NCBI RefSeq assembly: GCF_000315625.1
Contig: NW_005434626.1
Coordinates: 321,448-385,447, forward strand
Reading direction: 5' to 3'
Length of the DNA: 64,000 bases
Origin: Guillardia theta CCMP2712
Lineage: Eukaryota; Protista; Cryptophyta
The notes beneath the pieces are model-generated. The model saw only the letters and a list, made by a program, of their open reading frames with translations. It ran no database searches and was not told the DNA's origin. Each line of letters begins with the position of its first letter. Positions within the stretch are counted from its first letter, which is position 1. This document shows, in pieces, positions 1-64,000 of the stretch. Made by a program: the position numbers and the translations under genes.

Positions 1-689
1 TCTCTGACCTCCTTGCCGTCATGGTAGTAGAGATTCTCATTCCTTTCCTCTCCTCCCTCCCCGTTCCGTTGGCCTCCTTTCTCTATCCATCCCTTCCTCC
101 CTCTTCCCCTCCCTCCCCCTCCCTCCCTCTTCCCCTTCACTTATCGTGGCATCCTCTTCCTCCCTGTCTCAGCAGCCAAGAGCTGATGCTTTTCTCCTCC
201 AGGTGGTCTTGGAGGTGGAGGGGATCTCGCTCGAGCAGTGGGCGGGATACTACGAGGACCTTCCTTCCATCATGACCAAAGTTCTCGTCAAGGACCGCAA
301 CGCCATCAAGGTCTGTGAACGCTGCTTGGATGGAGGACACGTGGAGGGATGGAGGAAGGGAGGAGGAGGAGGAGGAAAGGAGGAAGAGGATGGCGGGAGG
401 ATGGAAGGAGGAGTGAAGCCTGTGTACAGACGACCAAAGACGAGCAGCGCGTTACTGAGCCCAAGGAGCTTCAGGATGCTGTTGACGCCGCCGTCAGCAA
501 GGTGGAGCAAGGACGATGCTTTGTCCGCCCGTCAGGTACCGAGGACTGCGTGAGAGTCTACGCAGAAGCAGGGAAACAAGAGACAGCCAACAAGCTCGCT
601 GAAGACGTTGGGACTGATATCACTTTCCCTTCGCTCTAATCTCACTACTGACGCAGGTTGGCGAACATGTGAAGCGCATTCTTGGTTGA
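1..689 (+). CDS. PGM3: Phosphoacetylglucosamine mutase, 3' part (4 exons; 5' end outside window)
   Basis: Spliced exons 1-23, 203-310, 430-606, 657-689 read SDLLAVM/VVLEVEGISLEQWAGYYEDLPS..VKDRNAIK/TTKDEQRVTEPKELQDAVD..GRCFVRPSGTEDCVRVYAEA/VGEHVKRILG*. FVRPSGTED.VRVYAEA is the PGM3/AGM1 C-terminal signature. Confidence 0.92.
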
Positions 690-772
690 ACATGAAAACT
701 AACTTGTTGAGATCGAATAAACCCCTTTATTCCTACAAGCTCTTCTCAGAGGATTTTGTCCATCTGATCTGT

Positions 773-1085
773 TTAGTAGACTCCGTAGCCGTGGACGTTG
801 TACTGCAAAAGAAACGTCAGAAATTGCCTCCCTTCGCTGCAGCCGTTCAGCACTCACGTTGGGCCAGCTGGACCAGTCGACGGGAACCCAGGTGGTGTGA
901 GCCTGGGGGTTGAAGGATCCGGAGGAGGGATCAGACTCGTAGGGGTGGATGGTCACAGCAGGGTTGCCATCGGTCTGGAGGAAAGCGCCCCATGGCTCGT
1001 CGGCCTTGTACCAGTTGCCGGAGGCCTTGGTGTCGTACATGGAGTACGGGTCGTTGCGGAGGAAGTGGATGGGGGCGAAGATCAT
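773..1085 (-). CDS. Small (85 aa) W/Y/P/D-rich hypothetical protein, one intron (803-857)
   Basis: ATG at 1085; canonical GTGAGT...TTTTGCAG intron gives ...WSSWPN/YNVHGYGVY*; codons are strongly C/G-ending. Confidence 0.6.
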
Positions 1086-1479
1086 CCTGAGAGGAGCAAG
1101 TCAGTCAGGGAAATCTTGCTGCACGGCAGATTGATGCATCATAGTCAACGCATTATCAAAACTGAATATATAAAATGGACAGTAGAGAGAATGAATGGAT
1201 TGAAACAGATGATGTTAGTGAGGATGTTGAGTTGTAACAAACCAACTATGCACAAATAATCCTTCCATTTTTGGAGATGTGAACAACATTCCAATGCCAA
1301 AAACATTCCACCAACACGAAGAGTGCACAGAACAGGAGCAGCAAGAAGAGACTCATCTCAGCATAGCATTGAAAATTTCAGCAGCAACAGAGGAAGCGCC
1401 ATGTCCATTTCGTTCTCCGTGTCTGCCGCCATCGTACCTGCTGGGTAGTGGGCGAAGAGGCACCACGCGGCTTTTGACA

Positions 1480-1890
1480 GAGGGGGAACCACCCCCAACC
1501 ACCACCCCAACACACTACCCTACCCTGACATCTTACCTTCCTTTTCCTTGTGTGTACCCCTGTTCCGAGCTTATAGAAGTATCACCCCCTAACTCCGAGG
1601 CTCTGAGAGGACCTACCCCACCCCCATAATTGGCCTTTGAGTGATACATCTCGGAGCCTGAGTTATGACCACCTCCCCCTTGCCTGGACTACCCCCGGCA
1701 ACTTCTGGTACAATTCTGGCTACCCGTACAATTCATGATCACCCGGTTATTGCTCATGAAACTACTCACCGGAAGACCACAGAAGAACTTTGAAAGCGGG
1801 GGGTAGGAGGGATAGTCTGAAGGCAAGGGGGTGCCATCTAGACTTCTTAGGATGTAGATGGGGGTAGGGTAGTGGTCTGGGGTCACTATT
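1480..1890. repeat. Degenerate ACCCC (left half) / GGGGT (right half) motif array
   Basis: Dense TACCCC/CACCCC followed by GGGGTA/GGGGTG words in a non-coding divergent intergenic region. Confidence 0.6.
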
Positions 1891-2129
1891 AGCAGTGGAA
1901 GGAAACGAGAAGTTCAGCACATGACATTCTCACCAAAAGTTCATGAAAAGAAGCTTTTGCAAGTTCACTGTTCCTCTCAATTGTTCGTCTCGACTCCGCA
2001 AAGTTCAGGATCAAAAGATCATCTTTCGGCAAAAGTTCATGTTCTTGTTGTCTCTTCGGTCGCCGCCGGGTCTAGAAGAGACATCGTGCCAGCCTCAGTT
2101 ACGCTGCCGCCGTTATCTGAAGAAGTAAC

Positions 2130-2580
2130 GGTCAAATCGCAGCCTTCAAGTGACTCGGATTTCGAGCCTGAGCCGGCGCCGCGGCGGCAGGCGGCCGCGC
2201 GGCCGGGCCCCGGGCGGTCGCAGGCCCGCGGCGGCTAGTTTTGAACTTGAACGCTCCCCCCCTCCCTCCGGGCCCGGAGTCACGGCGGCGTGACCCGGCC
2301 CGGAGCCCCCCGCCCACTGGCATAGCGAGCCGGGCCGCGCCGACTGCGGCTCCCGACTCGAGTCCCGGTCACGGCCTTGCGGCGCACTGCCGGCCTATCC
2401 AACTAACAGTCCGACAGTGACGGTGACCGTACGCGGCGGCGTTTCAAAACGGTTTCAATCACCGATCATCATCGGATCTGATTCGAACTTGGCCCGGACT
2501 CCGGACCCGGGCCGGCCGCGCCGCGCCGGGGCTCCGACACAGGGTCATGATGAGCCCCGGAACGTGTCAAAAATCCGGCG
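2130..2580. other. GC-rich micro-palindrome block (CCGG/GGCCC, GACTC/GAGTC, GTGAC/GTCAC vocabulary)
   Basis: e.g. ggccgggccccgggcgg, cccgactcgagtcccggtcacgg, cagtgacggtgaccg; no credible ORF. Confidence 0.6.
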
Positions 2581-2814
2581 AAACTTGATGCAGTATAAAC
2601 CTCGTACAGAAATAGTGTAGTAATCCTAGATGGAGGGTCTTCTACATATATAAAAGTTGAAAACCAGCCAATTACCCTCCAGGAAATACAAATAAACATG
2701 ATTTATTGAGTAAACTTATTGTTAGAAATTGTTTTTGACTGAAAATTGAAACCCCAGATTTTGCCGTCATTGGTAAAATCAAAGTCCAGGTACCGGTGGC
2801 TCTTCGCAAGCGGC

Positions 2815-4408
2815 ATGCAGCGGGTGGCGATCGGGGCGGGGGCAGCCATTGTGGCGATGGCGACGCTCCTGCTGATCTCTGTAAGTGAAGTGAAGAGCAT
2901 GCGACACTCTTTCATGTAGCATGTCGCATGTCCAAGTTGCAAGCTCCAGAGGACATCCTTGACTGTGCTGAATGTTTGAAGGGGTGCCTTGAACGATACT
3001 TGTGTTGCTCGTCGATGTGTAGATGGGGTGGGATAGGAAGTCATGTCTTGTGAGAATATTACCCTTCGATGACTGTTATTGTCATGAATGTGGATCCTAT
3101 TTTGTTCCAGTTAACATGAACAATTTTGAATCGTACTAGTTGTGTCTGTTACCTGCCGTGAGAGCTGTAATGGCTGCTTTGGTGAAAAAAGAAAAGATGC
3201 TTGTTGTATATATCAACTACGACTCAGTGTGCTGATTGAACGTCATTGTTCTTGTCTTGGAGGACTAAGATAGTTTGGTCCCTCGTACTCTTCATTCTTT
3301 CCCAGACAGTGTTTGCATGGCAAACGTCATGAGACATGTTGTGCGTGCATGATTCATACCAACTTGAGTTAGGTTGTGATGATGATATCATCATCAATGG
3401 ATGTTATGTGCTCACATGTCCTTCTTGTCTCTCCCTCTGTTCATATCTTGACCACCTCCACAAGAAAACTCCAGTTTACTGATGCTGTTGTCTATGCAGT
3501 ACGGGAAGCCAGCAGTTCTGGAGCAGGATCAGGCTGGCTACAGAGTATTTTTGCAGCCCAACTCCAACGCTGGAAGAACGCAGATGCTTCCCATGATGAA
3601 CGGATATCCCATGCCGCACACCATTGTGCAAACTGCTCCCTATGTTCCCCCTCAGCAGACCATTCGTCCAGTCTTCAACGTGATCCCCAACCCGGGATCT
3701 GCAGATGCTCTCAGAAGGCTGCAAGACGAGATGGCTACCCAAAGACTTGCCTTCTCTCAGCTGAAGGAGAACCTGGGATACGTCCGCCAGGTGGTTGACG
3801 GGCTCAAGGCCGAACTTGCGCTGCAGACAAGCGGAAAGAAGGCTGTAACGTTCAAGGATCTTGCCCGCCTCAAGAAGTACATCGACATCAACAGAGCCTC
3901 CGTCAAGACTCTGCAGGATAAGTCCCGTGAGCTCGACTTGCAAGTCCGCCAGCTCCAGGCCTCCAAGAACCGACCAGGACCCCAGGGACCTCCGGGTCCT
4001 CAGGGTGAGACGGGAGCACCAGGTCCACGTGGAGAGCCAGGTAGGAAGAAGCTGGAGCTAGGGGGAAGAGGGGGTGACTTGGAGTGCAGGACGTGAGGGT
4101 ATCCAGGGACCACCCGGACCAGCGTTCTCTGCTGCTGAGAGAGATGCGATTCGCAAGGCGATCGGAGTGCTCAAGCGGGTGGGAGCGGAGAAGGTAGCGA
4201 CGGTGGAAGAGGGAGACGAGTCCCCAGAGGGATCTGACGGAGCTGATAACGAGGTGAGAGATGAGAGGGAGAGTGAGGGAGAAAGTTGAGTCATGCTCTG
4301 CAGGAGGCAAAGAAATCCGAGGCTTCGGAGTCTAAGCTGAAGCAGAAGAGCACGAAGAAGCAGGAGTGGGGAACTTTGTTGAACCAGCTTAAGAAGCGCC
4401 TCGAATAA
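2815..4408 (+). CDS. Signal-anchored/secreted coiled-coil protein with a short collagen (Gly-X-Y) segment
   Basis: Exon 1 MQRVAIGAGAAIVAMATLLLIS followed by GTAAGT; large exon 3501-4041 has a heptad coiled coil and GPQGPPGPQGETGAPGPRGEP, continued after an intron by GREGIQGPPGP; last exon ends QLKKRLE* at 4408. Internal small exons uncertain. Confidence 0.7.
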
Positions 4409-4599
4409 GTTTTCTCAGTGTTTCTCCTTTTCTCTTTCTTCTCCTCGATGATTTGACATCTCATAACAAAATCAATAAACTTCACTGTGTGTGCAGCAGA
4501 ATGGCCTTATGTGAGAAGAGTACTGCTACATTCAAGTAATCGCCAAAAAAAATTAAATCGGACGGGAGAATTTCAGCTATCCGAGTCTAATGTTACACT

Positions 4600-6109
4600 C
4601 CTAGAGAGAATATCCTACTGCATACAGTCAGTCCACAGCCTCCGCCACTTCCCTTTCCCTTCCTCCCACCTACCCTCCCACCCACCCTCCCTCTGTTTTC
4701 CCTCAGGTCTCCCGCCGTCCTTCTCCTCCCCCATCCATCTCTGCTCACCATCCTCTGGCGGAAACTCATGATGGAATGACTGCAGCAACAAGTCAGTCCA
4801 CACCAGCCCTCCTCCTCCTGTGCCTCCTCTACCTTCTCATGAGGGAGACGGAGAGTTGAAGGGGTCCGGCGGCTCTGCCAGCCGATTCAGGGAAGAAGTT
4901 TCGAATCGTCTTCCTCTTCTAACGCTGGCACCCTCCACCTACTTCCCTCCACCTCCTTCCCTCTTCCTCCTTCCCTCTTCCTAATCCACATCCTCCTGCC
5001 CAACTCCTTTCTCCTCCGCCCTGCCCCTCCTCCCTCACATGGTAGATGGGAGTGCCTTCCAACACCGGCGACATGGCACGGATGGGCGAGTCGCTCCCTG
5101 GGGTTGGCTTAGTTAAGTTAGTTTCTCTTCCTCCGTCGCCCTCACCCCCGACACTCTGCGCATCTGGATTGGTGGCCTGCCGAGCATGTAAGGAGGAGAG
5201 CAGGCGTAAGGAAAACAGGGAGGAAGAGGAGGAAGAGAGAGGAAGGAGGAGGAGGAGGAGGAGGAGGAGGAGGAGGAGGAGGAGGAGGAGATACCTGTAC
5301 GTAGGCAAAATTATTCCGCATGTGCGCCTTAAGACGTTCGAGGAGAACCTGCAAAGGTCATGAGGGGAGGGGAAGGAGGAGAAGGAGAGAGTGAGGAAGG
5401 GGAGGAGATGGTTACTTGGATGGCAGCGATATTTCTTCCGCCAAAGGGGATGATGACGTCGGCAAACTGAAATAACGATGAGCGAGGGAGTGAATGACAA
5501 CGGAGGATGGAGGCGCGGAAAGATGTAGGACGAGCAAAGTACGAGGCAGGAAGAGGAGGGCGATTGGCATCAAGCTCTCACTTGTTTTGAAGGCTCGACA
5601 AAAGCATCATGCATGGGCTTGACAGTATCAAGATACTGAAATTATGTTAGCCATTATCATCATGGCTCTATTTCCCTCCCTCTCTCCCTCATTTTCTTTG
5701 CTTCTCCTCCCCTTCGATCCTCTTTTCACCTGATGCACGATCGAGTGGAAGCATCTCCCTCTCTCAACCCTGCGGTAGGAATGAGGAAAGCAGAGAAGAG
5801 AAGATAGAGAAGAAAATAGAGGAAAAGTGGTGGTGGAGGAGGAGGTGGAAGAGCAGGAGCAGGAGCAGGAGATATGCAAAATACATGTCACGATCAATGC
5901 GACGGATGATTCGACGATCAGCCTCGACGTCAACATAGACTTTCAAGTTCATCTGCAAACAGAGTGAGTGAAACAAGAAGAAACTGTAACTTGATCTCTT
6001 CACATGATTCCGAAGGACTTGTTCGTAGAGGATAAGAATTCCTGATTCACCATTGTACATCAGCTGAGATTGAACGAGAAATTAATGGAGTAGATGATGA
6101 TGATGATCG

Positions 6110-6149
<40 letters not shown>

Positions 6150-7148
6150 ACACCCAGAAAGCCCGGGGGCTTACCTTCAACCAGGATGATGGGCCGAGGT
6201 TCTATCAGGAGCGTCTCGTTCTGAATCATCGTCATCGTCCTCGCCAATTTTTGTTATCAACTTTCACCGTTTTACGGAGGTGCGTAGCAAAGTCGTAGAC
6301 AGGAGCGCGGACGGCAGTACCGTTGATGAGCTCCTGCACAGGTTGCAATCAGGAAAACAAGAGGGGGTTTCTGATTTGTGAACTTTGCTTGTCATAATTC
6401 AGAGGGAATGAGGTCAACATAGAGGAGGCTGGATATCACAACCATGACACTGCGCGGAGAAACATGCGAGGTCTTCTCATAGACATGCTGACCTGCAAGT
6501 GTTGTACCATCAGCTCCGTTTCCAGACTGTCAGGATGATCGAAATTGATGTTGTCGCGTTCTTCTACAGTAAGGTGGGGGCGGTGGCGATAGTAGTTGTC
6601 GTGGGACAACACAGCAACGTTTTCCTGCACATATTGTGTGAACATACACTTCTCAATGCTCCTCCCTTCTCTCTTCCTCTCCTCATCCTCTTCCACCCTC
6701 TCCAAAATCTCTATCCCTTCAAACTATTTCCTATCATCCGCCAGCACCTTCCTTCTTTCCCTCCCTCCCTCCCTCCCTCCCTCACCTTTCCCAGGTGCTC
6801 CACTATCACGTCCATGATCGTCGTCTTCCCGCTTCCGCTTCCTCCTGCGATACCGACGACAAGAGGCTTCCCGTCCCTGTGGTCGGGGATGTAGCTCTGC
6901 AGGAACTGCATGCACCCTGCCTTGTACCCCTCTATCCAGAACGTGGACTTCGACCTCCTCAGAGTCCCCTGCTGCTCTTCCCTCTGCATCTCAGCGCTCG
7001 CCTCCTGCACATGGCGGCAGATCGAATCTCCTCGCTCTTGTGAGGGTTTCTTCGTCAAGGGCATCTGATGATTCTCGACGACTCCAGCATGGGAGAATTC
7101 CAGCATCAATGCCGCAAAGACGGTCGCAATGTAAGCGCCTTTCCACAT
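4600..7148 (-). CDS. Uridine kinase family protein with N-terminal hydrophobic leader (multi-exon; 3' end approximate)
   Basis: VVGIAGGSGSGKTT P-loop, SHDNYY, NFDHPDSLE, PVYDFATH, IILVEG, LKVYVDVEADRRIIRRIDRD, ERGR, TVKPMHDAFVEPSK: the complete UK motif series. Confidence 0.92.
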
Positions 7149-7824
7149 GGTATGCCCGTGTGCAGCGATGGGATGAAGCAGGCAAGACACGGTAACGGGA
7201 AGCTTCTTCTTCTTCTCCCTCCTCCTCCTCCTGGTCAGGCCTCGAAAACTGATCAAAACTCACAATATTGATGTTGGTCAATTGTTCGAGAACGACATCC
7301 TGTACACAAGTTCAGTGTGAGAGAGAACCAACATTTGCACGGATTCTATTTCACTTTGTCTCCCATCGTTTATCCCGCCCTGCGTATTCATACCGTCTAC
7401 CATGAGCAGCTATAACTCGAGCCAAGGCACACCCTTCGCCACAAGTTTTGTGAGCAATACAAAATTGGTTCTCCGAGGATACAAGTTTTCTCTTCACCAT
7501 TACCTCTTGAAAATTTCATTGAATCTCCCTCACTCATCACAATCCCTATAAACAGTTTCCTCCTTCCTCGCCGTGTATCACTTTCCCCCGCCCTCTCTCC
7601 GCACCACCTTCCGGATCGACTCTTATCCCAATGAACTTCACTGCCCGTCTCACTCGCTCCCTTCTCCTGTACTTTCCCTCCTCCTCCCATTCTTCACTGC
7701 ATCTTCATTCCGCCCCCCCTTTCCATTCTCCATTTCCTCTCTCCCCTCGCGCACCCGCGTCTTCCTGCTTCCATCGTTCCCTCCTCAAATCAGCCATGGC
7801 GGCCGGAATCAAAAGTGTTCCCAC

Positions 7825-8140
7825 TTGGTAGGGTGGGTCACTACCCCTACCATCTCATGATCTTTACTTGACCTAGGTATACAGGGGTACAATATAGCAA
7901 CATGGTCACTGAAAGGGGTAGGGGCAAAGGGTTGCCCTACTGCAGAAAGGGGTGGACGTAGGAGCTAAGGTGGGTACGGGTAATGTTTACCAATGTTCAT
8001 TCTCTTTGTGGAGGGTGGGGTCATGTACCCCTACCAACAAAATCCCGCAAAACCACCACCCTGAATTCAGTCCAGTCCGCCTCAGATGAGTACCCACCCT
8101 TCCTCACTGAAATGCAGCTAAGGAGTAGGGGTAGGTAGTT
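7825..8140. repeat. GGGGT/ACCCC motif array in divergent promoter region
   Basis: ggggtac, ggggtagggg, gggtggggtc, tacccctacc, gtacccaccc, ggggtaggtag. Confidence 0.55.
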
Positions 8141-8273
8141 CGGTGATCAGTGATGTTTTAGGGATCAAGAGACATGGTGCGGGTCAGCTAGGTAGAAACC
8201 TTGAAGGATGGGAGGGAGAGGGAGAGGCAGCAGGGAGAGGCAGCAGGGAGAAGGGAGAAGGGAGAAGGGAGAA

Positions 8274-8363
8274 GGCAGCAGGCAGCAGGCAGCAGGCAGC
8301 AGGCAGCAGGCAGCAGGCAGCAGGCAGCAGGCAGCAGGCAGCAGGCAGCAGGCAGCAGGCAGC
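8274..8363 (+). repeat. (GGCAGCA)n 7-bp tandem repeat, ~13 copies
   Basis: Directly visible perfect repeat. Confidence 0.95.
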
Positions 8364-8499
8364 TCGGAAGGCAGCAGGCAGCTGAGGGTCAGCAGCGCTG
8401 ATTGGCAGTACGGTAGCAGGCACGCAGCAGGTGCTACTGACTCAGTGAGCAATCATTGAATTGTCTCCGTCCGAGTCCTCCTGCGGTGAGAAGGTTTTC

Positions 8500-10134
8500 A
8501 ATTAGGGATGTTCCGCGTGTTCAAAGTGTGGTAGACTAGTGGCTGAAATAATGATGATAGCGCGCCTGGAGAGGAAGGCAGGGAGGCAGGGAGGCATTCT
8601 AAGGGAGGTGGATTCATGGATCGCGGGCAGCCTACTCGGAGAAATAACACTTGTGATGATTCCAGGAGCCAGGCATTCTCCGTAAGAAATCATCTTTATC
8701 ATACCACTGAGGTCAAAAAGGAGACGGGCACTGAAGACTCTCCCATGGGACAGAAAGTGTCTTGGACACAAGAATGATCGCGGGTTGGATTCTGCGACTT
8801 TGCCCGCTGAGCGACTCCGCAATGTTCCCAGCAGCGCCGTGACATGTTTGTGGGCTCTCAATCTTGAAAGTGACAGGAAGGTTAGAAAGTGCAACAACAA
8901 TCGCTAGCGCACGTCCCCGATGTTCATCAAGGGATACGACTTGACCTACCTCTTCAGCTCGTGGACTGCCAAGCACACAGCTGGTACAATCTTGACAGCT
9001 TCCATCTTCTTTTCCCTCGCCCTTGTTCTCAGCCCCATATTCCTTGGGTACGCCTTGCCCAAGTGCTCTTCACCCACTCTCCCATGCCGCATCGATGCGG
9101 CTGGCTGTCTCTGCAGCATCATGAGCGCCGATGGCTCTTGCTGGCAGCGGCTGCCGCAGGCCTTGCGGTGCTACACCAGCACCATGTCAGTGACGTCCGG
9201 AGCATGCAAGGGGAATTATGAGACCAAACTCTGTGCCGAGAGCCAGCTGGACGCAGACTTGTCCCTGGAGGCGTTGGCGCAAGGGGTCACCTTGCTGAAC
9301 CCTTTCACTGCAGGAGTCTGCAACGCTACTTACAACATGGAGAACGATCGATGCAGGTGAAGACGAGCTTGCTGCTGTCAGCTCCTGAGTAGTTTGATCA
9401 GCATGCCCAACGCTCGATATGACGCGAGCACTTTCGACTACCTGCAGTGCTGCAGGTCACCCGTAGCGACATGCGTCAACGACAACGACTGTTGCAACTG
9501 CGGCCTGGTGAGCTACTGGCAGTACATGAGCGTCTCTTTGTAACATAGCACAATGCAGGAGAGTTCGAAATGCAAGACTAAGTTGAGATGTGTTGTGACC
9601 AGCAAAGGAATCAATGGGACAACGGAAAGCAGCACAGAATGTTTGTCTACAGAAGACGGTGAGATCGAAAGAATCTTATTTCTTGCGTTGTGTGCATACT
9701 GACAGGAGGGTGTTCAAGCTTGCGTCTGGTTTCAGTATCAAGGATGCAGCAACAACGCCGAAATTTGTGACAGTACCCAGAAAGTGATCAATGTGTACGA
9801 TCCCAAGAATTCGGAATGGTTGCCTTGAATTCCTCACATACATGTTGATAATTTACTGTTGCAACACACAGTTGTGCCAACACGACGTGTGTGTCCGCCA
9901 AGACTCAAGAGATAACGGTGCTCGAGAACAAGATCAACGATCTCAGTGTCGCGTACGACATCGCCAAGAACGATGGTCTCAACACTGCCAACTCCCTCGC
10001 CGCGGAGCTCGCAGCTGCCCAGACGCAACTGGATCAAATTCTGCGAATCATAAACTGCCGTAGCCAGTGTCAGGTGAGCGATGATTGGGCCAGATTCCTC
10101 GTCCGCCTCCACCTCCTGATTCTCTTCCTCCTCG

Positions 10135-10165
<31 letters not shown>

Positions 10166-10556
10166 TGGGTTTCGCTTTCCTCCTCCTCTACCGCCAGTCG
10201 CTCGTCTTGACGTCGTTCCTTGCATGACGATGGCACCATCAGGCTGGCAACGCCCTCACTGGCTGCCCCTGCATCGATCAGAAGGCTGGCTGCTTCCGCA
10301 AGATGTGCATCGCCACCTCTGACTACTTCAAGTACGGAGGGGTTGAAACCTACTTGCGTTCCTTGGGAGCCATCAATACCAAGGTGGAAATCTCCTCCTC
10401 CTCCTCCTCCTCCTCCTCCTCAGCCTGCTGTCATTCCCTCCACACATCCTGCTTTCTTTCTCCTCTGTCTTGTGCCTGACTTGAGAGCAGGTCTGTTACA
10501 ACAACGACTGCAATCAGGGAATGTTCCAGGAGTGGGCTGCCAGGACTGAACTGTGA
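8500..10556 (+). CDS. Cys-rich single-pass membrane protein of unknown function (multi-exon; start uncertain)
   Basis: TM segment ILTASIFFSLALVLSPIFLGYAL followed by Cys-rich exons (QCCRSPVATCVNDNDCCNCG; GCPCIDQKAGCFRKMC), a short coiled coil (ITVLENKINDL..LAAAQTQLDQI) and a final exon VCYNNDCNQ..ARTEL* at 10556. Confidence 0.65.
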
Positions 10557-10593
10557 GAGCTCGAGCGTTGAAGAGGAGGGAGGAGGAGGGAGC

Positions 10594-13274
10594 CTAACTA
10601 ATCTTGTCATCTGATGTCCTTGTGGTGAGAGAAACCAAAGTGATGGTTGTGCTCAAGATGCCGCCCATGCCTCCCCTGCACCTCAACGTCAGTTTCCTTC
10701 CCGCTCGTCCTCACTCACATGATAGCGACGAGAACGAGGGCTGCTCGTCTCCACGGCTCTCCTGTGTAGAGGCCCATCTTCAAGGCGAACAAGGCCTGGA
10801 AGAAGCTCAGAGAACGGAGTGGGGGAGGGGGGAAGCGAGCAAGGGAGGACGGAGAGAGCAGGAGGAGACGAGAGCACAAAGAGGGTAGATGGGATGAGGC
10901 AAGGACGGACAAGGCGCTGCTCACCGGGAGGACGAAGCAGATGAATGCAGACGTCGTGCCACCCACTGGCAGAGAAGTCAGCAACGACAGGAGAGGAGGA
11001 GGAGGAGGAGGAGGAGGAGGGAGAACGGAGCAAGGTCAGAGATTAAAGTGATCGGCGACCGCACCGAGTTGGAAGACCGTGTCAAGATGAGGGACGAAGA
11101 GGCTGAGAACGATGGCGCCACCTGAGATCAGAATCGTCCAAGCTGCATGACTGAGGAGAGGTCATTAGATCAACCATCTTGTTTTTGTTCCACCTTGATA
11201 CTTTCAGATAACACCTCCCTCCCTCCTCTCCTCTCCTCTCCTCTCCTCTCCTCTCCTCTCCTCTCCTCTCCTCTCCTCTCTTCCCTCCCTCCCGTCCCGT
11301 CCCCTCCTCCCAGCAACCTGAGTCTGTTGGATGGAATGTAGCCGGAACACACATTCTCGATGGAAGATCGGCAGGGATGTACGATGAGAGGAAAGGCCAT
11401 GACGATTGTGACGGCAATCGCTCCATACATCAATACAACTCCAACAGACCTGTGGTAGGGAAGGGGAGGGCAGAACAAGAGCGGGAGGAGAGACCCAGAA
11501 AGGGAGGACAGGAGGATGTGACACAGGAGGAGATGGAGGGAGGAGGAGAAGTCAGCGGGTGACCAAGGACCGCAACTCTTCTCACCCTTGCGTGAACTCC
11601 TGCGAGAAGTTGTTGAGGATGTTCCCATGGGTGCGGTGGCCGAACTCAAGGAAGCCACTGACTCCGATGCAGGCGTAGAGGAGGAGGCAGAGGCTGATGG
11701 CGCGGAAGGAAACTTTGGCCATGCGGCGCTCGGAGGCACGGTTGAGGTCGTCGAAGATGGCAAACACGTTGATCTGACACGTGAAGGCAAACATGAAGAT
11801 CGGAACAGCCTGGATTATGTCGAGCGGTTTGCTTCCTACCCACAAGCTCAAATCGCTCCATGGCGGCTGAACGGCGTTGGAAGCGATGTTGAAGGAGGAG
11901 TGATAGCAAACAGCCCCGACAAGATAGATGATGGTGATCACTCCAAACAGCGAGGCGAAGCGCAGCTCGTTCATGCTATCCACCAGCGAGAGAGGGAGGA
12001 GGAGGAAAAGCCACACAACGATGAGGGCAACGGTTGAAGTCATCCATGGCGCATAGCTGCTGATGTTGGTCACAATTACAAGAGGGGTGACGAAGTCGTG
12101 TAGAGTCTTGCAGTAAGCCACCTACATAACAATCAGCGTGATATCAGAGGCGGATGAGGCTGTTGATTGCAGTGAGAGCGGCAAGACACGACGAGGTCGA
12201 TAAAGAGGAGGGAGAGCAGAAAGAAGCGGCCGAACAGCGAGGAAAAGATAGCTTTGTGAACTCAGGGAGATAGAAAGGAAGGAAAGGAGGGAAGAGGGCA
12301 AAGACAGGAAGGAGAATCGGGGAAGCAGCAAATTACTCCAGTTCCGAAGCAGATTGCGATGATATTCCACTCAACAAAAGATGCCCAGCGGGGACCGAAG
12401 AGGTGTCGAGTGATCTCTTCATAGGTGGAGCAGCCAGTGCGAGAACGGGCGATGACTAGAAGGTTGATCGAAAAGGTTGTAGTCCAGGCGCACACGCAGA
12501 GGAGGAAGAGCCCTAGAGCGATTCCCATGCTGAAACAGCTGCGTCAGGAGGGAGGGCAGGAGGAGGAGGAGACTCGACCAACCTTTTGAATGCACTGGGG
12601 ACCGAAAGAGCGCCGGCGCCTGGGAAGCAACCAAGTCAAGGTGAGGTGAAGGAAACGGTGTAAGAGAAGAATAAGAATTGTTCAATCAACACTCGTTCAG
12701 TCATCTCTTCACTGAAGATCGCATGCTCGTGGATGGAAGGGTCAACATCCATCATGCTTTCAGCGCGAACTGACTAGGAGTTGCTCACCCAATGTCGCAC
12801 TGCAGAGATTGAAAACACTTCCACGAATAGATCCTTGCGAATAATACTGATCGAGAAAATCTTGAAACGAGCTTCCAGAGGACTGATGTCCAAAATGAGA
12901 AGATCCATCGAGAGAAATCATGTGGAGTGGGGGAGGAGGGGAGGGGAGGAGGAAGGAGCTAACGGCAATGCAGCAGCTTCACCCTCCCCATCATGGCAGT
13001 GTGGATCACTGAGAGGAGGAGGGCAAGAAGAACCAACCTGCGTTTGTATCATAGGCCGACTTGTTCGAGCCGGGACTCTGAAAAAGATCGACAAGTGAGT
13101 TGCAAGTGAAATGGATCGAGACTGAACATGGAAGTTTCACCTCTGCAACAACGTTGCGCCCTCCCCGTCCTCTTCTTCATTCCGATCTTCATTCGAAGAG
13201 TCTGGTGGGAAGCTGTTCGAACTTTCTTGATGCATCTGAAGGTTTTCTTCAAGATTGTCGCGTTTTGATGCCAT
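10594..13274 (-). CDS. Amino acid transporter, AAAP/SLC38 (AVT-like) family
   Basis: Exons include GIALGLFLL..TTFSINLL..TYEEI..LFG, LLLPLSLVDSMNELRFAS, PIFMFAFTCQINVF, YACIGVSGFLEFG..GNILNN, AFPLIVHPCR, GGTTSAFICFVLP; start MASKRDNLEE at 13274. Confidence 0.92.
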
Positions 13275-13689
13275 ATCTTCCCTTTCTCTTCAATGTCCTT
13301 GTCGACAACTGAGCATCTTCAAAAAAAACTTCTGTCACCATGAACATAAGTCCGTGCGAAATCCAAAGATTGAAACAAACACAAGTCGAGTGTTAAAAGG
13401 AAGATATACATTGAAATCTCCAGTCAACACAACTGCATCCCTTCAAACCACAGACTCTCCCTTGTAATTCCCTAAATTCCCATGTTCTCCATTGTCAGTC
13501 GGCCATCACTGTCCCTCGCATTCCACATGAACATCATCATATCGCCATCTTGATTCTCTCACATATCTTCTTCTCTCCACAAATCAACATGTTCACATCC
13601 CTCAATCTCCTCCATCTCCTCCATCCCCTCCATCCCCTCGTCTTCCTAACTATCCCCTGCCATACTTCGTATCTGTAGTCTATTGAGAG

Positions 13690-14065
13690 GTCCCCAGTTG
13701 GTGCTGAAGTGGGGTCCCTACAAAGGGTGGGTGGTTTTTAGGAGGGGGTAGGGGTGAGGTACATAGGAAAATTTCATAGGAATTCCTTGGTGAAGGGCGA
13801 GCATTCTAGTCTAAGGGGGTACACTGTTGAAACGTAGGGGGTGGTCACCGAAGGGTAGTGAGGTTGGGGTGGGTACGGCATTCTGACTTGCACCCCCTTG
13901 ATTCTAGCAGATACATAGAGGACATCTGAAGGTGGGGGTAGTGGGTGGTGAGGGAAAACTCGGGGGTAGAAGTCAGCTATTCGTGGGGTAGGGGGTAGTC
14001 GGCGTGTAAAAGGGGCAGCCAGTTGAAAGGTGGGGTAGTTTATAGATGTGGGTAGGGGTGGCGGT
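13690..14065. repeat. GGGGT(A/G) motif array (G on + strand)
   Basis: Many ggggta/ggggtg/gggtag words within ~370 bp of a divergent intergenic region. Confidence 0.65.
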
Positions 14066-14656
14066 TGTTTGAATCGAATTAGATTTTGAATTTTGAAGAT
14101 GGATGCGAGGAGGGGAGAGCAGAGAGGAGGAGAGGAGGAGAGGAGAAGAGGAGAGGAGAAGCGAGGAGAGGAAAAGAGGAGAGAGGAGGAGAGAACAGCA
14201 GTAATAGTAGGGGGAGAAGGTGATGATTTAGTTATTAAGGGCAAAAGAGGAGATTCCCACTTTGTTGAACCCCATCATCCGATCACAACCTTTTCTTGTT
14301 GAAGGAATAACAAGCAGTCAAGCTGACTGAAGAATCTTACTGGGAAAGGGAGACAAGACCATAGAGACTTATACGGCATGCAAGATAACGCAAGATATAC
14401 GAGGGAGCTTGAAGTGCTGGTTGATAGCAGTAGAATAGAACGGTAGAGGTGGCGATGTTCAACTGAAGTTCAGGATGTCAAATGAACCCGCTCTGTCTTA
14501 TCCTGATCACTGATGATTTGAACATTACATCCGTATATGACAGAGAATTATATGCGGTGTGTACAGCACTGTGCTGATCTTTTTGAACCAGGGGGGAAGA
14601 GCCAAGTTTTATGCCCTTCCAGTGCAAACTGAAAGTTGTCTGAGGTACAAAGACGA

Positions 14657-16767
14657 ATGACCACAACTGGAGTATTGAAAGCAAGCGAGACGATGTTCGA
14701 CAAGCTCTCGCGATCTGAGCTGCAAAAGATTGCAAAGATGCACGGGATTAAGGCAACACAGACCAATGCAAAGATCATCGGTGAACTCATCGCCAAAGGA
14801 GTACAATTGGAAGAACAAGGGGAAGCAGGACAAACCGATGCTGTGGAGCAGCTGGAGCAGAGAGGGAAGCAGAACAAGCGAGGAAAGAAAGCTGCTGAGA
14901 TGCAGGAGGACAATCATGTGAGAGGAAAGGTGAAGAACGGAGAAGTGGCAGCACAAACAGACTCTTCCTCCCCCTCCTCCTCCTCCACCACCACCACCAC
15001 CACCACCTCCTCCTCCTCCTCCGTGACTACAATCACAACCTCCTCCTCGCCCTCAAATTACTCTGAGATGTCAAGGAGCGAGCTCCAGGCCCTTGCCAAG
15101 TCTCGGGGTGTGAAGGCAAATCAGAAGACAGCTGACATCATTGCAAACTTGATCGCTCTGGACGGGGAGACTGCTCCTGATGCCATGTCAGCACCAGTCG
15201 TAGATGCCAAGAAGATGAATGTTGAAAAAGAAGAGGCTCAGGCTCAGCAAGAGCGCGAGCAGGAGCACGAGCAGCAGGAGCACGAGCAGGAGCAAGGTGA
15301 AATCACGGAGAAGAGAGAGTCTCTCCCTCTGGTGAGGAGGATGACAAGAAGTTCCCTGCGATCTCTTGGCAACCGAGCAAGCCTTGAGGAAGCAGACGTT
15401 AAAGGTGTTTCAACTCCCTGTCAGAAGGGAGACAGTGAAGGTGCGATGATGATGATGATTGTTGACAACCTTCTATGTGTTGGCGGCTTGGAGGTGTTGT
15501 TGATGACCTTTTCATTGTAGATGATCAACACAAAACAATTGTCGATAATCAGGAGCATGTAGAGGATCAAGAAGACGGTGATACGAATATGAGTGCTGGA
15601 AAAGGCGAGGAGGAAGAAAATTGCCATCAGCCGGAGGAAGGTGATGATAGGCAGGATGCACGGCTCGTTGTTCTCACAACAACTTCAGCTCAGTACGCTT
15701 CATATGTCAGCGAGCAGGAGCAGGAAGACGTTGAGCAGCAGAAGCAACAAGATCTGGATGGTATTCTACATCCTCTGATAGCATCGGCGTTGACGTTGGA
15801 GCAGACGGGGCAAGAGGTCCTAGCAAGAGCGCAGCAGCTGCCCATGAGGAGGAACCTGTGAAGAGCAGCAAGCAAGGAAAGAAATCCCTCAGCATGCAGC
15901 GCCCTGTGGTGAAGAGCGTGAGAGCAAGCGTCTGCTTCAAGCCTGCCCCGAAGGTCGCCCCCTCCGTTCCGAGTAGGATGAGCATGAAGCCTGTCGGAGT
16001 CGGCATGAAGAGGAAGGCAGAGGGAGTGGAGGAGCGACAGGACGGCAGACCTGCCGAGGTGACTTGGCTGGACTCCGAGCTGGCGGAGGGTGGTGACGAG
16101 GGTGGTAGCAGGCGGGGAACGGTAAGGGCCCTCAGTACAAGAGATATAAGGGGAAGCTTCCTCCCTTCGAGTTCAACGAGAGGTGCTGCACGTGCTGGAG
16201 GTACTGGAAGATGACTTGTCCTGCAGGTCGATCTTCGTGAAGCCTGTCGCCAAGGTCATTCCTACCTTCCTCTCTCTCACTCTCTCTCCCTTCCCCCGTC
16301 CTCCCTCCTTATCTCCCTCTAACTTTGTTGGCTTTTAGCCCGCTTCTCATCGCGCTTCTGTTGCGTCTGCTGTGGTCAAGCCCGGCCAGCTTGACAAGAG
16401 CAAAAACTTGCAACCTCTCCGAGCAATGAACGCGCCCCCACTCAAGATGGCAGCAGTGAAGGAGGAGAAGAAGGACAAGGAGGGGAAAGCAGCGTCCTCA
16501 AGAGCAACCTTGTCCGCGACTTTGCATCCCAACAAAGAGAACATGAGGTAGGAGGAGGAGGAGGAGGAGGAGGAGGCAGTGGTTTCTCAAGGAAGCTGCA
16601 GGGATACTGCAGTCAGGCAGAAGGCTGCGGTGCCTGCAGAGAAGAGCAACAAAGGTGACAAGGGAGCGAGGGAGGGGAGCGAGTCTGAGAGGAGTGCAGG
16701 TGTGCGGAGGAGAGAGAGCTCGGGTGAAGTTTGTCTGCCCGAGGGACTACCTGTCTTCATCACTTGA
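14657..16767 (+). CDS. Low-complexity protein with two SAP/HeH-like motifs and a C-terminal KEN box (NuSAP-like architecture)
   Basis: LSRSELQKIAKMHGIKATQTNAKIIGEL and MSRSELQALAKSRGVKANQKTADIIANL; acidic middle; basic Pro/Lys-rich tail containing PNKENM. Confidence 0.7.
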
Positions 16768-16989
16768 TGGTAGTGAGAGATGGACGATTGATAAGTGTAA
16801 AAAGAAAACTTGATTGAATACTGAAGACCTTACTTAGTCTTGATCTCTACCTCAGCCCTCCACCCCAGGCTCTTGCTGGCTCTCCCTCCAACTTGATGCG
16901 CAGCCTCTAAGCCTCCGAGCTCTAACTTTCCTCTGACCCTCGCTGCTCTGCAAAGCGACCTGACGGTCGAACTTTGGACCTGCTACTAC

Positions 16990-17200
16990 GGGCCTCCAGG
17001 CGGTAAGTTCAGTGCCAGGCCGCCCCCCCTGGACCGCCCGCCCGGGCTCCGGCAGCCTGCTGGGCCCGGGTCCAGGAGTCCGGGCCGGCCGGGCCCGACA
17101 CCGTGACGGAGTCACTCGGAAGCCGCTACTAAAAATAAGTTGAGGAAGCCTGGCACCGTGGCACTGCAGCAGGTGACAGTGGAGGTGACCGGGGCGACAC
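16990..17200. other. GC-rich micro-palindrome block
   Basis: gggcccgggtccaggagtccgggccggccgggcccgacaccgtgacggagtcactcgg. Confidence 0.55.
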
Positions 17201-17234
17201 CAATCCTACAAGCTAACTTATCATACATCTTGAG

Positions 17235-20020
17235 ATGCAGGAGAGATGCGGTAGTAGCCATGCACTAGAAGCGATGACGGAGAGGGAGCGGGGCGAGGAA
17301 GAGGTAGGGAGGGAGGGAGGAACAGCGAGAGATAGATACGGATACGGGTAGATAGAGGCAGAGACAGAGGAGGAGAGACAATGGTAGTGACATGGCTTCA
17401 AGAGGGTACAAGAGTCGTACTGACTATTGGCAGGGTCCACAGCCAGCCCATATAAAAATGCAGCGAAATGAACCGAGAGCACAAGGGGTAGAGAAATCGA
17501 GGAGCCAACCAAATGAGGTATGCTAGTTGCCCTTGATGTGAACTGAGATTTAGTGAGACCTTGTGGTATTTGCAGGTTCAGAAGTTGAGGGAACGAGAGA
17601 AGGAGATGAATCAGGTTCGAGGGGGTGTCAGTTTGATTTTGTGCTGGTTGAAGGAATTCTTGACAGGAAATCGCAAAACTTCGGCAAGAACTATCAACGC
17701 TGCAGGTGGAAATAGGACAAACTTGTTCAGCAACTCACATCGAACAGGAATCCCTACAACAGCAAGTTGGCAAAGGAGACCCCAAGCATGAAGCTTATCA
17801 GAAGGAAGGGGCGAAGGAGGTTGTCTTCCTCTTCGTATGCTGGTCAATTGATATGATGCCACAGGAATCACTGTCGCCATCAAAGCGAGAGCTCTCATCT
17901 TCAGATCTCATGGTGTCTCGTTGGTAGACATGGATGCTATGAGTCTGATCTTTCATGCAAGATGAGAAGCGTTCGAAGCCTGTCGCATGAAAACTTTGAG
18001 GAGGTTGTTCAGATGTCTTCGCTGTTGCTCTGCCAACCTTGACTTGTTCTGAAATGAAGGCTGAATCGGAGCTCAACGAAGTTTTGCGTCAGTTGGAACA
18101 AGATGCAGATGGTATGGAAAGCTTCGCAGGGCGATACTGACTCCTTGTTACAGTGCTGAATGGAAGGATCAGAAAAAGAACGATCTTCTTCTTCCTTGTT
18201 CTTGTTGCCTCAGTCATGGCTTCTCCTTGTTTCTTGATATCCCTCCGCGAAGCCGTAAGCTCTGTCAACCCCTCCCTTCCTCCTCGCCCTTCGAATGCTG
18301 ATCTTGCCTAGGGCTACGTCGAAGTCAAGAAAGGAACAGCTTTCTGCCGCTTCCTATCTGGTGAGGTTCATGTGACTGCAATCATGTCAAGCTCAACGAG
18401 AACAGGTTGGGATTTCTGCATGCAACAGACCAAGTTCTGGACGAGTACCCTGAACCCTCAACCCAAAACTTGTGGTGACTGGTTTGTTCAGAGACGTCCT
18501 TCTTGTGGCTCTACATGAAAACGGCGTGCGCACTCTCACCGAAGATGGTGGAAGCAAAACCTTATGAATTCAATCTCTACAACCCCCCGCTGATGAAAGA
18601 CGGGTATTGCTCTCTACTCGATACTCCTGAGCACTCAATAGAACCCGCTTGCTCCAGTTTCGTGAACACTACAGAGATGGGCGAAGTCTTGATTGGAGAG
18701 GCTTCTTTGAAAGTTCCCTCGTTCTGCCTACCACCACATGCATTCACATGCAGTCCAGGTATGCTCAAGGGGTACATCAGAACAGAGCTTTCTCAGGAGA
18801 GACGATTGCGACGGGTAAGTTCCGACAGCTGTCGTATCCTTCTCAGTGAACCACATCTCTGTCAGTTGTCTCTGCCCTGCTGGGTCTGTCTGGATTCATT
18901 ACAAGGACCCGAGGTTGATCAAACTGCGAGTCGATGTTGAAGGATGTGAGTTTTGACATTGACGGTGGAAGATTCTTCGGCAAAGGCCAAGGATTTTGCG
19001 TTCCCGATGCTGAGTGGCAGAAGTGCTACAGCAGTTGGCCATGCTGCAAGTGAGTGCGAGCGAAGATGCTGGAACGAACCTGACTGATGATACAGACACA
19101 AGCCAAACTTTTGCTGGGAGTTCATATGGAATGGAGGAAGAAAACTCGCGGACATAGAGGTTGCCTACCTCGTCCATCCTCTCCCTCTCCCTCTCCCTCT
19201 CCCTCTTGTTCCTCCTTGCAGCCTTTTATGTTTCGGCAGGGCTCCAGCAGAGTTGTTGTCGACTCTTGCAGGTCAGATTTTTCTTTTTGTGCGCTCGTGT
19301 GATTGACAAGCCCTCAGCTTGCATGGCGGATGCAACGTCATGATCAGAAGATACCGGAAGTGGGAGTTGATCAGCGAGACGAGCTCAATCAAATACGAGA
19401 GGGTATGATCGGTGTGCCTTCGACTGCTCATCTGATGTGTTAATGCAGGATGTCGTTGAAACGAAAGTAAGTTGATGTCATGACACGACGACAGCGTCTT
19501 CCTCTCCTCTCACGATCTGAGAGCAACTCAGTTGATCGGTGTGGCCCTGGAGGAAGTGCAAGCGGTGAACAAGACACTCAATGTCAACCTTGACCTGCGG
19601 GGCTGGGTTATCCTCATTCTACACCTTCTTTCCTCATCACGGTACCGCAGGGACTCCCATCATCTACCCAGTACCTGCTCAAGGTAAGATGACGTCATCC
19701 GTTTCAGACTCCACCTGAACCTCCTGTGATGTGCAGCTGGGCCCACACTCGGACCCTCGAGAGTGGAGAGTCCACCAGGAAGATCAGGTCATGAGCAAGC
19801 ATCGGGTGAGTTGGCGCGTCCTGCGCCTCGTGTCTCAGTCGTGGCAGGCTGGACGGCGCTACCGCACCTGGCAGCTCGTCTCCCGTTACTCGATAGTGGG
19901 GACAGACATGCAAGGTGAGGCTGTCTTGACGTGTGAAGCTAATCACCGATGCAAGGTAATGCGCACGAGTTCGTCTCCTGGCATCAGAGGGAGTGGAAGT
20001 CCTACCAGGACGTCATGTGA
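17235..20020 (+). CDS. Uncharacterised multi-exon protein (N-terminal coiled coil, one TM segment, Cys-containing C-terminal region)
   Basis: Series of GT-AG bounded exons, e.g. RTIFFFLVLVASVMASPCFLISLRE, KPYEFNLYNPPLMKDGYCS, RYRTWQLVSRYSIVGTDMQ/GNAHEFVSWHQREWKSYQDVM*. Confidence 0.55.
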
Positions 20021-20096
20021 AAGTTCGATGGTCGGGGAGAGCACAGGAAGTCAAGAACAGTGGAGAAGCCTTGCTACAAGGCTGTCAAGCTCGCTG

Positions 20097-22490
20097 TCAT
20101 TTTATTCCTCTCTTTGATGTGCAGTATGTTGCCATCATCATAAGAGCATTCCAGTAGAAGAGGAAGGAAACCTGTGCGACGTCAGGGGTCAAGTCGACCC
20201 TCTCTCATGCCTCTTGCTCTACCTTGCTGTCTGGATCGAAACTGTTACCGAAGATCTTGGAAAACACATAATCAGAAGGCATCCCATAGCCTGCGTGACA
20301 TGCGTGAGGGATGCTTCTAGTGCGAATAGAGCTCTCAACGTCTCATGATGATCTCCATGCAGTCTTCCACCCGTATCTCTCCGACGTCCTGCTCCTCTTC
20401 CTTCAGGTGGTCACGTTCCTCGCTCTCACTCACCCCGACGTCGAACATTATAAACTCCACGACAGCCATGAACTGGAGGCGCCACGTCAGCGTCCTCGCA
20501 CGCTAGTTGACAAGAACCTGAGGAGGCTGATCCTGAGTGCCTCCCACGCTGGTGAGGTACTCGATGCAGATGTTGCGGAAAGCGATCCAACCTATCGTCC
20601 TCTCACGGCATGTTGCAGCCACAGCCCACTTGCCTACAGCCTGAGACGAGGAGTCCGGCATGGCGTCGAGGTCCTGCTGGGTCATGGTCCCTTCCTCCGT
20701 GAGGACCACAGGAACGACCTCCGGGCTGCAGGGAGCAGACAAACCCCGTCAGTCCTCCAACTCCACAGGCGTTGAAGACAAGGAAGGGAGGATGCCTGGG
20801 TTCATTTTGAGGCAGCGAATCATAAACCCCCCGCGGACTCTGACGATGACGTCAGCACAGGCAGGTCAAGAGAAGAAACATCTTCATCACCATGATAGGT
20901 GGGTGCTGTATGTCCCGTTTGGTACAGCAATCTACTGCTTCTGGTGTGACGATTCGAAACTTGGAAGTTCTACATGTCTTTGGTGAGATGTGAAAATGCA
21001 ACATTGACATTGTAAGCAACACCTTGTCACTTCCTGTATCTCCTGCAGATGCAGAAGGTTGTTCTTGGGAATCTCTTCCTCCTGTTCATGGCAGAAATTC
21101 GTCTTCACGGCGATGCTCTCGTGATTCAAATCAAATCGAAACCTGGTCGTTGGCAGATTGTACTGGTAGCACGAGTCAAACGAGCATGTTGGAACTCAAG
21201 GCCTCTTGCCTGTAGAAGCATCTGTATTGGTTCTCCTGGACCATCCTGGGGAAGGCAGAGGTCCTTTGAATTCTCCTGGACTTGAGTCTTGTGAGGGTGG
21301 AAACTAACAATGTTGCATCTACCGTAGCTGGTGCATGTACATGACGCCCAAGAATTTGCTCTTCTTGGTGCAGAGTTGAATGATAGGTTTGAAGTGTAGC
21401 ATGAGCTGCGTGTCCAACAGAGCTAAGACTTGACACTCGCCGATGGTGTTGACTTCACCTGATCGAAATGTGTTTCTGAGACGTCAAACTCCTGCTTAAG
21501 TCCGAGTGAAGTGACTTTCAGATGATAGTCTTTCGCATCCACTAGTGCGTTTTTGTCCACGTCCAGATAAACGAATGCTTTACGAATGCGCTGATGATGG
21601 ATCATTCAACAAGAGACCGTCTTGACAATAAATCTACCTCGCGCATGCCCTTCAGTTGTGCAGCTTGCCCATCCTTTGTGCCGTGTTCGACACTCGCAAT
21701 AATTTTCCTACGATGAACAGGTCAGCAAAGCCTTAACGCGCTTGTACGCACTCTTTTTGGTTTTCGTGATGCATCGATCTTCGTTGTCCAACCAAGAACT
21801 CTAAGAGCAAGTGCATCAAAGATTGCGATTGAACCATCATCGTGGCCACCTCTCTGTTTCTTTCTTTCAAAGGCAGCATTCTTCTCATGAGCCTGGCAAT
21901 CTCGTCTGAACTCTAAAGAGTGTATGTTCGCCTCCCTTCTTGCACTGATTCTGGCCATCCTTTCGCGTTCCTCCAATGCCTTTCTCTCTTCTTCCAGTCT
22001 CTGACCAAGAACAAGTCATCCCATAAACATCGGCATCAAGTTTGGATACCTTTAGATACTCCTCTTTCTCCTTCATGTTCTGCCTTTCTTCACGAGCTCG
22101 GTCTCGTTCTCTCTTGGATTGCTCCAATCGATTCTTTTGCATGTTAAGAAATTCCATTTTCCTTGCCATCCTTTCGGATTCTCCCTGGGAATAGTTGCCT
22201 TGCATGTTGTTTTCCTCCTGCAGACGTTTCAGTTTCTAGTTCACAAGATGAATTTTCTTTCTTGCTCCGCAAGATCGCATTGAAGTGTCTCTCCCTCATC
22301 TCTAAAGCTAAAAGGGAACATAAGTCTTCACAGATGCCAAGGGACAGGAGCAAGACTGACAGCTATTGAGACCTTCAGCTCGTAACTTGTGACACTGTGG
22401 GCTTTTCCAACCTCTTCCTCCCTCCTACTGATTGTTCTCAAAACGCATGTTGTTCGTGCTTTCTGATATTCTTATCTTTAACTCCCGCCA
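20097..22490 (-). CDS. EF-hand protein with N-terminal coiled coil (start uncertain)
   Basis: IRKAFVYLDVDKNALVDAKD EF-hand loop; C-terminal GWIAFRNIC..PPQVLVN/..EFIMFD..GEIRVEDCMEIIMRRYG resembles a calmodulin-like EF pair seen in flagellate proteins; ends SKRGIK*. Confidence 0.65.
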
Positions 22491-22599
22491 TCGCTCCTCC
22501 TCTTATCGTTAACTCCTGCCATCGCCGGCTTCTAGCCTACTAACATCATCTCGTTGCTACCATTCTGGAGTTCCCCCCTGGCAGTTTGACGACAGTAAC

Positions 22600-22930
22600 C
22601 GATCATGTAACCGCCGGGAGTCTAGGGCCAACTGAGTTCAACCAGGTGACCCGATCGATTCCGGCGGGGACTCGCCCTGACCGAGTCCGGGCAAGTTCCA
22701 AGCGGGGCCGCCCGGGCCGGGCCGGCTGAGTTCCTAGCAGCGGCGGACTCCGGCATAGTATGGAGCGCCCGGGCCGCCGCGGAGCCGGCTCCGGGCGGGG
22801 TCCAGCCAGTGACTCCTGGCCGGAACTACCAGTTGAACTCAGTGACTTCACTCAGTGTGGACTGGGACTCCCGGAGTCCGTCCGGCACGGTCGGCCACCG
22901 TGACGGTGACTCACTGAGCAGTGCGACAGT
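22600..22930. other. GC-rich micro-palindrome block in divergent promoter region
   Basis: gggccgcccgggccgggccgg, actcagtgacttcactcagtg, gggactcccggagtcc, ccgtgacggtgactcactgag. Confidence 0.6.
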
Positions 22931-23235
22931 TCAACGGTTACTATCTAGGAGAAGCAGTTACGAACCGTTTCGTTACGGCCCGAAGTTTGTTGCCCGGGAA
23001 AATGCAGGAAAATGAGAAAAGGGGCTGTAGCGGGACTGAAGATGTTCTCCTACTAGAAAGAGGAAACAGAGGAGAGGAGGAGGAGAGGAGAGGAGGAGAG
23101 GAGGAAGGACAAATACTGCTGAATGAAACTCACCAGACTGAAAGGCAGAAACCAACAGTCATACAATGATCGGACCAACCAAACACATCGGCATGTGTAG
23201 TTTCTATCCTTACTGCTCACTTTACCTTTACAGAC

Positions 23236-26200
23236 ATGGACTCGAAGCGAGCTTCACGGATTGAAGCAGGAAGGGCCAAGTTAGAGAAGTGAGTGAACAG
23301 TTCCTGATGCATCGCGCCTTCTTTTGCTGAGTTTTGCTCTTAGGTTCAGGAGCAGAAAGAAAGCCTCTCACGTTTCTGAAGCCGGCCGAGATGAAAGCGC
23401 GAACGTAGTAGAAGGTAAATGTGACGTCTTCGTCGAGAGCTCCAATTGTGAGCTTAGTGCAGGAAATCCGGCTCAATCTGCGGCTCATGATGAGCAGATG
23501 AACCTTGTGGGAAAAGTAAAGTCTCTGTCGCACATACGTGAAATTGTGTGCGAAGAGGTATCAAAGGTATGCGAGGATTAATTTTTCTTTCATGATTGAC
23601 ACATTACAGACCGTCAGAAACTCTATCTCAATCAGAAATGAGCTGAAATATCTGCGAGAATCTTTCAAGAAGACAGAATGTGAAACTTGACGAGATTCAA
23701 GATGACTTGCTTACTCCCCTTGTCAATGTCAGGCAGCGGAGAAGGTTATCTTGAAGAACGTGTCACCATTGCTATGAAAATTGCTCAAGTCAGTGCGCAT
23801 TTTTCTGTTTTGTTCCTTCTCATTCTCCATTGATAGAATTTTTGATGATTTGATCAGGCAGTATCTGAAATATATGAAGCGCAATCAAAAGCATGCGATG
23901 AAAAGGATTCTTCTTCCTACAAAGAGGTTCGATTTGGAACGCGTGTTATTCTTTTGATGTAGATTTTGCATCATAGGACTCACAGAGTATCAAGGCAAGA
24001 ATACAAGATAACGTGGTCGATCTCTGTTCACAGGTTCGTCTCTGAAGGATCAAAGTTTTCATTCTGATCTATTTCTGATGGATTGTTAGCTGATATGCAT
24101 AGACGAAAAAAGCAAGCCCTGCATATCAGCAATCATGAAAAATCTATCAAGTGATACTTTTCACGTTCGATGTGATATCAACCAAATACACCAAGGTCAT
24201 GCTAACACAGAGGGGATCAACGATGAAACAGAGAATGAAATAGTTTGTTCGAAGCAACTTCACACAAAACACGAGGATATCACCAGACCACACCAAGCTG
24301 AAGACATGGCTGTCAATGTACTGCATAATGAGAATTCCGGTAATGAGCCGCAACACTCATTCAGCAGAACATCCCAAACACTCAATTTGGAACAAGAAAT
24401 ATTGTCCACAAAGCTAATCGAGATTGAGCATTTGAAAGATGAGCTTCAAAAAGCAAAACAAACAATTGAAGAGAACAACTTCAAAAAAACTATGTTGGAA
24501 GATCAAGAAACGGAGCTGCGACGGCAGGCGAGGGACAGAGAGGCCGAAGCAGCGGAGCTGAGGGCGCGGGTCGTGTATCTGGAGTCAGAGCTTGAAGCTC
24601 GAGAGCAGCGGGGGGCAGCGGGGGCACAGACACGGCTATCCAAGGGCCTGCGGGAGCTACGGGAGCTACAGAGGGGGGAGCTGGGGAAGGTAGAGGAGCT
24701 TTGCAGGGCGATGGAGGGGAGCATAGAGGAGGCCGAGAGGGAGGTGCGGGAGGTACAGGAGAGGTACGCAGAGGGCATGGAGGCGGCAACGGCAAGGAGG
24801 GCGGCGCTCGAGGAGGAGGTCCTTAGGACACGGGAGAGCCAGGCAGAGGAGGCAGGGAGACTAGGGAGGGAGCTGGCAGAGGCAGAGGCGGCAGCGAGCC
24901 GAGCCAGGGAGGCGCTTGAGGGGATGCAGCGGGAGCTGGCGGAGGCACAGGGCCAGCTGGCAGCATCAGAGGGAGAGCGGACAAGGCTGGCCAGCGAGCA
25001 GGAGGCTCGGGCAGAGCAGGAGGAGGAGCTGCGACGGCAGGCGAGGGACAGAGAGGCCGAAGCAGCGGAGCTGAGGGCGCGGGTCGTGTATCTGGAGTCA
25101 GAGCTTGAAGCTCGAGAGCAGCGGGGGGCAGCGGGGGCACAGACACGGCTATCCGAGGGCCTGCGGGAGCTACGGGAGCTACAGAGGGGGGAGCTGGGGA
25201 AGGTAGAGGAGCTTTGCAGGGCGATGGAGGGGAGCATAGAGGAGGCCGAGAGGGAGGTGCGGGAGGTACAGGAGAGGTACGCAGAGGGCATGAAGGCAGG
25301 GATGGTTTCTTTCAATGTTTCTGGACTGGATGATGAGGTCACGGGAGAGCCAGGCAGAGGAGGCAGGGAGACTAGGGAGGGAGCTGGCGGAGGCACAGGG
25401 CCAGCTGGCAGCATCAGAGGGAGAGCGGACAAGGCTGGCCAGCGAGCAGGAGGCTCGGGCAGAGCAGGAGGAGGAGCTGCGACGGCAGGCGAGGGACAGA
25501 GAGGCCGAAGCAGCGGAGCTGAGGGCGCGGGTCGTGTATCTGGAGTCAGAGCTTGAAGCTCGAGAGCAGCGGGGGGCAGCGGGGGCACAGACACGGCTAT
25601 CCGAGGGCCTGCGGGAGCTACGGGAGCTACAGAGGGGGGAGCTGGGGGAAGGTAGAGGAGCTTTGCAGGGCGATGGAGGGGAGCATAGAGGAGGCCGAGA
25701 GGGAGGTGCGGGAGGTACAGGAGAGGTACGCAGAGGGCATGAAGGCGGCAACGGCAAGGAGGGCGGCGCTCGAGGAGGAGGTCCTTAGGACACGGGAGAG
25801 CCAGGCAGAGGAGGCAGGGAGACTAGGGAGGGAGCTGGCAGAGGCAGAGGCGGCAGCGAGCCGAGCCAGGGAGGCGCTTGAGGGGATGCAGCGGGAGCTG
25901 GCGGAGGCACAGGGCCAGCTGGCAGCATCAGAGGGAGAGCGGACAAGGCTGGCCAGCGAGCAGGAGGCTCGGGCAGAGCAGGAGGAGGAGCTGCGACGGC
26001 AGGCGAGGGACAGAGAGGCCGAAGCAGCGGAGCTGAGGGCGCGGGTTGAGGAGCTCGTCGGAGAAGCGGAGGCGGTGAAGGAGAGGCTTCGGGACACGGA
26101 GGATGCACGGGAGAGGGCAGACGACAAGGTACTGAGACTGNNNNNNNNNNNNNNNNNNNNNNNNNNNNNNNNNNNNNNNNNNNNNNNNNNNNNNNNNNNN

Positions 26201-29200
26201 NNNNNNNNNNNNNNNNNNNNNNNNNNNNNNNNNNNNNNNNNNNNNNNNNNNNNNNNNNNNNNNNNNNNNNNNNNNNNNNNNNNNNNNNNNNNNNNNNNNN
26301 NNNNNNNNNNNNNNNNNNNNNNNNNNNNNNNNNNNNNNNNNNNNNNNNNNNNNNNNNNNNNGGCAGCGGGCCGAGCCAGGGAGGCGCTTGAGGGGATGCA
26401 GCGGGAGCTGGCGGAGGCACAGGGCCAGCTGGCAGCATCAGAGGGNNNNNNNNNNNNNNNNNNNNNNNNNNNNNNNNNNNNNNNNNNNNNNNNNNNNNNN
26501 NNNNNNNNNNNNNNNNNNNNNNNNNNNNNNNNNNNNNNNNNNNNNGCGACGGCAGGCGAGGGACAGAGAGGCCGAAGCAGCGGAGCTGAGGGCGCGGGTT
26601 GAGGAGCTCGTCGGAGAAGCGGAGGCGGTGAAGGAGAGGCTTCGGGACACGGAGGATGCACGGGAGAGGGCAGACGACAAGGTACTGAGACTGATCAAGG
26701 TACTTGATAGGAGGGAGGAGGAGCAGAAGGCAGCAGAGGCTCGAGCGGGAGAGCTTGCAGAGGAGGCAGAAAGACTAGGGAGGGAGCTGGCGGAGGCAGA
26801 GGCGGCAGCGGGCCGAGCCGAGGAGGCGCTTGAGGAGATGCAGCGGGAGCTGGCGGAGGCACAGGGCCAGCTAGCAGCATCAGAGGGAGAGCGGACAAGG
26901 CTGGAGGCAGAGCTGGGTGAGGTCAGCGAGCGCCTGGAGGAGCTGCAGTGCAAGCAAGAAGCTTGGTCGGACCAGGAGGAGGAGCTGCGACGGCAGGCGA
27001 GGGACAGAGAGGCCGAAGCAGCGGAGCTGAGGGCGCGGGTTGAGGAGCTCGTCGGAGAAGCGGAGGCGGTGAAGGAGAGGCTTCGGGACACGGAGGATGC
27101 ACGGGAGAGGGCAGACGACAAGGTACTGAGACTGATCAAGGTACTTGATAGGAGGGAGGAGGAGCAGAAGGCAGCAGAGGCTCGAGCGGGAGAGCTTGCA
27201 GAGGAGGCAGAAAGACTAGGGAGGGAGCTGGCGGAGGCAGAGGCGGCAGCGGGCCGAGCCGAGGAGGTGCTTGAGGGGATGCAGCGGGAGCTGGCGGAGG
27301 CACAGGGCCAGCTAGCAGCATCAGAGGGAGAGCGGACAAGGCTGGAGGCAGAGCTGGGTGAGGTCAGCGAGCGCCTGGAGGAGCTGCAGTGCAAGCAAGA
27401 AGCTTGGTCGGACGAGGAGGAGGAGCTGCGACGGCAGGCGAAGGACAGAGAGGCCGAAGCAGCGGAGCTGAGGGCGCGGGTTGAGGAGCTCGTCGGAGAA
27501 GCGGAGGCGGTGAAGGAGAGGCTTCGGGACACGGAGGATGCACGGGAGAGGGCAGACGACAAGGTACTGAGACTGATCAAGGTACTTGATAGGAGGGAGG
27601 AGGAGCAGAAGGCAGCAGAGGCTCGAGCGGGAGAGCTTGCAGAGGAGGCATGGAGACTAGGGAGGGAGCTGGCGGAGGCAGAGGCGGCAGCGGGCCGAGC
27701 CGAGGAGGTGCTTGAGGGGATGCAGCGGGAGCTGGCGGAGGCACAGGCCCAGCTGTCTGCTCCCTCGTTTGACCAAAGAAAATTTTTGATGGATGTAGTG
27801 GGAAGAAACTTGAACCTGTAAGTCTTCATTTGAATTTGCTCAAATTGCTGTTTTGTTCACTCTTGATGTGCACCAGGTCCCGCGAAGATGTTTCTGTAGA
27901 TGTGTCTTTCTTGCACGAGTTTGCCGAAGGAAGATCATCAAGAAACTCTGATGGACTGAATCATAATCCTTTCTCTGCTCATGGACGGTTCTTGTCAATG
28001 TTGAAGAAACTCAAGACTTTCTGTTCTCGTTGGTTGGCAACGTTTGTTGAAATCCACCTTGAAAAAGAATACATCACACAGGTTATCAGGGTTATCTGCG
28101 ATACAATCAGAGAAGAAACAGATTACTTGGAGAGGGAGATTGCGTCTGTTAAACGACAAGAGGGGGCAAGACATTGTTTCTCCCCTCCTCGTGACAAAAA
28201 AATTGGAAATTCTGGAAAGCAAGCCTCGACTGAAATCTCAAATTCGATTGATGATGGAAATGGATTATCATCGTTCTTGCATTCTCATCATTCAGCTTTG
28301 GATTCTCATCATTCAACTTTTTGGTCTTCCCAGGATCATAACATCGCGACAAGCAGGTGAAAGTTTGAAGGCCCATGTCAGGAGTTGACTGGCTACTGAA
28401 TGGCAGGCAAGAAATGCCCTGGCAAACCGAGTTGAGGAAATGTAGACAAGAGTTGAAGATGCAGCGAGAGACGATATCCGACCTGCGGAAGCAGAACAGG
28501 TCAGGTGCTTGCTGCCGTTTGCGGTACGGTGATCTTTCGTGCCAGGGCCCTTTCCCTTGAGCTGAGTGAAATGCACATGAAGTTCGATACCTTGACCGCC
28601 AATTCAAGATACGCCGATATGCATACTCACTACTTGCAGCTGGAGAAAGATGCAGGTTTCGACTTGCACTGCCTGTACTCCCCCGATCATTCTGATCGTC
28701 TTGAAATCTCAGCGCACAAGGATCTTGAGATTTGCTCTGATGAAATTCATCGTCTTCGTGAGGTAGCCCAAGTCATCGATCCTCGCTCTATCTTACCCAT
28801 GTACACGCAGAGACTCTGCAACGAGATCTCTGCGAACTGCAGTCTACGACAACAGGTAGACTTATTGACGCCAGGAGAACGACATCTTACCTTCTCTGGC
28901 TCAGCTCAGCGAGTCGATGGACTCAGAGAGGAGCGCTGGTTGGACTCCTGACGCTCGAGCTTCTTCCTCGACCTCACTGCCTGCTCCTGCAGCTGAGAAT
29001 GCGAGGGAGAGCTCCGAAAGCTACTTGGAGCATGTGAAACGTCAGAACGGCTGGCTCAAAGATGCGCTGAAGCGAGCGATGGTGATGACTTGACACTGAG
29101 TCTCTTAGCTGAACTCCTCTCCTCTATGCAGGATCGCGCACAGCTGACTGTGGTAGAGGGAGCAGACCTGGACGACAGCATGAGCAGTGAGGTCAGTGTG

Positions 29201-29700
29201 GAAGAGCGGAGAAGAGAAGGAGTGGAGGAGATGAAGAGAAGTGGAGAGGATGAGGAGTGACTTCTTCACAGATGTCAAGGCGGGCAGGGCGTACTTGCTC
29301 TTCCTCCTTTGATCGTTCCTACACCTCGCCCAAGTCCTCGCGTTCAGGAAGGCCGAAGAGGAGTACAGATGAAACGAGGAGATTTACTTACTCTCCTTTA
29401 ATGATGAAAATTTACAAGTGAGCAGCATGTAGACGTGAATCGCATGCTGGTTGTTATAGAGTTGAAAAATTGCGCATGTGTTTGGAGTGTGGTGTGTTCA
29501 AACAGAAATACGTTGTGGCAACATGGAAAATTCCAATCCGAGATGTGAGTAGTGGAAGTGGAGTAGGGGTCAACGCACGATGGCAGTTTTAGGACATGTG
29601 TCACCAAGAGAGGAAAAATCAGCAGGCTGCTGCCGATGATCATGTTTAACAAGCTGGCGTTGAAGGAACGAGGGCATTTTCCGCAGAAGCTCCCCATGGT
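23236..29700 (+). CDS. Giant coiled-coil protein with pericentrin/AKAP9/golgin-type N-terminal motif (3' end approximate; contains assembly gaps)
   Basis: Spliced start MDSKRASRIEAGRAKLEK/FRSRKKA; long E/A/R/L-rich heptad exons 24135-27817; further spliced exons to ~29700. Confidence 0.75.
24513..27752 (+). repeat. Coding tandem repeat array: 513-bp units followed by 441-bp units
   Basis: Anchor (gagct)gcgacggcaggcg at 24513, 25026, 25474, 25988, then 26546, 26987, 27428; copies near-identical. Confidence 0.92.
26141..26545. other. Two assembly gaps (N runs 26141-26361 and 26446-26545)
   Basis: N characters. Confidence 1.
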
Positions 29701-30036
29701 TCAACTTGTCACCTGACAGAATCTAACTTGCAACAACTCTTCTTTGACTTATGGCATCATAGCGAGAAGGTTAGCGAAGTCATCAATCATATGAAGGAGG
29801 AAAAAAATTCTCCTCCAAGCAGGAAAACCAACCGCTCTCAATGTTCTCCAACAAAATATTGCGAAAGTTAGTTAGAAGAACGAAGGAAAAGATGGATCGA
29901 TTCGTTTCCTCTGGGCTGTTTCTGAGAATTTCTCTCATTGCATCCACGTCAGTTTGCACGGTTTAATCCCCAAGATTATTGACAATATCAATAACAAGCC
30001 TTCTCGAAAGACAAGCCCTTGTTTACCATGTTCCAA

Positions 30037-30543
30037 TTATTTGGCCTGAGGGTGAGAAGCGACGTAGCTAATGGCCTGTTCCACAGTCTGAATCTTCTCG
30101 GCTTCTGCATCAGGAATCTCAATTGCAAACTCATCCTCAAACGCCATCACAATCTGCAAAGATCAAATTAGCATCTCAGTGCAAAAAAACAAAGACTCTT
30201 TGGGTTGCGGTCAGAGGGAGGACGAGAGGAAGCAAAGAGCAAAACAGCAGGTACTTACTTCGACAGTGTCGAGGCTGTCCAGACCAAGATCGTTCATGAA
30301 GTGTGCGGTTTCGCTCACCTTCGACACGTCCACGCCCTCAAAGTTCTTCACCACAGACAGCACGCGCTCCTGCACTTCCTGCTTGGGGAGGAAGCCTCCG
30401 CTGGAGAAGGCGCGGACGGTGAAGGATTGGTGTGGAAAGCGAGCATTGACGGGGACAGAGAAGGTCAGGGGGCGGGCAAGCTGCGGGCGCCGAAGCAGAA
30501 GGCGCATGGCAGAGGAGCGGAGGGATGGCAAGAGAGCGGACAT
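30037..30543 (-). CDS. Mitochondrial acyl carrier protein (NDUFAB1/ACP1-like), 2 exons
   Basis: Arg/Ser-rich presequence; [46 protein letters not shown] with the DSL phosphopantetheine serine. Confidence 0.95.
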
Positions 30544-30564
30544 GGCAGCGAGGAGATGCCTCGC

Positions 30565-31230
30565 GGTGGGGTAGTCTAAAAGGGGGGTAGGGGTGACATT
30601 GCTGTGGGTGATGCATGAGAGTATGGGGTGTGAGGGGGGGTAGTTTCATTGAAGAATTGCTGTACAATTGCAGGGTAGGTATGTTGCAAGAGGGGTGGGG
30701 GTAGCTGCCATGGGCATGTTCAGACAAGGAGACTTAGAGGGTAGCGAAAACTGAGGAAAGTACGGGTGGGTACTTTATACCCTTCTAGGGGTAGTTTGCG
30801 CATATAGGGTGGGTGAAATCAATAGATGGAACTTCACAAATGGGGGGTACAAACTCCATACGAACTGAAAATAAGGGGTGATGCTGAATCCTTGAGCATC
30901 AAAGGGGGGTGGGGGTAGAGGAAGCGGCGGAGAGGAGACGAGGATTTATAGGGGTGGGAGGACGGGGGGTCTGAACAGATTATTGGATGGGTGGGATGGG
31001 TGCTATGGATTTATGTGGGTATGGGTAGTCTGAGTACGGGTATGTCAATATATTAAAGTCTGGGTAAATAAGGGGTACAAAGATACAAGATGTCTCCATG
31101 AGTGTAGGTGGGTACTAGAGGTGGGTTGTTAAGGTACGGGGGTGATGCAATCGATGAGGACAAATAGTACCGGTACAGATGATAGTGAAGCCAGGGGGTA
31201 CTTGGAGACAAAGTGGGGTAGGGGATAGGT
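30565..31230. repeat. GGGGT motif array directly upstream of ACP
   Basis: Dense ggggta/ggggtg/gggtac words, G on + strand (ACCCC on the ACP sense strand). Confidence 0.65.
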
Positions 31231-31289
31231 GCGTTGCTTTTACTTAACTGAAATGAACAATTGTTAAGTAATTTATTTTAGTACCACCT

Positions 31290-31470
31290 CTGATCGGATC
31301 ACTGATACTAGTGATTACTTCAACTTAGTAACTGCGGCGGCGGCCGGGCCCGGGGCAACGCCGGGCCCGGCGTGTCACGGTCACTGTCACCCGGCGGTAC
31401 AACCGTCATGATTGCGGCCCGGCCGTCCGGGACTCGGTGACTAACTAGTAACGTCTACTACCGGTCACCG
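31290..31470. other. GC-rich micro-palindrome block between the GGGGT array and the Crypton
   Basis: ggccgggcccggggcaacgccgggcccggcgtgtcacggtcactgtcacccgg, gggactcggtgactaactagt. Confidence 0.55.
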
Positions 31471-31789
31471 ATAGTATCTAGTTCCGTTTCGAAAATTTGT
31501 TCCGGCGTGGTAAATGCTCAAGGTGATACAGCGGGGACTCCTGAGTTCGGAGAAGATTTGTTGGGGGATATAACGAACTTAGAGGAGGACACCTAGAGGA
31601 GAGATGCCAGATGAGAGGAGGTAGAGGAGAGGAGGTAGAGGAGAGATGGTAGAGGAGAGGAGCCTAGTAGTAGAGGAGAGATGGTGGAGGAGAGGAGGTA
31701 GAGGCGAGGAGGTAGAGTAGAGATGCCAGAGGAGAGATGGTAGAATAATGTAGGTGAAACATATGTTCATCATCATTCTCATTCCACTG

Positions 31790-34700
31790 TTATAAGTCTT
31801 TCAACAATTCTGCAGCATATGTCGTTCTTTCCCTACTCTCATCTGAAGACTCCATCGAGCCTTGTGTGTGGTCCGGTCTAACTGTCGTCCTACCCTTCTC
31901 CAAGTGTAACTTGTTGCAAAACGTGATGTAACTCAGCTGTTCATATCTGTGCTTGAGTTCACGCCTTTCCCATGCCGACTTCCCGTATGCTCTCTCAACC
32001 AGCACATGAAACGATTTGTCGTAACATTCCTGGACGTTGTCTGCCCGTATCTCGTCTCCTTCACCAATCGTTCCGTTTTCCCGGCAAATCTTCTCTATCT
32101 CCTTCATCACGCACCTTGCTTTGTAAAGATTCCTCCTGCTGGTTTTCGTTTTCAAGTCATGGCTCAGATTCAGTTTGTAAAAGTTATAAAATGGTCTGAT
32201 TCTTTGTACCCTTCCATCAATAGTTCGAATCCGCCCTTGATACCAATACGTCATCATGTTCCTGACTGATACTTTGTGTGGCCATTCGAAATCTCTAGGA
32301 ACCATGTGGCGCTCTCCCCCCCATTCGAACCAATCGCCATCTACTTGGTCATCATTCAATGATTGTTCTTCGCCTGGCGTCGCATCATCGCTGTCTGCTC
32401 CACTGTTCAATGACCCATCTTCTTCCATGTCTGATCCTGAGCTTGCTTCCGAGCTGTTTTCCGAAAGCATTTCATTGTCTTGTGTTCCTTCCCGCCATAC
32501 ATACCTCTGTTCCACCGAACTTCCGTCTCGCACAGAATTGTTTGCATCCAAGACTGATGTCATGATTTGATTTGGTGTCTCACGTTCATTCACACCGGCA
32601 AAGTTCATCTCTGTATTCCTTCTCATTTGCATCAACAAGGTGTGAACATCTCTGTTCATTCTGAACAAAAGTTTCATGTTCTCCTCCATGTTATGCAGCT
32701 TCATCCAAATTCTTTTGAAACCTTGCTGTGTTTGTTTTGAGTTCTTCTTCAGTGTCTTGTTCAGTGCTTTGTTGTGGGCATTCAATTGTTGTGTCACCAT
32801 GTCTAACGCCTTTGTCATCTCTGACTCCATTGACTTGGTCGATGCCGCCACTGTCACTCCAGACTCTGCAGATTTTCTCATCACGTCGATTGTGAGCATG
32901 CCTTCAACCTTTGATACTTTCGTCACTAGCTCCTTGATCGTATGAATGATATCCGTCTTTGTTGGAATCCCATGTGCGAGCATGCCACACTCTTGGCAAC
33001 TGTGAACCTTCAAAACTACTTTGTCACGTAGCTGATTCAATCTACTCATCGTGTCCTGTCCAAACATGCCAAATAGCGGAATTTCCCATATGGAATGCTG
33101 TGGATCAGGGAACCATGCTCGCAGAGTAGGAAGATGATACAAAATACTAGCCAGAAAGAAAGGAATACAATTTCTGAACCCCCGCGGCAGTTCATTGAAA
33201 CTCTTGATGAATTTGTCCCATCCTATCGCTTGTATCTCTTGCATCCCTTCAGGGGAAAAATGTGGTGGTAGCACAGCAAATTCTGCCGTACTAGGATCGT
33301 TCCCTGCTAAAAGTCTGCCACACATCTGATCGCCTCCTGCTCCTCCCACGATATACTGGTCCTCTGTGTCACCTGTCAACCGCAATACTCAGCATAGTGC
33401 CGTGGAGAACATCACACTCATGAATGACCTATCTTCCAGTTGGCTCGAATATAAACAGTAGGTGCCCCTGCATTGCACCATTCAGTAAACCATCATGCAA
33501 CGGTTGGCCCATACCTGGTCCTTCCAGAAAAGCAAGGAGATGAGATATTCCTCCCTTCCACAGCGAATGACTCCCTGCTTCTTCCAAGTTGCCATGATAC
33601 TGGTCTGCAGCTTGTCGAATCGCTCTTTGCAATAACGTGCAAAACCTTTGCTTTTGGTCTGATCCTGGGAATAACTTCGTTCCAGAGAATGAGAGTTGCC
33701 CATGTCGCGTGGCAAATATATACAACCCAAGAATGAGAATAGGACACATTTCTGGAGTGTAGGGCGATGCAAACACATGTTTTATCCTTGTGCTTCGCAT
33801 GTCAGTACCAATGCCACACTGATCTTTTTTTGTCTTGAGTAAGACTACCTTCATGCAATCATTTTCCCAGTCAAAGTGCTCAAGATGTAAAATGTCTAGA
33901 CTCTCACTTCTGCATACTAGGTTCCACATGACTGAACAGCATGCCCAAGAGAAAATCCATGAACTGCCGGACTCTGAACTTCCTCTGCGAGGTCTCAGCT
34001 CCTTCAAGATGTTGTTGAGTGCCTTATACTCTGGCATGGATAGAGTTATCTTGCCCTCGTGGGCCTGCATCACACCGTCGCCCTTCTTCCGGGTAACTTC
34101 TTTGGTATAGGAATTGATGTAACCATCCAGAATGTCATCCAATGATCTTCCGCCTGTTTTCAACCCGATTGCCGTAAACATAACATTCCTGCGTCTGTAC
34201 AGATATTTCAACGCACTTTTATACCCCTGGACGGTGGAAGCAGCTACGGTTGCTTTGTCTCTGCTTGATACTTGCACAGTGTTGGCTACTGCCTCTGCCT
34301 GACGCTGGTGACCTGCCACGTCTGGGGTATCTGCATTTTCTTCTTCTTCTTCGCCGTCCGCGCTTAGTGCCGATGCTGCCTTCCTCTTGGACCCTGCTGT
34401 CGTCATTCCTTCGTGCTCACACAGCCAACCAAAGAAAGCCTGGAGCAAGTCCAATGGCAATGGGAGCTTCAGGTTCGTGCGACCTGGGTTGAGTGCTGCG
34501 TGATATCTTGGATCCTTCTGGAAGAACTCGATCATACCCATAATTCGATAAGCATACGTCTCTTGAGTGCTTCGGCTCACAGTGTTGAATTCCAGATCAA
34601 GAAATGCCTGGATGTTGGGGTCATCTGAAGCCGAAATGCTACAAGCCTCAGGGTCGTCAAATATTCTCAGAAGCGCATTCTTGTCCTTCACCCTCTTTCT

Positions 34701-35018
34701 ACGTGAACGAGGTGCATGCTTTCCACATTCATCATTGCGATCCGAGCCAGCTAACTCCCAAGCACAAACAAGGTGAAAGCACAACCTGCATATTTTGCAT
34801 ACCTTCAGAACAGCGTTTGCCTCCTTTTGCATTAAGCAAACAGCACCGAAGACACACGTGTTGGGCTGTGCCACAGCCGGAGGGTTCGTAGAACCGGATG
34901 GAGAGAGCTGATAGACTTGTTCGTGGTCATGACTATCACCTGCCGGACTCGCGCAGGCTTGGTTGTCGTCCTGGAGACCAGCCTCCAGTGGTTGGCTCTG
35001 TCCGCCGTCCTCCGCCAT
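31790..35018 (-). mobile_element. Crypton-type tyrosine-recombinase transposase gene (~1041 aa; exons 35018-33515, 33467-33429, 33372-31790)
   Basis: Two GT-AG introns (33468-33514, 33373-33428) fuse the 529-aa and 531-aa ORFs in frame, giving HSLWKGG..GPGAPTVYIRANWKIGDTEDQYI..GGDQMCGRLLAG..FAVLPPHF. Also STVQGYKSALKYLY, WNLVCRSES (R), KTKKDQ (K), HVFASPYTPEMCPIL, and a C-terminal VPRDFEWP..WYQG..IRPF (GCR1_C-like) domain. Element ends not identified. Confidence 0.88.
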
Positions 35019-36180
35019 TGCTCAGGGTGCGAGGGTACGTCCTTCTTGAGGCTTGGAAGGACCCAGTTCTGGGAAGTAGTTTGGAGGGGTGGAAAGGGAC
35101 CCCCACCCCTCCATCCCTATTATGTACACTACCCCCACACCCCCTTCTGCATCTTTCTGCTTGGCAATTTTATTTTTTTTCGTGGTTTTGGGGTCCCAGC
35201 CGCAAAAAGTGTCTTTCTTGCTTTTCTTCCATTTTTTGGAATCTCGGCGCTAAAACACTACGAGAATCTTTACTCAAAGTTAAGTTAAAGATCAGTACGA
35301 GGACAATCAGGAGAGTCGAGGATCGTTCGTTCGATCCCGGAAATAAAATTGGTTCTGGGTTTCCCTCATATTTGAAAATTACATAAGAGTTATTTCAGAT
35401 ATTCAAATGGCTTCAAAGAATTTTTCGAAAGGTAAAGGGTAGCTTCACCCCAATTATTAGATCATATTGCGCTCATCTTGGGGGGTGGGGTACTTCTTTT
35501 TTTCTTCCGAGAATAGAACGGGCTACTTAGGGGAGGAGGAGGAATCGAAACCGCATCAGGCAGGTATGGCACGATGAACGTTGTTCATTTTATGTGGTTC
35601 AATGCAGTCTGAGTGAGGGTGAAGAGTTTAGAGGGAAGGGATTGCTAGGCTCGAAGAAGAGTATGAAGAGTTTGTTTGCTGAAGAAACGTGTGAAATGTT
35701 GGATCATGGCAGTCGGTTCTCACCTTCGTCCGGTTTTGTGGGGCTTTTGTTCCGTGGTTGTGTGCGAGAGGATAGAATAAGCAGATTTGGACAGACAAGC
35801 TTGTGTTCTGATGAGATTACGAACTCTTTGATCATGGTAGTCTAGTAGTTGAGATGTGGAAACTTGTTGTGTGTTGCTGGTCTTGGGCTATTACTAATCC
35901 AACCTTTGCAGAAGGAAATGTTCCAGACTGTTGCTAAGACTCAGACCACCGAGCTCTGGATGTGGAAGATGGAGTACCTCCACCACGAGCAGCGCCCCCT
36001 CTACTTCGGCGAGTGGTTCTAAGCTTATTCATTATGAATTTATAGCTTGAATAAACCATGTTGCTCGAATCTCGTGGTTCTTCGTTTGCGCCTTCATGGA
36101 GCTGATAATCAAACTGTATGTATCGTAGACTCATATGATAGTCCAACTGTTGGTATCTTAAGCTATAACAATAACATCTC

Positions 36181-37945
36181 CTATACGTGAGCCAGGGCGG
36201 GTCGGACTACAAGGAGGGTACATACAGCACCACACGCGATGAGGAACCAGGCGTGGTTTAGCTCGTACTTGGGCTGCTTCACGATGACGGACAGCATGAT
36301 CCCGCACTGCAGAGCATGAGAAGCGAGCAGCATAAGGTCTCAGGCGACTCACCAGGACCAGCAGACCGGAGGGGATGTAGTCGAATGAAAATGGTTTTGA
36401 AAAAGCGACGAAGGACAGAACGATGGTGATAACTTTCCTGAAGCCCTTGATGTCATTGTGTGCCAACATGTCAACGACAAGACAGACAGACCTACACGAT
36501 GTGACGCAGATGGCGACAACTCCGCCGAACCCTTGAATGAGCCCGAGGTAGAAACTCACACTTAGGTACTGCGCAAGCGCCTGCCAAGGTCTGTCAGGTG
36601 CCTGGAGGTGTGACGTCACCGCACGTACCTGCAGTAAAAGCAATCCTCCGATCTCGAACTGTACAGGCGTCATCGCAACCCTGATGCTCCTGCTCCTGCT
36701 CCTGCTCCTTCTCCTTCTCCTGCCCCTGCTCCTCCGCTTCTTCCTCATTCATCCCTACACCATATCCTACCCAACACTTCCTCCAGTCCTCTCACCTTGT
36801 TCTGGATCAGGTTGATAGCCTTGAACATCTCCCCAGTGACACATATCAGCATGAGGACCCACACGGCCGCCATGAGGTTGGAAGCAAGCATCATCTGTTC
36901 CTTGGAGCACTGCAGCTGACGTCCTGGGGTCACTCCGCACCCACCACAGGACATCCGATCCTCCTCACCTGTCGCAATATCCTCTCTTGAAGGTTCACAG
37001 TGATGGCGTCTCCTGCAACAGCTCCGGAGAGTAGGAGGATGCCGATGGGATCGAACTTTGGTGAGACTTTGCTGTCGACCAGAGTGAAGGAGGCAACCCC
37101 GGTGCACAACATGAAGGCAGAGATGTACTCCATGGGAGTGTACGTCCTGAACGGATCAAGTTACTGGGAGGGAGAGAGGGGAGGGAGGCAGGCAGGCGAG
37201 GAGAGAAGGGGGAGGGGAAGGAAGAACGGTGGGGAAGGGGAAGGGACAGCAAGAGAGAGGGGAGGAAGAGAGAGAAGGAGCGGGAGGGGAGGGTTGGGGA
37301 GGAAGCACCTCTTGAGGATCAAGATTCCAAGCGCCATGGTAGGGATCAACTTGCTGGACTTCATGACGACTTTTACCGGGAAGTTGACATAGGAGAGCGA
37401 GATGGACCCGAATCCTTGAGTGATGGCGAGCACGACGGTCAAGCTCAGGTACTGCTTCCAGTCGATGCTCCTGATCTCGTTGTACCGCCCCTCATGCCAG
37501 AGCTGCAGCCATGCGGCAACCACGAAGATAAGGAGCTCCCATAGCGTCATGAACCAGCCGTAGTCGAACCCCTCATAGCGGAACACGAGCTCCTGAGTCA
37601 AACAGCATGAGAAAGTTGCGGTGTCAACAATGAGCATGTTCTGGAGCAGACACAAGAATCATAACTCACCTGAACAAAATCATGGATGACCCCTAGTGAG
37701 AACACCCCCAGCACCAGCAACAGGAACTGGAGCCATCGAGGGCCCTTCAGCTCCCACTTGAGGATGGTGATCCTCGTCGGAGAGTTCTTGGCCTCTGCAT
37801 CATCCTCATACCTCTTCCCCTCATGCTTCCCTTGCCGATGGTGCATCTGATCCGAGCCGTTGCTTGGCGAGTCTGCCTTCCAACCTGTCTCTGCTCCGCT
37901 GTCCACGTTCACCCTGGCTAGCTCAGACGCTTCATGCATCCTCAT
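36181..37945 (-). CDS. Nucleotide-sugar/PAPS transporter, SLC35B (UAA) family, PAPST2-like
   Basis: SLSYVNFPVKVVMKSSKLIPTM, GILLLSGAVAGDAITVNLQE, FGGVVAICVTSC/RKVITIVLSFVAFSKPF; multi-exon; ends ALAHV*. Confidence 0.9.
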
Positions 37946-38165
37946 CCTCACACTTGAGCCATGGCGACACTTGGTTCGGCTGATCCACGCTGCTCCTCCT
38001 CCTCCTCCCCCTCTCACCCCCTGGCCGACCGCTCTTCCAGCATGTCCACCAGCTCACGTCAGATGTTTTAACCTCATCCCCACTAAGTCCCGTCGTAATG
38101 CTGACGGGATGCTGGACGGAATGCTGAATCCTCCTGCCCCCTCCTTCCTGCCCTCTTACATCCGC

Positions 38166-38450
38166 CTCCGTCTCCTCCGTCTCCTCCGTCTCCTCCGTCT
38201 CCTCCGTCTCCTCCGTCTCCTCCGTCTCCTCCGTCTCCTCCGTCTCCTCCGTCTCCTCCGTCTCCTCCGTCTCCTCCGTCTCCTCCGTCTCCTCCGTCTC
38301 CTCCGTCTCCTCCGTCTCCTCCGTCTCCTCCGTCTCCTCCGTCTCCTCCGTCTCCTCCGTCTCCTCCGTCTCCTCCGTCTCCTCCGTCTCCTCCGTCTCC
38401 TCCGTCTCCTCCCTCTTGTCCCTCTTGTCCCTCTTGTCCCTCTCGTCCCT
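38166..38450 (+). repeat. (CTCCGTCTC)n 9-bp microsatellite, ~27 copies, followed by ~4 x CCCTCTTGT
   Basis: Directly visible. Confidence 0.95.
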
Positions 38451-38453
38451 CTC

Positions 38454-38832
38454 CTTGTTCTCCTGAGCTTCTTCGATTCCCTTCCTCTGTTGTCTGCTTT
38501 ACCCCCACGACTTCGACTCGTCCTCCATGTTGTTGTGTCCCACATGACCACATTTCTCATCCCCTGCATTTCCTCCCTCCTTCCTTGGGTACAAGTAGAC
38601 ATCGTGACCTCTCCCAGCATTGCCGCCTCTGTTAGCAGCTTGTTCTCCTGAGCTTCTTCGATTCCCTTCCTCTGTTGTCTGCTTTACCCCCATGACTTCG
38701 ACTCGTCCTCCATGTTGTTGTATCCCACATGACCACATTTCTCATCCCCTGCATTTCCTCCCTCCTTCCTTGGGTACAAGTAGACATCGTGACCTCTCCC
38801 AGCATTGCCGCCTCTGTTAGCAGCTTGTTCTC
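38454..38832 (+). repeat. 185-bp tandem duplication (2 near-identical copies)
   Basis: tgttctcctgagcttcttcg.. begins at 38456 and 38641, with a third partial start at 38826. Confidence 0.93.
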
Positions 38833-38885
38833 TCCTCAACTGACTCTCTTCGTGCTCTCAGTGTCTCGACGTCTCTCCGATCAGC

Positions 38886-39878
38886 ATGGAAGGGCCAGGG
38901 CGGGAGGCTTCAACGGGGGGCATGCAAGTCCACAGCTGCGACACCATTACAGACCTATCGGACATCAAGTCCAAGGCAAAGTTCTACATGGCGTCCAACA
39001 AACCCGTCCTGTTCAAGCAGGGGGCTAACAGTTGGCAGGCATGCAACAAGTGGAACTTTGAGTTCTTCTGCTCGGGGGCGCTAGGGGAGACGATGGTCGA
39101 GGTCTCGATGGACGGCAAAGAGCGAGGGCAGAAGGGCAAAATGAGTCTCAGAGACTACGTCTCCTCGTTCCGCTCAGGCGCAGAAGCAGGAGGCAGACAG
39201 CCAGCCAACAGCGTGGAGGATACGAAGGAGGAGGAAAGAGGGAGAGAGCAGGAGCAGGAGCAAGCCTCACGGCTCGACTACAAGCCTTACATGCGAGCTT
39301 GGTACTTCCAGGAAGATCATCCGGAGCTGCTCCAAGACTTTCCTAATCCTCCTGAGTGCTTTCCCGACAAGTTCAAGGCTCTTGCTACAGAGTTCCAGCC
39401 TCCTTTCACTTGGATCTTCATCGGACCTCAAGGCGCCTTTTCTCCCCTCCACCGAGACATCTGGTACACGTGCGCATGGATGGCGCAGTTCCAAGGGAGA
39501 AAGCGCTTCCTTTTCGTTCCTCCCAAGGACCTCAAGCTGGTCTATCGCAAGCTCGAGGATAAGGAGGAATACCTGGACCTGCGGGCCCCGGATCTGGAGC
39601 GTTTCCCTTCCTACCGACACGCGAACTTCATCGAGGCCGTGCTAGAACCTGGCGACCTGCTGTACATTCCTAGCAGATGGCCGCACTTTGTTGAGTGCCT
39701 TACCGACTCAGTCTCTCTGACCAGCAACTTTGCCAACGTCGTTAACTTCAAGCATGTTCTGATCCCTTACACCCGCTGGCTGGAGAAGCGACAGGCCGCC
39801 ATCCAGCTCATGAAGGGAATCATGAAGATGCAGCTGCGATCCTCGGGGGAAGATGGGGAACAACAAGGATTGTTGTGA
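38886..39878 (+). CDS. JmjC-domain (cupin-like, JMJD4/JMJD6-type) hydroxylase, intronless
   Basis: NKPVLF..W.A..KW; WIFIGPQGAFSPLHRD (HxD), GRKRF, LEPGDLLYIPSRWPHFVECL (distal His). Confidence 0.92.
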   Translation: MEGPGREASTGGMQVHSCDTITDLSDIKSKAKFYMASNKPVLFKQGANSWQACNKWNFEFFCSGALGETMVEVSMDGKERGQKGKMSLRDYVSSFRSGAEAGGRQPANSVEDTKEEERGREQEQEQASRLDYKPYMRAWYFQEDHPELLQDFPNPPECFPDKFKALATEFQPPFTWIFIGPQGAFSPLHRDIWYTCAWMAQFQGRKRFLFVPPKDLKLVYRKLEDKEEYLDLRAPDLERFPSYRHANFIEAVLEPGDLLYIPSRWPHFVECLTDSVSLTSNFANVVNFKHVLIPYTRWLEKRQAAIQLMKGIMKMQLRSSGEDGEQQGLL

Positions 39879-40204
39879 TGACGGGGGGGAGAGGAGGAGG
39901 GGGAGGAGGGGGAGGAGGAGGGGGAGGAGGAAGGCGGAAGGGAGCATGTCTAGACCGTCGCCGTTGGTGGGTAACACACTTTTGAGCTGTCATGCAAACT
40001 TGTAGAACTTCAGAGTTTCTTAAGGGGAAAAAGCAGTATTCTAGCAGTATGAAGCAGCTTAATCGATGCAGTGATATTTGCTTGTGGTACGGCAGACAAA
40101 ACAAGGCTAGATAACGCGATCGAGGAGAACAATACCCAATCTACCTCCAGGTCATGACGTGGCAATAACTATGTCTCCGTATAAAGTGCGAATGTTGTAG
40201 AGGA

Positions 40205-42391
40205 TTAATCGATCTTGATGGCAGAGTAGATGGTGCGGATGAAGACGAAACTTGCAAGGAATCCCAGCTGAAAAACCAAGAATGTCAGGCGAAAGAGCAG
40301 GACGAGAATAGTCACGTACCGCTCCAGTGATCAAGAAGAAAGCGAATCCAACGATAAACATATAGCAGACATACAAGAAGGCCGCGAGAGCCCGTGCCAT
40401 CTATCAAGCCCTGTCAGAAATCCAGCTTCATCGCCATACTCAATTTTTACCTGAAGTTTGCTGTAGGCATAATAAATGGAATACAAAAACACATAAAACG
40501 AGCAGCTCCCCGAGGTGAAGAAAGATCTCCACCACCAATGATAATCCTCACAGCAGAGCTGCAGCATCAAACAGATCAGGAGAATCAGGTGAATCATCCA
40601 ACAGCACCTGGAGGTAGCAGAGCACCACTGTAACCTCGCAGCAAGTGAGGAACAAGATACCCAGAACCTTAGCCAACCAAGTGAGTCAACCTACATGATC
40701 GCTTGTAAGGCTTACCAAGAGAAGAAACCCGAACAAGTAATAGAACTGGTGAAGCCAGATAGATGACAGCACGTAGAAAACTTCAACAAAGACCGCGCCG
40801 AACGGCAAGATACCACCGACAATAATGGTGCACCATGTGCTCACGTAGAAGGGCTGCTCTGGAACTTGGCGGGGGATCTGGTTTGTCCTGACAGGATTCT
40901 CGATGGGCTGCTTGCGATATCCAAAGAAGGCTCCAATAAGCACCAGGGAACGGAAATACCCAACCACATCAACAGAAGAGCAAACAAAGTTCCGAATGGA
41001 ACAGCGCCCGATGACTTCTGACCCCAGATTGCAAGATTCAAGATGAAGAAGATGCAGAAGCTGATGCCAGGAAAGAGCATAGCGGTCCAGAGAGCATTGC
41101 TCCTCCACCTGTTTCCCTTGAACATGCGGAAGAATCTTGCCGCAGTGTATCCTCCAAACATCCCCATGAAAACGAAAATGAAGAGCATGGCCTGCATGAG
41201 AGCACCACGATTGGCAGGAGAAAGGAATCCAAGGCATGCAAACATGACGAGGAAAACTGTGGAGACAGCCAACTGCACGCCGGTTCCTACCAACACGGAG
41301 AGCCACCCGGCCATAACGGGGGCACGGAAAACGTCACCGTGAACAAGCTTCCATCCGGTTTCCTCCTGTCCATCTTCAAGGAGATCATTTCTCTCATACC
41401 TCTGGAAATCACGCTTGATCGTGTTGATCATGATCATGGCGACGATACCAGAAAGGAACAAGACAATCATGAAGGAGTTGAGGATGGAGAACCAGTGGAC
41501 CTGGGCATCATCCGCAGCGTTGAGGTATGTGTCCCAGCGAGTGGACCAGCGGATGGGGGAAGGCTTGAAGATCACATCATAACTCCAGATCACTTCCAGT
41601 GGTTTCTTGGACTCGGTGTTGATGGCCAAGGGCTCGTTGTTCACAGTTACCGGCTGGGTGGAGGTGCAAGTATTGAGTTTGCACCTGTGCTCCGAAACCT
41701 GGTTGACGCATTCATCCCAATCAACGAGATTGTCATACGTGTGCTTGATGCTGAGAGGCTCCACCTCAAAGCCCACAACGCGTCTCTTGGAAGAGCCATG
41801 GTAGTCATTGTAGAGGATGGTGAAACGGAGATGGTTGAACAGGTAAATCTGGGGGGACTTGAGCTTTCCTCCCTTGCCGTCTTCTTCCTGGACATGACCG
41901 ATAGGATACCCTACTTCATACATTTTTGTCGTGGTCTTGTCCTCATTCTGCGAGAATAGAGCCATCGCCACGGGCAAATTGTCCAAGAGGAGATTCACAC
42001 GGTAATCTTCCTCGATCATCAAGGCAAAGGCTTTCTGCTCCTGAGCATCATAGACAGATCTGCAGAGAATTTTGCAGGTCTGATCGTTGCCCATCTTGAA
42101 GTTGTAGGGAGTCTCATAGATACGAGATCCACGCAGGACCTCACCGAGGTTCAAGGCATCTTGAACCTTGAGGTTTACTCCCTTATGGCAGAATGGCAGG
42201 ACATAGTATTCGTAGGGAAGCTGGGTCTTGACAGACGTGAGAGCCTCCACCTTCACTTTCATGGCATCGCCGATGTCATAGTCAGTAGGTGCAACACCAG
42301 GAAGGTAGAAGGCTGCTGCTGCGTTGAACAAGAAGACAGTAACTACACAAAACAGCATGCCTTCCCGTATGCTGAAAGATCTTCCCGACAT
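40205..42391 (-). CDS. Transmembrane 9 superfamily (EMP70/nonaspanin) protein, with an apparent 1-nt frameshift near 40947
   Basis: Signal + [67 protein letters not shown]-terminal IYSAIKID*. Confidence 0.93.
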
Positions 42392-43039
42392 GATCCGTAA
42401 AGACCTGTACAACAATGTGTGAATAATATCGCAAAGCTCAACTGCTGCCAAAAAGGTTCAAATTTTCATGCAGCGCAGCTTTGCAAAGATCAGTTTTTGC
42501 TGTGCAAAACATGAATCTCCCTGGAAACTGCAACCGATCTTTCCGTGTTCCTCACTTCCTATAGATTCCTCCGCCACTGGATCATACTAAGTCCTACCAT
42601 TGTCATCTACAGCGCTTGTTGCAAGTATCAGAACTTCCTATGGGTAACTTATGCATGCAAGGGGAGGATCGCAAGTAGAAAGCATACTACACGACGGCGC
42701 CAAATCTGCTGACAAAACCCACAGATCGCAATGAAAATTAGGTGCACTTTAAATAAAAATCAGATGAATGTTAGATACGTCATTATCAAATCATTTTGCT
42801 TAAGGACACTATGAGAAGAAAATGGATTTTTGACGCACCATACAAGAATTTCGTGCTGGTGCGGGAGTTTGGGTACCATTAGTTGGATGGTCAGAGATGG
42901 AGGTGCATGGAGTATCACAGGGAGGAAAAAGAATCTCAGCAAAGATCAGAAGAATGATAATGAGCATGAATGAACGTCCATCGCGCCATTAGCGGCTCCC
43001 CCCACTCCAACTGAGGGGCCCATGGCGGGAGACGCCGAC

Positions 43040-43750
43040 GCGGCAGCCCCCACCACCTGCAGGGCGGTGGGACTTAGGGGGTAGGGGTGGTAGCTGTTGG
43101 GGTAGTTTGCTGCCTATCAACCCTACAAAGTCACTCTGGGGTGCTCATAAAAGGGGGTGGAGGGGTACGCATGATAAGGGTAAATAGGCAGCAGGGTGAT
43201 ACTATCCAACGAGATACAAAGTAAGGTATAGGGATAGCGATATTTATATAATAGCAAACATAGAAAATCATCAGTCTACGTATATCTCCTATTGACTCAA
43301 TCTTGTGATTTTTTGTAGAATCTAGGGGTCATCCAGGTTCTTGGGGGGTGGGCAGGACCCGTGATCGCCTGCTGGGGTGTGCATTATCCAGGTGGGGTGG
43401 GTGGGTACCTAGATCGGTGGTAGGGTAGTCCTGCACGGAGAATGGTGCGTTGTCTGCAGTAGGGTAGATGGAGGGATACCCTGATTTACTTATTGGTCTA
43501 ATTGAATAATCTTTATGCTATGCCCCCATAGACAGAAAAGTCTTTTAGTCACCATGGGGAAACTTGGAGACGATGATAACTGGGGTAGAAGGCTGTAGAA
43601 CGGGGTCCATCTCGTGAAGATGAACAAGTACCCATGGATATTCCAGGATTTGAATATCATAACAACGGGTGTAAGTTAGAAATTATGAAAAGATAGGGGT
43701 AGAAGCAGCGAGGGGGTGGGTTGGGGGTGTACGGGAGTTAAGGTGGATTA
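43040..43750. repeat. GGGGT motif array upstream of TM9SF (left bracket of accessory island)
   Basis: gggggtaggggtgg, ggggtag, ggggtac, ggggtgggtgggtac, ggggggtgggttgggggtg; G on + strand. Confidence 0.65.
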
Positions 43751-43775
43751 GGTTTTGGGAATTGCCTAATAAAAG

Positions 43776-44760
43776 GTGACCGGGGCCGGCCCGGCCGGTT
43801 CTGGGCCCCGCGCCAGTCCGGCCGTCACTCCCGGACGGAAGTTTACTCAAACGGTTAAGTTAAAATCCGAGTACGAGGCCCTGAGCGAGACTAGTAGGAG
43901 CTCGGAGCCTCGGAGGCCGAGCCTCGGAGCGCGGCAGCTCCGAGTCCCTGAGCGCGGCAGCTCCGAGTCCCTGAGCCGCCGGCGGCGCGGCGCCGCCGGC
44001 GGCGCGGCGCCGCCGGCGGCGCGAGCGCTCACAGAGTCAGTACGCCGCGGGCCGGTCTGTCACTGTCACACGATCGGACAGAATGAGGGTGACGGCGTAC
44101 CAGTACGCGGCCCACCGTCACACTGATGCCAAGTCGGACCGTACCGTCGCGCCTCTTGCCACTGCTTGAAGTCACTGAGTTGCCTCCAACGGTCCTGGCA
44201 TCATAGTATCATGACCGTGACTCTCCGAGGCTCACGGTGCCACGGTGGCTCCTCTGGCACTGACTGGCCGGTCGGACCCGCGGCGCCGCGGTACGTCCGA
44301 TCCGAGCAGTACCGTACGGTATGGTACGGTCTCGACGGCCGCGCGGCCCTGGAGCTCATCAGTATAAACCCGGGCAGTCCGATCGGACGATCCGAAGCGG
44401 CGGTCACGGGTTGCAGGCGGGGTCTTCAAGGCTCAGTTCGGGCCCGGTGCCCGTTGACTTCGTCACTGAGTCACCGTTACTAAGCCCGAGTGAACTAATA
44501 GGCTAGTACGGTAGTACGAGGTAAGTTTGATAGATAAACTTCAGAGTCTTCAGAGTCTAGAGTCTAGAGTCTAACTGCCGAGTTCAGAGTCTATAAGTCT
44601 ACCGGGCAGCGAAGCTCTCGGACGCCGCCGTTCCTTCAAGCGGCTGAGCGTCCGCATCCAGCCGCTCCCGGGGTGGTAGTCAGTCCGGGACTCAGTCCTG
44701 CCCAGCAAAGCTGGCCGATCATCGGACCGTGGCACGACGGTGCCCGGCCGACGCCGTGTC
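43776..44760. other. Largest GC-rich micro-palindrome block
   Basis: Direct repeat gagcgcggcagctccgagtccct x2; gccgccggcggcgcggcgccgccggcggcgcggcgccgccggcggc; gtaccgtacggta; cgtcactgagtcacc; (agagtct) x4. Confidence 0.65.
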
Positions 44761-44956
44761 CAGGAGCCTAGCTAGGGCCGATGTGATGCATACATCCCCT
44801 CCAGGCCGGGCAGTTACATCCCCTCAAGGCAGTTACGTGAGATGCTTGAGTCTTGAATGGAGAGTCGGAAGACACGTAGGAGATGCCGAACAAGTTGCTA
44901 AAGTCAAGACATGCGAGAATGAGGCGTCTCCCGAGGCCGCCGACACTGTCAGCCCT

Positions 44957-45200
44957 TCATTCATGCGGGGTTGAACAATTCTTGAGGAAACCCTGTTCAC
45001 AAACGTTAGTTTCCTCGATCAGGGATGTGCCCAACGTTAACTCATCCAGTGCGCGGGCGACCAGGCGATTGGTCATGGCCGAGTACCTCTGGATAAAGCT
45101 AGACATCGATTCCTTGGGTCCGTGCTTCATGTCCCGAAGAGATGGCATCAGCTTCATCAGAAAGTCCGGTGACAACCATTGTTATGCTTCCAATAACATC
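44957..45200 (-). pseudogene. Possible retrotransposon gag relic
   Basis: SLRDMKHGPKESMSSFIQRYSAM resembles the gag L..LKQG..ESV..YI.RF motif; in-frame stop just upstream; no pol nearby. Confidence 0.4.
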
Positions 45201-45896
45201 CGTTCAGTCTTCTTGCTCTTGCGCGCTCCTATGCGCATCCAAGCCCGCGGAGCTGACGGTCTCCGAGTCCTGCGGTTCCATCTGGTCGCGTGATCAAAGA
45301 GTGCGCTGCTTGACTGCCTTGGAACAGAATGTCTCGGCTCCTTCCAATTGCCTCTTCCTCCAACTCCTCTGCCCTTGCAGGCCGAGCTCCTCCTGCTGAC
45401 ACCGACTACTCCAACTTTTTCCTGTGGTGCTGCCGTTGCTCGCGAGACTAAACCGTGACAGCAACGTCTCCCTAAGAGAGCATCTGGCCTCTGAGAAGTC
45501 AGGCCGGGGTATTCATCGTGTGTACCTTTGTGCGCATTGCTTTCAAAGTCAGGACGTGAATCTCCTGTTCCTGTCTGACCCTCCACACACAAGAAGAGAA
45601 GCAGAGAAAGAGAGTTTTACCAGCACACACTCACACAACACTACAACTGCCTGACCTTGCCTAGAACCAAGACGTCCTCGGACAGGGTGGGACAGCAGAG
45701 GCCTTGCCGCGGGGAGGAGTTTAAAATCTCGCAGTGTTTAAAACTTTGAAAGCTCCAACAAGTACAACAGGGAACAATGCATACAACATGCTACATACTT
45801 CTTCCCTGGCCAACATCACTTCTTCGTCTTATTTCTTTCTTTTGAAGCTGCTTACAGTTTCATTACTTTTCCCTTGTGCCTTGATCTCTTTGAAGA

Positions 45897-48485
45897 TCAT
45901 TCATTGCTGCAGAATGGTTGAGTATCGATTCCAACCTCCACGATCATCAGCACTTTTCTCTTGACCGCACCAACCTCCGCTTGCTCATGGATGCCTTTTC
46001 CGATTTTACTGACCGACCGTGTGCCTGATGCGTCATTCTGAATTGAAAAGGTGCTCCAGCCTTCTCGATTGAGATGCAGTACAAGCCACTCTGTCTTGTA
46101 GCTAGCTTTCCTGTGACTGATATATTGTTGAATGACGCTCTCTGTGATTGTCTCTGATAACTCCAGAACCATGAACACATAAACATCGAGGTCCTTACTC
46201 AAGAGGCGAGAGATCGCCTTTGAAAACTGTTTTCTACTTAGAGGTGTCTTCCAATTCTTGAACTCCACTCCTCCCTCCAAAGGTTTGTCGCTTGCACAGG
46301 TTGGTCCTGTAAAGGCATCGTCCCTGCCCTTTCTGTCCCTGTTTCGGATGTAAAAGCCCATGAACGGCGAAGCTGCACTCTCCTGCTCATCCGATAGCAC
46401 AGGAGCTAAGTTAGACATGCAGGTCTTCAGGATTTCCACGAAGCTTGCTTTGTTTGCGAGAGAAGCAAGAATCTCATCGACACTTCGCTTGTCGTTTTGA
46501 ATACCGCAGTGAAAAGCGATATTCTTCAGAAGGTCCTGAGGGGGAGACCAGCTGCTGATCATCATGACGACTGCACCAAACGACTTCAACTCGTCTCCAC
46601 CTGACTTGTACGCATCCACATTAATGGGATTACTCCAAACTGCCTTCTGCTTGTGGATGCCCTGCAAGACCTCGAGCGCTGATCGTCGAGAGAAAGGGAG
46701 CCCTCCCCCAGCACAAACAGCCACGGTGATGGGGTCACGCAAGGCGCTAGGAAAACACGAGTTCAGATCGGGGAGACGAGTGCCCTTGATTCTCATTTCC
46801 TCATCGTCTTGTTCTTGGGTCAGAACAAGCATAGATTCACTGCTGCCTCGCAGTGGCGGTTTACTCTGCCGCACATTCAGCTGAGCAAACCCTTTGGAGA
46901 TGTGCAACTGAGAGACAGGGCTGTGCGCGGATATCTGAAACATGCAATAGATAGATTCGTCCATTAGGTTCCTTTTGATCCGCTTCACTTCTTCGAGGAC
47001 CTTGCTGGAGACCGTTCGCATCAAACTGCATGGAACGGTATCCCCTTCTTTTTTCAAATACTTCAAAAACAGCGAGCAGAGCCATGGATTGACGTTGTCC
47101 AGCAGCTCATCGAGCCGTGCCTCTGCAAATACCCTTGTCATCGCTTCTTTGTCCTGGTTCGACGACAGCAGGTATCTAGGAAGCGAGCGATGCGTCAAGC
47201 ACACCATCATTCGACCTTCATGGCGACTGTGCTCGTAGACAGGCTTTGAGATCCTATCCATATTCATGGCCGCACTATTCGTCCCTAGCATAATGCAGTG
47301 AATTCCTGCGGTTGTCAACACCCTCTTGACGAGCATCAGCTTCGCGATCGCTGTGTAGTCCTGCTCATCAGGAATGGTCTCATCCATTAGAACCAGCCGC
47401 CGTTCCCATGTCCTAGCTTTCTGCACAGAAACTGGGGCAACTGTAGTCGTCTCATTCCACAAGTAGCCCAGAGCTCCCAGTATGTACCACGTTTGTCGAA
47501 AATCTGTGACATCCAAAGCTGACAAACTGACAGATTCAATACTCGAGGTAGGAGGTGCAGACTGCACCAACAAGCGCAGGTCGGTATTGATGGCCAACGC
47601 CATGAGATCTGTGATGCTTTCTACGTAAGAGTACATGAGCCGCACCATGTCTGGGTTCGAAGGGCGGAAAAGGAAGTAGATACATTCTTCTGGATGTCGA
47701 ACAAAGAAATCGGCAGCGCACAGCGACTTCCCACTGCCAGAACAAGCTTCAATCATACATAAGTGAGTGGAAGCTGTAAATTCCATTTCAGTCTCCATCA
47801 GTTTGTCGATTGGGTTCATTGCGCTGAAAAGCTGGCTCGCTCTTACCCCTGACGATTCCATTGTGTTTTCACCATCAAGAACAATGATAAGATATCGCCG
47901 CAGGGACGACAATATACTGTGCATCTCAACTTTGTTGGCAAGCCGCTGAATAGCTACCGATCAAACGTTCAGAAGTTATTGGGGCTCATGTTCAGACTCA
48001 CCTGTAAAGAAGTTTCCTGTTTCACCGTACATTCGATGAACGACGCCCTCACAAGCTTGTCTGAGATCTTTCTCGACAGTTGCTACCGAGATTTCTAGAC
48101 TTGCATCCTCAAGATGGTAGCGAGCGCTTGATATTTTGATCTTGTCTCCTGTGCTTTCAGCCTCCCGAAGCCCTGCCTCTCTGACTTTCTGCTGAGCCCT
48201 TGCGATCTTGCTCTCGTCTCCTGTGCTTTCAGCCGGCCTGTTATGCTCACTGTTCTTCTCACCTCCACCATCATTTCCTCCTCGTATCCGAAGACAAGAG
48301 CGCTGACAAACCGTGCTCTGCTCGCGATCGAACCGTTGGGGGGGTCCAGGAAGGAAACACAATCCCTGCAGGAACAACACAAGTTCAAGAAGCTTCTATC
48401 TAGCATTGAGGTTGATGTCTACCTCTGAGCTCGAAATGATGATTGAGCTCAACCAAAGGAATCCAAGAGGCGATACGAGCGACAT
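45897..48485 (-). CDS. Signal peptide + LRIRGG + P-loop NTPase + PD-(D/E)xK-like nuclease protein (Crinkler/RHS-like architecture), ~827 aa, 3 exons
   Basis: Exons 48485-48423, 48365-48002, 47953-45897 are joined in frame by GT-AG introns; MSLVSPLGFLWLSSIIISSSEG-LCF..CLRIRGG; Walker A ACSGSGKS, Walker B LVLMDE, LGTNS; C-terminal GRDDAF...GVEFKNW. Confidence 0.75.
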
Positions 48486-49431
48486 GGAACCCACGACGCA
48501 CTCCCCCTTCTGCTGGTAAAGAGCAAATTTAGGCTTGACGGGAAGGCTTGTTTGACATGAAGGTTACCTGTATTCTATCTGCTGCATCCCCCCCCCCCCA
48601 TTTACACACATACACCCTCGCTCGCTCTGCTGCTCGCTCTGAATCTGTTTCTGTTGCTCCCTTCCCTACCGTCCCTACCTCCCTTCCCCCCTCCCTTCCC
48701 CCCTCCCTCCCTCCTCCCTTCCCCCCTCCTTTCCCCCCTCCCTTCCCCCCTCCCCCGACACTTTATGGTGAGTCTCAGCAGTATTGTACCCAGCATTGTA
48801 CCGGGATTTGTAGGATTCGAAGTAGGTTCAATACTTTTCCTGTACAGCTAATGGGATCTAGGTAGGATTCAATGTGTTACACATTTTTTTTCTGTCAAGT
48901 TTATAGTTCAAACTATAAATTGGACTGAGCGAAAATTCATGTTTTAAAACTAAAATCTTTTTGACTATATTTGCTGACATTTTACTCAAAATTAAGCCTC
49001 TAATAATAAGAATAGCTAGTTTGGGAATTGAATCTATGTACTGATCCTTGTTCCCCTGCTTGTCGTGCCTGCTGTCGCTTGCGTGGTTGGAGTAGCGGTT
49101 TTCGCTGCCTCCTCCGTTTTTCAGTGTTTCATTGAGGCGGTCTTGTTTGATTTATCCTCGTCCTCCTTTGTTTGCTCCGGTTTGCTTTTCTTTTTCAGTC
49201 CATAAAAAACTAATTGAATCACCACGGTGTTCATGTATGTTTCATAGTGATCCAGCCGAGACGTTTTTGCTGACACTCGTGCCATATCGTTTGATTCTTC
49301 TGTTATGCCTTGTCTCCAGTTTTCTAACTTGGCGTTATTCTGAGTAATATGAAACTCGTGATAGTACTCCCTTCGCGTATATCGGTACTGTTTTGGTTTT
49401 TCTTGACCATGTATTTGCTTGATACCGCATA

Positions 49432-49797
49432 TCAGTACATTGCGACCAGGATCGATTGCAATAATTCGTCTTGAAGAAACAAGGTTGGATGCAATGGCGT
49501 TACTGCTCGGCCAAACAAGGCTTCCAGGTTCATATTCGATTCCTCTTCAAGCTTCTTCTTCTTCTCGTCCTTATTCATCATAAAGAAGAAAAGGAGTCCT
49601 GCCACTGATACTACAAGGAAGGCTTTAAAGACCGTCATCTCCGTATCCCTTAGACTCTGAAGGATGACAAATTTCCCATCCAATGGATCAAAGACGACCT
49701 GTACGTCGTCATAGACATCCGCATTGGTGACCCTCCTCCTGTGGAAGTTTCCCATCACGGCGAGCATGATGACCAAAACAATGTCATCATCATTCAC
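49432..49797 (-). CDS. Small intronless membrane ORF, possibly of viral/foreign origin (start uncertain)
   Basis: VYDDVQVVFDPLDGKFVILQ..VFKAFLVVSVAGLLFFFMMNKDEKKKK; lies directly downstream of the Cys-repeat pseudogene on the same strand. Confidence 0.4.
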   Translation of the reverse strand: MNDDDIVLVIMLAVMGNFHRRRVTNADVYDDVQVVFDPLDGKFVILQSLRDTEMTVFKAFLVVSVAGLLFFFMMNKDEKKKKLEEESNMNLEALFGRAVTPLHPTLFLQDELLQSILVAMY

Positions 49798-49824
49798 TAT
49801 GCTTGAGTTCGGAAAGGTGGACGT

Positions 49825-50150
49825 CTACACATATGGCCGATTACAGTGTGCAGAAGCAATGCCAGCATACCCCGACTCGTGTGCTCATAAACGGATCGGG
49901 ACAGGCAGTACACTTGTGCGTGACGTGGCAGCGGAGGCATAGTACCCCAGTTGGCAAGGGGTGCACACGCTGTTTACACCGTGACACGGATACCGTACCC
50001 TCGAACCCATCATCGCAGAAGCAGTCTGCAACCGATGTACTCCCCGCTCAGTGCGCTGGTGGAATTTCCAGGACAGGCATAGCATGCCGGGAACAGGTTG
50101 CAGCGCTGCTCACGATAAGTCCCCGCGGGACAGATACTGCAGAAGTACTG
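49825..50150 (-). pseudogene. Frameshifted Cys-rich repeat (GCC2_GCC3/ephrin-receptor-like) gene fragment
   Basis: Removing three micro-insertions restores YFCSICPAGTYREQRCNLFPACYACPGNSTSAAGSTSVADCFCDDGFEGTVSGVNSVCTPCQLGYYASAATHKCTACPDPFMST. Confidence 0.8.
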
Positions 50151-50689
50151 CCCCTCTCCCCTCCCTCTACCCATCAACCCCTTCCAACTCCTGCCATGAG
50201 CTCCCTCTTTCCTTCAAGGCTTCCCCCTCATGGACTTCCTCCCGTACGGCCTCGACTCCGCCGCTGACCCCGCCTTCGTGTCCCTCCCCTTCCCCCCTGC
50301 CAGCCTCTACTCCAAATGCAGCTCCTCGACCTCTCCCGAATGCTCTCGTCGTCGCACACGACGATTACACTTCCTATCTCCCACCTCCTACCTTGCCCTG
50401 CTCGCGGGCCTTTCCCGACGATCTGAGGGCCCTCGGGGCCCTCCGACGAGGACGATGAATCCGATCCCGGCTTCCTCGACCTCCTGCGGCAGGAGGGAGG
50501 AGGGTGAAGAACCGGGGGAAGATCCTGAAGAGGATCAGGGACCGAGGCCTGATTGCAGGAAGATGTCCGGTTGAGAGCTGTAGGCAGGATTTTGAGTTGT
50601 CACACGAGTATAAGGATCTTGGAGACTGAGCCTTCTGTTCATCGCCTGTGCGTTTGAACAGCGCTCAAATTCTCCGAACAGCAGCACTC

Positions 50690-51320
50690 ACTGATGCAGT
50701 GCGGTCACAGTGGCAGCATCAATCATCCGCCGCCGGCCCCAAAGCCCCCGTGTGATTGTCCCATCTCAGCTGCCCGCGGCCAGAAGCCTTTGTCACAGTG
50801 TTGTGGCTTCACAGAGTCAAGGCTTCCGGCGCCCAGCGGCCCGGGCCGGGACAGCCGGGTGCCGGGCTGCCGCGCGCGGCAGTGCCCGGTGCCATATGCC
50901 ATGATACTCCACGGTATCCGCCTCGGCCCTGCGCGGCGGAGCCTGAGCCTCGCCGAGCCTGCCGGACTGTCGGTCCCGGGCCGGGCGCGGCGAGACCCGG
51001 TGACCCGGCGGCCCGCCGGGCCGGGCGGTGCGGCCCGGCCCCGGCGCCGGTGCGGCGAGCCGCCTCCCGGCGAGAGGAGTCCGACGGGCCCGAGTGCCAG
51101 TGCGACGGTCCGACCGTCCCGACGATAGCCAGTACGGTACGGTCCTTTCAACCGTTGAACTGACGGCCCTGTGAACGGCGCCGCCGCCGGTCGAGGCCCG
51201 GGCGTTGGAGCGCCCGGCCCGGCGCCCGACCGGCGGCCGGGCCCGGCCGGAACTCCTCGGAGCCTCGGAGTGCCGAGGCCACTGGCAGTGGCCTGACATC
51301 TTTTGGAGAGCCTCGGAGGA
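50690..51320. other. GC-rich micro-palindrome block (right side of island)
   Basis: ggcccgggccgggacagccggg, ccggtgacccggcggcccgccgggccggg, agtacggtacgg, ccactggcagtgg. Confidence 0.65.
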
Positions 51321-51409
51321 GCCCTAAAAAAAACATTATGAGACATAAATATATTATATATATCAATCTTCTTTCACCCCTAGTAAACAAGTAGATAATG
51401 TTGGAAAAG

Positions 51410-52330
51410 AGAGGGGTGGGGTGAGCAGGGGTCGGATGGGCTGCCACCCGTTGCTGGTCGATCAGTATGGTATAGAATACTTTTTATTCATCATCCCGAG
51501 AAGACTCTTTTTCAACCAGCAATTAAACCGAATTAATAACTCTTTCGTAGTTTCATCTACGACCTACAAACATCTTTACAGCCTGTGATCGCAACTCACC
51601 ATAGTACCCCTATGTTATATTTGATAAATAGGGGTGTGTTTCATTCTGCATTTAATATGTTGTTTTATATTTATAAAAGATATTGAATACCCACCCTTGG
51701 GATTAGCACCCCTTTCATCTCCTCCACCCACCCCAACCCATTCCTGTACCCCCGGCAGTCATTTAGCACCCTACCGCCCAGATACAAATCGAGCTCGACA
51801 GACTACCCAGGTCGTTTCACCCCACCACCCCTAGTCCGTCCCAGTCTCAACAAAAGTCGCAGGGTGACTACAACCCACCAATTTCAGCCATGACGCTTCA
51901 TATACCAGGGTATACCTCTTACCTCAATTAAAGTCCAATTGACCTCCAATTCATTTTCCATATGCTATCATATCTCACTTTCTACAAATTAAACCCGCCT
52001 ACCCCACCATACTGAATATCGCCTTCCGCACCCTAGGGTTACAGACCGTAACACAACCCATTGCCATGCAACATCTTGACTACCCACCGGGCATGTCCTA
52101 TGAAAGTACCCACCCTTTTCACCAAGAGTACCCCACCGAAACCTCCGAATTCAGGACCCCCACCTCCCGGAGAGAACATTTTATCCCACACTTCCGGTAT
52201 GACCAGGGATAAGTTGCCTACCCCTACCCTCAATATTTTGTATACACCCTGCTTTTCTGATCTCCAGTTACAGAAAAGTACCCCTAGTATTCTGTGAGTA
52301 CCCCCTAGTCTGATCACCCCACCCCCTCAA
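51410..52330. repeat. ACCCC motif array (C on + strand; right bracket of island)
   Basis: gtacccc, tacccaccc, cacccaccccaaccc, ctacccc, gagtaccccc, caccccaccccc, upstream of a + strand gene. Confidence 0.65.
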
Positions 52331-52671
52331 ATTCGATGCTTCCCGCCATCTGTCTCCCGCCCCCAATCCACGCCATCTCATCAGACTCGCTCGTCTCCTG
52401 CCCGCTGCTCCGCTACCTCCTCCTCTTCCTTCACTTCCATCCATACAAGATCTCCTGCTCTCTCCCTCTCCCCTCTGTTGGTCCCTTTCTCCCTCTCATC
52501 TCATCATTCAGCTCTCAGGCTCGTCCTGCTACGCCTGCGGAAGTGAGTAGGGAGCGTGGCGACGGCAGGGACGCAACAGGGTTACCCAGAGGACGATGAA
52601 GTAGACTTGCTCTCTGCAATTCTTTAACTGCTCTAGATCATTAAGAAAGTCGCCGTGTGGACACAGAAAGC

Positions 52672-53250
52672 ATGTCGTTGAGATTTCTAGTCGTGTTTCT
52701 TGTGCTCGTCTTGGGGGGATGCTGGTCGGAAGCCGATGACCGGATCACGTGGATCGATGTCGGAAGGAAGGGAAACTGGAGCGACGAGACTTCTTGGAAC
52801 ACCATGAGGGTGCCTTCAATGCAAGATGCCGTGAGGATCCGCTCAGGCTTCGTCTACATCGACCGAGACCATGCCGTCACCTCCCTGGAGGTTGCAGGCG
52901 AGCAGGACAAGCCAGTGCACTTGGAAGTACCCTCAGCAGGGAAGCTGCTCGTGGACGGATCTTTGCGTTTTGAAAATGTGAATCTGGTCATCGACGGGAC
53001 GGTGGAGGTAACGGGTGATGTGGATATCGGCACTGGGACAGAGATCAGTGGTGAGTCAAATCAGTTTTCAGCCTTTTGATTCGTTTGACATGATGTTGCA
53101 GGCAATGGGCTCTTTGTTGTGCACGGGAAGTTTGACACAGGAGATCTTCTCAAGCTGTTCAACTCCGGCGTGCAGATCAAGGTGCAACCTGGCAGACTGT
53201 TGTGGGCGCAAAGGCTATGGTTCGGGCACGCAGCGCATCTGATCATCTAG
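52672..53250 (+). CDS. Small secreted beta-rich protein (G8-like/beta-helix N-terminal WS motif), 2 exons, 175 aa
   Basis: Signal MSLRFLVVFLVLVLGGCWSEA; ITW...GNWSDETSW...VPSMQDAVRI; intron 53051-53101 keeps frame to a TAG at 53250. Confidence 0.65.
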
Positions 53251-53499
53251 TGATGGTCATGATTTTTCTTTAGCTGTTTTTGTGTGAAAGCCCTGTGGGA
53301 GCATTCTTTTGTTGTTGTTTGGAAGTGTAATTTTAGTGATTCGGTAAACAAGCTCTGGAAAATGGCGTCAACTTTGGTCCAATCTTGTCCCAAAGATTTG
53401 TTTGGGAGAAAGATTGAGGTAGAGAGGTCTTCGGTATAAAGATGATGACACCGTAGAGAGCTTGGTACATACTTCCCATCACGGCTCAACGAAGTGCTC

Positions 53500-56367
53500 C
53501 TTTACGAGACGAGATCAGTTCTGTCATCACTTGCCAGCAGCATTCTGACCAACACAGTCAGCTGGAAAAAGAAGGGTAGGACAAGGCAAACCTGATCCGT
53601 GATGTTGCAGCAAGAGTTGGTCAGACACTGGTTGTCATCACACACTGCACAGGAAAATGAGTTGAGGGATTTGCGACAAGAATACTAGTCAACCGAGGTC
53701 AGCGCAGTTGGAAAGATTCTTGGACAGATGCTCAACCCTGAAACAAACATCACTTTCATTCCCATCACAAGTGCCAGTGACATGTCACCTTGCACAACCC
53801 GAGGAGGAGGGAAGGTGCGAGCAATCGGCTGCACTCTCGCACATGGAGATGATTTCGGTCTGGATAGTACTCGAGTGGATGTTGTTACTTGGATAACACG
53901 TCAGAGCCCCGCCGTAAGAGCCCAGCACAAGCTCACCTGTGAAGCAGCTGCTTGATTCTGTCAACAGTCGCCGTCACCTCATGGGTGGATGTCGTTTGCA
54001 TCACGACGTGGACGGTGCAGAGAGCAGTGCTCTGCCAGCAACGCTCAATGCCTGGACAAGCTTGTCTCCCCCCCCCTCCTCCACACACACACACACACAA
54101 CATCCTCCCTCCTGTCCATCCCCCCCCCTTTCCTCCGTCCCCCGCCCTCCTCCTTTCCGTCCTCTCCTTCATATCATCCCATCCTCCTCTTTCGCTTCCA
54201 TCTCTCTTCTAGTCACCTGATTGAGCCGCCAGATGTGAAGCTCATGGACCTCGAGGACGCCCTCAACGCGTGAGAGAGATTCCTGCAACAGCGATGAGGC
54301 AGAGGAGGCGACCAGAAGACGCAAGTACATGCAGCGAGTCCACGTCTTGAATCTCCTCGCTTATGAGGGAAGGTGCCTGAAGCGAGTGTCATCAGCAACG
54401 ACATGTCCACGACTCGATCCGTTGGCTCACCGTCTCCATGAGGATCAAGGCCGTATCTTTCACCAGCGGGATGGTTTGGACCAATATGATCGCCACCATT
54501 ACCTGCAATGCCGGTATGAGGAGGAGGATCTAGAAGAGAGACGGGTCGACCAAGCTCGTGATCGGGTCTGCCATGAATCTGTAATCTCCCCATGATTTGG
54601 CATACTGCAGACAACTGGTCAGGAGCACGAAAACTGCCGAACACAGACTTACTTTGATCAAACTTGCGTTCAGGATGACAATCGCTGAGCCCAGCGCGTC
54701 TCCCATGACATGCAGGTACATGCTCCACTCGTTCATGTTCTGAAGGTTGTGTCACACCCTCCTCCACACTTTTCTTCCTCCTCATAACCGAATGGCCTTC
54801 GTGCGCATGTCCTTCACCAGAATTCGCATCTGAAGAATGATGATCGTGGTTGACAGAGTCTGCAGAAGAGGAGCAAGAAATAAGACATGATCTTGCGTTG
54901 AATATCATCACCATCTGAGTCAGAACTGCCATGGGCATGCATGTGGACATCGCCTTGAAGAATCTTTTCAGCTCCTGCCAACCTCCCCTCACTCTTCACC
55001 GCTGCCATGCGAGTGTCCATGAACTTTGCTCGACTTGTTGCCATGACTGTGCCCATGGCTATGAACGTGGTTGTGTCCTCCTCCTCCTGCACATTAAGCC
55101 ATCATTCTTCCACCTGAAGCCTCGGCAAATCGAGGAGTTTACCGCCATGGCTGTGGCCGTGGCCTCCAAACACGCACATTCCCAGCAAATTGATCAACAA
55201 GCCGACAGTTCCAACAACGATGATCTGACGGAGCGGAGCACAGCAGTGAGCTCAATCAAGACGATCTGACTATCACTTACTTGATCCGCATTGTTTTCAA
55301 GATCTTCTGAATTTTCTCTTCCTGCAATCTAGCAATCAGAGGCATCTACCCCTTCTCCTCCAGCATCACCTAATCCAAACAATTTCTCAATGGCCTCAAG
55401 CGAAATTGTAAAGCAGACAGCCAAGAGGAAGCATCCGTTTGCTAGCGCCCCTGCCAGAGGTATATGGTGAGGAGAAAGACAGGTATCCGCAACACGTGCA
55501 GCATGACGAGATTGAACGTGTCTAACCAACAATCTCTGCTCGCTTCCATCCAAAAGACATGTCGTTGGTTCTCGACCTAGGGAATTCATTACAAAAACAA
55601 GGAGAGTGGAAACAGATCACCTTGTTGAGACTTTCGCGACCCAATACCCACACAAGATGGCAACAACATCAGTGAGCATGTGAAAAGCGTCGGCAAGCAA
55701 GGCAAGAGATCCACTCAGGACCCCAAAAACCTTGCGTGGAGAAAGTTAGCCGCACTCAATAGCACATGCAGCACAGTACCATCTCAGCTACGAGATAACA
55801 GGTCGACAGCACCAACATCGTCAGGAACTTCCTCGATGACTTCTCAGAGGCCTGCATCGGATGATCACATACAATGCATTGGAACATCTCCTCTCTACCA
55901 TCTTGAGCTTCCAGGTTGAACCCAGATCGTTCTCAAGATCTCTTCTCCTCTTTGGGTTGAGCACTGAAAGAGAGTCAGCAATCTTACATTGACTGAGCAA
56001 TGCATACCGAGAGCTACTTCGGGCGCATTGACCATGCCGTCCTGGTCCACACAATGCACCTCGTCGCCCAAGGCTCGCGACATGGCACCAGAGTGTGCAT
56101 GGCCATGGCTGTGGCTGTGCTCTTGGCTGTGGCCGTGCTCTTGGCTGTGGCCGTGCTCATGGCTGTGGCCGTGCTCGTGGCTGTGGCCGTGCTCGTGGCT
56201 GTGGCCGTGCTCGTGGCCAACTCCTCCACGCGATTCGCCTCCACCATGCTCCTGAGATGTAGGCTGCTCTGTCTCTGCGAAGCTCACAATAAGATTTCCA
56301 AGTGGAGGTGTAGCTTTGGGAGATTAGGACCTTGATCTCGGTTTTTAGGTAAAAGCTGCTCCTTCAT
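53500..56367 (-). CDS. Cation diffusion facilitator zinc transporter (ZnT1/SLC30A1-like); 3' end approximate
   Basis: SLALLADAFHMLTD, GALANGCFLLAVCFTISLEAIEK, His-rich loop, MYLHVMGDALGS, ADPITS, GVLEVHELHIWRL, IHSSTIQTE, Cys-rich tail. Confidence 0.92.
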
Positions 56368-56784
56368 GCCCTGTCGTCCTCGTGGTTTCGGCATTTCTCT
56401 GTTGGGTGAAAGCAAAAGCAATCAATCAACATTTCGTGCAATTTGTAGCTGATAAGCATCATCACGGGTTGAATTCGCAAACACAAGAATCTATCATATG
56501 TCTAGGCACTATAATGTCTTGCATGTTACTAATACTCTTGATCCTCATTGTATCCACACAAAACGCTTGTTATCTTCGGGCAAGCTACACGCATCAGTTC
56601 GACTTGTCAAGATCAAGATGGCAAATCATCAAAGTTTCCATCTATTCCCTTCTAGATTGCATCAATCTTGTCGTCTCTTTCTTTCCTTCTCTTGGCTCAT
56701 CTGCATCCCCTTCTCCTCGTTCTCCCTCCCACACCATCGCCGCTGCATTCCTCTAGCCGGATCGCTCTGAGGCGGATCTTCAAC

Positions 56785-57215
56785 GTGACGGGTAGGGGTC
56801 CTTTCTATGGAATATCATGGGTAGGGTACATTCAGTAGGGGTAGTGTATACGCTCATTCAGTAGAGGAAGGTAGGGGTTGTGAAAGAATGTTGGGGTTGT
56901 CAGAGAATTGGGGGGTGGGGGTAATATTTTTGCCGAATAGATCAGGGGGTAGGGTAGTAGATGATTTTCCAGGGGTCAAATAGGGGGAAAGTGGGGTAGT
57001 AGACCATGTTCAGAGTTTGTGAGTGAGGAATAAGGGGGTGGGCTGGAGTAATGTTGAAAAAATTTATTAGTTGGGGGTGAGACAAAAATGAGGGGTTCTG
57101 GGATTGATGTATAAACTGATAGGGTACTAAGTCGGTATTTATCAGGGGTACTCAGAGTTGTCTCAGGGGTTCAGAGAGGATTTCAGGGGGTGGGGTGATC
57201 CATGCGACCCACCCC
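56785..57215. repeat. GGGGT motif array in the ZnT / guanylate kinase divergent promoter
   Basis: gggtagggg, ggggtag, ggggggtgggggta, ggggtac, gggggtggggtg; followed by a short cccggcccggcccggcccgg block at ~57263-57290. Confidence 0.65.
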
Positions 57216-57359
57216 TCTTCAGTCGGCCGCTGTGTTACCCTCAGTGCAGCTCAGTTGCCGCTGCCCGGCCCGGCCCGGCCCGGCACCGGTTTCTGGGTCA
57301 TAGCGGGGATGAGGGAGAATTTTGTCTCTGACATCATCCCAGCAGGAGCTTGCTGTTCT

Positions 57360-57540
57360 AATCTCCTCTCCCTCCTTCTCCTCTCCCTCCTTCTCGTCTC
57401 CCTCCTTCTCGTCTCCCTCCTTCTCGTCTCCCTCCTTCTCGTCTCCCTCCGTCTCCTCTCCCTCCGTCTCCTCTCCCTCCGTCTCCTCTCGTCTCCCTCC
57501 GTCTCCTCTCCCTCCGTCTCCTCTCCTCTCCCTCCCTCCT
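57360..57540 (+). repeat. Degenerate 15-bp pyrimidine tandem repeat (CTCCCTCCTTCTCGT-like)
   Basis: Directly visible. Confidence 0.85.
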
Positions 57541-57802
57541 CCTTTTCTTCCAGCACAATCCTTGTTTTCCCTTCCATGTCCCTCCTTTTTGACCAAAAAT
57601 GCCCTTATCAACTTGATCCTCATCATAAATTCTCCAACAACCTCCCCATATCGGCCTTGGATGTTATCCCATCAAACATTCCAACAATCTACAATGACTT
57701 CCTCGACATCAAGCCTTTGAGCGGGAGAATCCTTTGGATCCTTTCGAAGCACAACCCATCTTGGAGGAGTCAGTGAACCGGCGGTTGACTTGCTCATGCA
57801 GG

Positions 57803-59881
<2,079 letters not shown>

Positions 59882-60116
59882 GGCAACGATGAGAACAAGC
59901 GTGTGAATGAGTGTGAGACAACATTTGAAATCTAGTAGATTCATTTACCGCTGATTCTAAATTCTCCAAGAAATTGCTTACACACCCAAGTAATAAGAAC
60001 GAGAGCAAAGTTAAAATTTCAGTTTGCGATATCTCCCGTTACGCACGAAACAACAACCCCCGACATCTGCGATGTATGCCGGAGGTTTTCTCGTGGCACC
60101 GCACGGACTAGTCCGT

Positions 60117-60335
60117 TTACTTCCTGCGGTAGAAGTAGTCCCACTGACGACGAGCGCGGCGCCAGTCATCGTACGAGGCCTGAGCGTTGGCGAGGTAGTA
60201 GGCGTCCTGAGCCTTCATGTAGTAGAAGCGAGCAGTCTTGTTGAAGTCTGCCGCCTGAGCGTACAACGCAGCCGCGTGCTTTCCGTAGAGTTGCTCAAGC
60301 ATCGCCTGCCAGTTGATATCAGATCGAGTCGTCAT
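60117..60335 (-). CDS. Small (72 aa) Ala/Tyr/Arg-rich hypothetical protein
   Basis: Intronless ATG..TAA ORF with mostly C/G-ending codons in AT-richer surroundings. Confidence 0.55.
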   Translation of the reverse strand: MTTRSDINWQAMLEQLYGKHAAALYAQAADFNKTARFYYMKAQDAYYLANAQASYDDWRRARRQWDYFYRRK

Positions 60336-61319
60336 GAAGTTCAGAGTTGTTGTCTTCTACTATTTCTTCTACGAAGATCGCAACACGTAATCCCATTCCA
60401 TTGCAAGCTAAGCCAAGATATCCACGTCACCATCGTGCGGACCCACCATCTGAAGAATGCATTGGACTAACACAGAGAACATGAATAGCTACAATATCTT
60501 GAAGTAGTGATCTTCATACCAGGCATGAAACAGAAAATCATTGAAAAATGCAGGGCAATCCCAATCTAACGAGAAAAATCTTTTCCAAGACCGAAGAGGC
60601 ACGTGGGATGCACATCATCGAAATCGACACCAAGATATGCCAGTGATATAATATTTGAGACAGCAGAATATTCATGTAAAGATTTCATGTGGTATTACTG
60701 TGTTGCACACATTGGATCATGAAACAACCATATTCTGTTTTTCGTGCACTCCTTCACGACACACAACATGGGACGGAGTCTAGAAACATCACAATCCATC
60801 CAGCAGCGCAATGACAACAACATTCATGCCTAAGATAACAAGTACTTTGGCATCGGATGAATGTCAAGAAGAACAAGTTCGGTCACAGGGCTTTTATCGC
60901 CCTAGACAAGAACGCGGCAATAACATATGCCTTGTTCAAGGAGTCGATACCTACCAAACCATCCTGTCTTGTTGTCTACTTCCCTCTTATGCCAGCACAG
61001 CATTCATCTTCTTGTCTAGGATCGTCTCATTCTACTTCTTGCGCTCGCATCATCGCGAGACACCCTTCCTCGCACTCCCTTCTCGCGCCATTCTTCGCGT
61101 CTATTCCACCAAGAGCCAACCTGAAGAGTCAGCCTATAAAAATATTTTTCATTTTGTACTGTGAGAAGTGACTCTATTTTTTGATATACAAATTCCGCTT
61201 TACTTACAAATTTTGTACGGCTCCAAATTGGTACGGTGGGTAAACTAAAAATCCAAATGGTGTGATCAATTTGCCCTGTGCTGCTGCTATGCCCAAAGTT
61301 GAGGCGGACTTCAAGGCTT

Positions 61320-61440
61320 GAGTTATTCAGGGACTCAGCGGCCGGGCTGCGCCCGGGCCAGCAACTCACTCAGTGACTGACTCAGTGAGTCAGTTCAATC
61401 ATGGCCGCCCGGCAGGATTTCACCGGTCTTTGTACTAGTT
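61320..61440. other. Short micro-palindrome block
   Basis: gggactcagcggccgggctgcgcccgggcc, ctcactcagtgactgactcagtgagtcagt. Confidence 0.55.
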
Positions 61441-61549
61441 CAATGATAGTCACTACGGAGTACTTCATCATCGGAGTTGCCGCACATTGGAAAGTTCATC
61501 CGACACTGTAATCATACCGTGCCATGATAGATGGTCTACATGGCATCAT

Positions 61550-63405
61550 TCATTTCAAACCGTTGAGGCCCCTCAAGCCAACCTCTAAGATCTTGCACTC
61601 TACCATCACAAGACACTTGGCCATGTGCAGTCTCGCGCTTGACGCGTCCTCAGGCAGATCGGCCTGCCATCACACCAACTTGCGTCAGCATCGGCTCTTC
61701 ACAACAGGCACGATCCTTCTCTTACCTTCAGCTTTCTCTTCCTCTCCTCCAAGATGTTGCTTCCAATGTCAAGGTTGTGCGGTTTCAAAACCAATGGTAA
61801 ATCCTCACAGTACTTCCCCAGCAAGCTCCTCCAGCTCATCTCCTCCTCATCCTCTTCCTCCTCTTCCTCAACATCATCATCCTGCCTTTCTTCCTCTCCC
61901 TCATTCGTCGACTCCTTTTTGTCTCTTTCTTTCTCTCCTTCAGTCCTCTCGCGCTCCTTCTCAGGTGCTGGGAGGATCCCCCGATCGTTTAGTTCGTCGA
62001 GCGACCGATCAACCAACGCCTGCAAGTCTGTCCCTGCTATCCTCTCCCCAACTTCCAACAGCTGAAGCCCCAACAGTAGGGAGAGCATCTGAGCATCGTC
62101 GTCAGAGAAACGTTGCCCAAGGAGCTGAAGCAGCTCGTTGCAAGTCTGACACAAGTCCAACCATCGCTCTCTGCCCAGCGACAGGACATGTACCGCAAGT
62201 AGAAGCTCCTCCAGCCCTCTTGCTACCTCCTTCTTCCGCTTCTTCCCATCATACTCCACGGACAGCTGAATGGTGAACACATCCTCCAGTCCGTCCCAGG
62301 GTGAGGAAGCGATCACTGACCACTGGTCGAGCATCCGAAACTTCTCCTCCAGCAGCACATGGCCTACAAAAGATTCAAACAGCAACCTCAGCCTCCTGTC
62401 CATCACCTTGCAGGTGCTTCCGGATCAGCTCGCAGTCCACTGAGACCGTGTCCTCTTCGCAAGGGATCGGGTCGACCTTCTTGCTCATCGGCTGCTTCAC
62501 AAAGCCATACCTGAGAACCTGCGTCACCAGCAGCATGCGGGGTAATGGTAGTGCAGGTCTCAACTACCGGTAGATGAGGTCAGCAACCCCTAGATCCCCG
62601 TAAGACTGATAGATCTCCTTTCCTGGCCGGATGGACTTGACGGCCGTGCCCACCACCTGCTTTCCCTTCTGCCGAAACTCCACGTCAGGCTCGTCGTCGT
62701 GGTTTCCCATGTCCACGAACGAGACCTGCTGCTGCGATCAGAGCGTGTCCGACATCGACCACGTTACCGCACCATGGACACGCCGAACCAGGGGTTGGCG
62801 TGGCTGATGGAAGTAGCACATGCATGGAGATAGGTGTCAAAAGTCCATCCTTCTCCCAGCGGCTCCACGGCCTCTTGGTACTCTCTTCTCATCCTCCCCA
62901 ACTTCCTTCGGCTCACAAGCTCCAGCTCCGTCCCCTCAAGCCACTGCTGCTCATCCTCCTTCCATGCCCAGCACACATCAACCGAGAGGGGTAGAGTACG
63001 GATCTTGTCGTAGTACTTCGAGCTGGGCCCCAGCCTTCTCTCTCGCATCAAGGCTAGTGCGAGGTGCACTTGGGAATCGGTCTCAATATCCGTTGCAAAT
63101 CCCTCCTCTCCGCAGAAGCAAGCATCCTTTGGAACTTTACAGATAACAGTGCCGCTGCTGATCTTCTTCTCCCTGCTCATCATCCCCCAACCATCTCTCA
63201 AGTAGGTTGGAACATCCTCGTTGTCGGAGATCTTCCTCCCCGGGTATCGGATCTCCACCAGATCTTTGTTCCACCATGCTCCCGTTGAATCCAGCCATTC
63301 ACTGAATCTGTCTCTCATCTCTCTTCCAAGAGGATTACCACCTACTTCTCCCTCACTGCAGGATCGTTTGGGCTCGCTCCCTCCATCGAACTTTATGCCA
63401 CTCAT
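61550..63405 (-). CDS. SET-domain N-lysine methyltransferase (SETD6/Rkm4-like)
   Basis: FSEWL, GWGM, VICKVPK, LALALMRE..SKY..TLP, W...EQQWLEGTEL, SM/VSFVDMGNHD, IRPGKEIYQSYG..DLIYR/YGF; ends GLNGLK*. Confidence 0.88.
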
Positions 63406-63889
63406 CCTCCTCCACCTTCGTCCGGTGGAATGTGCCGCACACGTCTGGCACAGCAGGAGCAGAGCAAGGGCAGCAGAGCTGGAAGGAATCCTTCAAGGCT
63501 GTATCCAGAGTAGATCAAACAACTTCACCCATCAACCTGACGATCTCACAAACGCTTCCTCTTGCTCCTTTACCCTGCTTCCCTTTGCCTCCCTTCCGTC
63601 CCTCCATTGCCGGGCACGTGACATCCGGCCATCTTCAGTGCCGGCTCGGCCCGGGCCTTGGACTGGTCCTGTGTAGGTCTGAGGGCGACTTGCTGCTATT
63701 TTCGGTTCGTTTTTAAATACAAGAAAATAAAATATTGTACAATCTCTGGATGCTTGACTGATTTTAATAAGAGTATCTGTACTGAATGAAGATACTCAAT
63801 ATCTCATAAAAGCAATATAGGTGGATTATGGTACTTCCATTATATATACTGTTTTTAAAGTGTTGGTGGAATGCAGCGCCAGCGATGGC

Positions 63890-64000
63890 GAAGACAGGGG
63901 TGGGGAACAAGAGGTGGTGTTGAATTGGGACGGGGTAGTGGAAGATTACAGCTTCGATGAGGGGTGGTATATGGGGCACTTCTGACGATTTATGAGGGGT
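63890..64000. repeat. Start of a GGGGT array upstream of the SET gene (runs off window)
   Basis: ggggtgggg, ggggtag, gggggtgg, ggggt; preceded by a small ccggctcggcccgggcc block at ~63641-63657. Confidence 0.4.

Follow-up and report, generated by a model that had tools for sequence, protein, structure and literature searches.

Small frame-breaking insertions in a decaying cysteine-rich gene fragment of Guillardia theta and their possible origin in repair or replication

Two truncated genes at one locus

The locus studied here lies within a 64,000-nucleotide stretch of the Guillardia theta CCMP2712 genome; this whole stretch is called the window, and all positions are given in its numbering. 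On the minus strand, a remnant of about 330 bp (49835-50165) passes through four successive frames, from 50165 down to about 49835, with no stops within the individual pieces. It is a fragment of a cysteine-rich surface-protein gene of the Ephrin_rec_like (GCC2/GCC3-type) repeat class. The first piece alone scores 22.8 bits against the Pfam profile PF07699, for which the cut-off is 23.1, and the remaining pieces are too short; the assignment comes from collinearity with paralogues. Two intact giant paralogues, on contigs C299 and C138, have open frames of 4957 and 5461 amino acids, contain many PF07699 matches each, and correspond to the remnant in a collinear, residue-by-residue manner over an internal segment. 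The amino acid identity of the remnant is 53% with the C299 paralogue and 59% with the C138 paralogue, and all 11 aligned cysteines are retained with respect to both. In this genome, the repeat class is expanded to more than 1600 candidate repeats in open frames of up to about 5600 amino acids. Because the homology between the remnant and its paralogues starts and stops abruptly, the remnant is an internal fragment of a giant repeat gene rather than a whole gene. A search of the 87-Mb assembly of 669 contigs found no second copy or close ancestor at the DNA level, and the remnant is therefore single-copy.

The remnant is an ordinary gene fragment in decay, with four frame changes, one stop codon and truncated ends, and with intact relatives elsewhere in the genome. 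RNA depth was zero over 49691-51200 in the approximately 6% of one run that was sampled; given this sampling, silence of the remnant is likely, short of proof. Intact paralogues, abrupt ends, a broken frame, a stop codon and no detected RNA are all shared with ordinary truncated pseudogenes. The remnant differs from them in two respects: each of the four breaks is an insertion, and every cysteine is still in place. This suggests that the decay is recent or that the ratio of indels to substitutions is high.

Immediately downstream on the same strand, an open fragment of 130 codons (49824-49435) continues in the frame of the last cysteine-rich piece, from which it is separated by an in-frame TAG (49827-49825). 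This frame matches a family of single-pass membrane proteins of about 200 amino acids (60% identity, E=3e-34) over residues 80-193, approximately. Judged by this alignment, it encodes the C-terminal two thirds of a small membrane protein and does not belong to the repeat gene. The N-terminal exon, which would encode the first 80 or so residues, is absent from the window. Elsewhere in the genome, the gene occurs as one intact copy of 214 codons on another contig and as two distant copies; the genomic locus recorded along with the fragment is C131:101705-102337. Its sole public homologues are encoded on gene-dense metagenome contigs that are possibly from giant viruses, one of which carries a heliorhodopsin gene and a PolB-exonuclease-like gene. 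These neighbours hint at a viral origin of the membrane-protein gene, but apart from this gene itself no synteny linked the window to the gene-dense contigs. With a second truncated gene and repeat fragments beside the remnant, the locus as a whole is an accumulation of truncated sequences in silent DNA.

The repeat fragments lie on the plus strand. A fragment of a young interspersed repeat (49219-49481) overlaps the 3′ end of the membrane-protein frame. It is 92% identical to the rest of its family, the other copies of which are 98-100% alike, and where it differs, it often has T or A in place of the C or G of the family, as in the deamination of an old, silenced copy. Beside it is the 3′-end fragment of a second repeat (49033-49215) that resembles a non-LTR retrotransposon. 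The copies of this repeat, here and at further loci (L056-L089), share one fixed 3′ end but are truncated to varying extents on the 5′ side, and its read depth is about 150 times that of unique sequence.

Four frame breaks and the words inserted at them

The four frame breaks are real DNA. Two contigs from different studies, of 6756 and 1267 nt, span 49435-50701 with no differences from the window, and raw ChIP-DNA reads, at about 12-fold depth over the breaks, contain no indel and no variant. With three DNA data sets in agreement, assembly error is ruled out as their cause.

We derived the net size of each break from the spacing between conserved residues across the family repeats compared. 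Break 1 (50045-50054) has a net gain of 4 nt, as judged from the motif S-xx-GS, which is found in 14 of 15 family instances. Break 2 (49975-49996) has a net gain of 7 nt, the corresponding interval being eight residues in both close paralogues, and contains the perfect odd palindrome CCGTG-A-CACGG. Break 4 (49873-49882) has a net gain of 4 nt, as both paralogues carry CPDP, five further residues and then G/A-x-A-G/S at this point; the odd palindrome CGA-C-TCG lies inside it. Break 3 (49916-49932), which contains the odd palindrome CGT-G-ACG and a near-tandem pair, CGTGA/CGTGG, is compatible with several sizes. A gain of 2 nt fits best, leaving the eight residues that are the mode of the family (93 of 142); a gain of 5 nt leaves seven, a minor class (21 of 142), and one of 8 nt leaves six, as in the closest paralogue.

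The initial annotation had read these frameshifts as micro-insertions, repaired by deleting CGTGACG-, CGTGACACG- and TCAG-centred words at 49919-49925, 49980-49988 and 50048-50051, and had thought a fourth, ACTC at 49875-49878, plausible. All four words are present at these positions. By family spacing, the reading as net insertions holds at breaks 1, 2 and 4, the last of which thus passes from plausible to supported by both paralogues, but the size of break 3 is not fixed: the 5-nt removal proposed there is one workable option beside the better-fitting 2 nt and the possible 8 nt.

The words themselves are a different matter. When we enumerated all removals by which the frame is opened while the flanking anchors stay in place, 4 solutions of 4 nt were found at break 1, 11 of 7 nt at break 2, and 7 of 4 nt at break 4, and break 3 admitted 8 solutions of 5 nt or 12 of 2 nt. 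Removals that contain TGA or TCA are a minority overall, and none occurs at break 4. On this enumeration, the exact inserted word is ambiguous at each site, including the TCAG of break 1, with several removals fitting. The intact paralogues to which the initial annotation had looked for ancestral states do exist and support net insertions, but, as the best of them are only 53-59% identical in protein sequence, they cannot fix the exact words. A 4-nt insertion of TCAG/CAGT between GCT and G, as at break 1, is found again in one repeat copy; this recurrence is suggestive only.

Two of the words had also been described as carrying a duplicated CG. We consider that these dinucleotides are better read as the outer arms of the odd palindromes CGT-G-ACG, CCGTG-A-CACGG and CGA-C-TCG. 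Odd palindromes are present at three of the four breaks, against 0.97 expected, a marginal excess (P=0.043), and the arm of five at break 2 has a probability of P=0.06. When hairpins with any loop of 0-3 nt were counted, the four pseudogene sites showed no significant excess (P=0.23).

Insertions and deletions in transposon copies

An independent catalogue of indels was compiled from 89 repeat-copy sequences totalling 338 kb, in which each event was polarised by majority rule among at least three homologous copies. The catalogue is small, its 14 non-tandem insertions of 4-9 nt coming from two repeat families. Clean copies of the tyrosine-recombinase-like element were few, and one aligned badly, so that its multiple alignment was not used alone. 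An element copy in the window (31594-35171) contains a 529-amino-acid frame with a weak match to the phage-integrase SAM-like domain and has copies of 90-95% identity on three other contigs. At a point at which the other copies overlap by about 9 nt, it has about 85 extra nt (32569-32652), and these resemble a small nested insertion that duplicated its target.

The initial annotation had named beforehand, as a result that would refute it, the lack of a TGA/TCA bias among insertions. The bias was found: TGA or TCA is present in 7 of the 14 non-tandem insertions of 4-9 nt, where matched random positions would give about 2 (p=0.005 if whole loci serve as the null, p=0.0014 if only aligned regions do). 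Among the 32 trinucleotide pairs, this pair is the most enriched, followed by GTG, CGT and AGT. No such enrichment is seen in deletions from the same alignments (4 of 14), and in the unpolarised and weakly polarised events, the excess is not clear.

The insertions also tend to form small hairpins. Their mean hairpin arm is 2.93, against 1.35 under the null, a value reached in none of 300 simulations; arms of at least 4 occur in 6 of these 14 insertions (2.2 expected, P=0.017), and odd palindromes with arms of at least 3 overlap 6 of them (2.1 expected, P=0.005). Deletions show no hairpin signal, with odd palindromes at 1 of 14 (1.1 expected). Among insertions of any size, 6 of 8 odd palindromes have T-C-A or T-G-A at the centre, against a background of 16% (p=0.0004), this being one of several palindrome tests that were post hoc. 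Odd palindromes with such centres include ACT-C-AGT, CCTT-C-AAGG, GCCT-G-AGGC and CGT-G-ACG. A search up to 20 nt into the flanks for templates of the inserted words gave no significant result for short words, and the true tandem duplications alone were conspicuous. In a young repeat family, one clean recent event replaced 1 nt with 7 nt without any duplication, as is typical of end-joining.

Other parts of the original proposal found no support in this comparison. It had envisaged insertion at CpG with a 2-bp duplication of CG; none of the 24 non-tandem insertions of 3-12 nt duplicates CG, and there is no constant duplication length. Its view of a process dominated by insertions, similar to a genome defence, is not supported by the counts (54 insertions against 94 deletions) or by the single-copy state of the fragment. 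It had further suggested that the words fill the GC-rich intergenic blocks, one of which (50756-51332) lies in the neighbourhood of the fragment and consists of GGCCCGG-type words with some GTCAC and GAGTC. This claim is weak: CGTGACG occurs at chance frequency (4 counted, 3.8 expected), whereas GGCCCGG-type words dominate the vocabulary of the blocks (35 against 4.9). The remaining counts are small, with 2 for CGTGACACG (0.27 expected), one of which is break 2 itself, and 2 for CCGTGACGG (0.28 expected); related 7-mers are about twofold enriched. Because the 9-mer of break 2 is an odd palindrome, its reverse complement differs only at the centre, which weakens the coincidence that had been drawn from the reverse complement at 31371. 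Nor do the inserted words, at 55% GC against a background of 49%, resemble material from which GC blocks could be built by repeated insertion. Taken together, these observations give no support to the idea that the GC blocks are built by a process targeting CG. A divergent copy of the 5′-truncating repeat, L056, contains extra words similar to those of the GC blocks, namely CGGGCCCGGG, GACTCGG and GGTGACTC.

Origin of the insertions

By what route could such insertions arise? We consider that ordinary decay of a silenced fragment, through insertions left by template switching or end joining, is the best explanation, with a probability of roughly 60% given the small samples. According to this explanation, two truncated gene pieces on the minus strand make up a silent mosaic at the locus, and the cysteine-rich one decayed through four independent small insertions (net +4, +7, +2 or +5, and +4) and one stop codon. 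At each insertion, a DNA end or a nascent strand would have folded back or switched template within a few bases and copied its own complement, either by snap-back synthesis during alternative end joining or by template switching in a quasipalindrome, so that short palindromes would remain around the added bases. Templated repair was among the candidates initially proposed, and it fits the data, in that the insertions in transposon copies form hairpins and odd palindromes. We infer that the insertions in the pseudogene came from the same process as those in the transposon copies, and the enzyme responsible is likewise putative.

Both routes have known counterparts. In alternative end joining, snap-back synthesis by Pol theta generates short insertions, a few bases long, that can pair with the sequence beside them (PMC4912351, PMC5068794, PMC9303309), and template switching in imperfect inverted repeats yields similar insertions (PMC7202029, PMC7954356, PMC9435742). 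As in Pol theta snap-back, the transposon-copy insertions add, as a statistical tendency, a few bases complementary to the adjacent flank, forming a small hairpin; they differ in that the arms lie very close together (with centres of 0-3 nt, often of 1 nt) and that the enzyme is putative. Quasipalindrome template switching likewise produces frameshifts and clustered changes when a strand switch perfects an imperfect inverted repeat; here, in contrast, the imperfect ancestral repeats are not demonstrable, because a close ancestor of the fragment is absent. Family-A DNA polymerase domains are encoded at several loci of the genome, on contigs C61, C7, C91, C21 and C120, with several separate pieces at each locus. 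The genome has spliced genes, to which the splitting of these matches corresponds, and more than one such polymerase.

Two features are left unexplained by generic snap-back synthesis, both based on small numbers. First, it does not account for the TGA/TCA excess and the T-S-A centres; we know of no description of such a centre preference for snap-back insertions. Second, if insertions make up 36% of indels, the probability that four of four breaks are insertions is about 2%.

A less probable explanation, although one that retains some weight, is that the four breaks have no common mechanism: they would be unrelated ordinary indels, their patterns would reflect the free choice of which bases to call inserted, and the enrichments in transposon copies would be flukes of small samples. 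The many removals that fit each site, most of them without TGA or TCA, agree with this, as do k-mer counts near chance, an enrichment built on only 14 events, and the post hoc nature of several palindrome tests. Against it, the TGA/TCA test was predefined and gave p=0.0014-0.005 on independent sequence, and deletions from the same alignments were negative.

We regard as rather unlikely an undescribed process with a sequence preference of its own, in which small insertions in unconstrained DNA would carry a signature of odd palindromes centred on T-C-A or T-G-A. The agent could be an unusual repair polymerase, or else a nuclease or transposase with a site preference, and its sites would be of the GTSAC, CTNAG or GANTC type, which have vocabulary in common with the GC-rich intergenic blocks. 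If this were true, the TGA/TCA-cored micro-insertions of the initial annotation would be a genuine and undescribed mutational process.

Still less probable is that the breaks were left by the excision of a cut-and-paste transposon. Hairpin-forming transposases classically leave palindromic additions as their footprint. A hAT- or Transib-like element that hairpins the flanks on excision would add palindromic bases on rejoining, and such bases are present at the breaks, together with the 5-nt near-duplicate CGTGA/CGTGG at break 3 and CACGGTG on the coding strand at break 2. In their small net insertions with palindromic bases at the rejoined site, the breaks resemble the footprints of hAT and Transib/RAG elements and P nucleotides. 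They differ in retaining no target-site duplication, and no matching element was found and no hAT domain detected. The 24 catalogued insertions include none with a CG or other consistent target duplication, and this applies equally to the CG-targeting transposon that had been suggested at the outset; a search of the genome for the hAT dimerisation domain was negative, this search having had no positive control. Four separate visits within 330 bp are also unlikely, and the clean recent event of 1 nt to 7 nt left no duplication.

The original model, in which TGAC/TCAG-type words are inserted at CpG with a 2-bp duplication as an indel-based defence of silenced DNA that builds the GC blocks, now has very little probability left. 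It agrees with the TGA/TCA excess and with the recurrence of TCAG/CAGT between GCT and G at break 1 and in a repeat copy. The missing CG duplication and the lack of any bias towards insertion, however, largely refute it, and neither the composition of the inserted words, which differs from the block vocabulary, nor the single-copy fragment speaks for it. RIP consists of C-to-T transitions in duplicated DNA. The proposed defence resembled it only in effect, as an inactivation of unwanted DNA; what we observe here is indels in single-copy DNA, with deletions outnumbering insertions in the sample. Finally, the intact cysteines and stop-free pieces might recall sequencing or assembly errors, or a functional gene, with the extra bases being taken out or bypassed as it is expressed, but we give this almost no credence in view of the three identical and independent DNA data sets, the lack of RNA reads over the region in the sampled part of the run, and a fragment that has no N-terminus and ends in a stop.

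Ordinary decay through repair or replication scars is thus a process of a kind already known, and an indel-based genome defence building GC blocks is not supported. The fragment provides a clean example, in a little-studied eukaryote, of genes being broken by small insertions that form palindromes. If the T-S-A and TGA/TCA bias holds genome-wide, it would give insertions a distinctive signature, from which one particular nuclease or repair enzyme could be traced, and it would be relevant to the annotation of pseudogenes and silenced insertions in the Guillardia theta genome.

Several other features of the window were recorded. A stretch of 56 nt (35268-35323) is 100% identical at no fewer than 20 places in the genome and is conserved far above its surroundings. 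Long tandem arrays (24135-27830 and 38075-38830) have repeat units of about 441-514 nt, in which both strands contain open frames, and a 9-nt array and a 185-nt pair are also present. On the minus strand, an open frame of 675 amino acids (45897-47924) has no Pfam match and at least six paralogues in the genome at 66-75% DNA identity.
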